A stretch of DNA of 64,000 bases from Candidatus Omnitrophota bacterium (GTDB lineage: Bacteria > Omnitrophota > Gorgyraeia > Zapsychrales > JANLHA01), in NCBI GenBank assembly GCA_040753435.1, contig JBFMEN010000062.1:6726-70725 (forward strand), given 5' to 3'. Below, one piece after another: positions 1-64,000 of the stretch. How positions within the stretch are numbered: the stretch's first letter is position 1; every line of letters begins with the position of its first letter. A program made the position numbers and the translations under genes. The notes below the pieces were generated by a model that saw nothing but the letters and a program-made list of their open reading frames with translations, had not been told where the DNA came from and searched no databases.

Positions 1-357
1 GGGCGCGTGGAAGTTTATGTGCATCCCGGTAATAAGCTGGTGGCTATTGTTGAGGTGAGCTGCGAAACTGATTTTGTCGCCAGGAATGAAGACTTTATCA
101 GGTTTTCGAAAGATGTCGCCATGCAGATCGGAGCGATGGCGCCTCGCTATATTAAAGAAGCGGATATTCCGGAAGATGTTTTGGCGAGCATTGAGGATCG
201 CAAGGCCTATGTTAAGGAAAAATGCCTTATGAACCAGGCATTTATCAAGGATTCAAGCAAAACCATTCAGGATTATCTGAATGAGGTGATCGCCAGGATC
301 GGTGAAAATATTTTTGTCAATCGCTTCAACCGGTATAAGGTCGGTGAAGGTGAGTAA
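1..357 (+). CDS. tsf: Elongation factor Ts, C-terminal part (5' end lies outside window)
   Basis: Open frame runs from window edge to TAA at 355-357; translation (..[28 protein letters not shown]..) matches EF-Ts C-terminal dimerisation region; followed by pyrH-frr as in the conserved tsf-pyrH-frr cluster. Confidence 0.9.
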
Positions 358-1069
358 AGGACCTGCCTACAAAAAAGTTCTGTTGAAACTCAGCGGCGAG
401 GCCATGATGGGCTCCCAGGAGCACGGGATCGAGGCCGAGATGTGCGCTTCGCTGGCGCGGCAAATTAAAGAGGTTTGCGATCTGGGGGTGACCGTTGCTC
501 TGGTTGTGGGAGGCGGCAACATTTTCCGCGGTCAGGTAGCTTCAAAGGAATTCGGGCTGGACCGTTCGGTCGCCGATTATATGGGAATGCTTGCAACCGT
601 CCTGAATGGTCTGGCGCTTCAGAATGCGCTGGAAAAGATCGGGGTGCCTACCAGGGTGATGACGGCGATCCACATGAGCGCCGTGGCCGAACCGTACATC
701 CGGCGGCGCGCGATGAGGCATTTGGAAAAGGGAAGGGTCGTCATTTTTGTATCGGGTACAGGGAATCCGTATTTTACGACTGACACGGCGGCGGCCTTGA
801 GGGCGGCGGAGATCAATGCGGACGTTATTTTCAAAGCTACAAAAGTTGACGGGGTTTATTCTGCCGATCCGGTGAAGGATAAAGATGCGGTCAAATTCGA
901 CCGTTTGATGTTTATGGATGTTTTGAAGAAGGATTTGAGAGTTATGGATGCCACGGCTGTCAGCATGTGTATGAACAACAATATCCCCATCGTCGTTTTT
1001 AATTTGACGGTGGAAGGAAATATCATGAAGGCCGTGATGGGGGAAAACATTGGGACCATCGTTCAATAA
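344..1069 (+). CDS. pyrH: UMP kinase
   Basis: Translation has [12 protein letters not shown]...[10 protein letters not shown], the PyrH amino-acid kinase signature; start uncertain among GTG 302/344/350 (overlaps tsf stop); 344 chosen by alignment to typical PyrH N-termini. Confidence 0.88.
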
Positions 1070-1080
1070 TGGAGGGGGCC

Positions 1081-1635
1081 ATGAAAGAAGTTAAGAAAGA
1101 TATTGAAGGAAAGATGCAGAAGGCGCTTGACGCAACGCGGCGTGAAATGTCTGAGGTCCGGACAGGCCGCGCCCATCCTGGTCTGATCGAAGGGATTCAT
1201 GTGGATTATTATGGGACTCCTACGTTACTGAAAACAATGGCGTCCATCACCATTCCCGACCCCCGCACTATCGTGATTCAGCCATGGGATCCTTCTGTCA
1301 TCCAGGCCATCGAAAAAGCGCTTCTGAATTCAAGCCTGGGGGTAACTCCGGCTGTTGATGGAAAGATCATTCGCGTAGGTCTTCCCCAATTGTCGGCCGA
1401 GCGGCGCCAGGAAATGCAAAAGCTCGCCAAGCATATGGCCGAGCAAGGGCGAGTTTCCTTGAGGACGATCCGCAGGGAAGCTAACGAAAAGATCAAGAAG
1501 ATGCAGTCGGAATCGCTCGTTTCGGAAGACGAAGGGTTCCGCGCCCAGGAAGAGATCCAGAAGCTCACGGACAAGTACATTAAAGAAATTGACGAGATGA
1601 TCGAGAAAAAGATAAAAGAATTGGTTGAGATTTAA
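1081..1635 (+). CDS. frr: Ribosome recycling factor
   Basis: 184 aa from ATG 1081, GGAGGG RBS at 1070-1076; sequence ...RTGRAHPGLIEGIHVDYYGTPTLL... matches Frr; position after pyrH. Confidence 0.9.
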   Translation: MKEVKKDIEGKMQKALDATRREMSEVRTGRAHPGLIEGIHVDYYGTPTLLKTMASITIPDPRTIVIQPWDPSVIQAIEKALLNSSLGVTPAVDGKIIRVGLPQLSAERRQEMQKLAKHMAEQGRVSLRTIRREANEKIKKMQSESLVSEDEGFRAQEEIQKLTDKYIKEIDEMIEKKIKELVEI

Positions 1636-1757
1636 TTTTTTTTGTGCTTTAATACACATTCTTTGAAAAAAACACAGGAAACACGTTGCAAGACACAAGG
1701 AGCTTTAAGCTTTTTGCTTTTTGTGGGCCTTGTGTCATGTGCCTTGTGATATGTTTC

Positions 1758-1833
1758 GACCCACTAGCTCATCTGGTAGAGCACAGCCCTTTTAAGGCTG
1801 GTGTGCCGCGTTCGAGTCGCGGGTGGGTCACCA
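1758..1833 (+). tRNA. tRNA-Lys (anticodon UUU), CCA encoded
   Basis: Acceptor stem gacccac/gtgggtc, anticodon stem cagcc/ggctg with loop CTTTTAA (anticodon TTT), T-arm ccgcg-ttcgagt-cgcgg, discriminator A then CCA. Confidence 0.85.
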
Positions 1834-1992
1834 ATTTAGTACTTAGTACTGAGAAATAAGTAGTAAGAAACAGGGTAAAATCATTTGGAAAAATGAAAAG
1901 GGCGGATAAAATAGAGAAGTAAGTTTTTAGGCTTGTTTTTCCGGTTTTTGGTTTTTCTTATTTCTTACTGCTTATTTCTTATCGCTATGACA

Positions 1993-2074
1993 GGGCGAGT
2001 GGCGAAATTGGTATACGCGCTAGTCTTAGGAACTAGTGCCGAAAGGCTTGGAGGTTCAAGTCCTCTCTCGCCCA
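1993..2074 (+). tRNA. tRNA-Leu (anticodon UAG), long variable arm
   Basis: Acceptor gggcgag/ctcgccc, anticodon stem ctagt/actag with loop CTTAGGA (anticodon TAG), long variable arm (tgccgaaaggcttgg), T-arm ggagg-ttcaagt-cctct; 82 nt. Confidence 0.8.
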
Positions 2075-2236
2075 TTTACGACGTAAGCAAAAGAGGCAAG
2101 TCGTAAAAAGATTTCTTTGAGAAACAGCAGTCGCCAAGCTGCAATAATGATTCATTGTCAGTAGAACGGTACAACAAAACGGAACTCCCGGTTTGTTGTT
2201 TTGCTTCGCACTGCGGCATATCTTAAGACTTAAGAT

Positions 2237-2310
2237 GCGGCGGTAATTCAGTTGGCTAGAATGCCACCTTGCCAAGGTGGATGTCGTGGGTTCGAATCCC
2301 ATCCGCCGCT
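2237..2310 (+). tRNA. tRNA-Gly (anticodon GCC)
   Basis: Acceptor gcggcgg/ccgccgc, anticodon stem ccacc/ggtgg with loop TTGCCAA (anticodon GCC), T-arm gtggg-ttcgaat-cccat; the antisense ORF 2033..2302 (GFEPTTS..) is the typical tRNA-antisense artefact. Confidence 0.85.
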
Positions 2311-2413
2311 TTTAAATGCTTTCTTCAACGCTCAGCGTGGACGAACAGGCCGGCAAAAACAGGTTCGTTTACAATGTTTTTACATTCGTCTTGCTTCAAG
2401 GAGGTTATTGTTT

Positions 2414-2884
2414 ATGAAGATACGAGATTTTTTGTGCAGTGAGGCCGTGACGGCTGATCTGAAATCAACAACAAAAAAAGAAGTCATTCAGGAACTTGTC
2501 GATCTTCTTGTGAAAGCAGGGGCGGTTGAAAAAAAGATCCGCGGGAAACTCGTCGATATCTTGATGGCCAGAGAATCCCTGGGGTCCACTGCTATCGGGC
2601 AGGGGATTGCCATTCCGCACGGAAAGTGCGAGCAAGTCCTGAAATTGACCGCAGCCCTGGGGATCAGCAAGACCGGAGTGAATTTTGATTCTCTTGATGG
2701 TGAACCAGCTTACATTTTCTTTTTGCTCGTGGCGCCAGTTGATTCTTCAGGACCTCATCTGAAGGCCCTGGCCAGAATTTCCCGTCTGTTAAAGGATAAA
2801 TTCTACCGCGAAAATTTAAAGAGTTCAAAAGACGCCAAAGAAATCTTGAGCCTTTTGAACCAGGAAGACAATTCCGCTCAATAG
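2414..2884 (+). CDS. ptsN: PTS EIIA-Ntr type nitrogen regulatory protein
   Basis: AGGAGG RBS at 2399-2404, ATG 2414; translation contains GQGIAIPHGK (EIIA fructose/Ntr family phospho-His motif); the annotated ORF start at 2252 would run through tRNA-Gly and is rejected. Confidence 0.8.
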   Translation: MKIRDFLCSEAVTADLKSTTKKEVIQELVDLLVKAGAVEKKIRGKLVDILMARESLGSTAIGQGIAIPHGKCEQVLKLTAALGISKTGVNFDSLDGEPAYIFFLLVAPVDSSGPHLKALARISRLLKDKFYRENLKSSKDAKEILSLLNQEDNSAQ

Positions 2885-2887
2885 ACC

Positions 2888-4126
2888 ATGTCCAGTAACC
2901 TGATCAAATGGCTTTACCCCGGCATGAATATCAAACGCTGGTTATTCATGTCTTTGTTAGGTGTCGGAATTGTCGCGGGCGGCGCGATGACCCTGGCCGC
3001 GGAATATCAGTTTGTGCGTGTTTTCGGCGTGGTCATCGTCCTTTGCGGCGTGGTTATGATCGTTATGGGCATGGGGAAAATGATTGTTTCCCTGATCACC
3101 CTTTTTCTTCCCAAAGGCGAACGCGAACTTGTTAATATTCTTTACCAGCGGCGGTACCTTGAACGGGGACCAAAGATCGTATGTATCGGAGGCGGACACG
3201 GGCTTTCCCATCTGCTGTTAGGTTTGAAAGAATACACATCGAACCTGACGGCCATTGTAACGGTCGCCGACAGCGGGGGTTCCTCTGGAAGACTGAGGGA
3301 GGAATTCAATATTGTCGCCCCGGGGGACATTCGTAACTGTCTCGTTGCCCTGGCCGACGCCCCGGCGTTAATGGGCGAGCTTTTTCAGTTCCGGTTTTCC
3401 CAGGATTCGGCCCTGCAGGGACACAATTTCGGAAATTTATTTTTAACCGCTATGGTTCAGTTGACCGGCGATTTCGAAAAAGCGGTCCAGGAATCCTCAA
3501 AGGTTCTTGCTGTCCGCGGCAATGTCGTTCCGTCTACGGTTTCAAACGTCCATCTCGTCGCCGAATATGAAGACGGAAGCGTGACGAAAGGGGAGGCTGA
3601 TATCCCCAACAGCCGCTCCCGGATTAAACGCGTGTTCCTGAATCCCGATCATCCTCCTGCGACCAAACAAGCCCTGGATGCGATTGCAGAGGCAGACATT
3701 ATCGTTTTCGGCCCAGGGAGTCTTTATACCAGCATTATTCCGAATATCATTGTCGATGGAATGACCGAGGCGATTTGCGCTTCGAACGCGTTTAAAATTT
3801 ATGTCTGCAATGTCATGACCCAGCCGGGGGAAAGCGGCGGATATTCGGCCGGCGATCATTTAAAGGCGATTATCGATCATTCGGACAGGGATTTGCTTGA
3901 CGCATGTCTTATCAATAATGCGGCGGTTCCGGATGAAGCCCTGCGGCGTTACCGGACCGGCGATTCATTCCCGGTTGAAGCCGATTGTGAACGCATCCGG
4001 GAAATGGGATACAAGGTTTACGCGACGGATTTGCTTGAGGTGGAGAACTTCATCCGCCATGATTCGGAAAAACTGACAAAGGCCTTAATCAGGCTGATCG
4101 AGCAATATAGGGTCATAAAAAGATAA
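2888..4126 (+). CDS. YvcK/CofD-family (UPF0052, gluconeogenesis factor-like) protein with N-terminal two-helix membrane extension
   Basis: Core ...KIVCIGGGHGLSHLLLGLKEYTSNLTAIVTVADSGGSSGRLR... is the YvcK/CofD signature; N-terminal ~90 aa are strongly hydrophobic (two predicted TM helices). Confidence 0.8.
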   Translation: MSSNLIKWLYPGMNIKRWLFMSLLGVGIVAGGAMTLAAEYQFVRVFGVVIVLCGVVMIVMGMGKMIVSLITLFLPKGERELVNILYQRRYLERGPKIVCIGGGHGLSHLLLGLKEYTSNLTAIVTVADSGGSSGRLREEFNIVAPGDIRNCLVALADAPALMGELFQFRFSQDSALQGHNFGNLFLTAMVQLTGDFEKAVQESSKVLAVRGNVVPSTVSNVHLVAEYEDGSVTKGEADIPNSRSRIKRVFLNPDHPPATKQALDAIAEADIIVFGPGSLYTSIIPNIIVDGMTEAICASNAFKIYVCNVMTQPGESGGYSAGDHLKAIIDHSDRDLLDACLINNAAVPDEALRRYRTGDSFPVEADCERIREMGYKVYATDLLEVENFIRHDSEKLTKALIRLIEQYRVIKR

Positions 4127-4389
4127 TGGAAAAAATAGAAAAAGACGTTACAATAAAGAACGCTCAAGGTCTTCATGCCCGTCCGGCCGCGTTATTCGTG
4201 CAGATTGCGGCCAAATACGACGCTTCCCTGACAGTGCAGAAGGGAAACGAAATCGTCAACGGGAAGTCGATCATGGGCATTTTAATGTTGGGCGCGCAAC
4301 AGAACAGCCAGATCAGGCTTTGCGCCGAAGGTGAAGACGCCCGGCAATTGATCGAGGATCTCGAGTCTTTTCTGCAAAAAAATGAATGA
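4126..4389 (+). CDS. ptsH: Phosphocarrier protein HPr
   Basis: 87 aa; GLHARPA active-site His15 motif; immediately upstream of ptsI with 8-nt overlap. Confidence 0.9.
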   Translation: MEKIEKDVTIKNAQGLHARPAALFVQIAAKYDASLTVQKGNEIVNGKSIMGILMLGAQQNSQIRLCAEGEDARQLIEDLESFLQKNE

Positions 4390-6142
4390 AATAATTTTAA
4401 AAGGTATTCCCGCCGCACCAGGCATCACGATCGGTCCAGCCTATATATTGGATAAGCAGGAAATTATTGTCGCTCCGCGTGACATCGTTGAACAGGAGAT
4501 CCCTATTGAGATAGCGCGTTTCGAAGAGGCGCTGATCAAAACGCGCGAAGAAATCGCCGGGTTGAAACGCAAGATCACCGATGAAATGGGGGCCCAGCAC
4601 GCCCAGATCTTCGACGCCCATTTGCTCGCCCTTGAAGACCGCATGCTGATTGAGGACGTCATCAAGGGCATCCGCCAGCAAAAGCAGTCTGCGGAGTTCG
4701 TCTTTTCGCGTGTCCTGAAAAAATATATCAAAATATTTTCCGAGATGCAGGACGAGTATCTGCGCGACCGCATGGCGGACATCAACGATATCGGACGACG
4801 GGTTTTAAAAAACCTGATGGATGAAGACAAGCTCCACGAGCTCGACACCCTGACTGAGGATCTTATTATCATCGCCCATGACCTTTCTCCCTCTGACACG
4901 GTCTGCATGTTCAGGAAGAACATCCTGGCCTTTGCCACGGACGTGGGAAGCCGGACGTCTCATACCGCGATCATGGCCAAGTCGCTCGGGGTCCCTGCTG
5001 TCGTCGGATTGAAGGATGCCACATTGCGGATCACGAATCAGGACACCCTGATCGTCGACGGCAGGATGGGTCTGATTATCGTTCACCCTTCGGCCCGAAC
5101 CCTTGATATTTATAAACAGGAGCAGGAACGTCTGGTTTCGTTGCGCCACCGTTTTGACGATGTCCGCGAACTTCCGGCCCAGACTATTGACGGGCACCGG
5201 GTTGAAATCATTGCAAACCTCGAGGTCCCGGATGAGTTGAGTATCGTGAAACGGCAGGGCGCCGACGGTATCGGCTTGTACCGGACAGAATATTTTTATA
5301 TGAACAGGGCGGACTTGCCAACGGAAGATGAACAGCTCGAGGCTTACAGCCGTGTAGGGAGAGAGATGGGATCGAAACCGGTCACTATCCGCACCGTCGA
5401 TCTTGGAGGCGATAAATTTATTTCCAGTGTTCAGATCCCGCGGGACATGTATCCGTTTCTGGGATGGCGTGCCATTAAATTCTGCCTGGCCCGCCCCGAT
5501 ATTTTCAAGACCCAGCTGCGGGCGTTACTGCGCGCTTCGGTCAGCGAAAACATCCGTATCATGTATCCCATGGTTTCAGGCGTGGCCGAACTCCGTCAGG
5601 CCAACGCGGTCCTTGACGAGGCTAAAAAGGAACTGCGCGAGGAAGGGATTCCCTTTAACGAACAGATGCAAGTCGGAGTGATGATTGAACTGCCTTCGGC
5701 GGCGATAACCGCAGATTTGCTGGCAAAGGAAGCCGATTTCTTCAGCATCGGCACCAATGATTTGATTCAGTATACCCTGGCCGTAGATCGCGGCAACGAG
5801 CAGATGGCGGACTTCTATGAGCCGAGCCATCCGTCGGTTCTTCGTTTTATCAGAATTACGATTGAGGCCGCCCATCGGGCCAACATCCGTGTGGCTTTGT
5901 GCGGTGAAATGGCCAGCGAGCCTCATCTTGCCCTGTTGTTGCTGGGGCTCGGGCTGGATGAATTCAGCATGCCTCCGTTAAGCATGCTTCAGATCAAAAA
6001 ACTGATCTGTTCGATTAGACTGAGTGATGCCCGCGCTCTTGCGGAACAAGTCCTTGAGATGCAGACCGGGCATGAGATTGACGCGTTTTGCAAGAAGCGG
6101 GTAAAGGAAATGGCTCCCAATGTGTTTAAAATGGACGAGTGA
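4382..6142 (+). CDS. ptsI: Phosphoenolpyruvate-protein phosphotransferase (PTS enzyme I)
   Basis: 586 aa; N-terminal HPr-binding domain, phospho-His domain (GSRTSHTAIMAKSLGVPAVVG) and PEP-utilising C-terminal domain (NDLIQYTLAVDRGN). Confidence 0.9.
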   Translation: MNEIILKGIPAAPGITIGPAYILDKQEIIVAPRDIVEQEIPIEIARFEEALIKTREEIAGLKRKITDEMGAQHAQIFDAHLLALEDRMLIEDVIKGIRQQKQSAEFVFSRVLKKYIKIFSEMQDEYLRDRMADINDIGRRVLKNLMDEDKLHELDTLTEDLIIIAHDLSPSDTVCMFRKNILAFATDVGSRTSHTAIMAKSLGVPAVVGLKDATLRITNQDTLIVDGRMGLIIVHPSARTLDIYKQEQERLVSLRHRFDDVRELPAQTIDGHRVEIIANLEVPDELSIVKRQGADGIGLYRTEYFYMNRADLPTEDEQLEAYSRVGREMGSKPVTIRTVDLGGDKFISSVQIPRDMYPFLGWRAIKFCLARPDIFKTQLRALLRASVSENIRIMYPMVSGVAELRQANAVLDEAKKELREEGIPFNEQMQVGVMIELPSAAITADLLAKEADFFSIGTNDLIQYTLAVDRGNEQMADFYEPSHPSVLRFIRITIEAAHRANIRVALCGEMASEPHLALLLLGLGLDEFSMPPLSMLQIKKLICSIRLSDARALAEQVLEMQTGHEIDAFCKKRVKEMAPNVFKMDE

Positions 6143-6227
6143 TTTTGCGTATGCTGTGGCGGATGTGTAGCGTATTGTTTATGGCGTATGGCAGTTATAA
6201 GCAATAAGCGATAAAGTGGAGGATATG

Positions 6228-6962
6228 ATGAAGGTACTGATTTTGGCGGCGGGATACGGGACACGGCTTTATCCGATTGTCAAGAACACGCCAAAGCCCC
6301 TGCTTGATATAGGGGGGAAGTCTTTGATCGATCATCTTCTCGATAAAGTAAAGACGGCGGGCGGGCTTTCGGAAGTGATCGTGGTGACGAATGACAAATT
6401 CTATGGCTTGTTTCACCTTTGGGCTAAGAAAAAGGATTTTTGCGCGCCTGTCACCGTCATCAATGACGGGACATCTTCACCGGAAGACCGTCTCGGTTCG
6501 GTCGGTGATATTGAATTCGTTCTTAATAATTATGTGATCGATGATGACCTTCTCGTGCTCGGAGGGGACAATCTTTTTGATTACACCCTGGACGACTACG
6601 TAGCCTTTGCCAGGAAAAATAATCCGTCGGTAACGATCGGTTTGTATGATATCCATTCTCTGAAAGATGCCGCGCGATTCGGTGTGGTTGAAATTTACGA
6701 CAACGGGCGGATCAGGACTTTTGAGGAAAAGCCGATGAGACCAAAATCATCGCTGATCGCGATGTGCTCGTACTATTTTCCTCAAAGATCGCTGGATCTG
6801 ATTCATGAATACATGCGAACCAACCGGCATACGGACAAGGCCGGTGATTATATCCAGTGGCTTGTCGGGAAAGCCGATGTGTATGGATTTGAGTTTAAAG
6901 GGACATGGTACGATATTGGCAGTATCGAGTCTTTAAAGGAAGCCCGGTCGAAATTCAAGTGA
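6228..6962 (+). CDS. Sugar-phosphate nucleotidyltransferase (NTP_transferase family; exact substrate unknown)
   Basis: [35 protein letters not shown] is the G-x-G-T-R nucleotidyltransferase motif; start ambiguous (GTG 6216, ATG 6225/6228) next to GGAGGA at 6218-6223. Confidence 0.75.
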
Positions 6963-7041
6963 GCCCGGGCTTCAGGAATATTCAAGTTGCTCAGCGACAC
7001 AATTTTATCAACTACTCATTGTTTTAAAGAAAGGACACGAC

Positions 7042-8223
7042 GTGAAAGGGCAATATTTCATCACCTCTGAATCTGTAGGAAAAGGCCATCCGGACAAAGT
7101 CTGCGATCAGATTTCTGACGCGGTGCTTGATTCGATTTTAAAGGAAGATCCGAGAGGCCGGGTCGCCTGTGAAACTTTTATTACCGCCGGTTTGGTTATC
7201 GTCGGCGGTGAAATCACGACAAAGACTTATGTGGACGTCCACCGCCTGGTACGGAACGTTTTGAGAGGAATCGGTTATACCCATCAAAAATACGGTTTCT
7301 CCGCTGACACCTGCGCGATCCTCAATGCCATTAACGGCCAGTCCCCTGACATTTCCCAGGGTGTTGATGCCGGAGGCGCCGGTGATCAGGGAATCATGAT
7401 CGGGTACGCCTGTGATGACACGCCCGAACTTATGCCGATGCCGATCATGCTGGCGCATCAGCTGGTGAAACGCATCGAGGACGTTCGGAAGGAAGGGATC
7501 CTTGCTTATCTCGGTCCCGATTGCAAAAGCCAGGTCACTGTCGAGTATGACGGAGACAGCGCCAGGCGCATTGACGCCGTTGTTCTGGCTTGCCAGCACA
7601 CGGAAGAGATCCTTGACAAGAGCGGCAAGGCGATCACACCCGAAGCTCGTCAGGAAATCATTGACGTGATTGCCAAACCCGTTGTTGGCCGCTTGATCGA
7701 TAAGAATACTAAATTTTATGTTAATGAAACAGGGAAATTCGTCGTTGGCGGACCTCAGTCCGACACGGGAATGACGGGACGCAAAATCATTGTCGATACT
7801 TACGGCGGCGTCGTTTCCCACGGCGGCGGGGCTTTTTCAGGAAAGGATCCGACCAAGGTTGACCGTTCCGCGACTTATATGGCCCGTTACGTCGCAAAAA
7901 ATATCGTTGCCGCCAAATTGGCCAGGAAGTGCTGGGTCCAGTTGGGTTATGCCATCGGAAAGGCTGAACCTGTTTCCGTGATGGTCGACACATTTGGCAC
8001 CGGGCATATTGCCGAGCAGAAACTTGTGGAACTTGTCCGCAAGCATTTTGATCTGACTCCCAAAGGAATTATCAAGGCCCTCGATCTGCTAAAACCGGTT
8101 TATCAGCAGACTGCGGCTTACGGGCATTTTGGCCGTCCGGAATTCTCCTGGGAGCAAACGGACAAGGCTGCCCAGCTTGAGAAAGACGCAAAACGGCAGG
8201 CGGAATTGGTAACGAATCAATAA
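7042..8223 (+). CDS. metK: S-adenosylmethionine synthetase
   Basis: GTG start 7 nt after AAAGGA; translation ..[24 protein letters not shown].. and [16 protein letters not shown] match MetK signatures. Confidence 0.9.
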
Positions 8224-8312
8224 TGAATTATTCGTTTTGGAGTTACCCGCCTTATCATCGGATATTGGGGCGGTCAATTTTTAATCAATTATAATTTTTC
8301 TGAGAGGAAGTC

Positions 8313-9710
8313 ATGCCCGATTATAAAGTGAAGGATATGTCCCTGGCGGCCTTCGGCCATAAAGAAATTGAATTGGCCGAGAAGGAAATGCCGGGGTTGA
8401 TGGCCCTGAGGAATAAGTACGGAAAAGACAAGCCGCTGAAAGGCGCCCGCATCACGGGTTCCCTTCACATGACGATTCAGACTGCGGTCCTGATCAAGAC
8501 GTTGCACGAGCTTGGCGCCGACGTGCGCTGGGCAAGCTGCAATATTTTTTCGACCCAGGATCATGCCGCGGCTGCAATCGCCGATCTTGGCATTCCGGTC
8601 TTTGCCTGGAAAGGGGAAGCCCTCAAGGATTACTGGTGGTGTACAAAAATGGCGCTTTCCTTCCCGGATGGAAAAGGTCCGACTCTGATCGTCGATGACG
8701 GCGGGGACGCGACTCTGATGGTTCACCGCGGTTTTGATGCGGAGAAAGACCCGTCGATCCTGGACCGTCATGCCGATACTGAAGACGAGGAGACTCTTAA
8801 CGCCTGTCTGAAAGAGATTCTCGCCGAGGACCCGCAAAAATGGCGGAAGATCGCCAAAGAGATCAAGGGGGTTTCCGAGGAAACGACGACCGGCGTTCAT
8901 CGGCTCTATCAGATGATGAAAGAGAAACGCCTTCTGTTTCCGGCTTTTAACGTGAATGATTCGGTAACAAAGTCCAAATTCGATAATCTTTACGGCTGTC
9001 GTGAATCCCTGGCCGATGGTATAAAGCGGGCGACTGATGTAATGGTGGCGGGAAAGGTCGTTATCGTCTGCGGTTACGGCGATGTCGGAAAGGGCTGCGC
9101 CCATTCGATGAGGAGTTACGGGGCGCGTGTCATCATTACCGAGATTGATCCGATCTGCGCTTTGCAGGCAGCCATGGAAGGGTATGAAGTGACCGTCATC
9201 GAAGATGCACTGACCGAAGGGGATATTTACGTGACCGCAACCGGAAACTGCAATGTCCTAACTGCCGAGCATATGTCGAAAATGAAAGACCAGGCGATTG
9301 TCTGTAACATCGGGCATTTTGATAATGAAATCGAGGTGGGGAAACTCCAGAAATGGCCAGGCATACGGAAAGAAAACATCAAGCCCCAGGTCGATCAGTA
9401 TTATTTTCCTGATGGCCATTCGATCATTTTGCTGGCCGAAGGCCGGTTGGTGAACCTGGGTTGTGCGACAGGCCATCCCTCATTTGTCATGAGCAATTCG
9501 TTCACGAACCAGACTCTCGCCCAGATTGAGCTTTGGACCAAGGACTATGCCATCGGCGTGTATTGCCTGCCCAAACATCTCGACGAGGAAGTCGCGCGGC
9601 TGCATCTTGGCCGGCTGGGAGTCAAATTAACGAAGCTGACGGAAAAACAGGCGAAGTACCTTGATATTCCTGTTAACGGCCCGTTTAAATCCGAACATTA
9701 CAGGTATTAA
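8313..9710 (+). CDS. ahcY: Adenosylhomocysteinase (S-adenosyl-L-homocysteine hydrolase)
   Basis: 465 aa; NAD-binding [10 protein letters not shown] and characteristic AhcY blocks ([24 protein letters not shown]); paired with metK (activated methyl cycle). Confidence 0.9.
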
Positions 9711-9717
9711 AAAGCTG

Positions 9718-9762
9718 AAGGATAAGGTCTGAAAGTTTTTTTCAACCTTATCCTTCCTTGTT
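9718..9762 (+). terminator. Hairpin terminator after ahcY
   Basis: Inverted repeat ggataaggt...accttatcc with T-rich loop/trailing ttgtttt immediately after ahcY stop. Confidence 0.5.
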
Positions 9763-9767
9763 TTATC

Positions 9768-10457
9768 ATGAAAGTCTGCCTCCGTTGCGAAGAGTTCTTT
9801 CAGGAAGGGACGATGGCTTGCAGCCGCTGCAACGGGCAGCTTGAAGAAATTTCGTTTGTCCAGGCGCTGCAGTTAACCCGTAAACGTTCCCTCGAGAAAC
9901 AAATCTCCAGCCAGGCGACAAGACCAGACGCTTATAAAGAATATTTGATCCGTCGTTATCTCGGCGATGATTCATTGTTTTTACTCTACGATATTGCCAG
10001 GAACCGCCTGAAACACGGCAGGGATCCAAAGCGTTTCTTTATTCAGCCGATCAACTTTACCGCCTTCTTTAACATCCCGTGGTTTCTTTTTAATGTTCTC
10101 AGCACCAATTCTTTTCATATGAGCCACACAGGTTTCTGCGAAAGATGCAGCTGTAAATTTATCCCCGGGCGCCATTCCCGGGAAGAATGCGACTACAATA
10201 CAGAGTATTTCAGCATTATTGACGATGTTATGACGGGAAACATTGTTAACACCCGTTTTATTTATAAACAATACGGGAGTGAAAATAAAAAGCAGGGTAA
10301 GCGCAGCGCCTATTATGACCTTTTTGAACGGAGGGTGAAGGTTGAAGCCTTTTTTGATTTGTTATCCATCGGGCTGTCATTAATGTTTTGGGTGTTCATC
10401 GTGATTTATATTACGTTTCCGTTCATTAAAGCGTTTTTTCAGGACATCTACGGTTAA
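9768..10457 (+). CDS. Hypothetical protein with N-terminal zinc-ribbon (CxxC..CxxC), second Cys cluster and C-terminal TM helix
   Basis: 229-aa ORF; MKVCLRCEEFF..CSRCNG and CERCSCKF...EECDY cysteine clusters; hydrophobic C-terminus; no recognised family. Confidence 0.5.
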   Translation: MKVCLRCEEFFQEGTMACSRCNGQLEEISFVQALQLTRKRSLEKQISSQATRPDAYKEYLIRRYLGDDSLFLLYDIARNRLKHGRDPKRFFIQPINFTAFFNIPWFLFNVLSTNSFHMSHTGFCERCSCKFIPGRHSREECDYNTEYFSIIDDVMTGNIVNTRFIYKQYGSENKKQGKRSAYYDLFERRVKVEAFFDLLSIGLSLMFWVFIVIYITFPFIKAFFQDIYG

Positions 10458-10470
10458 GGAGAGCGACGTT

Positions 10471-10662
10471 ATGGATGAACAGCGCCTTAAACAATTGGCC
10501 CTGGTCAGGGGGATTTGCGTGGGTTGGCTTGTGCTGATCACCGGATGCGCGATCCTCGGCCTTGCAACCGCGAATCTTTTCTGGCGGGATGCGGCCATTT
10601 TTCTTGCTGTCGTCGGTCTGACAGGCCTGACCTTTTCTCTTCAAAAGATAATTCAAAAATAA
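10471..10662 (+). CDS. Small two-TM membrane protein (hypothetical)
   Basis: 63-aa ORF directly after previous gene; two hydrophobic helices; could be spurious. Confidence 0.35.
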   Translation: MDEQRLKQLALVRGICVGWLVLITGCAILGLATANLFWRDAAIFLAVVGLTGLTFSLQKIIQK

Positions 10663-10729
10663 TGCAGAGAGAACCGTGATCGTCTCTGCCGAAACTCCCC
10701 CGGCTGGTTCCTGTCGTCACCCTGCAAAA

Positions 10730-11653
10730 TTAATGATTGATTTTTTCTGAAATCCAGTAAAGCGGGCGCTGTTTGACTTCTTTAAAGACAGTCATCAGAT
10801 ATTCGCCGAGAACGCCGATGAAGATCAACTGAAGCCCGCCGATAAAAAAGACGCCGACCAGGATGGAAGGGATGCCGGCCGGGGCTCCGTGGGCCAATTT
10901 ATCATAAATGATATAGAGAGCATACAGGACGCTTAAGGCGGCAATGAAAAATCCGAACGTTGAGCATGCGCGCAGCGGAACACTCGAGAACGAAAGCGTT
11001 CCGGTGATCGCCAGCTTAATCATTTTAATGAGACTGTATTTGGAAATCCCATTCCGGCGGGGATTTTCGCGGTACAAGATCCTGGCTTGATTAAAGCCAA
11101 TGTCCGAGACCATCCCCCGCAAAAACCGGTCGCGTTCGCGGTACTGACGCAGGCACTCAACGACCTTGCGGCTCAGCAGCCTGAAATCCGCCGCGCTGTT
11201 TACGAGATCGAGATGCGAGACGGCTCGGAGAAAACGGTAAAATAACCGGGAGGTGAGGTTTTTAAACCAGGGCATGTCCTTTTGTCTGTCCCTGACCGCG
11301 AACACGATGTCCGCGCCTTTTTCCCACGCATCCAGCATCGCCGGGATACTTTCCGGAGGATGCTGAAGATCGCTGTCCATTGTAATCACGGCCCGGCCTT
11401 CGGCATGATCAAGGCCTGCGGTCAGCGCGATCTGGTGCCCGAAATTTTTTGGAAAAAAGATCGCCTTCGCGTTTGTATGATTTTGACAAATTTCACGTAT
11501 TTTTTCCCGCGAGGAATCCGTCGACCCGTCATCGATAAACCACATTTCCCAGGTATATTTCTCCGGTATGGCGCGCCGTACCGATTCGTACAAGTCGTGA
11601 AGGTTGCCTTCTTCATTATGAACGGGGGTGACGATGGACAGATCAATTGGCAT
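10730..11653 (-). CDS. Polyprenol-phosphate glycosyltransferase, GT2 family (ArnC/GtrB/DPM1-like) with two C-terminal TM helices
   Basis: From ATG at 11653 (AGGAGG RBS upstream on - strand): MPIDLSIVTPVHNEEGNL...WFIDDGSTDSS...ITMDSDLQHPP, the GT2 DxD/DXSxD architecture, plus C-terminal hydrophobic pair as in GtrB/ArnC; the longer annotated ORF to 11797 overlaps the upstream gene and is rejected. Confidence 0.8.
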   Translation of the reverse strand: MPIDLSIVTPVHNEEGNLHDLYESVRRAIPEKYTWEMWFIDDGSTDSSREKIREICQNHTNAKAIFFPKNFGHQIALTAGLDHAEGRAVITMDSDLQHPPESIPAMLDAWEKGADIVFAVRDRQKDMPWFKNLTSRLFYRFLRAVSHLDLVNSAADFRLLSRKVVECLRQYRERDRFLRGMVSDIGFNQARILYRENPRRNGISKYSLIKMIKLAITGTLSFSSVPLRACSTFGFFIAALSVLYALYIIYDKLAHGAPAGIPSILVGVFFIGGLQLIFIGVLGEYLMTVFKEVKQRPLYWISEKINH

Positions 11654-13142
11654 AACGGATCCTCCTGAACATGACCCAGTGGTTGCTGACAAACATCGGG
11701 GACCACATCCCGCCCAGTAGTTCAAGATTCTGGTCGCCGCTGTAAGGGTTGTAAAGATAATAAAGCGTTCCCGGATCGACGATAATCTCCCTGACATTTG
11801 AAGTAAAAATAAAGTCGGGAAAGGTCTTCCCGTAATTCATGTTCGTCAGGCGCGGAATCGCGTAGCCCGGCTCAAAGGCGTTCGTCCGCACGGTTGCGCC
11901 ATTATCAATGACTTCATGTTTAAATACCGCGTTTTTAGCCATCCAGCGCTGTAGATTCATTGTGTCGTACTGGTAAGTTTCATGGTAATTCACCGCGCTT
12001 CCGCCGATAACAGTATTCAGCAGAAGGCCGGTGATTGCAAGAATAATGAAAAGTGAAACAGGAATGGTTTTTAACCGCGGGGCAAGAATCAGCGTGATGA
12101 TCAACGCGAAGAAAAGCGCGAGCGGGGTCACGTAGTGCCCCCATGAATTCCACGGCAGGATAATTATCGCGTAACCGAAATACGCAAAAAACGCCAGGAG
12201 CCGGCCGAACAATAATCCCGGATGGGAGGGCTGCTTTGCCGAGAAAGGGAACGCGATCAGCGTCAGCGCAATCCAGGGAGAATGATTTACCAAAACTTTA
12301 TTCAGCCACACCCGGAGATTAAAATTGATCCTCGCGAAATCAGTCAGTCTGTAATCTCCCGAGTAGGTGAGATCTTTTGAGATGCCGAATTTCATAATAA
12401 GAGCGTAAACAAGCGAAAGCGCAAGGATCAAGGTTCCGAGCAGGAAGACGTTTTTAAACTTTTTGAAACCTGCCAGCGCGGCAAAAACGATCATACTGGC
12501 GCCCAGGGCGATTCCGGCGGCAACAAAGGTTTCTTTGGACAGGAACGAGAGCAGCAGGAAGGCGGACGCACAAATGATTGTCGATGTTTTCAGACCTGTG
12601 CGGGATGTCTCAAACACCGGCGCTAGTGATCGATAGAACAGCAGGAATGCCAGGCCCGAGAACAGTGAGCCAAGGATTTCTACTGTCGACAAGAAAAAAA
12701 ACGCGTCATAGAATTTATAAAAGGAAAGGGCAATCGCGATAAAAAAAGGAGCGGCATATTTTTGCCGTGAAATAACGGCCGCCAGACAGCCCCAGACGCC
12801 CAGTGTCAGTATGACTTCAAACCAGCGGAAAATCAGAAAGGCCTTGGGGCTGCTGTGAAATAACGTGTAGAAAACGGCTGCGTGCGCGTTGTAAACAGGG
12901 AAAAAACGTCCTGTCTTAAGCAGGCCCTGGATTCCGTTGACCATTTGCTGCCAGATGGTTTCGGTGGACATGATGAAGGCGTGGTCATCCATGAGTCCCC
13001 AGGCCCAAACCTTGCTGATTAATGAAGAAAGGACCAGGAACAAGGGGACGAGAGCGGGGAGCCACCAGATATTCGCGAGGGAAATATCAGGCTGTTCTTG
13101 ACGACTTTTGCCTGAGAACCAGTGTTTGATGATATTGCTCAT
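11643..13142 (-). CDS. Polytopic membrane protein, putative GT-C-fold glycosyltransferase (ArnT/PMT-like)
   Basis: 499 aa, >10 predicted TM helices, acidic motif (GLMDDHAF) in first loop as in GT-C enzymes; stop overlaps start of the GT2 gene by 11 nt (translational coupling), mirroring ArnT/ArnC or GtrC/GtrB pairing. Family assignment is by architecture only. Confidence 0.65.
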   Translation of the reverse strand: MSNIIKHWFSGKSRQEQPDISLANIWWLPALVPLFLVLSSLISKVWAWGLMDDHAFIMSTETIWQQMVNGIQGLLKTGRFFPVYNAHAAVFYTLFHSSPKAFLIFRWFEVILTLGVWGCLAAVISRQKYAAPFFIAIALSFYKFYDAFFFLSTVEILGSLFSGLAFLLFYRSLAPVFETSRTGLKTSTIICASAFLLLSFLSKETFVAAGIALGASMIVFAALAGFKKFKNVFLLGTLILALSLVYALIMKFGISKDLTYSGDYRLTDFARINFNLRVWLNKVLVNHSPWIALTLIAFPFSAKQPSHPGLLFGRLLAFFAYFGYAIIILPWNSWGHYVTPLALFFALIITLILAPRLKTIPVSLFIILAITGLLLNTVIGGSAVNYHETYQYDTMNLQRWMAKNAVFKHEVIDNGATVRTNAFEPGYAIPRLTNMNYGKTFPDFIFTSNVREIIVDPGTLYYLYNPYSGDQNLELLGGMWSPMFVSNHWVMFRRIRYAN

Positions 13143-13312
13143 GGAATGTTTTTATTATAAATAAATTTATTTTGAGGGCAAGAGAAATAGTGCTTTCGAA
13201 TGTCAGGGCAAAAATACCCCCGACATTTCTTTAATAAAAAAACTTTTATATAACCTGTTTTTTCTATACAATATCACATATTCCATTAACAGCCGCAACC
13301 ATATTTATAAAG

Positions 13313-15337
13313 ATGAAAATCAAGAATGTTCTTATTTCGTTCCTGGGATTATCGCTGATCGGGGCGCTGGCCTACCGGGTGAATATGCACGCCGGTTTCG
13401 TTTTTGACGACTATAAAGTGATCATCTTAAACCCGGCGATCAGGCACTTGACCGATATTGTTTCCATTTGGAAACATGACCCCACGCGTTTCCTGCCCGC
13501 TCTGACCTTCGCCCTGAATTACCGGATTGCGGGGTTTGAGGTGTTTTCCTATCATCTTTTTAATTTGATTCTTCACGTTCTGGGAGGATTTTGCGTCTAT
13601 TGGCTGGTCGTCTTGCTGATGAAGGCCCCGGCCCTTAAACTGGAGGACCGTGAAGACAGCCAAATCTGGCCTTTCCTGGCCGCATTGATTTTTATTATCC
13701 ATCCGGTTCAGACCAGCACGGTTTCTTATATCGTGCAGCGTTCGACGATCATGGCGGGCATTTTTTATCTTCTGGCCATGATCGGTTATTTGAAATGGAG
13801 ACTTTATCCGGGAAGATTATCATTTTATTCTGGATTTGCCGCGGCCCTTGCCAGTTCCTTTTGCAAGCCGTCGGTAATTACGTTGCCGCTGGCGCTTGTT
13901 CTGCTCGAAGTTTTCTTTTTGAAAGGTGTGGAAAAAAAACGAAAGACCGGTTGGGGAATCGCTGCATTTCTGGCAGCCGTCATGATCGTGCCCGGGCTGC
14001 TGGCTTTGTTAAAAGAGATCAGTCCTTCGATCGGGACCTTTGTATCTATCACCCGTCAGACGCCTTTTGTTTCCCGCTGGGGATACCTGACCACGCAATT
14101 CAACGTCCTGGTTTATTACATCGGCCTGTTGTTTTTTCCGATCAGCCAAAATCTGGATTATGGATTTCCGTTTACCAAAGGGCTTCTGGCCTGGCCGACC
14201 TTTTTTTCTTTCGCGGTCTTGTGGTATCTCCTTTACATGGCATACCGTTGTCGCCGGGGAAGGATGTTCAGTTTTGTCGTTCTGTGGTTTTTCGTGACAC
14301 TGCTGCCGGAATCAAGTATTTTCCCGCTTGAGGACGCGCTGTTCGAACACCGCCTGTATCTGCCCCTGGCCGGTTTCGCGCTTGCATTGTCTTATGCCGT
14401 TGTTTTTAAAATTTCATGGAAACCTGCGAGGCTCAGCGCTTCTATGGCGTTGACGTTATTCCTGGCGTTTCTGACAGTCAGCAGGAATACTGTATGGTCT
14501 GATCCCGAGGCCCTGATGAAGGATAATATTGCCAAGTCGCCGCATCATTTGCGCCCCCGGTTTAATTTGAGCAGCCATTACATTAGGGAAGGGAATTTAG
14601 ACAAAGCCCGGAAGGTTATTGAAGAGGCCGCGGCCATCGCTCCGTGGCATCCGGACAATTATTTTAAGATTGCTTATATTTACGAGCTGCAGGGGCAGTC
14701 TGAATTGGCCATGATTTATTACCGGAAAGCGATTGATCTGGATCCTGAGCATGCCAGGGGGGAGTATTATTTAAGGCTGGCTCAGTTTAATATCGGCCGG
14801 CAACGCTGGGACAAGGCCGAGCCGCTTCTGGAGGAAGCGCTTAAACGCAGCCCCAAATCAGACGTGATTCACACGGAGATGGGCAATATCAATAATCTGC
14901 AGGGTGACAGCAAAAGGGCCTTTGAACATTACCAGGAGGCCGTCGAGCTAAACCCCTACAATGAAAACGCGCTGAACGGGTTGGCCACAATTTACGTACT
15001 CAGGGGCGATTATGATCAAGGGGTCGAAATTTATGAACGATTGATCCGGCTGGCGCCTGGGATGGAACTGGCGTATGTTAATCTGGCCAAGGTGTATTTT
15101 TTGAAAAAGGATTGGGAAAAATCAAAAGAGATATTTAACAAGGCGCTTAAGATCGGAGTTGATGATCCCGAGATCCTTGTACGTCTTGCCCAGATTAATA
15201 TCAATCTCAAGAATTATTTTGAAGCCCAGGACCAGATGGCCACGGCGATCAGGACATACCGGAAGCGCGGTCTCAATGAGGTCGCGGACCAGCTTCAGCA
15301 GCAGTATTTTGCAAAGGGACTTCCGCCGGAGAGCTAA
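13313..15337 (+). CDS. TMTC-like protein: N-terminal multi-TM (DUF1736-like) domain fused to C-terminal TPR repeats
   Basis: 674 aa; ~11 TM helices with early FVFDDY motif, then >=6 TPR-like repeats (..YFKIAYIYELQGQSELAMIYYRKAIDLDP.. etc.); architecture of TMTC/PMT-2-type protein O-mannosyltransferase homologues. Confidence 0.7.
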   Translation: MKIKNVLISFLGLSLIGALAYRVNMHAGFVFDDYKVIILNPAIRHLTDIVSIWKHDPTRFLPALTFALNYRIAGFEVFSYHLFNLILHVLGGFCVYWLVVLLMKAPALKLEDREDSQIWPFLAALIFIIHPVQTSTVSYIVQRSTIMAGIFYLLAMIGYLKWRLYPGRLSFYSGFAAALASSFCKPSVITLPLALVLLEVFFLKGVEKKRKTGWGIAAFLAAVMIVPGLLALLKEISPSIGTFVSITRQTPFVSRWGYLTTQFNVLVYYIGLLFFPISQNLDYGFPFTKGLLAWPTFFSFAVLWYLLYMAYRCRRGRMFSFVVLWFFVTLLPESSIFPLEDALFEHRLYLPLAGFALALSYAVVFKISWKPARLSASMALTLFLAFLTVSRNTVWSDPEALMKDNIAKSPHHLRPRFNLSSHYIREGNLDKARKVIEEAAAIAPWHPDNYFKIAYIYELQGQSELAMIYYRKAIDLDPEHARGEYYLRLAQFNIGRQRWDKAEPLLEEALKRSPKSDVIHTEMGNINNLQGDSKRAFEHYQEAVELNPYNENALNGLATIYVLRGDYDQGVEIYERLIRLAPGMELAYVNLAKVYFLKKDWEKSKEIFNKALKIGVDDPEILVRLAQININLKNYFEAQDQMATAIRTYRKRGLNEVADQLQQQYFAKGLPPES

Positions 15338-15355
15338 TAACTGGCAGCGTGCATC

Positions 15356-16003
15356 TCATCCGCCCAGCGTCACATCCTGCGTGTTATACCATTCCAATGC
15401 CTTAAAAAAGTGGTCCGGTTTGAAATCCGGCCAGTAATCATCGATGACGTAAATGTCCGAGTAAACCGTTTGAACCGGAAGGAATCCGCTCAAACGCCGT
15501 CGTCCTCCCCAGCGTATGATGAGCTCAATGCGCGAAATGTCCGCCGAATTTAAATGTTTGCCGATATTGCGGCTGGTAATTTTGCGCTCCGGCTTGTTAA
15601 GGTTTGCCAGGTCCCATTGCCAGCCGTAGTTCACAAGGAAGTTCACCTTGATCCCGCCATTACCGAAATGGATTCTTTTCGTGAAAGGAAGAAGCTGCCT
15701 GGGAAATTTCGGGGAACTGGTGTCTCCGATGACCAGGAGCGAGGCGTTATCGTGTGACAACAGTTCAACGGCCTTGACGCAGGCTTTTGTAAAGGCCGTT
15801 GTCTGCTCCGAAGAGCGTTTTGTGTTGTCAACGGTGAACCCGTAAAAGGTCATTTCCCTGATGCCGGTTTCCTTGCATAATTTGAAGAGCTGAAGGCCGG
15901 GCATGAGACCGTTTTCGTAGCCGTCTTCTTTCGGGGATCCGCGCCGCTCTGCCCAGCGCCGGTTTCCGTCAGGGATAATGCCTATGTGCCCGGGAATTCT
16001 CAT
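15356..16003 (-). CDS. uppS: Isoprenyl transferase (cis-prenyltransferase, undecaprenyl-diphosphate synthase family)
   Basis: HIGIIPDGNRRWA motif and ...FLPVQTVYSDIYVIDDYWPDF.. C-terminal block typical of UPP synthase family; 215 aa (short). Confidence 0.8.
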   Translation of the reverse strand: MRIPGHIGIIPDGNRRWAERRGSPKEDGYENGLMPGLQLFKLCKETGIREMTFYGFTVDNTKRSSEQTTAFTKACVKAVELLSHDNASLLVIGDTSSPKFPRQLLPFTKRIHFGNGGIKVNFLVNYGWQWDLANLNKPERKITSRNIGKHLNSADISRIELIIRWGGRRRLSGFLPVQTVYSDIYVIDDYWPDFKPDHFFKALEWYNTQDVTLGG

Positions 16004-16122
16004 ATTTCATAAACTCCTTACTGGCCTTATTTTATTGAAGTCCCCGCCAAAAACAAATTCTGGATTCCGCGATTTTCCTGACTAATTCCACTTTTTCAGA
16101 TTGAAAAGATTTTTCGGGCCAA

Positions 16123-18276
16123 TTAACCCTGCGGTTCCGGCAGTCCGCCCGGCTGGTTAAATAACATAAGATGCACTGCGTAGTTCATGGCCCCGTCTTG
16201 ATGCACGTTCTGATTTATAGAGACCAAATCTTTGATTGAAAAAAATCCGTGCGTGCGGTTAAGGGTGATGAGAGGCGTTCCTTTTCCGGAAATGATGACG
16301 CGGTTTCCTTTCAGCGCGATTTCGGGCTTTTCATTATAAAGAAGAACCGGACACAGGTCTTCGACAGCGGGAAGCCAGGTTTTCCCGTCGGAATAGTCCA
16401 CTGGAACAACGTGGCGCAGGCGCGGGTTTAAGGGGTTCAGAATCATCTTGAGCCCGGGGCTGATGATGATTTCATTATCCTTTCCGTTGTCGAAAAAACT
16501 TTCCGCGTGGAGGATCAGAAAGTAATTAAACGCCGGCATGGCCATGGGCAGAATAAATCCTGAAGCGATCGAAACCGCCGAGCCGATTATGAGCAGCATG
16601 GCCATCAGCATTTCGATGTTCAGGGTTGCAATCCCGAAGCCAAGCAGGAAACCTGCGGTACTAACGACAAAGGTGAAAAAATCACTGACCCCTTCCACAA
16701 GGTTGCTGTACCGCGAAAGACCGGTTTTGACAGCCTGTTCGCCGGTGATGACCTCGGCCGTCGCCAGTTCCTTCCAGTAAAGTTCCCCGTAAATGGAAAC
16801 CGCGTTGTCCATGAGCCACCATAACAGGAAGAAAATAAGGTACTGCATCGGCGTCAAACGGGGAAAAAATCTCAGCAGGGGAAGATGAAGAAACGTTTTT
16901 TCCGGGATCAGCAGGACAAAAAGAAAAACCATGATAATGTTGAGGACCGCGAAGTACCGGAAAAACCGGATGAGATTATTGTTGGCATCGTAATTCTGGA
17001 GGCGTTTTTGCCACAGGCTTCCGGAATCCTTTTGGCTGATCCGGGTATCCGCCCGCCGGTAAAAAACGACATCACGGTTCACTTCTTCCGCGATCTTCAG
17101 CCGGATGAGAGGAAGGACGTAGCGCTCCAGGACATAGGTGATGAAATAAAAAATACTGATGACAACGAAACCGGCGATCGTGATCTGCCCGGCGTAGGCG
17201 ACGATCGCGACAAAGAACACGCCCAGCAGCATCTGGCTGAAATAGGCGTAGAATAGCCAGAAACCTTCGCCGGTGCGGTAGAGAGGGCTGAAGTTAAGCG
17301 CGCGGAACCAGTACTTCACCCCGGAAGTGATGCTCAGGCGTTCCGTGACATACAAGGCGTAATAAGGCCCCTGGAAGGACAGCCCGGAATCGCCAAGCGT
17401 GCGGATCTTTCTCCAGACCCCGGCTTTTTTCAAGTCTGATTTAAATTGTGAACGCTCTTCCGAGGTTATGTGTTCCTGATTAAAGCTCGGAAGGGAAAGG
17501 CCGGTTTTGTAGGAAAGGGTCGTGTGGAACTGGTCCTGATAATGTTTGCCGGAAGAGTCCTTGGTGAAGATAAAAACAATCCTTTCCACCTCCAGGCCGA
17601 ATTCTTTGAAGACTTTGTAATAAATGAAACGCTCCGGCAGCCGCAGGGAAGGGCTCGTGGGATGTTTGATAAGGATCACGTATAATGTGTCACCCAATTT
17701 CAGCAGTTCCGCCATGGCATCGGCCTTGGGCCGTCCGTTTTTTAAACTGAATGAATGGAACAGGTAGAGAGGGGAAGAGTACTCCCCCTTGTCGTGTTCG
17801 GAAATATAGGCCTGCAAGACAGGGTTGATATCGATGATTTTTGAAATATCTTCGTGCTGGGAATCTGCCGGCCGGACGCGGGTAAAATGGCTGTATTCGC
17901 GTTGAAGTTTCTTGGAAAAATCAGGTATGGCCAGGTTTTTAAAGCCGTCGGTTTTGCGGCTTTGGCGCCATTTCAGAATAACGGCGAGAATGACCGCCGT
18001 GAGAGCCAGACCGGCGATGATGGAGGCAATCCCGCCGAGTTTGAGGAAATCCTGGCTGTTTTCAGAGGAAATAATGTTAAGAAGGCTTGAATTGCCGGAA
18101 AAAAAGGAAAAGAAATTTTCGATGATATTGTCGAACATAAATGTTTTCTTGCCCGCTAAAAAGTGTTTTCCGCTTTCGGGGAGGCCTATTATAACAGAAA
18201 AACCGGCCGGGGGAAACAAAGCCAGGCGAAAGCGCCGCGTGTTTTTGTCCGGAAAAATGCGGATCAGACCTGACAT
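16123..18276 (-). CDS. Large polytopic membrane protein, function unknown
   Basis: 717-aa ORF (alternative start ATG 18138 gives 671 aa); one N-terminal TM, ~230-aa loop, ~8 TM helices, ~110-aa C-terminal soluble domain; no family recognised. Confidence 0.6.
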   Translation of the reverse strand: MSGLIRIFPDKNTRRFRLALFPPAGFSVIIGLPESGKHFLAGKKTFMFDNIIENFFSFFSGNSSLLNIISSENSQDFLKLGGIASIIAGLALTAVILAVILKWRQSRKTDGFKNLAIPDFSKKLQREYSHFTRVRPADSQHEDISKIIDINPVLQAYISEHDKGEYSSPLYLFHSFSLKNGRPKADAMAELLKLGDTLYVILIKHPTSPSLRLPERFIYYKVFKEFGLEVERIVFIFTKDSSGKHYQDQFHTTLSYKTGLSLPSFNQEHITSEERSQFKSDLKKAGVWRKIRTLGDSGLSFQGPYYALYVTERLSITSGVKYWFRALNFSPLYRTGEGFWLFYAYFSQMLLGVFFVAIVAYAGQITIAGFVVISIFYFITYVLERYVLPLIRLKIAEEVNRDVVFYRRADTRISQKDSGSLWQKRLQNYDANNNLIRFFRYFAVLNIIMVFLFVLLIPEKTFLHLPLLRFFPRLTPMQYLIFFLLWWLMDNAVSIYGELYWKELATAEVITGEQAVKTGLSRYSNLVEGVSDFFTFVVSTAGFLLGFGIATLNIEMLMAMLLIIGSAVSIASGFILPMAMPAFNYFLILHAESFFDNGKDNEIIISPGLKMILNPLNPRLRHVVPVDYSDGKTWLPAVEDLCPVLLYNEKPEIALKGNRVIISGKGTPLITLNRTHGFFSIKDLVSINQNVHQDGAMNYAVHLMLFNQPGGLPEPQG

Positions 18277-18433
18277 GGACAGGTCTGATTCCTTTTTTTC
18301 CTGTTTTCATTTTCGTTTTTCGCTGGTATTGTAATGTTAATCATTTTAAAAGACACGCTGTCCGCGGGTGATGGCAGGTACGCTGGAGACGAATCGCCTC
18401 GATCCCGCGCAAATCTAAAAGGAGGGGATTATT

Positions 18434-18991
18434 ATGTGGATTGTCCTTGGTATCGCCGCAATTATTTTTATTTCCGCAGTCTCGATGTACAACTCGCTCA
18501 TCGGTAAGCGCAATCAGGTGCAGAATATTTTCGCCGGTATCGATGCTGTTCTCAAAAAACGTTACGACCTTGTGCCCAACCTTGTGGCCGCCGTCAAGAA
18601 TTACATGCAGCATGAGGCCGGAGTTCTGACCGGGATCACCGGGCTCCGTGCCAAAGCGGTTTCCGGCGGACTTTCCGACAATGAAAAGGTCGAGCTGGAC
18701 AATAAACTGACCAAAGCCATCGGCGGCATTATGGTTGCGGTCGAAAATTATCCGGACCTTAAGGCCAGCGAAAATTTTCTTCAGCTTCAGCGCTCGCTGA
18801 ACGAGATCGAGGAACAGCTTTCTGCCGCCCGCCGCGCCTACAACGCCGCGGTCACTGATTACAATAACGCCGTCGAAATGTTTCCCACCAATATTTTTGC
18901 CTCCGGGATGAACTTCAAACTCAAGCAGGTGTTTGAGATCGCCGAACAGGAGCGCCAGAATGTGGATGTGGCCGGGCTTTTTAAATCGTAG
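18434..18991 (+). CDS. lemA: LemA family protein
   Basis: 185 aa; N-terminal TM then ..YNSLIGKRNQVQNIFAGIDAVLKKRYDLVPNLV.. and ..YNNAVEMFPTNIFASGMNFK.. are LemA family blocks. Confidence 0.85.
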   Translation: MWIVLGIAAIIFISAVSMYNSLIGKRNQVQNIFAGIDAVLKKRYDLVPNLVAAVKNYMQHEAGVLTGITGLRAKAVSGGLSDNEKVELDNKLTKAIGGIMVAVENYPDLKASENFLQLQRSLNEIEEQLSAARRAYNAAVTDYNNAVEMFPTNIFASGMNFKLKQVFEIAEQERQNVDVAGLFKS

Positions 18992-19004
18992 CAGGGGATG
19001 ATCA

Positions 19005-19973
19005 ATGAAAACCCGCGAAGATTTGAAAAGTTTTTTTGATGTTGTCCTGTCGCCAGGCCTCAAGGAACTGGAAAAGAAACGCTTAAAAGTTTTGAACTCG
19101 GTTATTCTGGTTGAGGCGGGGGTATTGGCCGTCACGTTGCTTGTCGCCGGGCTTGTTTACAATTCCGGCGGAGGCGAGCCGCTGCTCTCTGTTCTCTTCA
19201 TCGGGGTACTAGTCATGGCCGGTTTGTTCGCTGTGCTCACGCACAGTTTTCGTTCTCCGTTTAAAGAAACTGTGATCAGGCCTCTGGTCCGTTTTTTCGA
19301 TGAAAGCCTGAGTTATACCCCGGATGGTTGTATTTCCTGTGACCTTTACACCTGTTCGAAATTGTTCCTGCATCATGTCGATGAATACCGCGGCGACGAC
19401 CTGGTCGAGGGTATGATCGGAAAGACCCGGGTCAAGTTCTCTGAACTTCATACGCAGTACAAGGTCGAGACGAGGGATAGTAAAGGCCGCAGACAGACCC
19501 AATGGCATACGATCTTTAAAGGGCTTTTTTTCATTGCCGACTTTAACAAGAATTTCAGCGGCCGGACCGTGGTCCTTCCGGATCAGGCCGAAAGGTGTCT
19601 CGGCGGGTTCGGAAAATTCCTGCAGTCAAAAAATGTGTCGCGGGATCCTTTGGTCAGTATGGACGACCCCGGGTTTGAAAAGGAATTTGTCGTTTACGGA
19701 ACCGATCAGATAGAGGCGCGGTACATTTTGACATCGAGTCTGATGAGCCGCGTTATGAATTTCCGGCGCAAAACCGGAAGGAATCTGTACCTGTCGTTTA
19801 TCGATTCGGCGATTTTTATCGCGATCCCGTACGCGAAAAATTTGTTTGAACCCAATATCTTCCGGACCCTGCTGGACTTTAAACCGGTCGAAGAATATTT
19901 TAATGATTTGAATACGGCATTGAGCATCGTCGAGGAACTGAACCTGAATACGCGGATCTGGAGCAAAGTATAA
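19005..19973 (+). CDS. LemA-associated membrane protein (DUF3137-like), hypothetical
   Basis: 322 aa, two N-terminal TM helices followed by soluble domain; immediately downstream of lemA; family call is from memory of LemA neighbourhoods, not verified. Confidence 0.55.
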   Translation: MKTREDLKSFFDVVLSPGLKELEKKRLKVLNSVILVEAGVLAVTLLVAGLVYNSGGGEPLLSVLFIGVLVMAGLFAVLTHSFRSPFKETVIRPLVRFFDESLSYTPDGCISCDLYTCSKLFLHHVDEYRGDDLVEGMIGKTRVKFSELHTQYKVETRDSKGRRQTQWHTIFKGLFFIADFNKNFSGRTVVLPDQAERCLGGFGKFLQSKNVSRDPLVSMDDPGFEKEFVVYGTDQIEARYILTSSLMSRVMNFRRKTGRNLYLSFIDSAIFIAIPYAKNLFEPNIFRTLLDFKPVEEYFNDLNTALSIVEELNLNTRIWSKV

Positions 19974-20060
19974 AGGAAAGCCGGACTGCGATTAATCTGA
20001 TACCGGCCGTTTCGAAATTTGGCATTTGAGGTATGGGCGGCGACTGCCCCGATTCCCCTG

Positions 20061-23000
20061 TTACTGATTTAATAAAACCGGCAGGTCGTAAACAGGCTGG
20101 ATTTGAATGATGACCGGGGTCAGCCCCTGGATGGGCAATTCGGGATTAACGCGAAGTTCATCCGGAATGTTTAACCGGATGCCTTGCCCCCGGCGACCGA
20201 GTTTGAGCCGGGAGGGATTAAGATCAATACCGCCCGGCGGTTGATCTGCTCCTGTCCTGGCGGAATCAACGGATTGTTTGATCTGCTTGATTTTTTTTGT
20301 CAGTAATTCATCATGTCCTCCGAACATCGCATATTGCAAAGCGCGCAGCAAGTAGTGCGGATGATAAGCATCTTTTCCTCCGGAAAATGTTTTTCCTTTT
20401 AATGCGATGGATCTCGCCTTTCCCTGCAAATGCAGCCGCGCCGTCTTTCCGTCAGCCGTTATGACAAGCCATTCTCCGTCGAACGACAATTTCAGAATCT
20501 CGCCCTGGACATAGTATTCGCCCAGCTCATGAAATATGGAAATGCTGTTATCGGATAAATCCCGGGCCAGAGCGATCAGCTTTTTTTCAAAAGAAGCGAT
20601 GCCGAGGAAATCCGCAACCGGATCGGTAAACAGCCTGAGCTCCGGCGGTGAATTTTCCAGTAATCGCAGGAATGCGTCGATGATCTGCTGATTATGCGGG
20701 TTGACACTCTCATTTTTTAATCCGGTTAAAGCAGTCTCAAGATGCCCGCGGCCGTTCTCGACCGTTATCAGATCCCGCACGCCGAGCAAATGGTTTTCCC
20801 TGTCGTAAAGATGGAGTTCATCTTCCCCGCCATCATCATTGCTGACAATTTCTCCGTGAGCGTTTTTGCCGATCAAACCGGCGAGGACGGGAATCGTTTC
20901 ATTAAGAAAAGGTTCTGTGACCCGATCCTCCTTCTGCCCAAATGAGAAATACCGGACGCTTCCGTCACCGTTATGGTTAACACCCAAAAGCGCCCGTAAT
21001 TGCCGCTGTTGTTCGGGCGTTAACGTTATAAAGATCGTAAGGTCTTCCCTGAAGGCGATCTTTTCAATTGTTTCCGCCCGGACGATGTGTTTGCCTTTGA
21101 GCTCGCTGTCTTCTCCGGTCGCTTCCTTAATCCCTTTCAGCATTGTCGATCTGGGATCTTCTTCGGATTCGGAAAAACCCGTGGCTTGCGTTCCGCGATT
21201 TGCTGCGGTCACGATGCTGAAGGAATCTGTGATCGTTATTGACGCCTTTTGAAGGAGGTTCAGGACCCGGGTAGCATAATCCCCGCAGTAGCAGGAGTCG
21301 ATCATAATAACGAGGTCCGAAAGAACGCCTCCGGAACCAGAGGCCCGTTCGATGAGATCATCTGCGAGTTCCTTGTAGCTGATTCCGTCGGGATGCGAGA
21401 GGTTCTCTGATTTTTCTTTGCCTTCCTGCCCGCCGCGCAGCCAGAAATGATTTGGACCGCCGTGGCCGTTAAGGTAAATAAAGGTCTTTCCTGGAGAAGT
21501 CCGGATCTCTTTTCTCAGCGCGTCCTTTCCGTAATAAGCCAAACCGTCGTAGGCCTTGACGCGCTTATCGAAAGAGTCTTCGCCGGGTCTGGCGCCGATG
21601 AACTGGCTGATGAAATTTTTAATATATTCTGTTGAAAAGATAAGGCTGTCGTCATTGGTGCCGATAATAACGGAGTAGCCCCGATCAAGAAGTGTTTTTT
21701 CAAGAAAGTCTTCGCGGATTTTGAGGATGAACGGGATGAGCGCGGAGATCTTTTCATCATCCAGGCCCAGGCCGTGTGTTTTTAAAACAGTGTCAACCGC
21801 GCGCGCGACGGAGAATTGGTTCACGGAATGAAGGTCTTTTGTCATTTTACTGAATTCTTTATTTGAGTAGATCAGCAGATAATCTTGCAGCGAAATGACC
21901 CCCTTGCCCAGTTCAGCCCAGCGATAGGAGAGATTAAGAAAAAGCCTTTTTTGCGGATGTTCATTCGATAAATTGAACCCGACGGCCCATATCGCCCATG
22001 TTGCGATGCCCTTGTCCTCCTCATAAAGTTTGAGGATCGCAGGAAGGAGGTGATTTTTTAAGATACCTTCCGGATCTGCCCCGATGCTTTGACTGACTGT
22101 TCCGATCGCGTCCACTGCCTGGTTGAAGACTTCGTCATTCTCATCTTTTAATCCGTAATTGAAGATGACAGGAATAATTTCATTTTTAAGGAGCGGGAGG
22201 TCGGTCAATCCCATCTTGGCCAGCGAAGAGATGGCCCAGTCGGCGGATATGCCGTCTTTGTTCCTGATTCCGTTCAGAATTGAGTTGATGATCGCAAGTC
22301 TTGCCGGAGATTCTTCAGGAACTTCTTCCCGGATGTTTTCCAGAACCATGGCGGCATGAAGCCGGAACCATTCGGAAAAGAAAAGGGAGTGGACCAGGGT
22401 GGGAATAATCTTTTCTTCAAGAACCGGATCATCTTTCAGCTGCAGGGCAGCATTTTTCAGCAGGGCAAATGACCTGATTCCAAGGTTCTCATCCAGCAGA
22501 AAAGGCAGGAGATGTTTTTTGGTGAATTCTGGTTCCTGAAGATCAATGATGGCCTGGCCGGCGCCCTTAATAATGATACCGGCGGAGATTTCTCTCCTTG
22601 CGATCAAATCCAGTACCGGTTGAATGACGCGGGTTTTGACGAAATGTTTCTTGCCGGCGGTATCCGCGTCTCCGTCCATTTTTGCGATGATGGTGAAGAT
22701 AGTGTTTTCTATTGCCTGGTCCGGATTCCTGTCCTTCAGCCTGGAGATCAGGAAATCAACTGCTTCCGGTCCCATCGCCGTCAGTTCCTTCCACTGCCGG
22801 CCGGCATAATAAAAAATTTTCTTGTCTTCCGGCAGTAGAGGCTCCCAGCCGATTTTTTTCAACACATCAGCGCCGTGCAGGCGGACCGACGGTTCGGGAT
22901 TGGTCAGATTGCCCCGGAATTTATTAATAATCATATCTTTGACGGGATTCGGCTGTGAAAATGATCGCGCAACCAGGATCAGTTCCCCGGACACGTCGCC

Positions 23001-25124
23001 AGGCGCGGCCAGCAGCAGGCCGGTGATTTGTTTTTTCAAAGGATTTGAATCCGGCACTGATGCGGCGATTCTGGCGAGCGCCCGGAATGGAGAATTTTCA
23101 CCGGTCATTGTTGATTCGGCCGCTTCGTCAATCAGGAAAAGACTGATTTTTTGAATAGCCTTTTTATCACAATGGGGGGAAGATGCGATCATTCCCAGGA
23201 CAGTGTAAGGGGAAGTGTCTTCAATATATTTTTCAGATGACGCTTTTTCTATCATTAACGGGATGACTCGTTGAGTGACGTAGTCCTGATCCGGGAGCGA
23301 GGCCGAGATGACGCCGATCGTCCAGAAGAGATCCTGTTTGAACGGGAGCCCGTTGTCATTGACGGCTTTAAGCAGAAGATCCAGGGCCGCGGCTCCCGCT
23401 TCGGCCAGGGCATCCCATTTTTCATGCGCGAGCAGGTATCCGATGTAGGCCTGGCCATCGCCGGGTCTTTTCGGTTGCGCGTTGCTTTGTTCAAGGATTC
23501 CGGCGGCGATTTTGCGGATATCGTTGTTATTGACGTTTTCAAGAATTTTTAAAGCGGCCGGGATGACCATCGTCCGGATCCGCGGATCTGGTTTATCTTT
23601 TTCCGCGGTTTCCCCAACAGATACAAGATCGGGGCGGTTTTCCGCAAGCGCGATCCGGTACAGTAACTTCGCGGCCTCTTCACGGACTCTCCAGGGTTCT
23701 TTTTCATCAAGAATGGCGTCGATGAGTAAGGGAGCCGCGGCCAGCCCGGTTACGATGACTGGTTCAGCAAACGAAAGGATGTTCTGCCGGTAAAGATCGA
23801 GATGGCTTTTGACCCTTTCCCGTGCAGTAGCATTGATATTCTTTTTTTCCTCATCGGTTAACGGAGCGGCGCGCACCAGGGACTCTTCTGCCGGGAAAAA
23901 TGCCTTTTTGTCGATCTGCTCATTTGAAAGATAATCAGGATTGATCCTGACGATTAGATTCTGATCAGCGCCGGCATCAATCAATCCGGAACCGCTGTTT
24001 AACAGGAGCGCGGAGGCTAAAACGACAAGACCCCGGATCCCTTTTTTAACAATTCCGGCTGATTGTTTGTTCAAAGGTTTTCTAATGATTTTTTTGCTGA
24101 TGTCTTTCCCGAAATCCGCTCCGCCGGAAAAATATCTTTTTGGGGTTGATGTTCTGGTCGCGGGATCGTATTCCTCGCGGATGTAGTCATAAACGCCTTT
24201 TTGGAAGGCTTCGAGATAACGCCGGTAAATTTTCGACGTTGCATCCGTGTCCTCAATATTGATCCCGTTCACCAGGTTCCGGTCTGCGTAAACTTTGTTC
24301 AGGATCGCTTCCTTGAGGTTTTCCTTGAACCAGGCGGCCAGGATCAGCGCGTGATAAATCTGTCTGAGCTGGGCGAAATGAGCGCCCTGATTGACCTCGC
24401 GTTCGATCTCGGGGATAATGATTTCTTTTAACACTTCCCGGCGGAATTCCGTTTCTTCAGGATTATCATGGGTTTCATTGGCGGAACCTTGGTAGTCGCT
24501 TTCCAGCATGACTTTGAGCCGGCTTTCCTGGATGCAGGCGATGTCCTGGTCTTCATAAATAACTGCGGATTCTGGAACGATCCAGACTTTGTTAAAGGCG
24601 TCTACAGGGATATCTGTTGTCCCGTAACGGGCCAGCGCTTTTTCCCGGACGGTTTTCCAGAATTTTTTTCCGGGCGTTTCTTCCGGATACATAAGTGAGG
24701 CGGTCAGTTGTTTTAAAATATAATCCTGTGCAAGAAGGTCGCGGCCCATTTCGGTTTGGCCGAATTTATCAGGGATAATGCGATCCTTTTCCATGGGGGA
24801 GAGGTTGACCCAGAGGTCTTCTTCCGGCACGGTTAAAGACGCCATAAAATACTGGATGATTTTTTTTGATTCCGCTTCCAGCGCGATTGCATCAGGTGCC
24901 TGGTCACCGGTATCGATGATAAAGTCAAAATGGAACGGGTTTTCCGGATCGATGATAACGCCCTTTAAAAGTGGCGGGGTAAAAATTTTGCTTGGGGCGA
25001 CCATGGCGCCGGGTACAGGAAGGTTGAGCAGTTCCTGGGTATAGGCGGGAGTAAGCGCCGAATTCACAGAAAAAGACGCCAGAATCAGGCAGAGAACACT
25101 GTTTTTGATGAACTTGTTTATCAT
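20061..25124 (-). CDS. Giant secreted multidomain protein: signal peptide + novel N-terminal domain (shared with 27324..29849) + HEAT/ARM-like repeats + clan-CD (caspase/clostripain-like) cysteine peptidase domain + shared C-terminal ~60-aa motif
   Basis: Start ATG 25124 chosen (AGAAGAGA RBS, good signal peptide MINKFIKNSVLCLILASFSVNSA); alternative ATG 25172. Peptidase signature FIYLNGHGGPNHF ... ~50 aa ... LVIMIDSCYCGDY (hydrophobic strand-His-Gly and hydrophobic strand-Asp-x-Cys) around 21280-21470. Confidence 0.8.
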   Translation of the reverse strand: MINKFIKNSVLCLILASFSVNSALTPAYTQELLNLPVPGAMVAPSKIFTPPLLKGVIIDPENPFHFDFIIDTGDQAPDAIALEAESKKIIQYFMASLTVPEEDLWVNLSPMEKDRIIPDKFGQTEMGRDLLAQDYILKQLTASLMYPEETPGKKFWKTVREKALARYGTTDIPVDAFNKVWIVPESAVIYEDQDIACIQESRLKVMLESDYQGSANETHDNPEETEFRREVLKEIIIPEIEREVNQGAHFAQLRQIYHALILAAWFKENLKEAILNKVYADRNLVNGINIEDTDATSKIYRRYLEAFQKGVYDYIREEYDPATRTSTPKRYFSGGADFGKDISKKIIRKPLNKQSAGIVKKGIRGLVVLASALLLNSGSGLIDAGADQNLIVRINPDYLSNEQIDKKAFFPAEESLVRAAPLTDEEKKNINATARERVKSHLDLYRQNILSFAEPVIVTGLAAAPLLIDAILDEKEPWRVREEAAKLLYRIALAENRPDLVSVGETAEKDKPDPRIRTMVIPAALKILENVNNNDIRKIAAGILEQSNAQPKRPGDGQAYIGYLLAHEKWDALAEAGAAALDLLLKAVNDNGLPFKQDLFWTIGVISASLPDQDYVTQRVIPLMIEKASSEKYIEDTSPYTVLGMIASSPHCDKKAIQKISLFLIDEAAESTMTGENSPFRALARIAASVPDSNPLKKQITGLLLAAPGDVSGELILVARSFSQPNPVKDMIINKFRGNLTNPEPSVRLHGADVLKKIGWEPLLPEDKKIFYYAGRQWKELTAMGPEAVDFLISRLKDRNPDQAIENTIFTIIAKMDGDADTAGKKHFVKTRVIQPVLDLIARREISAGIIIKGAGQAIIDLQEPEFTKKHLLPFLLDENLGIRSFALLKNAALQLKDDPVLEEKIIPTLVHSLFFSEWFRLHAAMVLENIREEVPEESPARLAIINSILNGIRNKDGISADWAISSLAKMGLTDLPLLKNEIIPVIFNYGLKDENDEVFNQAVDAIGTVSQSIGADPEGILKNHLLPAILKLYEEDKGIATWAIWAVGFNLSNEHPQKRLFLNLSYRWAELGKGVISLQDYLLIYSNKEFSKMTKDLHSVNQFSVARAVDTVLKTHGLGLDDEKISALIPFILKIREDFLEKTLLDRGYSVIIGTNDDSLIFSTEYIKNFISQFIGARPGEDSFDKRVKAYDGLAYYGKDALRKEIRTSPGKTFIYLNGHGGPNHFWLRGGQEGKEKSENLSHPDGISYKELADDLIERASGSGGVLSDLVIMIDSCYCGDYATRVLNLLQKASITITDSFSIVTAANRGTQATGFSESEEDPRSTMLKGIKEATGEDSELKGKHIVRAETIEKIAFREDLTIFITLTPEQQRQLRALLGVNHNGDGSVRYFSFGQKEDRVTEPFLNETIPVLAGLIGKNAHGEIVSNDDGGEDELHLYDRENHLLGVRDLITVENGRGHLETALTGLKNESVNPHNQQIIDAFLRLLENSPPELRLFTDPVADFLGIASFEKKLIALARDLSDNSISIFHELGEYYVQGEILKLSFDGEWLVITADGKTARLHLQGKARSIALKGKTFSGGKDAYHPHYLLRALQYAMFGGHDELLTKKIKQIKQSVDSARTGADQPPGGIDLNPSRLKLGRRGQGIRLNIPDELRVNPELPIQGLTPVIIQIQPVYDLPVLLNQ

Positions 25125-25389
25125 TCTCTTCTCAGGTAAAAAAGGTAATATAAGGAATTTAAAGCTAAGCATAGAACATTTTTGAGCAAAAAACCAGTGC
25201 TTCCCCGGGTTATTTTATTCAAAAGTGGACACTTTTTGACGAATTCCGGCCGGATATTCTTCCGATATTTCAGGACCTGCCGTGCTTGCAGATTAACTTG
25301 TCCCTGTTCGTTGACATCCCGGTCTGATCGGCTATAATTTCATGGGATGAGACAAACGATGGATTGATTCATAACGATGGAGGTGTGTG

Positions 25390-25848
25390 ATGAGAAAAGG
25401 TTTATTAAGTGCAGTGATGGTTTTGGCCCTGATGGTTTCTCCGGTTTTTGCGCAAGAGCCGGCAGCGCCGCAGGAAGGCACAGTTCAGCCGGGGGCCGGT
25501 TACGGCTATGGCATGAAAAATCGTGAAATGATGGGGCGCGGCAAGTTCCTGGAGAAGAAGATGATGATGGGAAAGATGTGTGCCGCGGGCGACATCATGA
25601 AAATCATGATGAAGACGACCGTGACTGTCACGCCCGATGGCGGCGTTATTGTCTTGCGGGGAAACAGTCTGGCGAAGTATGACAAAAATCTGAATCTCGT
25701 CAAAGAGGTTCAATTGAAAGACATGACCGAAGAGATTCAGCAGAAGATGCAAAAGATGATGAAGGAATGCCCGGTGATGCAGCAGAGAATGGGTGATGAT
25801 GATATGATGATGGAACCCGAAGAGATGGAGCCTGAGCCGGCGGAATAA
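25390..25848 (+). CDS. Methionine-rich secreted protein (signal peptide; ~28 Met in 152 aa)
   Basis: GGAGGTG RBS then ATG 25390; N-terminal signal peptide LLSAVMVLALMVSPVFAQEP; Met-rich blocks KKMMMGKM, MKIMMK, MQKMMKECPVMQQRMGDDDMMMEPEEME. Confidence 0.7.
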   Translation: MRKGLLSAVMVLALMVSPVFAQEPAAPQEGTVQPGAGYGYGMKNREMMGRGKFLEKKMMMGKMCAAGDIMKIMMKTTVTVTPDGGVIVLRGNSLAKYDKNLNLVKEVQLKDMTEEIQQKMQKMMKECPVMQQRMGDDDMMMEPEEMEPEPAE

Positions 25849-25861
25849 TTTTTTTTGTGAG

Positions 25862-25894
25862 TAGAGACGTCCCGGCGGGACGTCTCTACTCGAG
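25862..25894. terminator. Perfect 16-bp-arm palindromic stem-loop after Met-rich gene
   Basis: gagtagagacgtcccg / cgggacgtctctactc inverted repeat, preceded by T8 run; orientation of termination ambiguous. Confidence 0.5.
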
Positions 25895-26135
25895 GTGGTG
25901 TGAACATATCGGGCGGGTTTTCCCGCCCTTTTTTATCGCGATTGCAGGAAAGGGAACTCACTTCCCTGTAATAAAAAATAATTAGTGACAGGCACGCTTT
26001 AATTTTTTGAAAGGAAAAGTGAAGAGCGAAGAGCGAGGGGTGACCAGGAGCGAATTAAAAAAGAACGAAAATGCTTATTAAATTTGTTTAGGGAAAAATA
26101 AGGGAGCAAAACAATTTCAAAAAGGAGAGAAGGCG

Positions 26136-27278
26136 ATGAGCACGAAACCGGCGAAAATGAAAGACCGTAAATTATTGGCCGGTCATCCGCCGGCACAAAC
26201 CCTTCTTGCTTCCCCGTTAGACAGTTCTTACTCACGATTATTAACTGATATCACCACTGCCTTTCGTACCGGACTTCTTCAGGCGCAGCAACTGCTCGAA
26301 TACGCGCGGCTTGAGACCCACTGGCTGGTCGGGCGGCACATCGTTGTTTACGCCGCGTTTCCGCACAGCGCTTACCCGCTCACTACAGAATTTTACATTA
26401 AACTGAGCAATGATCTGCGTGAGCAGGAAGGGATCGAGATGAGCAAGGACATGCTTCAGCGTTCGGCACAGTTTTTCCGCAATTATGAAATCTTCCCTGA
26501 CCGAACACCGCTGACATGGACGCATTATCTCATCCTGATGCGGGTGACCGATGAAAAAATACGTCTTCAACTGGAGCGCAAGGCGATCAAACAAGGATTT
26601 ACCGTCAAGGAATTAATGGCTGAGTTGGACCGGTTAAAACTGGAGAGCTCTGTCATTCAGATCAACTCCGCCGGCAAACTGGTCTTTGAGCGCGGCAAAC
26701 CTTACACGTACCGGATTTGCGAGAACGAGGATGTGGAAGGGAAAAAGATCCTGGCCATCGATTGCGGTTTCGGCATGTGCCGGGATATCCCGAAGGGAAC
26801 CAGGCAACAGTTAAGTTCCGGGCAGATAGTCTGCACGCAAAAGAGGGCGGACGGCGAATACAGTCTGACCGCGAATAACAAGCGCCGCGGACAGAATTAC
26901 ACCTATCCTGCCAGAGTCCTTAAAATCATCGACGGCGACACGCTTGATCTTCGGATCGACCTTGGATTTTATTTGCGGCTGATCTGTGAGCGCGTCCGCC
27001 TGCGCGGGATCGACGCGCCGGAAATGACCGGGAAGGGCGGGCCCGGAGCCAAAGATTTTCTTGTCAAAACTCTTTCGAAATGTCCCGTTATTGTGGTCCG
27101 CACCACCAAAGCATCCGGGCAGGAGGCTCCCGACGCCAAAGAAAAATTCGGCCGCTGGCTGGTTGATGTGTTTTTTCTGCCGGAGAATGATGATGCGACG
27201 GAGATTGCGGAAAAAGGGATGTATCTGAATCAGTTGATGCTGGATGAAGGCCATGCGGAGATTTACAGGATCAAGTAG
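26136..27278 (+). CDS. Fusion protein: DUF1016(YhcG)-N-terminal-like domain + C-terminal staphylococcal-nuclease (SNase/thermonuclease)-like domain
   Basis: C-terminal ..ARVLKIIDGDTLDLRIDLGF...ERVRLRGIDAPEM.. is the SNase GDT / RLxGIDAPE signature; N-terminal region (..LLEYARLETHWLVGRHIV..) resembles YhcG-type N-domain; no signal peptide. Confidence 0.7.
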   Translation: MSTKPAKMKDRKLLAGHPPAQTLLASPLDSSYSRLLTDITTAFRTGLLQAQQLLEYARLETHWLVGRHIVVYAAFPHSAYPLTTEFYIKLSNDLREQEGIEMSKDMLQRSAQFFRNYEIFPDRTPLTWTHYLILMRVTDEKIRLQLERKAIKQGFTVKELMAELDRLKLESSVIQINSAGKLVFERGKPYTYRICENEDVEGKKILAIDCGFGMCRDIPKGTRQQLSSGQIVCTQKRADGEYSLTANNKRRGQNYTYPARVLKIIDGDTLDLRIDLGFYLRLICERVRLRGIDAPEMTGKGGPGAKDFLVKTLSKCPVIVVRTTKASGQEAPDAKEKFGRWLVDVFFLPENDDATEIAEKGMYLNQLMLDEGHAEIYRIK

Positions 27279-27323
27279 AGGCAAAATTTTGCGTCTCTAC
27301 CAAGGATAAATCTTAGATATCTA

Positions 27324-29849
27324 TCAATCCAACCGCGCCGCCAGATCCTGTTCCTTTGTTTCAATCGCCTTTTGATCAAATCCTAAAAGGGGAAGGATAT
27401 TCTGGACAGGAGTTACATTGATGATAACCGGCGCCAAACCGTCGATATCCATGTCCGCCAGACCGTCCATCGCCCGGGGATTGAACCGGATACCGGTCTT
27501 TTCGCCATGCATGGTGAAATTGATTTCATTCATATCGATACCGCCGTTGATTTTAGTATCTTCATTTTTGACTAACATGGCTGAATCAATCCCCGCTTTT
27601 TCAGCCAGGGCTAGCATAGTGTTTCTGAGCACTTCGCGCGATTGCGCTTCATCATCGCTCACTCCCCTGACAGGATAGACATTCCCTGCGGTATCGTAGA
27701 GGGTCATTCCAAGGTCCCGGTAAACTTTTGCGGTTGCTTCTCCCCAGTTCTTTTTAAATAATTGCTCTATTCTGTTAATAGCAGCGTGAACTAAAATGAG
27801 ATTTTTTTTGCCAAAATCAGGATTAGGAGAACCGGCCCGGAAATTTTCAGTTAGAATTTTTAATTCATGCATCGCGTCCGCAACCTCTTTAAAAGGAGGA
27901 AAGAAGGAAGGGTTCATGGTATTGGGGTCGATTCGGACCATAAAATCGCCGTAATCTTTAATTAAATTTTCCATTATCCGTTTATGCCGGGGAGTATTGA
28001 CTATTTTTCTCAGAAGTGCTTCAGGATGATCGAAAACTTTTTTTGCGATTTCTTCCCTGACCCTGCGGACTGGTAAATTTTCACGGATGTTGATGGTGTT
28101 GCCGGCGACATCAATTTTTGATATGGACAATACGTTTTTGTCGAGAACGATTTTCTTAATCTTGTCCATAAATTTTTGCATTTTTTCATTATCTTTCCAG
28201 GCTTCTTCAAACTCATATCCGTAAACTTCTCCGATTACGGCGTCATTCAGTTTAATGAATATGGGCCTGCGGGCTTGGTATAAGTGTCTTGCTTTGATTT
28301 GATCAAGAGCCAATCGTAATATTCTTGGGAAATACAGACCTTCGACAAGATAGTCCAGCGTCAGCATTGCCTCGTCGGTTGCAGCCGGCATTCTTCGGGA
28401 AGCCGACACCTTGATACGGTTTTCGGCAACTGTAAAGTTATTGATGCTGTCGACATCAGCGAGAGCGCCTGTTACCGATTCCTTGAGCTTTTTCATATCG
28501 GATTCGAAGTATAACGCGGCATGGTAATTCCAGGGACGTATTGCCATGATTGGTAAACCATTGAGATTCAGGATAACATTCTGGTATTTTGCCAAAGACA
28601 CCTGCGTAAGGAGTACAGGAAGTTTTTCTTGGATAAATTTGCTTAATGTCAGCATCTCTTCGCCGATAGGCGCAACCGGAATTCCGTTTTTTTCAGGAAC
28701 GGTGCGCATTTCGACCTCGAAGGCTGAGCCCTGAATCAATCCCAGGCTGCCGGGATTGCTGACATTCCTGGTGATCATGGCTTCATCCCTGAACCCGCCG
28801 GAAAAATATTGTTTTGGGATGACGGCTTGGGAAAGCGCATCGTAGTCTTCTTTAATGAAATTGAAAACTCCTTTTTCATAGGCCTTTATGTATTGATCGT
28901 AAATTTCATTAATAACATTCACCGGCCGGTCATTCGCCAGTTCAATGCCGCCTGTCTTTTTTTGATCCACATAAATTTTTGAAAGCACGGAATCTTTCAC
29001 GGCTTGCTTGTACCATTTGGCCAGGATCAGGGAATAGTAGATCTGGCGCAGGGGCGCGAAGGTTTCACCGTTATTGATTTCTTTTTCGATCTCGGGCAGG
29101 ATGAGTTCTTTGATGACGTCCTGGGCAAGGTCTTCAACGCTTTCGGGATTATTCAGTGGAGAATCCCGGCCGCCTTGTGTCTTTTGATAGTCCCTGTCCG
29201 TCATGACTTTAAGATGCGCGTCCACAATGAAGACCGTTTGATCATGCTCGTAGAGGGTGGCGCTTTCCGGCAAAATCCATACCTTGTTGAATAAATCGGT
29301 CCTGACATCTGTCGTTCCAAACTTTTCGTACGCCTGTTGATGAATGCGGTTCCAGAATTTCGCCCCCAGTTCACTGTCGGGATTGGTCAGCGTGGCTGAT
29401 AATTGTTTCAGAATATAGTCCTGGGCAAGCAAGTCCCGTCCGAGTTCAGTTCTGCCAAGTTCCTCAGGAATAATACGGTCGGCTTCATAAGGAGAAAGGT
29501 TGACCCAAAGGTCATTCTGGGGGATCGTCATTGAAGCCAGAAAGTATCTGACCAGCCGCTCACTTTCCTGTCTAACTTCGTCGGCGTTAAACCCGCTGTT
29601 ACCGCTGTCGACGATGAAATTAAAATCCAGGAGATCTTCGGAATTGACGGTTAGACCTTTAAGCAAAACCGGAATAAATGCAGGGCTGACATTTACCATG
29701 GTCCCTGGAACAGGCAGGTTGAGCGCTCCAACCGATTGGGCCAGCGCCAGTGAAGGGTTAAGAGCGGTCCAGAAAAACAGGACGTTCATGATTAAAGACA
29801 ATGATTTGCAAAACGAACGCTTGTGTTGCTTTCGAAATGGCCGGAACAT
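27324..29849 (-). CDS. Secreted paralogue of the giant protein: signal peptide + shared N-terminal domain + divergent central region + shared C-terminal motif
   Basis: Start ATG 29849 (AGGAGA RBS; MFRPFRKQHKRSFCKSLSLIMNVLFFWTALNPSLALA signal peptide). Residues ~45-400 align block-by-block with the giant protein (LNLPVPG, DLWVNLSP, GRDLLAQDYILKQL, FNKVWI.PESA, LRQIY, YFSGG). Confidence 0.8.
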   Translation of the reverse strand: MFRPFRKQHKRSFCKSLSLIMNVLFFWTALNPSLALAQSVGALNLPVPGTMVNVSPAFIPVLLKGLTVNSEDLLDFNFIVDSGNSGFNADEVRQESERLVRYFLASMTIPQNDLWVNLSPYEADRIIPEELGRTELGRDLLAQDYILKQLSATLTNPDSELGAKFWNRIHQQAYEKFGTTDVRTDLFNKVWILPESATLYEHDQTVFIVDAHLKVMTDRDYQKTQGGRDSPLNNPESVEDLAQDVIKELILPEIEKEINNGETFAPLRQIYYSLILAKWYKQAVKDSVLSKIYVDQKKTGGIELANDRPVNVINEIYDQYIKAYEKGVFNFIKEDYDALSQAVIPKQYFSGGFRDEAMITRNVSNPGSLGLIQGSAFEVEMRTVPEKNGIPVAPIGEEMLTLSKFIQEKLPVLLTQVSLAKYQNVILNLNGLPIMAIRPWNYHAALYFESDMKKLKESVTGALADVDSINNFTVAENRIKVSASRRMPAATDEAMLTLDYLVEGLYFPRILRLALDQIKARHLYQARRPIFIKLNDAVIGEVYGYEFEEAWKDNEKMQKFMDKIKKIVLDKNVLSISKIDVAGNTINIRENLPVRRVREEIAKKVFDHPEALLRKIVNTPRHKRIMENLIKDYGDFMVRIDPNTMNPSFFPPFKEVADAMHELKILTENFRAGSPNPDFGKKNLILVHAAINRIEQLFKKNWGEATAKVYRDLGMTLYDTAGNVYPVRGVSDDEAQSREVLRNTMLALAEKAGIDSAMLVKNEDTKINGGIDMNEINFTMHGEKTGIRFNPRAMDGLADMDIDGLAPVIINVTPVQNILPLLGFDQKAIETKEQDLAARLD

Positions 29850-30181
29850 TTTGTCTCCTGGTTGATAAAACTGCTTCCTTTGAATGACGGATTCTCTGAA
29901 TCTGAAGTTTCCAAAAACTGGAGCGATTAATTTAAGAATTAGAGAAAAGTGGATTAACTTTATCATATAAAATTATACAAAACAATGGGACAAGCCTGGA
30001 TAAACCAGGACACGAAAGCAGAAACCACCACTATTTTAAAAAAATTTTTAAAAAAGGAGAAAAATGTCAGTAAATATTCCCTCCGCCTATGGTTTTTAAT
30101 AGTAATTTGTAGTTCAATATAGATAATTCACATAAATCAACAATTGCAACCGGTTAAGGCCGGAACAGAGGGGATAGTTCA

Positions 30182-31363
30182 ATGATCGACACCAGGAAAA
30201 AAAATATTTTGTTAGTAGAAGATGAAGATGATTCCCGCCAGCTTATGGCCAAAAAACTGGAGTCCCGGGGATATCATGTTTTGCAGGCTGCCGATGGAAA
30301 CGATGCGCTGGAAATCGCTAAAAATAACCCGCTGGACTTGATTATCACGGATATTATTATGCCTCACATGGACGGGAACCAGTTGATAAAGGAATTGTCA
30401 AATCTGCATTCCTGTAAAAATATCCCGATTATTGTCATAACCGTGCGGAAAAACATGAAGGATTATTTTGAAACGCTGGGCGCTGTCGGATTTATCGCCA
30501 AACCGTTTTCGCCCGAAACCCTGATTATGCAGGTGCGCGGTGTTCTTGAGCAGCCCGAAAAGAAAAAAGAGGCGATTGACATGCAGAAACGCATTCTGGT
30601 TTCAGGCGCTCATATCGGCTGCGTCGAAGATATCTGCGAGACGCTCAGAGAGGCGGGTTATCACGTCGATTTTGTGCCGTCATCGGAACAGATCATTTCA
30701 AAAGCCGTGTTATTTCTTCCGGATCTTTTGATTTTTGAAACACAGATGGTGGGAGTTCCATTGCCGCACGAAGTTATAAAGATAGTCCGGCAAATGCCGC
30801 AGTTTAAGCGCACGCCCATTTTGATTTATAGCAAATGTGACTCAGAGGGACAAAAGAAACTACACGACGCGTTTTATCAGGAAAAGCTCAATGCCATAGC
30901 TTGCGCCAACCGTTGTCTTGATGAAGGGGCGACTGAGAATATGGGCATGCTGGATAAAGGCATACTTTTGGGATACGTTGCGAAATACTTGAGAAAAGGG
31001 ACCGTTATTGTAATCGACGATGATAAGGGGATGCTTTTGTTGCTGAAAAATAAACTGGAGGCGCAGGGCTGCCATGTGCTGACAGCGGTTGACGGAGAAA
31101 AAGGAATAGAATTGATCAGGAGGATCAAACCCGATTTGATTCTGCTCGATATTTTGATGCCGAAGATCGGCGGATATGAGGTGCTGGGAGTTTTGGAACA
31201 GGACCCGATAATGCGGGAGATCCCTGTTATTATGCTGACGGTTAAAAGCGAAGAGAGCGATATTCAGAAGGCTCTGGATCTGGGCGCGAGGGATTATATT
31301 ATCAAACCTTTTCACGCGGAATTGTTGTTGAAAAGGATCGAAAATTATTTGCAGCAGCCGTGA
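30182..31363 (+). CDS. Response regulator with three receiver domains and no output domain (middle domain is a pseudo-receiver)
   Basis: REC1 (LLVEDEDD...LIITDIIMP) and REC3 (VIVIDDDK...LILLDILMP) carry acidic pocket and acceptor Asp; middle domain has SG instead of acidic pair and Glu at acceptor position (LLIFETQM). Confidence 0.8.
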   Translation: MIDTRKKNILLVEDEDDSRQLMAKKLESRGYHVLQAADGNDALEIAKNNPLDLIITDIIMPHMDGNQLIKELSNLHSCKNIPIIVITVRKNMKDYFETLGAVGFIAKPFSPETLIMQVRGVLEQPEKKKEAIDMQKRILVSGAHIGCVEDICETLREAGYHVDFVPSSEQIISKAVLFLPDLLIFETQMVGVPLPHEVIKIVRQMPQFKRTPILIYSKCDSEGQKKLHDAFYQEKLNAIACANRCLDEGATENMGMLDKGILLGYVAKYLRKGTVIVIDDDKGMLLLLKNKLEAQGCHVLTAVDGEKGIELIRRIKPDLILLDILMPKIGGYEVLGVLEQDPIMREIPVIMLTVKSEESDIQKALDLGARDYIIKPFHAELLLKRIENYLQQP

Positions 31364-31489
31364 AGGCAAATTAGAGTGAAGAGCGAAAAATGACGAGCGA
31401 ATGTTTATTGACAGGCTTGCCGGTGATGGCTATACTTTTGACGTTCTGCAAATAATAAAACTTAAGTATGTCCTGAAGGTTAAAATTTT

Positions 31490-31876
31490 ATGGGTTTTAT
31501 TTTCTTGATAAGTTTGTTCGTCGTCATCATTCTCTGTTTGGCTCTGGTCGTCTCAGTTCTGCTGGTTAATCCGTATTATGGATTTCAAATGCACAAAGGA
31601 AAAAGGCAGGGGCAAAGGCTGATTTCTTCGGGACCGTATCGGTTTGTCAGGCATCCGGGATATTTATCTGGCGTTGTGTTGTGCCTTGGTCTCATCATGC
31701 TGTCCTTATTTTTATCGATAGTTGTACGTGCCATCATTTTTATTTACATATTTATTACGCTGATTGAAGTTTTTAAGATGACCGCCAAAGAGGATGAACT
31801 GCTTCACAAAGACCTCGAAGGTTACTCTCAGTATGCTCAGAGAGTTCGATACAGGTTGTTTCCCTGGATTTGGTGA
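31490..31876 (+). CDS. ICMT / phospholipid-methyltransferase family membrane protein (short)
   Basis: 128 aa, 3-4 TM helices, ..SGPYRFVRHPGY.. motif typical of isoprenylcysteine carboxyl methyltransferase family. Confidence 0.55.
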   Translation: MGFIFLISLFVVIILCLALVVSVLLVNPYYGFQMHKGKRQGQRLISSGPYRFVRHPGYLSGVVLCLGLIMLSLFLSIVVRAIIFIYIFITLIEVFKMTAKEDELLHKDLEGYSQYAQRVRYRLFPWIW

Positions 31877-32050
31877 ATTTGGATGTATTGACAACGTTTG
31901 TTTTCATGTTATACTTTTGTCACATCTTAACGATGAAGGTGAAGAAATGACAAACGCATTTAACAAAAAACTTTCCGCTTTAATCATTACGGTCCTTGCC
32001 GTCGGAAAGGAGTGCGCCGTCTAGTCTTCACCCAACATGCGATTTTTTCA

Positions 32051-32089
32051 ATGCCCTGCGGTGGAGACGCCAGCAGGGCATTTTTTTTG
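32051..32089 (+). terminator. Rho-independent terminator
   Basis: Stem atgccctgc(32051-59)/gcagggcat(32073-81) followed by T8. Confidence 0.65.
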
Positions 32090-32263
32090 AATTGCCCCCA
32101 GTTTGCAGTTAGCTGCCAGCCGGGCATGATGTGAGTAGCGTTTTATGAAAAATATTACCAGGAAAATTCTATCCCTTAAGGCCGTCGCGGCTGTATCAGC
32201 CGTTGTCCCGGTCATCGTGCGTCCGCCGCCCTGAGGGTATTTTCTATAGATAGTGTTTTACAG

Positions 32264-32296
32264 CCCTCTGGACGGAAAGACCAGAGGGTTTTTTTA
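32264..32296 (+). terminator. Rho-independent terminator
   Basis: Stem ccctctgg/ccagaggg with 9-nt loop, followed by T7. Confidence 0.65.
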
Positions 32297-32390
32297 TGGC
32301 ATCAAGAACACTTGAGATCGATGACAATGAAGAAAATAAGATTTTTAGTGCTCTTGGGGTCACAGGGTCTTTTAAAAGAAAGGAAAAAAG

Positions 32391-32738
32391 ATGGACATCA
32401 TGATTGAATTAATGACGCGTGATACTGCACGCACATTTCCGCGCTTCCTTGAGGGTTTCCTTAAGGAAGAACGTTTGAAGGGACTGTTTTACGGGCCGGA
32501 CAATCGCGGAAGACGGCAGATTTTTATTCTGCTGGATGAAGGGCTGATGGATCACGCCCTAACGATGTTGGGCAATGACCAGGATATCCTGTGGTTCAGA
32601 GAGTTTGAGCGGATTGAACCGAATTTTCTAAAGGGGGTTAACCATTTGTTAAATCAGCCCGGAATGGCTGAAGAGGAGAAGCATTGGAGAGAAGATTATG
32701 AGTATCGTGAAACATTTTTACCGCGGAACTGGTGGTGA
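32391..32738 (+). CDS. Hypothetical protein (115 aa)
   Basis: ORF with AAAGGAAAAAAG upstream; no recognisable motif. Confidence 0.45.
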   Translation: MDIMIELMTRDTARTFPRFLEGFLKEERLKGLFYGPDNRGRRQIFILLDEGLMDHALTMLGNDQDILWFREFERIEPNFLKGVNHLLNQPGMAEEEKHWREDYEYRETFLPRNWW

Positions 32739-32852
32739 GATGAGCGTTTTTTGTTCTCAAATGACCGCTAAAAATATGGAAAAATTTAAAAAATGACCAA
32801 TGATTTTGAAAGTACTTGATGTTTTTGAGTATTTTAGGCTTAAATTTTTTAA

Positions 32853-32880
32853 TTTACTTCTATTTTTTATATGCTAGAAT
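32853..32880 (+). promoter_or_regulatory. Candidate sigma70-type promoter for ilvC
   Basis: TTTACT - 16 nt - TAGAAT about 70 nt upstream of ilvC start in AT-rich leader; pattern match only. Confidence 0.35.
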
Positions 32881-32952
32881 AAAAAACAATTTTCGTGGTA
32901 AAAGGCTAAAAAAAATATTTAAATTCAACGTTTTTTAAAGGAAGGATTGGAC

Positions 32953-33945
32953 ATGGCTAAGATTTATTATGACTCGGATGCGGATTTGAACGCAATCAAA
33001 AACAAGGTGATCGGCGTTATCGGTTATGGAATTCAAGGCCGTGCTCAAGCCCTTAATCTGAGGGATTCCGGACTCAAGGTGATGGTCAGTGAAGTGAAGG
33101 GTACCCAAAATTATCAGCAGGCCATTGATGACGGTTTCAAGCCGGTTGAAGCCAAGGCCATTGCCAAAAAAGCCGATATCATTCAGATTTTGACCCAGGA
33201 TCATGTACAGTCTTCTCTTTACCGTAAATCCATCCGCCGTTATTTGCAGGAAGGAAAATCCCTGGTTTTTTCACATGGGTTTAACATTCATTTTAAACAG
33301 ATTGTTCCTCCTGAAAATGTCGATGTCTGGATGATTGCTCCGAAAAGCCCGGGCGCGCTTGTACGTCGTCAATTTGAAGAAGGCCGCGGCGTTCCGTGTT
33401 TGGTCGCCGTTTATCAGGATGCTTCGGGAAAAGCGTTTGCCGACGCTTTGGCTTATGCCAAGGGCATTGGAGGAACGCGCGCCGGAGTCATTGAAACGAC
33501 ATTTAAAGAAGAAACCGAAACAGATTTGTTCGGCGAGCAGGCTGTTCTTTGCGGAGGAGCCAGCGAACTTGTCAAAGCCGGTTTTGAAACCCTTGTCAAC
33601 GCTGGTTATCAGCCTGAAATCGCTTATTTTGAATGTCTGCATGAGCTAAAACTTATTGTGGACCTATTCTATGAGGATGGCATCCAGGGCATGAGAAAAC
33701 GGGTTTCCGACACGGCGGAGTATGGAGATTATTCGAGAGGAAGCAGGATTATTACCAAAAAAACCCGTAAGGAAATGCAGAAAATTTTAAAAGAAATTCA
33801 AAACGGCAAATTCGCAAGGGAATGGATTCGTGAAAATCGCAGAGGTCGCCCCAACTTTAACCAGATGCGCGCCGAAGGCGAGAAGCATCCGATTGAAAAA
33901 GTCGGTAAAGAACTGCGTGCGATGATGTCGTGGATGAAAAAATAA
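32953..33945 (+). CDS. ilvC: Ketol-acid reductoisomerase
   Basis: [33 protein letters not shown].. class-I KARI; RBS AAAGGAAGGA 7 nt upstream of ATG 32953. Confidence 0.9.
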
Positions 33946-34038
33946 CTAGGGCCCCAGTGCCCAGGTGCCCAGCACCCCCAGGAATTGATTTTACGGGGGA
34001 CCGGGGAACCCGGGGATCAGGGGAACTGAGGAATAAAA

Positions 34039-35541
34039 ATGGACAAAGTCTTAATTTTCGATACGACCCTGCGTGACGGGGAGCAGGCCCCCGGCGCCAG
34101 TATGAATCAAGCAGAAAAGATGGAAGTCGCCCATGTCCTGGAACGGCTGGGCGTTGATATCATCGAAGCGGGATTTCCTGTCAGTTCTCCCGGAGATTTT
34201 GCTTCTGTTAAAATGATCGCCAAAGAGATCAAGAATGCGACTATCTGCGGGCTTGCCCGTTCGATGAAAAAAGATATCGATGCCGCCTACGATGCGGTCC
34301 GGGAAGCCAATAGCGGACGCATTCACGTGTTCATCGCCACTTCGCCTATCCACATGCAGCATAAGTTAAAGAAGAATCCTGAAGAGGTCTTGCAGATGGC
34401 GATTGAAGCTGTCAAATATGCGAAGTCCAAAATCGCCGACGTGGAATTTTCAGCTGAAGATGCGACTCGCAGCAATCCGGAGTTTTTATACCGGATTGTT
34501 GAGCAGGTGATCGAGGCCGGCGCTGTAACGGTCAATATCCCTGATACCGTCGGGTATACCAATCCCCAGGAATTCGCCGCCTTGATTTCCGGAATCATGA
34601 ACAATGTTCCCAATATCGGCCGGGCTATTATATCCGTTCATTGTCACGATGACCTGGGATTGTCGGTAGCCAATTCCCTGGCCGCTGTTAAAAACGGCGC
34701 CCGTCAAGTGGAGTGTACGATCAACGGGATCGGAGAGCGGGCTGGAAATGCGGCGATGGAAGAAATCGTCATGGCGTTAAAAACACGCAGAGATTATTTC
34801 GGGGTTGATTCAGGGATCAATACCAAAGAAATAACCAAGGCTTCACGTTTGGTGTCCAAGTTAACCGGATTTCCTGTCCCTCCGAACAAGGCTATTGTCG
34901 GAGCCAATGCTTTTGCACATGAATCCGGTATTCATCAGCACGGAATTTTGAATGAGCGGTTGACGTATGAGATCATGAAAGCCGAGGATGTAGGCGTGGT
35001 CGGCTGCGGCCTCGTTTTGGGAAAGCATTCCGGGCGACACGCCTTTAAGGCGAGACTGATTCAGTTGGGTCTGGAGCTCACTGAAGACCAGATTGACCAG
35101 GCCTTCGAGCGCTTTAAAGACTTGGCCGATAAAAAAAAGGAAGTCTTTGATAAAGATATTTTGGCTATTGTTGAGGATGAATTTGAAACGAATGCCGAAC
35201 CTGTTTGGGTTCTTGAGGATTTAAAGACTACCAGCGGCCTGAATATGAAACCGCTGGTCACTGTGGTTTTAAAATCAAAAGACAAAATTTTTGCGAAAGA
35301 ATCTTCAGGGGACGGTCCGGTCGACGCTTGTTATAAGGCGATTGATGCAGTGACAAACGTTTCCGGAACATTACTTGATTATTCCATTCAATCAGTAACA
35401 AAAGGCAAGGACGCGATGGGTGAGGTGACGGTACGCGTTAATTTTAACGATAAAACCGTTATTGCCCATGGAGCCAGTACCGATATTATCGCGGCTTCGG
35501 CCAAGGCGTATATTAACGCGTTGAATAAAGTGGTAGCATAG
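34039..35541 (+). CDS. leuA: 2-isopropylmalate synthase (or closely related citramalate synthase)
   Basis: LIFDTTLRDGEQAPGASM, HCHDDLGLSVANSLAAV, and C-terminal LeuA dimerisation/regulatory domain; 500 aa. Confidence 0.88.
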   Translation: MDKVLIFDTTLRDGEQAPGASMNQAEKMEVAHVLERLGVDIIEAGFPVSSPGDFASVKMIAKEIKNATICGLARSMKKDIDAAYDAVREANSGRIHVFIATSPIHMQHKLKKNPEEVLQMAIEAVKYAKSKIADVEFSAEDATRSNPEFLYRIVEQVIEAGAVTVNIPDTVGYTNPQEFAALISGIMNNVPNIGRAIISVHCHDDLGLSVANSLAAVKNGARQVECTINGIGERAGNAAMEEIVMALKTRRDYFGVDSGINTKEITKASRLVSKLTGFPVPPNKAIVGANAFAHESGIHQHGILNERLTYEIMKAEDVGVVGCGLVLGKHSGRHAFKARLIQLGLELTEDQIDQAFERFKDLADKKKEVFDKDILAIVEDEFETNAEPVWVLEDLKTTSGLNMKPLVTVVLKSKDKIFAKESSGDGPVDACYKAIDAVTNVSGTLLDYSIQSVTKGKDAMGEVTVRVNFNDKTVIAHGASTDIIAASAKAYINALNKVVA

Positions 35542-35547
35542 CTAAAG

Positions 35548-36001
35548 ATACAAGATACAAGTTACAAGAAAAACCCAGAGTACCCCGAATAGAAAAATTA
35601 ATAAGAAGGGTGAAATGGGAGAGAATCAAGGGTATAGAAAATTAATTGTCTGGCAAAAATCAAATTCGCTGGCACTAAAAATTTATAAAATTACACGTAA
35701 GTTTCCGAAATAAGAAGTTTGCGGTATTATATCTCAATTAAGAAGGGCCGCTTTATCTGTACCAACTAACCTGGTCGAAGGACATGGAAGGCATAACCCA
35801 AAAGAGATGAAGAGATTTGTAACGATTGCCTTGGGCTCGTTAGTTGAAACGGAATATTTACTTAATTTTTCTCAAGATTTAGAATTTTTATCAGAAACAG
35901 AATATGATCAGATTGAACATGATCGTTGTGAAGTTGGAAAGCTTTTGTTTGGTTTGTTTCAGAAATTATAATTCTTTTATTTTTTTCTTGTAACTTGTAA
36001 C
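35548..36001. repeat. Inverted-repeat-bounded insertion carrying a four-helix-bundle (23S-rRNA-IVS-type) gene
   Basis: Perfect 16-bp IR caagttacaagaaaaa (35558-73) / tttttcttgtaacttg (35982-97), each extended by 7-mer tandem repeats (atacaag x2 + ttacaag; cttgtaa x2). Confidence 0.55.
35615..35971 (+). pseudogene. Four-helix-bundle protein (TIGR02436-type, 'S23 ribosomal protein' family) interrupted by in-frame TAA at 35711-35713
   Basis: MGENQGYRKLIVWQKSNSLALKIYKITRKFPK*EVCGIISQLRRAALSVPTNLVEGHGRHNPKEMKRFVTIALGSLVETEYLL.. ; the stop sits where family members have Glu (GAA->TAA); frame continuous to TAA 35969-71. Confidence 0.7.
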
Positions 36002-36016
36002 TATTCATAAAAAATA

Positions 36017-36883
36017 ATGCCAAATAAAGTAACCACCTACGGCCTCATTGGTTTTCCTCTTGGCCACAGTCTTTCCCCATGTATGCATAATACAGCGTTC
36101 CGTGCCCTGGATGTCCCTGCAGTCTATGAGTTATTTCCATTGAAGGAGCACGAGGTCGAGCCTTTTATCAAACACCTTCGTGACAAGGATTGCCATATAT
36201 TCGGAGTGAATGTTACAGTTCCTTATAAAGAGAAGGTAATGCCGTTACTGGATGCGTTATCCCCATTTGCCGAAAAGGCCGGAGCTGTCAATACGATCGT
36301 GGTTGATAAAAACAGAAGGCTTACCGGGCATAATACCGATGGCCCCGGGTTTATGTCCCATTTAGCGGAACTCGGTTTTGATATAAGCGGGAAACGGGTT
36401 TCATTAATTGGAGCGGGAGGCGCTGCGCGCGCCATTATTGCTGTCTTATGTCTGATGGATCAAAGGCCGGGAAGCGTTTTTGTTTATGATATCGATAGCG
36501 AGAAGGCTGATAATCTCGTGGCCGATCTTGGCTCCCGGATGGACACTTCAATTGTCCAGGTCGTTCGAAGTATCGATGACCTGAATATTGAAATTGCTGA
36601 CTTGCTCATTAATGCCACACCGGTCGGCCTGAAGTCTTCAGACCCGGTTCTTTTTGAGAAAGAACTGTTGCATCCGGATATGCTTGTGTATGATTTGATC
36701 TATAACCCCAGAGAGACAAAACTGCTGGCTATGGCCAGGGAGCGGGGCGCGAGGATCTCGAATGGTCTCGGAATGCTTTTTTATCAGGGTGTTCTTGCAT
36801 TCGAGCACTGGGCTGGTTATGAAGTTATGCCTGCGATCCGCGAACAGATGAGAATGAGTTTGGAGATTGGGGAAGTGATTTAA
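36017..36883 (+). CDS. aroE: Shikimate dehydrogenase
   Basis: YGLIGFPLGHSLSP..., GAGGAARA NADP-binding loop; 288 aa. Confidence 0.88.
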   Translation: MPNKVTTYGLIGFPLGHSLSPCMHNTAFRALDVPAVYELFPLKEHEVEPFIKHLRDKDCHIFGVNVTVPYKEKVMPLLDALSPFAEKAGAVNTIVVDKNRRLTGHNTDGPGFMSHLAELGFDISGKRVSLIGAGGAARAIIAVLCLMDQRPGSVFVYDIDSEKADNLVADLGSRMDTSIVQVVRSIDDLNIEIADLLINATPVGLKSSDPVLFEKELLHPDMLVYDLIYNPRETKLLAMARERGARISNGLGMLFYQGVLAFEHWAGYEVMPAIREQMRMSLEIGEVI

Positions 36884-36983
36884 ACAGCGAAGAGCATAGA
36901 GCGAAGAGTGAGTGTAGAGCCAAGCGTCCCATAGCTTTTCGTTGGTCGCTTTTTCTTAAAGTCATAAGCACAAAGGAGACAAG

Positions 36984-37991
36984 ATGCCCGAATTCTTTAT
37001 CGGTTTGTTCGTATTTTTCTTCGGAGCATGTATCGGAAGTTTTTTAAATGTCTGTATTGTTAGAATGCCAAAAGAGTTGTCTGTTGTTACTCCCCGTTCC
37101 CATTGCTTTTCCTGTCAGCAATTGATCCCCTGGTATGATAATATCCCCCTGGTTTCGTATTTCATTCTTAAAGGAAAATGCCGTAAATGCGGAGCACCCT
37201 TTTCATTTCGTTATTTATTGATCGAGTGGCTCACTGCCTTCACGTTTTTGGGTTTTTATCTGTATTTCGGGCTGACAACGCAGATGGCGGCGTATTTAGT
37301 GATGGTTTCGGCATTTATTGTCGCGACCTTTGTTGACTTTGAGTTGAGAATCATTCCCGATGAAATCAGCGTAGGAGGGATGTTCGCCGGTTTATTGCTG
37401 AGCGTCTTTTTCGTTGACCTTCATTCAGCGTTTTTCCATCAATTGGCTATGGGACGGATCATTATGTGGATTATCGTTGGAGTTTGTTTGGGAGTCCATC
37501 TTATCGAGTTTTTGGTATTGAAGCGGGACTTTGACAGGGAGGACCTGTTTTTGTTCAGCGTCATTATCGGGATGGTGGCTGCCGAAGCGCTGATTACTTT
37601 ACTGATGAGCGGTCCTTTAGCAGGTTCAGATTTCTGGCTGATCCGGCATTTAAAAAGTCTTGACGCGTCGTTGATCGGGCTGTTGCTCGGAGGAGGCGTG
37701 ATTTATGTCATGGGCCTTTTGGGCGATTTTATTTTTAGAAAAGAATCCATGGGCGGCGGCGATGTTAAACTGATGGCATTGATCGGGGCTTTCCTGGGAT
37801 GGAAACTTGCACTGGTGGCTTTTTTTGTGGCGCCGTTTTTCGGAGCGGTTTACGGGATCATCGAGAAGATCAGAACAAAAGACAGCGCTATTGCCTATGG
37901 TCCGTTTATCGTGATGGGCGCGTTGATCAGCCTGTTCTTTGGTGATGTCATCATTGCCTGGGTGCTGAGTCAGTATGGCCTTACCGTTTGA
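36984..37991 (+). CDS. pilD: Prepilin (type IV leader) peptidase / N-methyltransferase, A24 family
   Basis: N-terminal zinc-binding CFSCQQLIPWYDNIPLVSYFILKGKCRKCG motif and multi-TM peptidase A24 body. Confidence 0.85.
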   Translation: MPEFFIGLFVFFFGACIGSFLNVCIVRMPKELSVVTPRSHCFSCQQLIPWYDNIPLVSYFILKGKCRKCGAPFSFRYLLIEWLTAFTFLGFYLYFGLTTQMAAYLVMVSAFIVATFVDFELRIIPDEISVGGMFAGLLLSVFFVDLHSAFFHQLAMGRIIMWIIVGVCLGVHLIEFLVLKRDFDREDLFLFSVIIGMVAAEALITLLMSGPLAGSDFWLIRHLKSLDASLIGLLLGGGVIYVMGLLGDFIFRKESMGGGDVKLMALIGAFLGWKLALVAFFVAPFFGAVYGIIEKIRTKDSAIAYGPFIVMGALISLFFGDVIIAWVLSQYGLTV

Positions 37992-37995
37992 GGCA

Positions 37996-38172
37996 GTAAC
38001 AAGTAACAAGTAACAAGTTACAACTGACAAGAAAATAAAAAGAAACAGAGATAATAAAAATAGTGATATTTGATGGAGCTGGTAGTAAGTAGAAAGTTTA
38101 AAGAACAAGATCCGCAAATTCATAAGCTTTTATTTGTTTTTTCATTCTTGTTGCTTGTAACATGCAACTTGT
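37996..38172. repeat. Miniature inverted-repeat element related to the 35548-36001 element (no ORF)
   Basis: Left: (gtaacaa)x3-gttacaactgacaagaaaataaaaag; right: ttttcattcttgttgcttgtaacatgcaacttgt; shares ACAAGTTACAA / ACAAGAAAA cores with the other element; ~105 bp non-coding interior. Confidence 0.45.
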
Positions 38173-38184
38173 CACTTTAATAAT

Positions 38185-38760
38185 TTGACAATCACAATGT
38201 TCAATAGTAAAATCCGCGCGATGATTGATAAGAGAAATATTGTTCTGGTCGGATTTATGGGAGCGGGCAAGACAACGATTGCCCGGATGCTTGCTGATCG
38301 CCTCAAAAGAAGGTTAGTCTCGACGGATGACGCGATCGTTCAGAGAGAAGGCCGCTCGATCAATGAGATCTTCTCGCATGACGGCGAAAAATATTTCCGG
38401 GAGCTTGAGGCGTGTGTGGTCGCGGATCTTTCCGCCAAAACGAATTTGGTTGTTGATTGCGGCGGCGGTGTTGTTCTTCGAAAATCGAATCTTGATGTTC
38501 TGAAACAAAACGGGGTTGTGGTACATCTGAAAACCAGTCCTGAAACTGTTTATTCCCGCATTAAAAATGAGACGCATCGTCCCTTGCTTAACGTTCCCGA
38601 TCCTTTATGCGCGATAAAAAATTTAATGGAACAACGCGCGATGTTTTATGCCCAGGCAGACTGGCAGGTTTTGACGGATGGACGAAAGGCAGACGATATT
38701 GTGAATGAGATCATTGATATTTTTAAAAGGTCACATGACACAAAGTCACGAGTCGCATGA
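38185..38760 (+). CDS. aroK: Shikimate kinase
   Basis: NIVLVGFMGAGKTTIARMLA Walker A and SK family body; start may be a downstream ATG. Confidence 0.85.
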   Translation: MTITMFNSKIRAMIDKRNIVLVGFMGAGKTTIARMLADRLKRRLVSTDDAIVQREGRSINEIFSHDGEKYFRELEACVVADLSAKTNLVVDCGGGVVLRKSNLDVLKQNGVVVHLKTSPETVYSRIKNETHRPLLNVPDPLCAIKNLMEQRAMFYAQADWQVLTDGRKADDIVNEIIDIFKRSHDTKSRVA

Positions 38761-38835
38761 AGTGACATGGTGAGTTTGTGACCTTTCGGCAGCTTGTTGC
38801 TGCCAATATTCTCCGTGGCTGGAGAAAGGAAGTCC

Positions 38836-39936
38836 ATGACGGAGAATGAGGCGTTGTTGGGTTTGAACGCGGTCCCGGGCCTGGGCAGTGTTCGGATCCG
38901 CCGCTTGGTTGAGAAGTTCGGTTCTGCCCAGGCAGTTTGGAAACAGCGAAGCGCTGAGACGCTTTGCCGCACGGAAGGTTTCGGACGGGATCTTGCCGAT
39001 CATGTTTTAAACTTTGACATGCGGATGTTTCTGGAAAATGAGAGTGCCCTGATTGAAAAATTCAGGATTTCCATCGTTACGCTCTTTGATGATTTTTATC
39101 CTCCTTTTCTAAAAGAGATCAGTTGCCCTCCGATGGTTCTTTATGTAATGGGACGGAAAGAGTTTTTGCCGGAACCCGGAATCGCGATCGTTGGTTCCCG
39201 CAGGGCTTCTTACTACGGGATATCCGTTGCCCGCATGCTCGCCGGTGATTTGGCCCGCGCCGGGGTTACGGTCATTTCGGGAATGGCCCGAGGCGTCGAT
39301 ACAGCCGCCCACGCAGCCAGTCTGGAGGCGGGAGGTAAAACGATTGCCGTTTTGGGAAGCGGACTGGCCTGTTTGTATCCAAAGGAGAATGAGAAACTTG
39401 CCAGGATGATTTCCGGAAATGGTTGCGTGATTTCAGAGTTTCCTATGAGTGCGGGGCCGTCGGCCCGGCATTTTCCAAGGAGAAACCGGGTCATCAGCGG
39501 GTTATCACGAGGGGTAGTTGTCGTTGAGGCCGCTTCGCGAAGCGGTGCGTTGATTACCGCAGAATGTGCGCTTGAGCAAGGCCGGGAGGTTTACGCGGTA
39601 CCCGGAAAAGTAGGGCATCCCCAGGCCTTTGGAGTGAACGCGTTGATCCAGCAGGGGGCGAAACTGGTGATGAGCGCCCATGATATTTTCGAGGATCTGC
39701 AAATGACCGGCGCTGCGGTTGATGACGGCGTTGAGTGCAAAGATGACTGGTTGTCGGGTCTCTCCAGGGGAGAGCGCGATGTTTTAGCTTTATTATCCGA
39801 TGAGCCGTTGCATATTGACGAAGTAATCGAGAAGACCTCCTTGAACCAGCAGGGTGTGTTGAGCATGTTGTCGCAATGGGAATGTCTTGGCAGGGTAAAG
39901 CGTTTGCCCGGGCAGTATTTTGTGAAATTGAAATAA
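38836..39936 (+). CDS. dprA: DNA-processing protein DprA (Smf)
   Basis: ATG 38836 after GGAGAAAGGAAG; Rossmann-like DprA core (GIAIVGSRRASYYG...VISGMARGVDTAAH) and C-terminal winged helix. Confidence 0.85.
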   Translation: MTENEALLGLNAVPGLGSVRIRRLVEKFGSAQAVWKQRSAETLCRTEGFGRDLADHVLNFDMRMFLENESALIEKFRISIVTLFDDFYPPFLKEISCPPMVLYVMGRKEFLPEPGIAIVGSRRASYYGISVARMLAGDLARAGVTVISGMARGVDTAAHAASLEAGGKTIAVLGSGLACLYPKENEKLARMISGNGCVISEFPMSAGPSARHFPRRNRVISGLSRGVVVVEAASRSGALITAECALEQGREVYAVPGKVGHPQAFGVNALIQQGAKLVMSAHDIFEDLQMTGAAVDDGVECKDDWLSGLSRGERDVLALLSDEPLHIDEVIEKTSLNQQGVLSMLSQWECLGRVKRLPGQYFVKLK

Positions 39937-39963
39937 TGATCTGTAACTATTGGGATTTCAGTT

Positions 39964-41964
39964 ATGATAAAAAAATTGGTTATTGTCGAGTCTCCGACGA
40001 AAATAAAGACAATCAGTAAAATTCTGGGAAACAAGTTTAAAGTTACATCATCCATGGGTCATTTGATCGATCTCCCGAAATCCACCCTGGGAGTAGATAT
40101 CGAGCATGACTTCGAACCAAAGCTAATCGTTGTCCGATCAAAACAAAAAATTCTTTCTCAATTAAAGAAAGATTCCGAAAGCAAAGATGAGATTTATTTC
40201 GCGACTGACCCTGACCGCGAGGGCGAGGCCATCGGTTGGAATCTCGCGCAAAGTATCGGCGACGGGAAAAAAATTTACAGGGTGACGTTCCAGGAGATCA
40301 CCAGGGATGCGGTTCTAAAGGCTTTCCAGCATCCGCGCGATTTTAATCAAAACCTGATCAGCGCCCAGACTGCACGGCGGGTGCTTGACCGTATAGTGGG
40401 GTACAAAATCAGTCCGTTGCTGTGGAGCAAGGTGGGTTCGCGGTTGAGCGCCGGCCGCGTTCAATCTGTTGCCCTGCGGCTCATTGTCGAGAGGGAAAAG
40501 GAAATAGGCTCCTTTATTCCTAAAGAATACTGGAAGATCAGCGTCGATCTCCGGAAGGCCGGTCTGAGCGATGTCCTGACCGCTGAGCTGGAAAAACTTA
40601 ATGGCGAAAAATTCGAGTTGCTTTCTGAAGCCGAAGCCAGTCAGGTTGTTGAAAGGCTGCGCGGGCAGGAATTCCGCATCACGAATGTTTCCGACAGCAA
40701 GCGCCAGCGCAATCCTTTACCCCCGTTTATTACCAGCACGCTTCAGCAAGAGGCTTTTAACAAGTCTGGTTTCAATGCCGACCGGACGATGCGTACCGCC
40801 CAGGAATTGTATGAAGGGATTGAAATCGGAGGCGGGGAATCAGTAGGTTTGATCACTTATATGAGAACGGATTCGGTCAATATTGCCCAAGAGGCGATGG
40901 GAAAGGTCCGCGACTTTATCAAAGAACGATACGGGGACGCCTATCTTCCGGAAACGGCGAACAAATACAAGTCGAAGAAAAGCGCGCAGGAAGCCCACGA
41001 GGCGATTCGTCCGACGGATATCACGCGAACACCTTCCGATCTCAAGGCCTACCTCGATCAGGATCAATACAAACTTTATGAATTGATCTGGAACCGTTTT
41101 GTCAGTTGCCAGATGACTCCGGCTGTTTTTAAAAACCGGAAGATCGAAATCATGGCCGGGGAGGCTCAATTCGGCGTTTCTGGTTCCAATATTGTTTTCG
41201 ACGGATTTCTGAAACTTTACAGGGATCAGGAAGAAGAGGAATCCACGTTAGATTTTTCCAATTACGCTAAAAACGACATTCTTGATCTTCTTGAGGTAAA
41301 ACCTTCACAGCATTTCACCAAACCGCCGGCACGTTTTTCTGATGCCAGTCTTGTTAAAGCCCTCGAGGAGCAGGGAATCGGAAGGCCAAGCACGTATGCG
41401 TCGATCATTCAGACTTTAGTCAGCCGCAATTATATCCTCCGCCAGCGCGGTTATTTTACCGCGACGGAATTGGGAATTAAGGTCTCCGACCTCCTTGTTA
41501 AATTTTTCCCGCGGATCATGGATATAGGTTTTACCGCCGGGATGGAAGAGGAGCTGGATCAGGTGGAGGAAGGGACTGTGGAGTATGTGCATCTGCTGCA
41601 GAGTTTCTACGCGCCTTTCAAGAAAGAACTGGAGTTCGCCGGAAGCAACATGACACGCACGGTGAATTATGTTGAAGAAACATGCCCGGAATGCGGACGA
41701 CAGATGGTCGTCAAATGGGGGAGGCGGGGAAAGTTTTTAAGCTGTTCCGGATTCCCCAAATGCAAGTTTGCGAAACCGATCACGACCGGGGTGAAATGCC
41801 CCCAGGAAGGATGTGACGGCGAACTGGTTCAGAGGCAATCCCGCGGCCGGCATTTTTACGGATGCAGCCGTTATCCAAAGTGTAATTACACTACGAATAC
41901 CTTGCCCAGGAAAGAAGAGGAAGGGGCGAAAGACGAAAATAGCAAGACGGATGGTTCAAACTGA
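39964..41964 (+). CDS. topA: DNA topoisomerase I
   Basis: TOPRIM N-terminus (LVIVESPTKIKTI, ATDPDREGEAI), active-site Tyr region, C-terminal CxxC zinc ribbons. Confidence 0.9.
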   Translation: MIKKLVIVESPTKIKTISKILGNKFKVTSSMGHLIDLPKSTLGVDIEHDFEPKLIVVRSKQKILSQLKKDSESKDEIYFATDPDREGEAIGWNLAQSIGDGKKIYRVTFQEITRDAVLKAFQHPRDFNQNLISAQTARRVLDRIVGYKISPLLWSKVGSRLSAGRVQSVALRLIVEREKEIGSFIPKEYWKISVDLRKAGLSDVLTAELEKLNGEKFELLSEAEASQVVERLRGQEFRITNVSDSKRQRNPLPPFITSTLQQEAFNKSGFNADRTMRTAQELYEGIEIGGGESVGLITYMRTDSVNIAQEAMGKVRDFIKERYGDAYLPETANKYKSKKSAQEAHEAIRPTDITRTPSDLKAYLDQDQYKLYELIWNRFVSCQMTPAVFKNRKIEIMAGEAQFGVSGSNIVFDGFLKLYRDQEEEESTLDFSNYAKNDILDLLEVKPSQHFTKPPARFSDASLVKALEEQGIGRPSTYASIIQTLVSRNYILRQRGYFTATELGIKVSDLLVKFFPRIMDIGFTAGMEEELDQVEEGTVEYVHLLQSFYAPFKKELEFAGSNMTRTVNYVEETCPECGRQMVVKWGRRGKFLSCSGFPKCKFAKPITTGVKCPQEGCDGELVQRQSRGRHFYGCSRYPKCNYTTNTLPRKEEEGAKDENSKTDGSN

Positions 41965-41989
41965 ACGCCTTTTTTGATATAATTCAGTT

Positions 41990-42853
41990 ATGAACCGCTA
42001 CATTGACAAATTCCTGTCTTATCTTGAGATTGAGAAAAACTATTCACGTCATACTGTTGTCAATTATGCAGTCGATTTGAATGAGTTTTTAAAATTCATC
42101 GGTGATTCCACATCAGTCCAGGCTGTTTCTTATTTGCATTTCAGGCGGTTTCTGGCGCATTTGCGGCTGATGAATTACAAGTCCAGAACGCTGGCCAGAA
42201 AACTTTCCTCCATGCGGAGTTTTTTTAAATTCCTTCATCGCGAAGGTTTGATCAAGGATAACCCTTCGTTATTATTATCGACCCCTAAAATCGACAAGAC
42301 CCTTCCTAAATTTCTCTCTGAACAGGATACGGTTAAACTCTTGGAAGCGCCTTCTGGTCGTTCCGAAACGGCCCTGAGGGACCGGGCCATGTTTGAAACG
42401 CTTTACAGCTCCGGGATCCGTGTCTCCGAACTCGTGGGGATGAATGTTGACAGTGTGGATACGATCGGCAATATGGTGAAAGTTGAGGGAAAAGGCAAGA
42501 AAGAACGCCTGGTCCCAATCGGAGACGTGGCGGTTTCAGCCATCCGTGATTATTTGGCGTCCAGACAGAATACAGCCCGCGCGCTTTTTTTAAACACAAA
42601 TGGAAATCGGTTGACGGACCGCAGCGTCCGCAATATCATTAACAAGTATATTTTAAAAACAAGCGTCCTGATGCGCGTGTCTCCGCATACGTTAAGACAT
42701 TCTTTTGCGACCCATATGCTTGATCATGGCGCTGACCTGCGTTGTGTCCAGGAACTTTTGGGGCATAGCCACTTATCGACGACCCAGATTTACACTCATG
42801 TGACCACCGACAAGATGAAAAAGGTCTATGATCAGGCGCATCCGCGGGCGTGA
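41990..42853 (+). CDS. xerC: Tyrosine recombinase XerC/XerD family
   Basis: N-terminal SAM-like core-binding domain; catalytic RHSFATHMLDHGADLRCVQELLGHSHLSTTQIYTHV block. Confidence 0.85.
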   Translation: MNRYIDKFLSYLEIEKNYSRHTVVNYAVDLNEFLKFIGDSTSVQAVSYLHFRRFLAHLRLMNYKSRTLARKLSSMRSFFKFLHREGLIKDNPSLLLSTPKIDKTLPKFLSEQDTVKLLEAPSGRSETALRDRAMFETLYSSGIRVSELVGMNVDSVDTIGNMVKVEGKGKKERLVPIGDVAVSAIRDYLASRQNTARALFLNTNGNRLTDRSVRNIINKYILKTSVLMRVSPHTLRHSFATHMLDHGADLRCVQELLGHSHLSTTQIYTHVTTDKMKKVYDQAHPRA

Positions 42854-42957
42854 TTGAAGGAAAGGAAAAAGCGGGAAGCGAAAAGGAAAGGGGTAGTAAT
42901 TACTGGAACAAATGAGTCTGGGCCTTTCGCCTGTCGATTTTCGTTTGATGAATTAAT

Positions 42958-44250
42958 ATGTTTATCCTTTATGATATTTTCTTTATCGTGTTTGCTCTCG
43001 CTTATTTCCCGTATGTTCTGCTAAAAAGGAAATGGCATCCGGGATTCGTGATGCGTTTCGGGATCTTTCCTGAAGATATCAAGCAAAAACTTTTATCTGA
43101 AAAAAACATCTGGGTTCATGCCGTCAGTGTAGGTGAAGTTATGGCGGTTAAACATTTTGTCCGGCGGCTGAAGGAACTCCATCCTGATGCGCAGATCGTG
43201 ATCTCAACAGTGACGGTCACTGGAAATCAACTTGCCAGAGAACATTTCTCCGAAGCTGTTACTATTTTTGCTCCGCTTGATTTTTCATTGTTTGTCCGGT
43301 CACACCTCCGGTTGATCCGTCCGGAAATTTACATTGCGGCCGAAACAGAGATATGGCCTAACATTTTTTACGCGATGTCCCGGAAAGGGATCCCGGTCAT
43401 TCAAATCAATGGCCGCATTTCCGATAAAAGTTATCGGCGTTATCGGAGATTGCGGGGGGTTTTAAAAACAGTTCTGTCCCATGTCACGCGTTTTGCAATG
43501 CAAACTCCGGTTGATGCCCAGCGGATTATCAGTATCGGCGCCGACCCAAAAAAAGTTACCGTGACCGGTAATATGAAATTTGATGATATTCTTTCCGGTC
43601 AGCCTGCGCCGGAACGGATCTTCGCAAGGGAAGGGGCCAGGGTTATCGTTGCCGGCAGCACTTATCCCGGGGAAGAGGATATCCTGGTTAAAATTTTCCT
43701 CAAACTGAAGCAAAAATACCAGGATATCGCAATGATCCTCGCCCCAAGGCATATTGAACGCGCCGCTGATATCGAAGGCTTTCTTGTTAGAAATGACTGC
43801 CATTTCTCCCGGCTTTCCGGAATTATTAATAAAGGAAAATATGCCGAGGATATTCTTCTGGTCGATACTATTGGTCATTTGCGGGGTCTTTATGCCCAGG
43901 CGACGATCGTCTTTGTGGGAAAAAGTTTAACGGGGCGGGGAGGCCAGAATATTTTGGAACCTGCCTCGTTTGCGAAACCGATCATCGTCGGTCCCTATAT
44001 GGATAACTTTCGTGCCATCACCGACCTCTTTTCGAGAGCCGGCGCTTTGATCACCGTTTATAATGAAGAAGAACTTCGGGAAGCAATCAGCGCCTTGCTG
44101 GATGATCCTGATGAGGCTTCACGGTTGGGAAGGAGCGGTTATCAAGTCATCAAGGGCCAGCAAGGATCAGTCGAGAAGACGCTTCAGGAAGTGGAAAAGC
44201 TCCTGGCGGCCTCCAGGAAACAATGCTCCTGTAAATTCTCCAAGCCATAA
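42958..44250 (+). CDS. waaA: 3-deoxy-D-manno-octulosonic acid (Kdo) transferase
   Basis: N-terminal membrane anchor, WVHAVSVGE motif and GT30 body. Confidence 0.85.
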   Translation: MFILYDIFFIVFALAYFPYVLLKRKWHPGFVMRFGIFPEDIKQKLLSEKNIWVHAVSVGEVMAVKHFVRRLKELHPDAQIVISTVTVTGNQLAREHFSEAVTIFAPLDFSLFVRSHLRLIRPEIYIAAETEIWPNIFYAMSRKGIPVIQINGRISDKSYRRYRRLRGVLKTVLSHVTRFAMQTPVDAQRIISIGADPKKVTVTGNMKFDDILSGQPAPERIFAREGARVIVAGSTYPGEEDILVKIFLKLKQKYQDIAMILAPRHIERAADIEGFLVRNDCHFSRLSGIINKGKYAEDILLVDTIGHLRGLYAQATIVFVGKSLTGRGGQNILEPASFAKPIIVGPYMDNFRAITDLFSRAGALITVYNEEELREAISALLDDPDEASRLGRSGYQVIKGQQGSVEKTLQEVEKLLAASRKQCSCKFSKP

Positions 44251-44390
44251 TTCTTTGGATTGCTCCCAAGTGACAGCCCAAAACGGTATTCTTTATATTA
44301 GTATCTATACTAGATTTCTTTAATATTTCCTGTAAAATAGCTAATGCTTTTATTTCCTCCAGCATTTCAACAATACTGACGTTTAAATTT

Positions 44391-45482
44391 ATGTTAACGA
44401 AAGAACATGGCCGTTTGTATTATTTGAAGCTTGTCCATGACCAGAAGTGTGGATGGGCAGCTGTTTTGCCTCGCAGCATCCTGAGATTTTGTTCATGGAT
44501 TTATGGCCTTATTGTCAGGGGAATGCGTTGGGCCTATCAGCGGCGGTTATTAAAATCCTATCAGTTAGGGCGTCCCGTGATTTCGGTCGGCAATGTCACC
44601 TGGGGAGGAGTCGGAAAGACTCCTTTGGTTGAATTGATCGTTGAAATGTTATGGAACTCCGGAAAAAAACCGGTTGTCCTGATTCGTGGATACATGCCCG
44701 GAAAAAAAGAATTGAGGGAAGCGATCAGTGATGAAGCCCAGGTATTAAACCAGGCATTTAACGGACGGGTGCCGGTGATCGTGAACCGGGACAGGGTCCA
44801 GGGCGCTTTGAATGTCCCTGCGAATTATGCCCACGATATTTTTGTTCTTGACGATGGTTTTCAGCAGTGGCGGATCAGGAGGGATTTGAATATCGTGGCC
44901 ATTGACAGCCTGAACCCTTTCGGGAATTACAGCCTTATTCCAAGAGGAATTCTCCGGGAACCGCTGACGGCATTGAAGTACGCTGATTTGATCGTTCTGA
45001 TGAAAGCTGATTTGGGTTCCGGACATCTTTACCGGGTAAAGCAGGAGTTGAAACGTTTTTGTCCCCGGGCCGGTATCGTTGAAGCCGTTCATGAGGCAGA
45101 GAATTTTTTTGATCTGCGGAGCAGAAAACAACGCGGTTTGGCGGAATTATCGGGAGAGAAGGTGATGCTGGTCTCAGGCATTGGCACCCCCCAGGCCTTT
45201 GAGCATACCGCGAAAGAAACGGGTTTGAACGTCCAGGAGCATTTTATTTATCCCGATCATCATTGTTACCGGCAAGAGGATGTCCGGAAGATTGCCGGGC
45301 AGATGACGGAATTGGGGATATCCGTACTGGTGATGACGGCGAAAGATGCGGTAAAGCTTGACGATGAACTTTTGAAACTCTTTCCTGCGGAAGCGTTGCT
45401 TTTTGTTTTAAAAGTTAAAGTTCGTATTATCGAGGGAGAAAAGATTTTTTCTGATGCAATTCATCATCTCTATAATCATTAA
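44391..45482 (+). CDS. lpxK: Tetraacyldisaccharide 4'-kinase
   Basis: P-loop GNVTWGGVGKTP and LpxK family body; follows waaA. Confidence 0.85.
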   Translation: MLTKEHGRLYYLKLVHDQKCGWAAVLPRSILRFCSWIYGLIVRGMRWAYQRRLLKSYQLGRPVISVGNVTWGGVGKTPLVELIVEMLWNSGKKPVVLIRGYMPGKKELREAISDEAQVLNQAFNGRVPVIVNRDRVQGALNVPANYAHDIFVLDDGFQQWRIRRDLNIVAIDSLNPFGNYSLIPRGILREPLTALKYADLIVLMKADLGSGHLYRVKQELKRFCPRAGIVEAVHEAENFFDLRSRKQRGLAELSGEKVMLVSGIGTPQAFEHTAKETGLNVQEHFIYPDHHCYRQEDVRKIAGQMTELGISVLVMTAKDAVKLDDELLKLFPAEALLFVLKVKVRIIEGEKIFSDAIHHLYNH

Positions 45483-47427
45483 TATTGTTGCTTCATTTCT
45501 TCGTCTGATGCCGTTATCTGCGGCTGCAATGATCGGCCGTCTTGCAGGAAGGGTTTTTTATATTCTTGATAGACGGCACCGCAATCAGGTTTATCAGAAT
45601 TTAAAGATCGCTTTTGCCGATCAAATGACACTGGATGAAATCAAGGCCTTGACGCTGAAGTTTTTCATTAATCTGGGGATGAATTTCGCGGAATTTCTCA
45701 GACTTCCGCAGATGTCGCCTGAACATGTTAAAAAACTGATTGAATGTGACGGGAAAGAAAGGTTCGAAGAGGTCATGAAGTCCGCAAAATGCGGCGCTGT
45801 GATGATGACAGCTCATTTTGGAAACTGGGAGTTGTCCCCGCTGGCAATGTCGGTTTTCGGTTTCCCGCAAAATCTTATTTTTAAAACCCAGGATAGCGCC
45901 TCTGCGTTTAATAAAGTGATGATGAAATGCCGGCGGGATGCGTACCGAAGTTATGGCAGCTGCATCAAGCTGTATGAACGGGGGGTAGGCGCCAGGAAAT
46001 TACTGGAAGCCCTTCAGAATCGCGAACTCGTCGGTATGGTGATCGACCAGGGGGGGAAAGATGGTATTCCAGTTCAATTTTTAGGCCGGAGAACAAGTTT
46101 TTCGTCAGGCGGGGTACGGCTGGCGCTGAAAACAGGAGCGCCGATTTTTATAGGCGGCATGGGACGGAAAGATGGAGTTTATCACCGGCTTCTTATCCGT
46201 TATTTTCCGAATGAAGCCGCTAATGAGAAGGATAATGTCGCTCTTTATCTTCAGGGGATCGCCAATCAAATGGCTGCGATGGTTCGGGAAGCGCCGGAAC
46301 AATATATGTGGATGTATAAATTATGGAAATTCGATCCTTCCTGCAACGTCATTATTCTTGATGACGGGAGAGTCGGGCATTTGCGCCAGTCCGAGGGAGT
46401 GGCCAAGACAATCAGCCGGGAAATCGTTCAGCGCGGAGGCAGCGTATCTGTCAAGACGGTCAAGGTCGAATACCCGGGTAAATTTTCCCAAATGATACTG
46501 ATTTTATGTTCCTGGATCGGGCCCATACTCCCTATGTTTGTCTTGGTGAAGCTGCTGAAGAAATACCTTAAGCCGGAGACGTTTCAAGGGCTGACCGCTA
46601 TGAAGGCGGACATCGTGATTTCCGCGGGATCTTTGAGCGCTCCCGTCAATTATGTTATTTCCAGGGAGCATTGCGCAAAGAATATTTTAATTCTCCGGCC
46701 GAACCTTTTGCCATGGTCAAGGTTTGATTTGGTAATTTTACCCAGGCATGATGTGGACGCCAAAAAGGTTTCCGGTGATCGGGTTGTTTTGACCAAAGGT
46801 GCTGTTAACCTGATTGATGAGGATTATCTCAGCCTCCATGCGGAAAAACTGCTTCAGCGGTTTTCGCATCTGAAATTGCGGGATAAGTTTAAGATCGGGG
46901 TGTTGCTGGGCGGGGATACCAAAAATTACGTTCTGGATGAGAGCGCAGTGAAGATACTGGTCCATCAGCTGAAAGATGCGGCAGAACAGCTGGATGCGGA
47001 CATCCTCCTGACAACGTCAAGGCGGACATCGTCAAAAGTCGAGAATCTGTTGGCCCGGGAACTTAAAAAATATCCGCGCTGCCAGCTGCTGGTCATCGCC
47101 AATCGTAACAATGTTGCCGAGGCTGTGGGAGGGATTTTGGGACTATCTGATGTTCTGGTCGTGTCCGGCGACAGTATTTCCATGATTTCTGAATCTTCGG
47201 CGTCCGGGAAAAAGACCATTGTTTTTCCAGTAAAAAAACGATCGACAAAGGGCGAGGAGCATAAACATAATCAATTCATTGACCGGTTAAACACCGAAGG
47301 CTATATTTTATGCTCCGATCTTAGAATGATTGCCTGTTCCATTTTTGATTTAGCTAAAAACAAAATTTGCACAAGAAGACTTGATGATGACGAAACGATC
47401 CGTAATGGTGTGTTAAGGATTTTATAA
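45454..47427 (+). CDS. Fusion: lipid A lauroyl/myristoyl acyltransferase (LpxL/HtrB family) + C-terminal ELM1/DUF1022-like predicted GT-B domain
   Basis: N-terminal ~300 aa have LpxL-family features (TAHFGNWE, IDQGG); C-terminal ~350 aa begin ..VIILDDGRVGHLRQSEGVA.. resembling ELM1-family (DGxxGHxNQ) proteins; ELM1 call is from memory. Confidence 0.7.
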   Translation: MQFIISIIINIVASFLRLMPLSAAAMIGRLAGRVFYILDRRHRNQVYQNLKIAFADQMTLDEIKALTLKFFINLGMNFAEFLRLPQMSPEHVKKLIECDGKERFEEVMKSAKCGAVMMTAHFGNWELSPLAMSVFGFPQNLIFKTQDSASAFNKVMMKCRRDAYRSYGSCIKLYERGVGARKLLEALQNRELVGMVIDQGGKDGIPVQFLGRRTSFSSGGVRLALKTGAPIFIGGMGRKDGVYHRLLIRYFPNEAANEKDNVALYLQGIANQMAAMVREAPEQYMWMYKLWKFDPSCNVIILDDGRVGHLRQSEGVAKTISREIVQRGGSVSVKTVKVEYPGKFSQMILILCSWIGPILPMFVLVKLLKKYLKPETFQGLTAMKADIVISAGSLSAPVNYVISREHCAKNILILRPNLLPWSRFDLVILPRHDVDAKKVSGDRVVLTKGAVNLIDEDYLSLHAEKLLQRFSHLKLRDKFKIGVLLGGDTKNYVLDESAVKILVHQLKDAAEQLDADILLTTSRRTSSKVENLLARELKKYPRCQLLVIANRNNVAEAVGGILGLSDVLVVSGDSISMISESSASGKKTIVFPVKKRSTKGEEHKHNQFIDRLNTEGYILCSDLRMIACSIFDLAKNKICTRRLDDDETIRNGVLRIL

Positions 47428-47469
47428 AATTGATTATTGTTTGGGATTTGGGTTTTTGGAATTGTGATT

Positions 47470-49581
47470 ATGAGTAAAAAAATGCGAATTTTACAAATTT
47501 TACCTGAACTTAATGTGGGTGGGGTCGAGACGGGGACTGTCGATTTCGCCAAGTATCTGAAAGAACACGGGCATTACCCTGTTGTGGTTTCAAACGGAGG
47601 GGACCTTGTCAGGGAGCTCACCGATCGCGGGATTCATCACTACAGATTGCCGGTCCATCATAAAAATCCTTTTTCTGCGTTGTCGTGCATCCGAAAGCTT
47701 CGGGAGATCATCCTGGAGGAACACATTGATATTGTCCATGCCCGTTCCAGGGTTCCGGCCTGGATCGCCTTTTTCGCCTGCCGTAAAACGCCCGCCCAGT
47801 TCATCACTACGTGCCATGGCCATTACTCGGTCCAGTTTTTTTCAAGGATAATGTCTTTCTCCAAACTGGTTATCGTGCCAAGCAACGTGATCGGCCGGCA
47901 TATGATGGAGGCTTTTCATGTCCCGGCGGAACATATCAGGTGTATTCCCCGGAGTGTGGATTTGACGCGTTTTAATATTGAACGGGAAGATCATACCGGT
48001 CAAAACCAGATTGTAACCATTGTAGGACGTCTTACTCCATTGAAAGGCCATGTTTATTTTTTAAAAGCCATGGCCAAACTTGTTCGTTCCATGCCCTACG
48101 TTAAGGTGTTGATTGTCGGCGATGCCCCAAAGAAAAAGGAATCTTACCGCAAGGAGCTCGAGGTTTTGACGCGTCACCTCGGTCTTTCCGAGCATGTGGA
48201 ATTTCTGGGCCGACGGAAGGATGTCCCTCAAATTATGGCTGCGAGTGATGTGGTCGTTATGTCGTCGATCGAACCTGAGGCGTTCGGACGGGTTATTATC
48301 GAAGCCCAGGCCGTAGGGACTCCGGTTGTCGCGACGAATGTCGGCGGTATCGTGGAAGTTCTGGAGCATGAGAAGACCGGACTTCTGGTCCTTCCCAAAG
48401 ATCCTGACGCCATGGCGAATGCGGTCATGCGGCTTCTGAATGAAAAAAAATTTGCCAAAGAGATGGCGGCGCGCGCCAGAAAACATCTGGAAGAAAATTA
48501 TACCCTTGACCGCATGGCGGGGCAGACTATCAGTGTGTATGAGGAATTGATGGAACAACTTAATTTATTGGTTATTAAAATGACGGCATTGGGTGACGTT
48601 GTGTTGATCACGGCCTCATTAAAGGCATTGCGACGCAGTTATCCCCGCGCGCGGATCTGCTGTTTAGTGGATGAGTCGTGCAAGGACATTCTGCGGAAAT
48701 GTCCCTATCTTGATGAACTGATTGTTATTGATTTGAAAGGCAGGGACAGAGGCCCTCTTGGAATCTTGAAGGCAGGGTTGCGTCTGACGGGATATCATTT
48801 TGACAAGGTAATTGATTTTCAGAACAATCAGAAAAGCCATTTGCTCGCTGCCATGACCTTTGCTCCGCATATTTACGGTTACCGCAATAAAAAATTAGGT
48901 TTTCTGGTTACCGATCCCGTTGTTAATCCGGATCACGATCTCCCCCCCGTAGAACATCAGTTTAAAGTTCTGAATCTCATGGGGATTAAACCGGACCCGG
49001 AGGATTTACTGGAAATTTATCCTTCTTCAACAGACGTACAAAAGGCCCAGGCCCTGCTGGATTCAGAATGGGTCAGCTCCGGGATGAAGCTGGTCGGAAT
49101 AAACCTTTCGGCGTCATTGAAATGGAAGACGAAGAACTGGCCGTTGAAAAAAATGGCCAGACTCTGTGATTTGATGGCGGCCGAAAATGTGCGCGTAATG
49201 ATTACCGGAACCGGCAAGGATAAAGAGACCGCCGATGAATTGATGCGTCTCACAAAATCCAAACCGGCGAATTTTGTCGGGCGCACCAAGATCAATGAAT
49301 TGGCCGTGTTGATCAGGCGGTGCGATGTTTATATTACCCCGGATTCGTCACCCATGCATTTGGCCGCGGCTGTCGGGACGCCTTTCATTGCCTTGTTCGG
49401 TCCGACTTCGGCCAAGCGCCATCTTCCTCCGAACCGTTCATCGATCGTCATTCAGAGGAAAATGGACTGCGCCCCTTGCTATAACGCCAGGTTCTGCCGG
49501 ATTCTCAATCATGCCTGTATGGAGGACATACGCGAAGAAGAGGTTTTTGAGGCGGTCAAAAAATTGATAAATAGGAAATAG
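47470..49581 (+). CDS. Fusion: GT4 glycosyltransferase + GT9 ADP-heptose:LPS heptosyltransferase
   Basis: N-terminal half MRILQILPELNVGGVETGTVD.. and E-x7-E-type C-terminal GT4 block; second half LLVIKMTALGDVVLITASLKAL.. and ..PDSSPMHLAAAVGTPFIALFGPT.. is heptosyltransferase family. Confidence 0.75.
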   Translation: MSKKMRILQILPELNVGGVETGTVDFAKYLKEHGHYPVVVSNGGDLVRELTDRGIHHYRLPVHHKNPFSALSCIRKLREIILEEHIDIVHARSRVPAWIAFFACRKTPAQFITTCHGHYSVQFFSRIMSFSKLVIVPSNVIGRHMMEAFHVPAEHIRCIPRSVDLTRFNIEREDHTGQNQIVTIVGRLTPLKGHVYFLKAMAKLVRSMPYVKVLIVGDAPKKKESYRKELEVLTRHLGLSEHVEFLGRRKDVPQIMAASDVVVMSSIEPEAFGRVIIEAQAVGTPVVATNVGGIVEVLEHEKTGLLVLPKDPDAMANAVMRLLNEKKFAKEMAARARKHLEENYTLDRMAGQTISVYEELMEQLNLLVIKMTALGDVVLITASLKALRRSYPRARICCLVDESCKDILRKCPYLDELIVIDLKGRDRGPLGILKAGLRLTGYHFDKVIDFQNNQKSHLLAAMTFAPHIYGYRNKKLGFLVTDPVVNPDHDLPPVEHQFKVLNLMGIKPDPEDLLEIYPSSTDVQKAQALLDSEWVSSGMKLVGINLSASLKWKTKNWPLKKMARLCDLMAAENVRVMITGTGKDKETADELMRLTKSKPANFVGRTKINELAVLIRRCDVYITPDSSPMHLAAAVGTPFIALFGPTSAKRHLPPNRSSIVIQRKMDCAPCYNARFCRILNHACMEDIREEEVFEAVKKLINRK

Positions 49582-49654
49582 CGGCGAGGCGGCCTGCTTC
49601 GCCGTAGAACCCAAGGCTGCGCAGAGGGCTGGTTGCCGCTGTGCAAAAGTAAAA

Positions 49655-50803
49655 ATGAAGATCCTTTTTTTAACAACTCATTTTAACACCGGCGGAATCA
49701 CGAATTATATTATGACCCTTTCAAGCCAGATGGTGAGAGACGGTCATCATGTCATTGTCGTCTCGAGCGGGGGAAATTGTGTTGAGGGGTTGGAGGGGCC
49801 GGGCACACGCCATGTCGAGATGAGTATCAGGACTAAATCGGTGTTTTCCCCAAAATTGATTAGGGCTGCATTCCGGATTAAACAACTTATCAGGGATGAG
49901 AACATTGAAATTATTCATGCCAATACCCGGGTGACCCAATGGCTTGCATGTTTGGTCTCTTCCATGACCGGCGTTCCGTATGTTTCAACCTGCCATGGTT
50001 TTTTTCGTCCACGGTTTTTCCGAAAGATTTTTCCCTGCTGGGGCAAAAAAGTCATAGCGATCAGCGATCAGGTGGGTGAGCATTTGACGAAGGACTTTGG
50101 AGTTGATTCCGGGAGGGTCGCCGTTATTCGTAACGGAATAGACCTGGATCGTTTTTCCCCGGTGACGAAAGATGCCAGGCGGGCGCTTCAGATGAAAGCC
50201 GGATTTGACGGGGTCAAAATTATCGGGATCGTGGCGCGGCTGGCTGATGTCAAAGGGCATCATATTTTGATTGACGCTGTCAGGATTATGCGGGGCAGTA
50301 TTCCGCGCATCAGACTTTTGATCGTGGGAGAGGGGAAAGAAGAAACCCGCCTCAGGCGCCAGGTCGAAAAACTCGGGCTTTCCGATATCGTTCTTTTTCA
50401 GCCGATCGTTAACCGGACCAGCGAAATTTTACAGTTACTGGATTGTTTTGTTTCTCCTTCATTGAAGGAGGGGCTGGGGCTGTCTGTTATGGAAGCCCAG
50501 GCTTCAGGACTGCCTGTGGTTGCTTCCAGGACCGGAGGGATCCCGTCGTTAATTGAGGACGGGATAACGGGGGTCCTGGTGGAACCTGGCAATGTCGACA
50601 TGCTCGTAGATAAGATGATTACGGTGCTGAATGACGATGAGTTTTGCGATGCTCTTGCCAGGAACGCCAGACAGAAGGCAGAACGTGAATACGGAGCGGA
50701 AATGATGGCGGAGAAAACCATGGAAGTTTACCAGAGCCTTGGTTCCCGGAATCGCGAACTCAAAAATTCGAAGCGCGAAATGCGAAATTCGAAGGAAATT
50801 TAA
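49655..50803 (+). CDS. Glycosyltransferase family 4
   Basis: MKILFLTTHFNTGGITNY..., EGLGLSVMEAQASGLPVVASRTGGIPSLIEDG block. Confidence 0.8.
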   Translation: MKILFLTTHFNTGGITNYIMTLSSQMVRDGHHVIVVSSGGNCVEGLEGPGTRHVEMSIRTKSVFSPKLIRAAFRIKQLIRDENIEIIHANTRVTQWLACLVSSMTGVPYVSTCHGFFRPRFFRKIFPCWGKKVIAISDQVGEHLTKDFGVDSGRVAVIRNGIDLDRFSPVTKDARRALQMKAGFDGVKIIGIVARLADVKGHHILIDAVRIMRGSIPRIRLLIVGEGKEETRLRRQVEKLGLSDIVLFQPIVNRTSEILQLLDCFVSPSLKEGLGLSVMEAQASGLPVVASRTGGIPSLIEDGITGVLVEPGNVDMLVDKMITVLNDDEFCDALARNARQKAEREYGAEMMAEKTMEVYQSLGSRNRELKNSKREMRNSKEI

Positions 50804-50972
50804 AAGGTAAATGTTTTCAAAGCTCAAAAAATTTTTTCTAAAAATGATTTATGTTTAAATGCCAATATTTCGAATTGCAATTTAGTTTGAACTTTGATAT
50901 TCGGGTTTCGGATTTAACGTCCACAGGCGATATTTGCCACCTGGTTTCCAGATTGGATTAAAGGATGGATTC

Positions 50973-52016
50973 ATGAAAAATATTCTTGTCGTCAATGTCA
51001 ACTGGTTGGGAGATGTTATTTTTTCAACGACCGTATTTAAGGCATTGCGTCTTCAATTTCCTGATGCCAGAATTTGTTGTATGGCTGTTCCGCGAGTCGT
51101 TCCCGTTCTCGAATGCTGCCCTTACGTCGATGAGATTATAGTTTATGATGAGAAAGGGGCTCACCGCTGGCTTTGGCAGAAGTTAAAATTGATCATGAAG
51201 CTGCGGAAATACCACTTTGATGCCGCCTTCCTGCTTCATCGTTCATGGACACGGGCTTTCATGGTTTATCTGGCTGGGGTACGCCAGCGGGTGGGGTATG
51301 ATGTGAAAGATTTGGGAAGATTGCTGACCCGCAAGGTTGATGTTCCCGAAGGAAATATTCATCGGGCGGATTATTACCTGCACGTCATTGAATCATTCGG
51401 GATTCCGGTCACAGACCGGACCATTGAATTGTCCGCGCCGGAAGACGCCAGACGGCAGGTTGACAGTTTCCTCATGCTGAAAGGAATTCGAAAAGATGAT
51501 TTTCTGGCTGTTGTCAACCCGGGAGGAAACTGGCCTTTAAAGCGCTGGCCTAAGGAAAATTTTGCGCTGCTTATCGAACGCATGATCAGGGAGTTGAAGA
51601 TCAGGGTCGTCATTTCCGGTTCCGCGGGAGATGAGGCCCTGGCCGATGAGATCAGGGAGGCGTCGCATGTTGTTCCTTTGGTTATGGCCGGCAAAACTTC
51701 TCTTCCCCAGATTTTCGCGTTAATGAAGCGTGCGAATATTGTCATATCTGCAGATTCAGGTCCAATGCATATGGCTTCGAGCGCAGGGACTCCGACGATA
51801 GCTATTTTCGGACCGACCCGTCCCGAGGTCACCGGACCGAGAGGAAAAGGGGAAGTGATCATACTTCAGAAAGAACTTGAATGCAACAAACAGGCTTGTT
51901 ATAACCTCGATTGCCCGGATAATCGGTGTATGCGGGCAGTAACAGTAGACGAAGTTTTCGACAGGGTGCTGGCATGTTATCAGTCATGGTCCGCGGCCAG
52001 GAAGCAGGGGAGTTGA
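50973..52016 (+). CDS. ADP-heptose:LPS heptosyltransferase (GT9)
   Basis: MKNILVVNVNWLGDVIFSTTVFKAL.. and ..ADSGPMHMASSAGTPTIAIFGPT.. Confidence 0.8.
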   Translation: MKNILVVNVNWLGDVIFSTTVFKALRLQFPDARICCMAVPRVVPVLECCPYVDEIIVYDEKGAHRWLWQKLKLIMKLRKYHFDAAFLLHRSWTRAFMVYLAGVRQRVGYDVKDLGRLLTRKVDVPEGNIHRADYYLHVIESFGIPVTDRTIELSAPEDARRQVDSFLMLKGIRKDDFLAVVNPGGNWPLKRWPKENFALLIERMIRELKIRVVISGSAGDEALADEIREASHVVPLVMAGKTSLPQIFALMKRANIVISADSGPMHMASSAGTPTIAIFGPTRPEVTGPRGKGEVIILQKELECNKQACYNLDCPDNRCMRAVTVDEVFDRVLACYQSWSAARKQGS

Positions 52017-52017
52017 C

Positions 52018-53004
52018 ATGGCGAAAAAAATAAATCCGGATGACGTTAAAAAAGTTCTTGTCATTTCATTATCCAACCTCGGGGACATTATCCTGACATT
52101 TCCCGTGATCGATATTTTGCGTCGTGATTTTGCCCAGGCAGATCTTTCTGTCATGATTGGTCCCAGGGGTAAATCCCTTTTAATAGATAATCCCAAAGTT
52201 GATCATCTTTATATTTATGACAAGCACATGGGATTGCGAAACAAGATCCGATGGATCGCTCAGCTGCGGAAAGAGAAGTTTGATTTGATCGTTGATTTGC
52301 GGCATGGGATTCTACCGCTTATTTTAAGAACAAAATACCGGACGCCTTTGATCAGACGGCGAATCCTTGACGAGCATTACCGTGACCAACACTTGAGGTA
52401 CCTGTATGCCGTTCATCCCGCCCATTTATCCAATGAGCGCTATGCGTTTTATCCCCTGGAAAAAGATGTGGATTCTGTCAAGTCAATCCTGCGCGAACAC
52501 TTCCAGCCCGAGGATCCGATCGCCGTGATGGCTCCCGGTGCGGCAGATCACCGTAAACGATGGACCGAAGACGGTTTCGCGAAAGTCGCCGATCAGCTTG
52601 CCCAACAAAAGGGATTGCATATTGTTTTTGTCGGAAGCGAAAACGATTCGCCGATCATCTCAAGAATCATGGCCAGGATGCAGCGATCGGCCCTTGATTT
52701 AAGCGGAAAGATCTCTTTCCCCCAGACTGGAATTATCATGCGGCTTGCAAAGATTGTTATCGCCAACGACAGTTCTGCCATGCATCTGGCGAGTTATCTG
52801 GGCGTTCCGCTTATTGCTTTATATGGGCCTACTAATCCGGTTAAGAGCGGGCCGTGGGGGAATTGGTCGGGATTTATCCAGCATAATGAAGACTGCATGG
52901 CCTGTTGTGAAAAGATTCCTGATGCCGAACATTCCTGCATGAATGCGATTCAGCCCGCTGAAGTGATTGCGATGGCTGAGCGTTTGATGAACCCCAGTTT
53001 TTAA
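52018..53004 (+). CDS. ADP-heptose:LPS heptosyltransferase (GT9)
   Basis: ..KKVLVISLSNLGDIILTFPVIDIL.. and ..NDSSAMHLASYLGVPLIALYGPT.. Confidence 0.8.
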   Translation: MAKKINPDDVKKVLVISLSNLGDIILTFPVIDILRRDFAQADLSVMIGPRGKSLLIDNPKVDHLYIYDKHMGLRNKIRWIAQLRKEKFDLIVDLRHGILPLILRTKYRTPLIRRRILDEHYRDQHLRYLYAVHPAHLSNERYAFYPLEKDVDSVKSILREHFQPEDPIAVMAPGAADHRKRWTEDGFAKVADQLAQQKGLHIVFVGSENDSPIISRIMARMQRSALDLSGKISFPQTGIIMRLAKIVIANDSSAMHLASYLGVPLIALYGPTNPVKSGPWGNWSGFIQHNEDCMACCEKIPDAEHSCMNAIQPAEVIAMAERLMNPSF

Positions 53005-53148
53005 CATGTAATATTTAATTAAATCTCAAATTCTAAAACATAAATTTTCAACAAATTCAGAATAAAAAACTAACGTTTTAACTTTGAACCTGGAATTTTT
53101 AAAACAGATTATTTAAAGAGCATATTTAATGAGGGGTTTGATATTCAA

Positions 53149-54183
53149 ATGAAGAAAATTCTGCTTATCAGGACGGACCGGATCGGCGATGTGATCCTGA
53201 CCCTGCCCGCCGTCCATACCTTGCGGGAACAAATGCCGGGGGCGAAAATCTCAATGCTGATTTCCCCGTTGACATTAGATCTGGTTTCCGGGCATCCAGA
53301 TATCGACGAGGTCCTGATCGATGATAAAGATGGCCGGCACAAAGGCGTTCGCGGATTTTTGAAATTGGTTGAGGAAATCCGGAGCAAAGAGTTCGCTGTC
53401 GTGATCAATTTTCATACCAAAAAACGGACCAACCTGTTATGTTTTTTGTCCGGGATTCCCCATCGTATTGGTTATCGGAATGAGAAGTTCGGTTTTCTGC
53501 TTACAGAGAAAATTCCGGATGTCCGTCCTCAAGGGAAAAAACATGAGTCGGAGTACTGTTTTGACCTGTTAAAGCCGTTAGGAATATCGACGGGAACGCT
53601 CACTATGTCCCTTCCTTATCAAGAGAGCGCGGAACAATGGGCGGCCGGCTTTTTTCAACAGCTGGGAGTGAAGACAAAGGGTTTAAAATATGTCGCTCTT
53701 CATTTAGGCGCCAGCTGTCCGACCAAGCGATGGCCGGTCATGAATTTTGCCGCGCTTGTCAGAAATATTTATGACAGGCATCCGGTTCAATTTATTTTAA
53801 TCGGAACCATGGATCAGAAGCCACTGGTCGTGGAATTGAAGCGAATTGTGCCGCACGTACCGTTTGAAGACCTGTCCGGGAAACTTTCCCTGTCAAAGAC
53901 GGTGTCGGTAATCAAGCGTTGCGATCTTTTGATCTCAAATGATTCCGGTCCAGTGCACATTGCGGCCGCGGCCGGAACGCCAGTTGTTTCCATCTTTACG
54001 CGAAATCAACCTGGAATTAACCCTGGAAGATGGCGTCCTTTAGGTCCTTGTTCTGTTTTTGTGGCTCCTCCTCAAGATATGAGTATTTCCTTTGCCAAAG
54101 GAGAGGTCCGGGATGACAGATTTCTATATTGTATTACGCCTGAACAAGTTTTGACTGTTGTTGACGCTGTTTTACAAGTGTGA
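53149..54183 (+). CDS. ADP-heptose:LPS heptosyltransferase (GT9)
   Basis: MKKILLIRTDRIGDVILTLPAVHTL.. and ..NDSGPVHIAAAAGTPVVSIF.. Confidence 0.8.
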   Translation: MKKILLIRTDRIGDVILTLPAVHTLREQMPGAKISMLISPLTLDLVSGHPDIDEVLIDDKDGRHKGVRGFLKLVEEIRSKEFAVVINFHTKKRTNLLCFLSGIPHRIGYRNEKFGFLLTEKIPDVRPQGKKHESEYCFDLLKPLGISTGTLTMSLPYQESAEQWAAGFFQQLGVKTKGLKYVALHLGASCPTKRWPVMNFAALVRNIYDRHPVQFILIGTMDQKPLVVELKRIVPHVPFEDLSGKLSLSKTVSVIKRCDLLISNDSGPVHIAAAAGTPVVSIFTRNQPGINPGRWRPLGPCSVFVAPPQDMSISFAKGEVRDDRFLYCITPEQVLTVVDAVLQV

Positions 54184-54272
54184 TAAAATCAGCTCCTCTT
54201 TTAAGTACTATTCTAATTTATAGAGTAATTTCCAGGAATTTTCCTATAAGTTTTCCCTGAAAGGAGGGACTT

Positions 54273-55295
54273 TTGAGCACGTATAAAGGCATTATTGCCA
54301 AATTCAAGACGAAAAAAGTCCTTGTTGTAGGTGATATTATTCTGGACCGGTATATTCAAGGCAGCGTTTCGCGGATTTCTCCCGAAGCCCCTGTCCCTAT
54401 CGTTTTAGAAGAAAAATCAAGCTATCAGCCTGGCGGGGCGGCTAATGTCGGTCATAATCTGGCTGTTTTAGGGGCTGAAGTTGTGCAAGTTGGCAGAATC
54501 GGCAGTGATTTCGAAGGCCAATTATTGAAAAGGGCGATTAAGAATAAAGATATTGACATCAGCGGGATTTTTATTGACAAGCATGTCTCCACAATCACCA
54601 AGACCCGTGTGATTGCCCAACATCAGCAGGTTGTCCGAATCGACAAAGAGGATTCGGGCGCGGATATTCAGGACCCGTTGCTGAATAAGATTAAATCTTT
54701 TCTGCAAGACAAGATTAACAAGGTTGATGCTGTTATCATTTCAGATTACGGGAAGGGAATGATCACTCCGGAGTTGGTTACAGTGGTCACAAGCATGGCG
54801 ATACAAAATGGGATCCCGGTGACGGTGGATCCGAAAGTGGAACATTTTGGTTGTTATAAGCGTGTTACCTGCATTACGCCCAATTTAAAAGAAGCCGAGA
54901 ATGCGATCAGAAATATAAAAATACGGGAAGATGACGGACATATTTTGGGTTTGAATAATGATAAGCTGATGACAATGGAAGATATTGAAACGGCCGGCGA
55001 CCGTTTATTAAAATATTTGAACTCGGAAGCTCTCCTTATAACGCTGGGGGAACAGGGTATGCGGCTTTTTGAAAAAGGAAGGAAACCTTACGGAATCGAG
55101 ACCAAGGCACAGGAGGTCTTTGATGTGACTGGAGCGGGAGACGCTGTTATTTCTGTTTTTACATTGGCCTTAACCGCAGGGGCAACGAGACGCCAGGCGG
55201 CGGAATTGGCTAACTATGCCGCAGGTATCGTGGTTGGAAAGATGGGGGCGGCCGCAGCGACGCCGACCGAAATTTTACAGGCTGTTAAAGCTTGA
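54273..55295 (+). CDS. D-beta-D-heptose 7-phosphate kinase (HldE kinase domain / RfaE domain I; PfkB family)
   Basis: VLVVGDIILDRYIQGSVSRISPEAPVPIV..GGAANV.. and C-terminal DVTGAGDA; stand-alone kinase without the adenylyltransferase domain. Confidence 0.8.
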   Translation: MSTYKGIIAKFKTKKVLVVGDIILDRYIQGSVSRISPEAPVPIVLEEKSSYQPGGAANVGHNLAVLGAEVVQVGRIGSDFEGQLLKRAIKNKDIDISGIFIDKHVSTITKTRVIAQHQQVVRIDKEDSGADIQDPLLNKIKSFLQDKINKVDAVIISDYGKGMITPELVTVVTSMAIQNGIPVTVDPKVEHFGCYKRVTCITPNLKEAENAIRNIKIREDDGHILGLNNDKLMTMEDIETAGDRLLKYLNSEALLITLGEQGMRLFEKGRKPYGIETKAQEVFDVTGAGDAVISVFTLALTAGATRRQAAELANYAAGIVVGKMGAAAATPTEILQAVKA

Positions 55296-55365
55296 GACAA
55301 GGTCACCGGATCATCGGTATTTACCTATGAGATATTACTGGTGACAGATGATGTTGAGGGAGTTT

Positions 55366-56115
55366 ATGAAGACAAAAGCAATCGGCGTTATTCCGGCACG
55401 TTGGGCTTCTACGCGTTTTCCCGGAAAGGTTCTGGCGGACCTGAACGGCAAGCCGATGATTTATTATGTTTGGCGGCAGGCCAGGAAGTCGTCGCTGCTT
55501 CAAGATGTCATTATTGCCTGCGATGCGGAGCATGTTGAGAAAGCGTGCAAGGCCTTTGGGGCGAAAGCCGTCATGACTTCTTCGGAGCACCAGTCAGGGA
55601 CGGACAGGATTGCCGAGGCAGTCAGAAATGTGGATGCAGATATCGTTGTCAATATTCAGGGGGATGAACCGTTAATTTCTCCCGATGTTATTGACAGGCT
55701 TGCAGCGGAGTTAATAAATGCCGACAAACATTGCCCGGTGGCTACGGTAATTAAGCGGATTGATGATGAGGCGGATGTTGCGAACCCCAATGTCGTAAAG
55801 GTTGTCGTCGACTGTAATGGTTATGCCCTGTATTTTTCACGTCATGGAATTCCGTATCATCGATCAAGAAAAGAATGGGGAAGTGGTACTGTCTATTTCA
55901 AGCATTTGGGGATTTATGCCTACCGGAAGAATTTTTTGATGGGCTTTCATTCACTGCCTGTTTCATTTTTGGAAGAAGCCGAGAAACTGGAACAGCTCCG
56001 GGTTCTTGAAGCCGGGCTGAAGATTAAAACTATCACCACCGAAAGTGAGACTCTCGGAGTGGATACACCCGAAGATCTTGAGCGGGTAGCCAGGGTACTA
56101 AAGGAAGACCAATAA
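55366..56115 (+). CDS. kdsB: 3-deoxy-manno-octulosonate cytidylyltransferase (CMP-Kdo synthetase)
   Basis: [32 protein letters not shown].. and NIQGDEP. Confidence 0.85.
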
Positions 56116-56984
56116 TGAAAATGACAAAGATGATTAAAGTAAACGACGTGGTGTTTGGGGGAAATCATCCTTTTGTGCTGATTGCCGGCCCTTGTGTGAT
56201 CGAGGGGAAAAAGATTGTTTTTGAGATAGCTGAATATCTCAAGGATGTGACGACACGGCTCAAAATCCCGTTTGTTTTTAAGGCGAGTTTTGACAAGGCC
56301 AACCGGACATCATTAAAATCCTTTCGCGGCCCCGGGCTGGACAAGGGATTGGATATTCTGGCCGCGGTCAAAAAAACATTTGATGTGCCCATCCTGACGG
56401 ATATTCATCTGCCGGAGCAGGCCCAACCCGCCGCAGGTATCGCCGATATTTTGCAGATTCCAGCGTTTCTGTGCCGTCAGACAGACCTGTTAACAGCGGT
56501 GGCTAAAACAAAGAAGGTCGTGAACATTAAAAAAGGGCAATTCATGGCCCCCTGGGATATGAAGGAGGCGGTCGCGAAGGTCGCTGACAGCGGGAACAAA
56601 AATATTTTACTGACCGACCGCGGGGTTTCTTTTGGTTATAACACACTCGTTTCGGATCTGCGCGGTCTTGCCATTATGCGCGAGACTGGATATCCGGTTA
56701 TTTTTGACGCGACCCACAGTGTTCAACAGCCAGGCGGACAGGGGGCGACTTCGGGAGGGCAAAAAGAATTTGTGCCTTTGCTGTCGCGGGCGGCCGTTGC
56801 GGCGGGATGTGACGGGCTTTTTATGGAGGTTCATCCTGACCCGGATAAGGCGAAATCCGACGGCCCGAATATGCTGGCCCTGGACTCGCTGGAAGATCTT
56901 TTGATCGATGTAATTGCGATTGATACAATCGTGAAACGAAGAGCACATGTGCTCCAGAGTTCATGTGCACATGAAAAACCTTGA
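56115..56984 (+). CDS. kdsA: 2-dehydro-3-deoxyphosphooctonate aldolase (Kdo-8-P synthase)
   Basis: ..[11 protein letters not shown].., [26 protein letters not shown] blocks. Confidence 0.9.
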
Positions 56985-57038
56985 GTCACTTGCGCGCCTG
57001 CGCTCCGGTGCTCTTGTGCCCTTTCAAAAGGACAAATT

Positions 57039-57998
57039 ATGTCACTTGCTTACGCAAAAAAGCTGATCCTCACCGAAGCCGAGGCTGTGAAGACTTTGGT
57101 TAATAAACTCGACAAAAATTTTTTAAAGGCCCTGGATTTGATTGCCAAATCAAAAGGACGCCTGATCGTTGCCGGGATGGGCAAGACGGGGATTATCGGC
57201 CGGAAGATAGCGGCCACGCTGTCGTCGACGGGTACGCCCAGTATTTTTATGCACAGCGCCGAAGCCGTTCACGGAGATCTGGGGCAGGTAACCAGGGATG
57301 ATATCGTCATCATCATTTCGACCAGCGGTGAAACAGAAGAAACAACGCGGCTTGCCCCGTTGTTAAAAAAGATCGGGGCCACGACCATTGCCGTTACCGG
57401 TAACCCGAAATCGACGCTGGCGAAATCCTGTGATGTTATCCTTGATGTGGGAGTGGCACGCGAAGGCTGTCCGCTGGGTGTGGCTCCAATGGCTTCTACC
57501 ACAACGACATTAGTGCTGGGGGATGCCCTGGCTGCCTGTTTGATTATCCGAAAAAATTTTCGAAAAGAGGATTTTGCCTTTTATCATCCCGGAGGGTCTC
57601 TTGGCAGACAACTGTACCTCAAGGTTGAAGATATTATGAGGAAAGGCGGAAATTACCCGCTTGCCAGGGCAAACACCAGGATTAAAGACGTGCTGGTCGC
57701 CATTACAAAGGCCAGATGCGGCTCCGCCTGCGTAGTTGACGGGAAGGGGAAACTGATCGGGATTTTAACGGACGGCGATATCCGCCGGCATTTTGAGCAT
57801 GAGGATATCTTTCTGACACAGAAGGTCAGTGAGGTCATGACCAAGGGACCGGCAACCATTAATCAATCCGAGCTTGCGGTTGAAGCGTTTCATCTGTTGA
57901 AAGAACGGAAGATTGATGAGCTGCCGGTCATTGATGATCATGGAAAATCAGTCGGGCTTCTTGATATTCAGGATCTTTTGAGGGCGGGACTATTTTAA
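57039..57998 (+). CDS. kdsD: Arabinose-5-phosphate isomerase (SIS + tandem CBS)
   Basis: SIS domain GRLIVAGMGKTGIIGRKIAATLSSTGTPS and C-terminal CBS pair. Confidence 0.85.
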   Translation: MSLAYAKKLILTEAEAVKTLVNKLDKNFLKALDLIAKSKGRLIVAGMGKTGIIGRKIAATLSSTGTPSIFMHSAEAVHGDLGQVTRDDIVIIISTSGETEETTRLAPLLKKIGATTIAVTGNPKSTLAKSCDVILDVGVAREGCPLGVAPMASTTTTLVLGDALAACLIIRKNFRKEDFAFYHPGGSLGRQLYLKVEDIMRKGGNYPLARANTRIKDVLVAITKARCGSACVVDGKGKLIGILTDGDIRRHFEHEDIFLTQKVSEVMTKGPATINQSELAVEAFHLLKERKIDELPVIDDHGKSVGLLDIQDLLRAGLF

Positions 57999-58015
57999 TC
58001 AGGAGGGATCAGGAC

Positions 58016-58516
58016 ATGAATGATCTGCTGAAAAAAATCAAGGTTCTGATTATGGATGTGGACGGGGTGCTGACAGACGGTAAAATCGTTCTTGATTCGA
58101 ACGGGAACGAATTAAAATTTTTTTGTGTTAAAGACGGATTCGGGTTGACGCGGTGGCGCAGTCACGGGAAGCACACGGCCATTATTTCCGCACGTTTTTC
58201 AAAATCCGTCGAACTGAGGGCTGAAATGCTCGGAATCGATCTGGTGTTTCAGAGCGCCGACCGGAAAGAAGACTATTATCAAAAAGTTCTTCAGACCTTT
58301 GGAGTAAGCGACGGACAGGTTTGTTATATCGGCGACGATCTGAAAGATATCCCGGTGATGCGTCGGGCCGGTTTGGGGGTTGCTGTCGCCAATGCATCCG
58401 CCGAAACAAAGGCGGCGGCGAATTATGTTACTGCGGCGAACGGCGGAAACGGGGCCGTTCGAGAAGTCATTGAGATGATTTTAAAAGCGCAAAATTTATG
58501 GAAGCTTGAGCCATGA
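58016..58516 (+). CDS. kdsC: 3-deoxy-D-manno-octulosonate 8-phosphate phosphatase (HAD)
   Basis: IKVLIMDVDGVLTDGKI.. and ..YIGDDLKDIPVMRRAGLGVAVANA.. Confidence 0.85.
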   Translation: MNDLLKKIKVLIMDVDGVLTDGKIVLDSNGNELKFFCVKDGFGLTRWRSHGKHTAIISARFSKSVELRAEMLGIDLVFQSADRKEDYYQKVLQTFGVSDGQVCYIGDDLKDIPVMRRAGLGVAVANASAETKAAANYVTAANGGNGAVREVIEMILKAQNLWKLEP

Positions 58517-59382
58517 GCAGTCTGAGAGATAAAAAGTTCCTGCCAATACCGTCAAATTTATCTGTTCTGACGCTGGCGTCAGCGCTGATATTAGCGCTGT
58601 TGTTGACGCCGGGACTTCTTGCGCAGGAGGTTGTGACGCAGCAGGTGGATGGTTTTACCCTGGAGGGATTTGATGAGAACGGGCAGCGATCCTGGGAAGT
58701 TAATGGGCAGACGGCCGACATCTTCGGGGATACGATCAAGATTTTAAATGTCGACGCGAATACTTATGGGGAACAGGAAGTCAACCTGAAAGCCGACACC
58801 GGGGAAGTCGACAAGAAAAGCGGCAATGTTCATTTGCAGGACAACGTGGTGATCACGACCAGGGAGGGAAGTCAGCTTAAGACAGATTCCCTTGACTGGG
58901 AAAAAGAGAAAAATCTGGTTGTCACTGAGGATTCGGCGGAGATTACGGATAAAGCGATCAAGGCAACCGGGGTGGGTTTAACAGCCCATCCTGAACTTAA
59001 GACGGCCCAGCTCGAAAAAAATATCGTTGTTGAAGTTGAGGCCGAAAAAGCCGATTCCGAGAATCAAAAAGAACAAATCGTGATTACATGTGACGGGCCT
59101 ATGGAGCTTGATCAGAGGAACAATCTGGCGATCCTCAAGGAGAACGTTGTCGCCATCAGAGGGGACGAGACTCTTAAGGCGGATTTGGTTGAAGTGTTTT
59201 TTGACCCGGTTACGCGCCGCATTGTTTCGATTATCTGTACGGATAATGTATCGGTTCAGCGCGGGGATAATATTTCTTATGCTGATAAGGCGGTTTATAA
59301 TGCTGCTGACCAAAAAGTTATTTTTATCGGTCGTCCCAAGCTGATCATGACATCAGAAGAGAAGAATAAGTCTTTTTTTTAG
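58513..59382 (+). CDS. LptC/LptA (OstA-like) domain periplasmic protein
   Basis: N-terminal signal-anchor; two successive beta-jellyroll-like segments; location between kdsC and lptB exactly where lptC-lptA sit in the conserved kdsD-kdsC-lptC-lptA-lptB operon. Confidence 0.6.
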   Translation: MSSLRDKKFLPIPSNLSVLTLASALILALLLTPGLLAQEVVTQQVDGFTLEGFDENGQRSWEVNGQTADIFGDTIKILNVDANTYGEQEVNLKADTGEVDKKSGNVHLQDNVVITTREGSQLKTDSLDWEKEKNLVVTEDSAEITDKAIKATGVGLTAHPELKTAQLEKNIVVEVEAEKADSENQKEQIVITCDGPMELDQRNNLAILKENVVAIRGDETLKADLVEVFFDPVTRRIVSIICTDNVSVQRGDNISYADKAVYNAADQKVIFIGRPKLIMTSEEKNKSFF

Positions 59383-59465
59383 AATTTTAGCTAAATAATC
59401 TTTAATTTTATGGAAACAGTATTATAATAACCTTTTCTTAGACAGCCCTGGAGTGATTTCACGTT

Positions 59466-60194
59466 ATGTCCGTTCACCTTTTAGAAACACATGAATTGGG
59501 AAAAACTTACGGCGGCCGTAAAGTCGTTGACGGCCTCAGTATTTCGGTTGGCCGCTCTGAAATCGTTGGAATTCTCGGCCCTAACGGAGCCGGGAAGACG
59601 ACATCTTTCTATATGATCGTTGGCATTATTTCGTGCGATACCGGGAATATTTATTTTGATCAGGTCGATATAACCCGCTTACCGATTCACGAACGATGCC
59701 GTTTGGGAGTCGGATATCTGGCGCAGGAACCCTCTATTTTCCGGAAACTGACGGTTGAAGAAAATATCATGGCGGTGCTTGAGACGCTCAGGATAAGCCC
59801 CCGGGAACGGCGCCGCAGATTAAATTCGTTGCTTGAAGAATTAAATATTGCCCATCTGGCCAAAAGTAAAGCTTATACTTTATCAGGCGGAGAGCGGCGC
59901 CGGCTTGAAATCACCAGGGCTCTGGTGAACAATCCTTCGTTCTTGCTGCTGGACGAGCCGTTTTCAGGCATTGATCCGATTGTAGTTGCTGAGGCGCAGG
60001 AAATCATCCGCGATTTGAAAAACAGGGGGTTGGGTATCTTGTTGACGGACCATAATGTCCGTGAGACATTGTCTATCACAGACAGGGCTTATTTAATCGT
60101 TGACGGAAAAATCCTGATTTCGGGAACGGCCGAAGACCTGATCAATAATCCGAAGGCTAAAGAAATTTATCTTGGCGAAAAGTTCAGGATGTGA
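59466..60194 (+). CDS. lptB: LPS export ABC transporter ATP-binding protein
   Basis: GPNGAGKTT Walker A, LSGGERRRLEI signature, LLLDEPF Walker B; ~240 aa with LptB C-terminal tail. Confidence 0.9.
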   Translation: MSVHLLETHELGKTYGGRKVVDGLSISVGRSEIVGILGPNGAGKTTSFYMIVGIISCDTGNIYFDQVDITRLPIHERCRLGVGYLAQEPSIFRKLTVEENIMAVLETLRISPRERRRRLNSLLEELNIAHLAKSKAYTLSGGERRRLEITRALVNNPSFLLLDEPFSGIDPIVVAEAQEIIRDLKNRGLGILLTDHNVRETLSITDRAYLIVDGKILISGTAEDLINNPKAKEIYLGEKFRM

Positions 60195-60237
60195 TCAATC
60201 AAAAGCTAAATCAACCTAAAATTTTACAACAAGAGGA

Positions 60238-61149
60238 ATGAAACAAATGAAGGTTGCAATAAAAAAACTGGATGCTTTAAAAAGGGAGTTGAATTTTGAA
60301 GTTTCAAAAGAACGTGTATCGAAGAAGATAGAAGAAGTTTTCAAGGATATAACCCGTGAAGCCAAAGTGAAAGGTTTCAGACCGGGTAAGGCGCCGCGGC
60401 ATGTGATTGAATCTGAGTATGGCGGCCTGGCTAAGGAAGAAGCGATCAAGAAGATTATCCCTGAGGTTTATCAGGAAGCCCTGGAAAAAGAATCAATCTC
60501 TCCCCTTGATTATCCTGAAATCGGTGCAGTGGAGTTTAAGGACGGAATCCTGAAGTTTACGGCGGGGATCGAGGTCAAACCGGAGGTTAAGGTTACCAAT
60601 TACAAAGGGATTGCCGTCACCAGGAAAAGTTCAGCTGTTACTGATGAAGAACTTGCCAAAACCTTGGAATATTTTCAGAAGGGTCAGAGCAAGGAAGGGG
60701 AAAAGACTGAGATTAATGATGATTTTGTTAAGGGGCTGGGGTATCCCAATCTGGATACGTTTAAAGATTCTCTTAAGCGGCAAATGGAGATCGACAAGGA
60801 CCGCCAGAACCGTATGGATGTGGAGCGGCAGATTACCGATGTATTGGTGAAAAATGCGAAACTGACGGTTCCTCAATCGCTGGTTCAGAAGCAGCAGGAG
60901 TACCGTTTAAGCGATTTGAAGCGGCGTTTGAAATCCCAGGGGCTGCCTGATGAGGAGATTGAGAAGCGCGCGAATGAAATGACGAAAGATATGAAGGAAC
61001 TGGTAGAGCGGGACGTTAAATTGTTTTTGATTTTTGACAAGATCGCGGAAGATGAAAAAATTCAGGTCAAACAGGGAGAGAATGTGCCGGCAAAGGTGAT
61101 GGAGTTTCTTATGAAAGAGGCTCAATGGCAAGACGAAAAGATAAAATAA
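60238..61149 (+). CDS. tig: Trigger factor lacking the PPIase (FKBP) domain
   Basis: N-terminal ribosome-binding domain with GFRPGKAP signature, then C-terminal chaperone arms; only 303 aa, central PPIase absent; followed by clpP as in tig-clpP-clpX. Confidence 0.8.
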   Translation: MKQMKVAIKKLDALKRELNFEVSKERVSKKIEEVFKDITREAKVKGFRPGKAPRHVIESEYGGLAKEEAIKKIIPEVYQEALEKESISPLDYPEIGAVEFKDGILKFTAGIEVKPEVKVTNYKGIAVTRKSSAVTDEELAKTLEYFQKGQSKEGEKTEINDDFVKGLGYPNLDTFKDSLKRQMEIDKDRQNRMDVERQITDVLVKNAKLTVPQSLVQKQQEYRLSDLKRRLKSQGLPDEEIEKRANEMTKDMKELVERDVKLFLIFDKIAEDEKIQVKQGENVPAKVMEFLMKEAQWQDEKIK

Positions 61150-61171
61150 TTGTCAATGAAGGAGGGAGAGC

Positions 61172-61771
61172 ATGGATGCGTTTTCGCAATTAATTCCGAT
61201 GGTGGTTGAAAAATCAACGCATGGCGAACGGGCGTATGATATTTATTCAAGATTGTTAAAAGAACGGATAGTCTTTATTGGAACGGCTATCGATGATAAC
61301 GTGGCAAACGTTATCATCGCTCAACTGCTTTTCCTGCAGAGTGAAGACGCCCACAAGGACATTCATATTTATATCAATTCTCCGGGGGGGGCTGTGACTG
61401 CGGGGCTGGCCATTTATGACACGATGCAATTTATTAAGCCCGATGTCTCCACGTATTGTATAGGGCAGGCAGCCAGTATGGGGGCTGTTTTGCTTGCGGC
61501 TGGGACAAAGGGAAAACGTTTTTCTTTGCCTTACTCAAGGATCATGATTCATCAGCCCTGGGGGGGAACGCAGGGAACGGCCAGTGATATTTCGATTCAG
61601 GCCAAAGAAATTCTGAGAATGAAGGAAGAGCTTGCAAAAATCCTTGCTTCCCACACCGGGCAAACCGTGGGAAAGGTTGTTGAAGACTCGGATCGTGATT
61701 TTTTCATGTCGGCCCAGGAGGCCAAAGAATACGGACTGGTCGATCAGGTTATTGTCTCGGCGAAAAAATAG
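61172..61771 (+). CDS. clpP: ATP-dependent Clp protease proteolytic subunit
   Basis: ..[14 protein letters not shown].. (Ser), MIHQP (His), 199 aa. Confidence 0.9.
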
Positions 61772-61828
61772 ATAAAAATTTTTTAAGTGATTTCAGATCA
61801 TTTATACCGAAAGGAAGGGGAGCAGGTT

Positions 61829-62968
61829 ATGAAACGAAATCTTTTGTTAACACCGGGCCCAACCCAGGTTCCACCAAATCTATGTGAGGTATTGGGAAGA
61901 CCGATTATTCATCATCGAACGCCCCAGTTTCAGTCTTATTTAAAGGAAGCGATCGAGGGCCTGCAGTTTGTCCTGCAGACGAAAAATGATGTTTATTTGA
62001 TGGCATCTTCAGGGACGGGAGCGATGGAAGCAAGCATGTGCAGCATGATTTCCGAGGGAGACAAAGTCATTACCGTTGAATCGGGGAAATTTGGGGAACG
62101 CTGGACAGAGTTAGCAAAGGCCTTTCGCGCCCAGCCGATTGTTATGCAGATCAAATGGGGGACAGCCGTCAAGGCTGCCGAGATTGAAGTGAAGTTAAAA
62201 GAAGATCCTTCGATCAAGGCTGTTTTTATCACATTATGTGAAACCTCGACCGGTGTTTCTCCTGATGTCAAAGCGATTGCTGATGTCGTCAGAAAAACCA
62301 ATGCCATCCTGGTGATTGATGCCGTTAGCGGTCTTGGGATCATGGATTTGAAAATGGACGAGTGGGGAATCGATGTGGTTGCCTCCGCTTCGCATAAAGG
62401 GTTTATGCTTCCTCCCGGGCTGGCCTTCGTTGCAGTTAGCCCGAAAGCCAAGGCCATGATGGAGAAATCAACCGCTCCCAAGTATTATTTCGATTTGCGC
62501 AAATATGCCAAAATGTATGATAAGGTGGATACTCCGTTCACTCCTGCCATCGGTATCGTGATTGCCCTTACTGAAAGCTTGAAAATGTTTAAGGAAAAGG
62601 GGCTGGAGGCGGCTTTTGCTTCCTATGCCAGGTTAGCAAAAGGCGTGACGGCAGCGGTGGAGGGGTTGGGACTTGAAGTTTATCCTGTCCCTGAAGCAAG
62701 ATCCAATGTGTTAACCGCCGTCAGGATTCCGGAAGGAATTGACAGCGGAAAAGTTGTAAAGTTGATGAGAGACACTTACGGCATTTCCGTGGCCGGAGGC
62801 CAGGGTGATCTTAAGGGCAAGGTTATCCGTATAGCTCATATGGGTTGTCTTGATGAGTATGACATTATTACCGGTATCTCGTGTCTTGAAAAAGTTCTCA
62901 AACAGTTGGGATACAAGTTTGAATTGGGCGCAGGGGTTGCGGCTGCCCAGCGGTATTTCAATAGTTAA
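61829..62968 (+). CDS. Class-V aminotransferase (serine-pyruvate / phosphoserine aminotransferase type)
   Basis: LLTPGPTQVP N-terminus, PLP-Lys region ..VVASASHKGFMLPPGLA..; AGGAAGGGGAGCAGG RBS before ATG 61829; adjacent to serA. Confidence 0.8.
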   Translation: MKRNLLLTPGPTQVPPNLCEVLGRPIIHHRTPQFQSYLKEAIEGLQFVLQTKNDVYLMASSGTGAMEASMCSMISEGDKVITVESGKFGERWTELAKAFRAQPIVMQIKWGTAVKAAEIEVKLKEDPSIKAVFITLCETSTGVSPDVKAIADVVRKTNAILVIDAVSGLGIMDLKMDEWGIDVVASASHKGFMLPPGLAFVAVSPKAKAMMEKSTAPKYYFDLRKYAKMYDKVDTPFTPAIGIVIALTESLKMFKEKGLEAAFASYARLAKGVTAAVEGLGLEVYPVPEARSNVLTAVRIPEGIDSGKVVKLMRDTYGISVAGGQGDLKGKVIRIAHMGCLDEYDIITGISCLEKVLKQLGYKFELGAGVAAAQRYFNS

Positions 62969-62986
62969 TAAGGGAAAGGGTTTGTT

Positions 62987-64000
62987 ATGAAAATTCTTAT
63001 TACTGATAAATTAGAAAAAGAAGGCATTGATATCTTTAAAGCCGTCAAGGATTTTCAAGTTGACTGCAAGTATGATTTGACTCCGGAGCAGTTGAAAGAG
63101 GAGATTAAGGGTTACGATGCCCTGATCATTCGAAGCGGGACAAAGGTGACGGCTGAGATCATAGAAGCCACTGATAAACTAAAGTATATAGGACGGGCCG
63201 GGGTGGGGTTGGATAACGTAGATTTAAAAGCGGCCACGAAGAAGGGAATTGTGGCCATGAATACGCCGGCCGGTAATACCACGGCGACGGCCGAGCAGAC
63301 GATGAGTTTGATCCTTTCGCTGGCTCGCAAGATTCCGCAAGCCTACAATTCGGTGCGGGCTGGAAAGTGGGACCGTTCCAGTTTTAAAGGAGTCGAGCTT
63401 TATGGCAAGATTATCGGTATTGTTGGTCTGGGAAGAATCGGATCAACAGTCGCCCGCATGGCCAAAGGTTTCGGAATGAAAGTTATCGGGTATGATCCCT
63501 ATCTTTCGGCGGAAATCGGTGAGAAACGCGGAATCGAAATGGTGGGTTTGGAGGATTTGCTGAAGCAGTCGGATTTTATCACGCTCCATCTTCCGAAAAC
63601 ACCTGAAACTGTCGGTATCATTAATGAGAATGAGTTTGCCATGATGAAGCCGACTGCACGGGTGATTAACTGTGCCCGCGGTGGAATTATCGATGAAGAT
63701 GCATTGGTGAAGGCGCTTAAGGAAAAGCGAATCGCAGGAGCGGCGGTTGATGTTTACGCAAAAGAGCCGCCAGATCCAAAACATCCTCTTTTCGAATGTG
63801 ACAATTGCGTGACAACTCCCCATTTGGGCGCTTCAACTTCTGAAGCCCAAATCAATGTGGCCATTGAAATTGCGGAGACGGTGCGTAACGCCTTACTGGG
63901 AAAAGGCATCGCCAATGCGGGCAATTTCCCGTCGGTGTCAGCCGAAGCTTACGCGGTTCTTTCGCCCTATATCAGTTTAGGAGAGAAGATGGGGTTGTTT
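62987..64000 (+). CDS. serA: D-3-phosphoglycerate dehydrogenase (3' end beyond window)
   Basis: Open frame from ATG 62987 to window end: MKILITDKL..., NAD-binding GIVGLGRIGSTVARMA, catalytic ..RGGIIDEDAL.. His/Glu region; not in supplied ORF track because no stop within window. Confidence 0.85.
   Translation, partial: MKILITDKLEKEGIDIFKAVKDFQVDCKYDLTPEQLKEEIKGYDALIIRSGTKVTAEIIEATDKLKYIGRAGVGLDNVDLKAATKKGIVAMNTPAGNTTATAEQTMSLILSLARKIPQAYNSVRAGKWDRSSFKGVELYGKIIGIVGLGRIGSTVARMAKGFGMKVIGYDPYLSAEIGEKRGIEMVGLEDLLKQSDFITLHLPKTPETVGIINENEFAMMKPTARVINCARGGIIDEDALVKALKEKRIAGAAVDVYAKEPPDPKHPLFECDNCVTTPHLGASTSEAQINVAIEIAETVRNALLGKGIANAGNFPSVSAEAYAVLSPYISLGEKMGLF

Follow-up and report, generated by a model that had tools for sequence, protein, structure and literature searches.

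A putative decayed IVS-type cassette with a four-helix-bundle reading frame and periodic inverted arms in a leuA-aroE operon spacer

We interpret the leuA-aroE spacer of the analysed window (the whole stretch of DNA, 64 kb long) as the site of a decayed cassette of the IVS type, that is, a promoter-less module of ~450 bp which carries a four-helix-bundle (4HB) reading frame and lies co-directionally within an ilvC-leuA-aroE-pppA-aroK operon of an uncultured bacterium of the Candidatus Omnitrophota. We put the probability of this explanation as a whole, RNA processing included, at roughly 0.7. The proposed order of the cassette from 5′ to 3′ is a tandem GNNACAA array, a short leader with a ribosome-binding site, the PF05635 ORF and an inverted (TTGTNNC)n array. 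Transcription of the element would be by read-through from the operon, and the arms are predicted to pair into a dsRNA helix of ~24 bp, which by comparison with the Coxiella IVS would be long enough for RNase III. Cleavage by this enzyme would, on the same analogy, release the 4HB RNA and divide the transcript between leuA and aroE. We infer operon transcription, the helix and the RNase III steps from the Coxiella analogy, from the 54:1 co-orientation of 4HB genes with their neighbours and from the lack of a promoter belonging to the element.

The leuA-aroE element and its arms

The spacer between leuA and aroE measures 475 nt in the window (from the end of the leuA stop codon, position 35541, to the aroE ATG at 36017). 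Both flanking genes are on the + strand and encode LeuA (HMGL-like and LeuA_dimer domains) and shikimate dehydrogenase. The whole repeat-bounded element spans 35545-36002 (~450 bp) and is made up of the following parts:

35545-35573, + strand: 5′ arm; heptamers AAGATAC/AAGTTAC, equal to GNTACAA units, in 3.6 copies, then an A-run; holds the left arm of the inverted repeat (35553-35573, perfect over 35556-35573)
35574-35614, + strand: leader from the arm to the start codon; purine-rich, Shine-Dalgarno-like AGAAGGG at 35604-35610, 5-11 nt before the ATG
35615-35971, + strand: 4HB ORF (PF05635/TIGR02436); 118 codons plus a TAA stop; nonsense-interrupted and read as a pseudogene
35711-35713, + strand: in-frame TAA at codon 33, where relatives have GAA/GAG (Glu) or Asp; a single-base nonsense change
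35975-36002, + strand: 3′ arm; a T-run, then CTTGTAA heptamers in 2.3 copies; holds the right arm of the inverted repeat (35982-36002)

A first-pass annotation of this DNA had described a perfect 16-bp inverted repeat accompanied by 7-mer tandem repeats. Both are present, and the inverted repeat is longer than was described. It is perfect over 18 nt (TACAAGTTACAAGAAAAA; 35556-35573 and 35982-35999) and extends to 21 nt if 1 mismatch is accepted (35553-35573 and 35982-36002), with 408 nt between the arms. A period of 7 can be followed over 35545-35569 (3.6 copies) and again over 35987-36002 (2.3 copies), and the A-run of the 5′ arm and the T-run of the 3′ arm lengthen the complementarity of the two arms. 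Within the 64-kb window, and for loops of up to ~680 nt, no other inverted repeat scores as high. The 13-mer core of the arms (1 mismatch allowed) occurs 3 times in the window vs 0.02 expected.

In RNA of the + strand a 24-bp closing helix is predicted between the 5′ and 3′ arms, and the fold of the whole element is modestly better than that of shuffled sequences (z = -1.8). As for other copies of the inverted repeat, which the first-pass annotation had proposed to look for in the genome, the 64-kb window contains no identical second one, but inverted arrays of the same type, (GNNACAA)n, lie at 37995-38180 and 1674-1754. The ends of the arms show no target-site duplication.

The search for a promoter upstream of the element on the + strand gave no candidate better than 9/12, and the counts were near the shuffle expectation. 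Nothing above chance was found in the search for a terminator after the 3′ arm, and no T-run lies downstream of this arm on the + strand. The Rfam search of the window returned three tRNAs only and no family matching the element or the hairpins, and no match to rRNA was obtained anywhere in the 64 kb.

The four-helix-bundle frame and its internal stop

The ORF at 35615-35971 matches PF05635 over residues 8-112 of 118 with an E-value of 1.4e-34 (118.9 bits, cut-off 33.8) and TIGR02436 with an E-value of 1.1e-31 (109.2 bits, cut-off 24), which bears out the initial assignment to a TIGR02436-type 4HB gene. When aligned with 25 relatives, the ORF shows no frameshift and keeps all 25 family-invariant residues, and two near-invariant residues are altered (Y36C and W112F). 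RxxxSxxxNxxE, which has been described as a motif of the 4HB family (PMC3936711), is found in the ORF as R44, S48, N52, and E55. By sequence, the closest solved relatives are XCC0516 (PDB 2GSC; E 2.5e-15), which has been reported as a homopentamer, and the Bacteroides protein 2RLD (E 1.3e-6). Both are homologues of the ORF, but they are intact free-standing proteins without assigned function, whereas the window copy stops at codon 33. Only this one copy was obtained when the window was searched in six frames with the family profile for further 4HB copies or remnants.

The TAA at 35711-35713 is the sole in-frame stop. In the alignment this column holds E or D in 25 of 25 relatives, as the first-pass annotation had it when it described a frame intact but for a TAA at codon 33 where relatives have Glu. 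A single substitution turns GAA into TAA, and this, together with the 25 retained invariant residues and the absence of a frameshift, supports the recent single-base inactivation that had been suggested. The inactivation of the ORF was probably recent also because the remaining ORF and the stem are intact. Of the window's 46 long ORFs, 23 end in TAA, this gene included, and TAA is the commonest genuine stop; it is therefore not reassigned.

Single in-frame stops were likewise found in 3 of 80 related loci, each of them explained by a one-base change (two CAA to TAA in the same Gln column and one TGG to TAG at a Trp), and these three stops sit at positions unlike codon 33. Nonsense-disrupted copies thus appear to be a recurrent and normal state of the PF05635 family. 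Barring an assembly error at the TAA (the sequence is found in a single assembly), the window copy is a pseudogene by nonsense mutation, and only a 32-residue peptide could be made from its ORF as it stands.

An assembly or consensus error, or else a minor variant of the MAG population, would leave the gene intact and functional in the cell. The otherwise perfect ORF (25 invariant residues and no frameshift), the arms that match perfectly over 18 nt and the origin of the sequence from one assembly speak for such an error. However, Y36C and W112F are changes at near-invariant positions too, G-to-T miscalls are uncommon in short-read consensus, single in-frame stops occur also in 3 of the 80 related loci, which come from other assemblies, and decay of the S23p ORF is documented in Coxiella. 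We therefore regard an error or variant as improbable. We give next to no credence to programmed readthrough or recoding at the TAA, by which the full-length protein would be made and which the first-pass annotation had also allowed for. The frame is identical before and after the stop, and the codon is overlapped by a weak hairpin (35696-35723), but hairpins of this kind are expected by chance (0.7 per shuffle). Half of the window's long ORFs end in TAA, none of the 25 relatives has a stop in the codon-33 column, and the three other stops of the family lie elsewhere. The context of the codon is TAA-G, at which termination is efficient in E. coli.

Periodic arms around related genes and in the same operon

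The family set consisted of 80 loci from a one-genome-per-species scan, with 49-61% identity to the query protein, of which 72 were testable. It covers Omnitrophota, Planctomycetota, Nitrospirota, Elusimicrobiota, Ignavibacteria, Acidobacteriota, and others. For the inverted-repeat test, the 150 nt upstream of the gene were compared with the 150 nt downstream at a score of at least 11, and shifted windows were used as controls. Flanking inverted repeats were found at 49 of 72 4HB loci vs 4 of 238 shifted controls. Tandem 7/8-mer arrays within 150 nt were present at 56 of the 72 loci vs 11 of 245 control windows, and the period of the arms is 7 in 15 loci and 8 in 29 loci.

The arms are also oriented. 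CACAAG occurs 62 times upstream of 4HB genes (29 loci) and once downstream, and for CTTGTG 69 downstream occurrences were counted. At 54 loci the 4HB gene runs in the direction of both neighbour ORFs and at 1 locus against both, with gaps of ~80 nt. As a wobble test for structure in the sense RNA, the arm mismatches of 65 loci were sorted, and 97 were of the G.U type vs 76 of the A.C type. The element in the window has the same build, with (GNTACAA)n upstream, (CTTGTAA)n downstream, a period of 7 and the same direction as its neighbours.

The first-pass annotation had placed the family ‘normally’ inside 23S rRNA. This does not agree with the loci found here, since most of them lie between protein genes, and in the 20 nearest homologous loci rRNA was found in none and a tRNA just upstream in one. 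As far as sequences can tell, 4HB genes are usually carried by oriented cassettes whose inverted arms are periodic, and mostly at sites other than rRNA. No paper linking 4HB genes outside rRNA to flanking tandem-repeat arms was found in the literature searched.

Two of the loci (L016 and L019) belong to one Ignavibacteria MAG and share 415 nt at 99.3% identity, with unrelated sequence beyond. The identity starts inside the left array and runs as far as the outer border of the right arm, and the number of left units differs between the two copies. A metagenome scan for the arm sequence of the window at cassette spacing gave one contig (L085). In the sdhA-sdhB spacer of this contig, which is from an unrelated organism, (GTTACAA)n / (TTGTAAC)n arms enclose an intact but divergent 4HB gene.

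The LeuA protein of the window is 100% identical to one from an NCBI MAG of Candidatus Omnitrophota, and the same operon could be followed in eight relatives. Their LeuA proteins are 78-81% identical, and all eight keep ilvC-leuA-aroE-pppA-aroK, followed by dprA-topA-xerC where the contig extends. In seven of the eight (L081, L082, L083, L086, L087, L089, and L090) the leuA-aroE spacer is 26-87 nt long and contains no 4HB gene, which supports the earlier view of an IVS-type insertion that has landed in a protein-coding intergenic region. L082, one of the seven, has a 16-bp hairpin at this site with related CAAGA/TCTTG units. The eighth relative, L088, has a gene-less hairpin with GTTACAA-type units at the leuA-aroE site; the left arm reads TTACAAG TTACAGG TAACAAG TGACATG, the right arm is made up of five TTGTAAC units, and the loop is ~135 nt.

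L088 also has an intact PF05635 gene in its aroE-pppA spacer, encoding 119 residues with 37% identity to the window copy, between arms of the form (GTGAACN)n / (NGTTCAC)n. In L090 the aroE-pppA spacer has arms as in L088 but without the gene. The same arms are found at the same operon site with or without a gene in two instances. By LeuA identities the window falls outside the other eight genomes, and nevertheless the arm units are common to the window and L088 only, so that this sharing is not simply the result of one ancestral insertion. Simple vertical inheritance of the leuA-aroE element was rejected, as the sharing of arm units between the window and L088 departs from the pattern of LeuA similarity. 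A single ancestral insertion would not be the simplest reading of these sequences, and repeated gain, loss or replacement must be assumed instead.

Gene-less arrays and hairpins are present in the window as well:

37995-38180, + strand: gene-less element in the pppA-aroK spacer; (GTAACAA)n at 37995-38031 and inverted (CTTGTNN)n at 38147-38180, with a loop of ~115 nt; polarity as in the 4HB cassette
1674-1754, + strand: short hairpin between frr and tRNA-Lys; GAAACAC GTTGCAA GACACAA / CTTGTGT CATGTGC CTTGTGA
1836-1985: hairpin of a different unit, (TAAGNAN)n, between tRNA-Lys and tRNA-Leu

Several other operon spacers of the window and the relatives, not all of them, are hairpins of 7-8-mers. 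A hairpin in every spacer can be rejected, as folding gave z-values of -1.8 to -3.6 in several spacers and several others have no hairpin. The loop of the 38.0-kb element gave no match to the 4HB profile. That the gene-less elements arose from 4HB cassettes by internal deletion was also rejected; only the arms are common to both, and local alignments between loops and cassette interiors are no better than those of dinucleotide shuffles (the observed score was reached by 27/500, 424/500, and 276/500 shuffles).

The nature of the arms can be read in other ways. They could act on DNA as the terminal inverted repeats, or as hairpins, of a MITE- or REP-like element that is non-autonomous and depends on an enzyme encoded elsewhere, with the RNA stem as a by-product. 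The near-identical unit at two loci of one genome (L016/L019), with its right edge at the outer arm edge and a differing number of left repeats, would fit such an element, as would the patchy presence in orthologous spacers and the arms shared by gene-less versions. In Geobacter metallireducens, array pairs of octamers occur with IS110 and IS481 insertions at fixed distances (PMC2700814), which points the same way. With regard to the criteria for MITE/IS elements, the window element has inverted repeats and related gene-less arrays, and it has neither a duplication nor an identical copy in the 64 kb. A target-site duplication is also missing for L016/L019, and no transposase adjoins the element in the window. 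The 54:1 co-orientation with host transcription, which exceeds the typical leading-strand bias of genes, points instead to selection or function at the level of the transcript. We consider such purely DNA-level arms rather unlikely, although they would be compatible with the decayed-cassette explanation, and the arms may have a DNA-level role in mobility, possibly alongside a role in RNA.

It seems unlikely to us that the periodic hairpins are a native operon punctuation of this clade (processing, stabilizing or terminating) and that a 4HB gene landed in the loop of one of them, so that the arms would not be its own. Hairpins of 7-8-mers without a gene do recur in a number of spacers of this operon, both in the window and in the relatives, and L082 has its hairpin with related units at the very leuA-aroE site. 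Against this, the arms were duplicated along with the gene in L016 and L019, arm polarity and a CACAAG-type core are conserved round 4HB genes in many phyla, and GTTACAA arms enclose a divergent 4HB gene of an unrelated organism in L085. Three further candidates were dismissed: an integron cassette (no attC-type single site), a DGR (no RT), and a CRISPR (no spacers).

What the comparisons add is the family-wide picture of oriented cassettes with gene-less counterparts at the same sites; the single locus is of a known type. The window copy itself, an ordinary pseudogene, adds little because it is a recently killed member of the family; the interesting part is the general architecture of the cassette. 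The unit that we propose joins the gene, the polar 7-8-mer arms and read-through transcription from the host; it holds across many phyla, for the most part at sites other than rRNA. Should RNase III cleave the stems, the cassettes would sever polycistronic transcripts at fixed positions and thereby influence the expression of operons. In the annotation of MAGs, such a unit would account for numerous short genes labelled ‘hypothetical’ and for unusual repeats between genes.

A wider picture is, in our estimate, possible rather than probable, and we offer it tentatively. The 4HB genes could be the cargo of a widespread promoter-less and strictly oriented cassette, bounded by inverted 7-8-nt arrays, which colonizes rRNA helices as well as tRNA clusters and transcribed operon spacers. 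One landing site among these would then be the classical 23S IVS. Gene-less arrays, such as those at 37995-38180 and in the relatives and possibly also the Geobacter ‘regulator sites’ and the cyanobacterial STRR-type hairpins, would be non-autonomous or decayed forms. The oligomeric 4HB protein might recognize the arrays, possibly with one subunit per unit, in RNA or ssDNA. The comparison of loci bears on the origin and purpose of ORF-bearing rRNA IVSs and on the function of PF05635, which is a very large family, questions that have stood since the early 1990s, as well as on the meaning of tandem heptamers in cyanobacteria, Beggiatoa, and Geobacter.

Comparison with known systems

Correia-type MITE/REP elements of Neisseria are small, have inverted repeats at their ends and lie in operon spacers, and their transcript hairpins can be cleaved by RNase III and alter mRNA stability. 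The window element resembles them in its small size, its inverted-repeat boundaries and its place in an operon spacer. To our knowledge, MITE/REP elements such as Correia have no ORF and carry uniform terminal repeats with target-site duplications. The arms described here consist instead of 7-8-nt units in tandem and usually enclose an ORF, and duplications were not observed.

Paired arrays on opposite strands, with 3-5 tandem units of 7-8 nt at variable distance, have been described in Geobacter metallireducens as putative ‘global regulator binding sites’ of classes 1-3 (PMC2700814). They often lie inside operons, e.g., nifD-nifK and proB-proA, and some of them are associated with IS110 or IS481 at fixed distances (PMC2700814). 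These paired arrays resemble the gene-less elements at 37995-38180 and in the relatives. Intergenic heptamer arrays are also known from Beggiatoaceae (TAACTGA in Beggiatoa), cyanobacteria (STRR), and Bacteroidetes (PMC4679880). Unlike in the present study, the reports on Geobacter and on heptamer arrays draw no link to 4HB genes and read the arrays as protein-binding or translational signals, and the units differ from those found here.

Avd, the accessory protein of DGRs, has a distantly related four-helix-bundle fold (PF22296 bAvd, E 4e-5), and PF05635 has been described as Avd-like (PMC10053308). The ORF reached 23.9 bits with the Avd model NF033474, below the cut-off of 80, and neither a reverse transcriptase nor template/variable repeats adjoin it.

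The closest parallel to the proposed cassette is the 23S rRNA IVS with an S23p ORF, found in Coxiella burnetii and also in Leptospira, Xanthomonas, and Brucella. The IVS of C. burnetii is 428 nt long, its inverted ends form a stem, and its 5′ region contains three tandem GACAGAT heptamers before the S23p ORF, in a number that varies between strains (PMC4990558). Its excision by RNase III, with a cut at the first repeat, has been shown experimentally, and its S23p ORF is decaying by reductive evolution and is apparently untranslated (PMC4990558). The window element differs from the 23S IVSs in that it lies in the mRNA of an operon spacer and not in helix 25 or 45 of 23S rRNA. It differs from the Coxiella IVS in its heptamer (GNTACAA as opposed to GACAGAT), and processing, demonstrated for Coxiella, is proposed for the window element by analogy. 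The two nevertheless share a PF05635 sense ORF inside a long stem, heptamers on the 5′ side, a length of ~430-450 nt, and decay of the ORF.

Repeat arrays in the operon spacers and around tRNA-Lys

The pppA-aroK spacer of the window is occupied by a pair of inverted heptamer arrays that encloses no gene. Its (GTAACAA)n array (5.3 copies) stands opposite (CTTGTNN)n across a loop of ~115 nt, and both unit type and polarity are those of the four-helix-bundle (4HB) cassette 2 kb upstream. The loop only weakly resembles the 3'-terminal part of that cassette's ORF, with a score that was reached by 27 of 500 shuffled sequences. Tandem 7-8-mers are also found in the ilvC-leuA and aroE-pppA spacers, where the hairpin potential is partial (z = -1.4 and z = -2.2, respectively).

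Features of the window
1674-1754, periodic-arm hairpin of the GNNACAA type, after frr
1758-1833, tRNA-Lys
1836-1985, periodic-arm hairpin, TAAGAAA/TAAGTAG versus TTTCTTA x4, between tRNA-Lys and tRNA-Leu
32391-32738, small ORF upstream of ilvC
33946-34038, ilvC-leuA spacer, (NNCCCAG)n opposite (GGGGANC)n
36884-36983, aroE-pppA spacer, (AGCGAAG)n
37995-38180, gene-less inverted array pair, pppA-aroK spacer

The tRNA-Lys gene has a periodic-arm hairpin on each side, and the repeat unit of the downstream one differs from the GNNACAA-type unit of the upstream one. The region as a whole folds much more stably than its shuffles (z = -5.1), and the two hairpins look like processing stems of a tRNA transcript. 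On an Endomicrobia contig (L022) a tRNA gene (1480-1552) precedes a 4HB gene by ~70 nt, echoing the tRNA-adjacent hairpins of the window.

The small ORF upstream of ilvC shares a conserved C-terminal motif (..W.D.EY..TFLPRN..) with two relatives that keep the gene order, L081 (about 2866-3006) and L082 (about 4635-4799), neither of which has a Pfam match on record for it. These two relatives also have conserved non-coding stretches in common 5' of the ORF. In the window, no Rfam match is found here at E-values up to 0.1.

Arms and genes in other genomes

The same arms occur with and without a gene in two further relatives that keep the operon order, L088 (JGI 3300038675) and L090.

Cassettes and arrays in other genomes
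L088 2244-2432, gene-less hairpin in the leuA-aroE spacer, GTTACAA units as in the window
L088 3300-3745, intact 119-residue PF05635 gene within (GTGAACN)n arms, in the next spacer
L090 3827-4007, (GTGAACN)n arms without a gene, in the spacer where L088 has the PF05635 gene
L016 2961-3394 and L019 2976-3394, 4HB cassette copies in one Ignavibacteria MAG
L067 about 2840-3000 and 3340-3470, octamer arrays (GCTTGNNN)n flanking a 4HB gene, Nitrospirae

The two Ignavibacteria copies are 99.3% identical over arms and gene, and the sequence outside them is unrelated. More repeat arrays lie 3' of the L016 copy, as if this cassette were nested inside another hairpin. The arrays on the two sides of the Nitrospirae gene are in direct, not inverted, orientation, and the gene has an in-frame TAG. 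The 4HB ORFs of two unrelated loci, L060 and L066 (Gemmatimonadota and Omnitrophota), carry a CAA-to-TAA nonsense codon in the same conserved Gln column; this may be a coincidence, with four events in all.

Paired arrays in Geobacter metallireducens

Tandem octamers (GTTGCTYN) in paired inverted arrays are known between operon genes of Geobacter metallireducens, for example at nifD-nifK and trpB2-trpC (PMC2700814 supplement 5). As IS110 (ISGme8) or IS481 (ISGme9) insertions often lie at a fixed distance from these arrays (PMC2700814 supplement 5), paired arrays of this type are suggested to be insertion targets.
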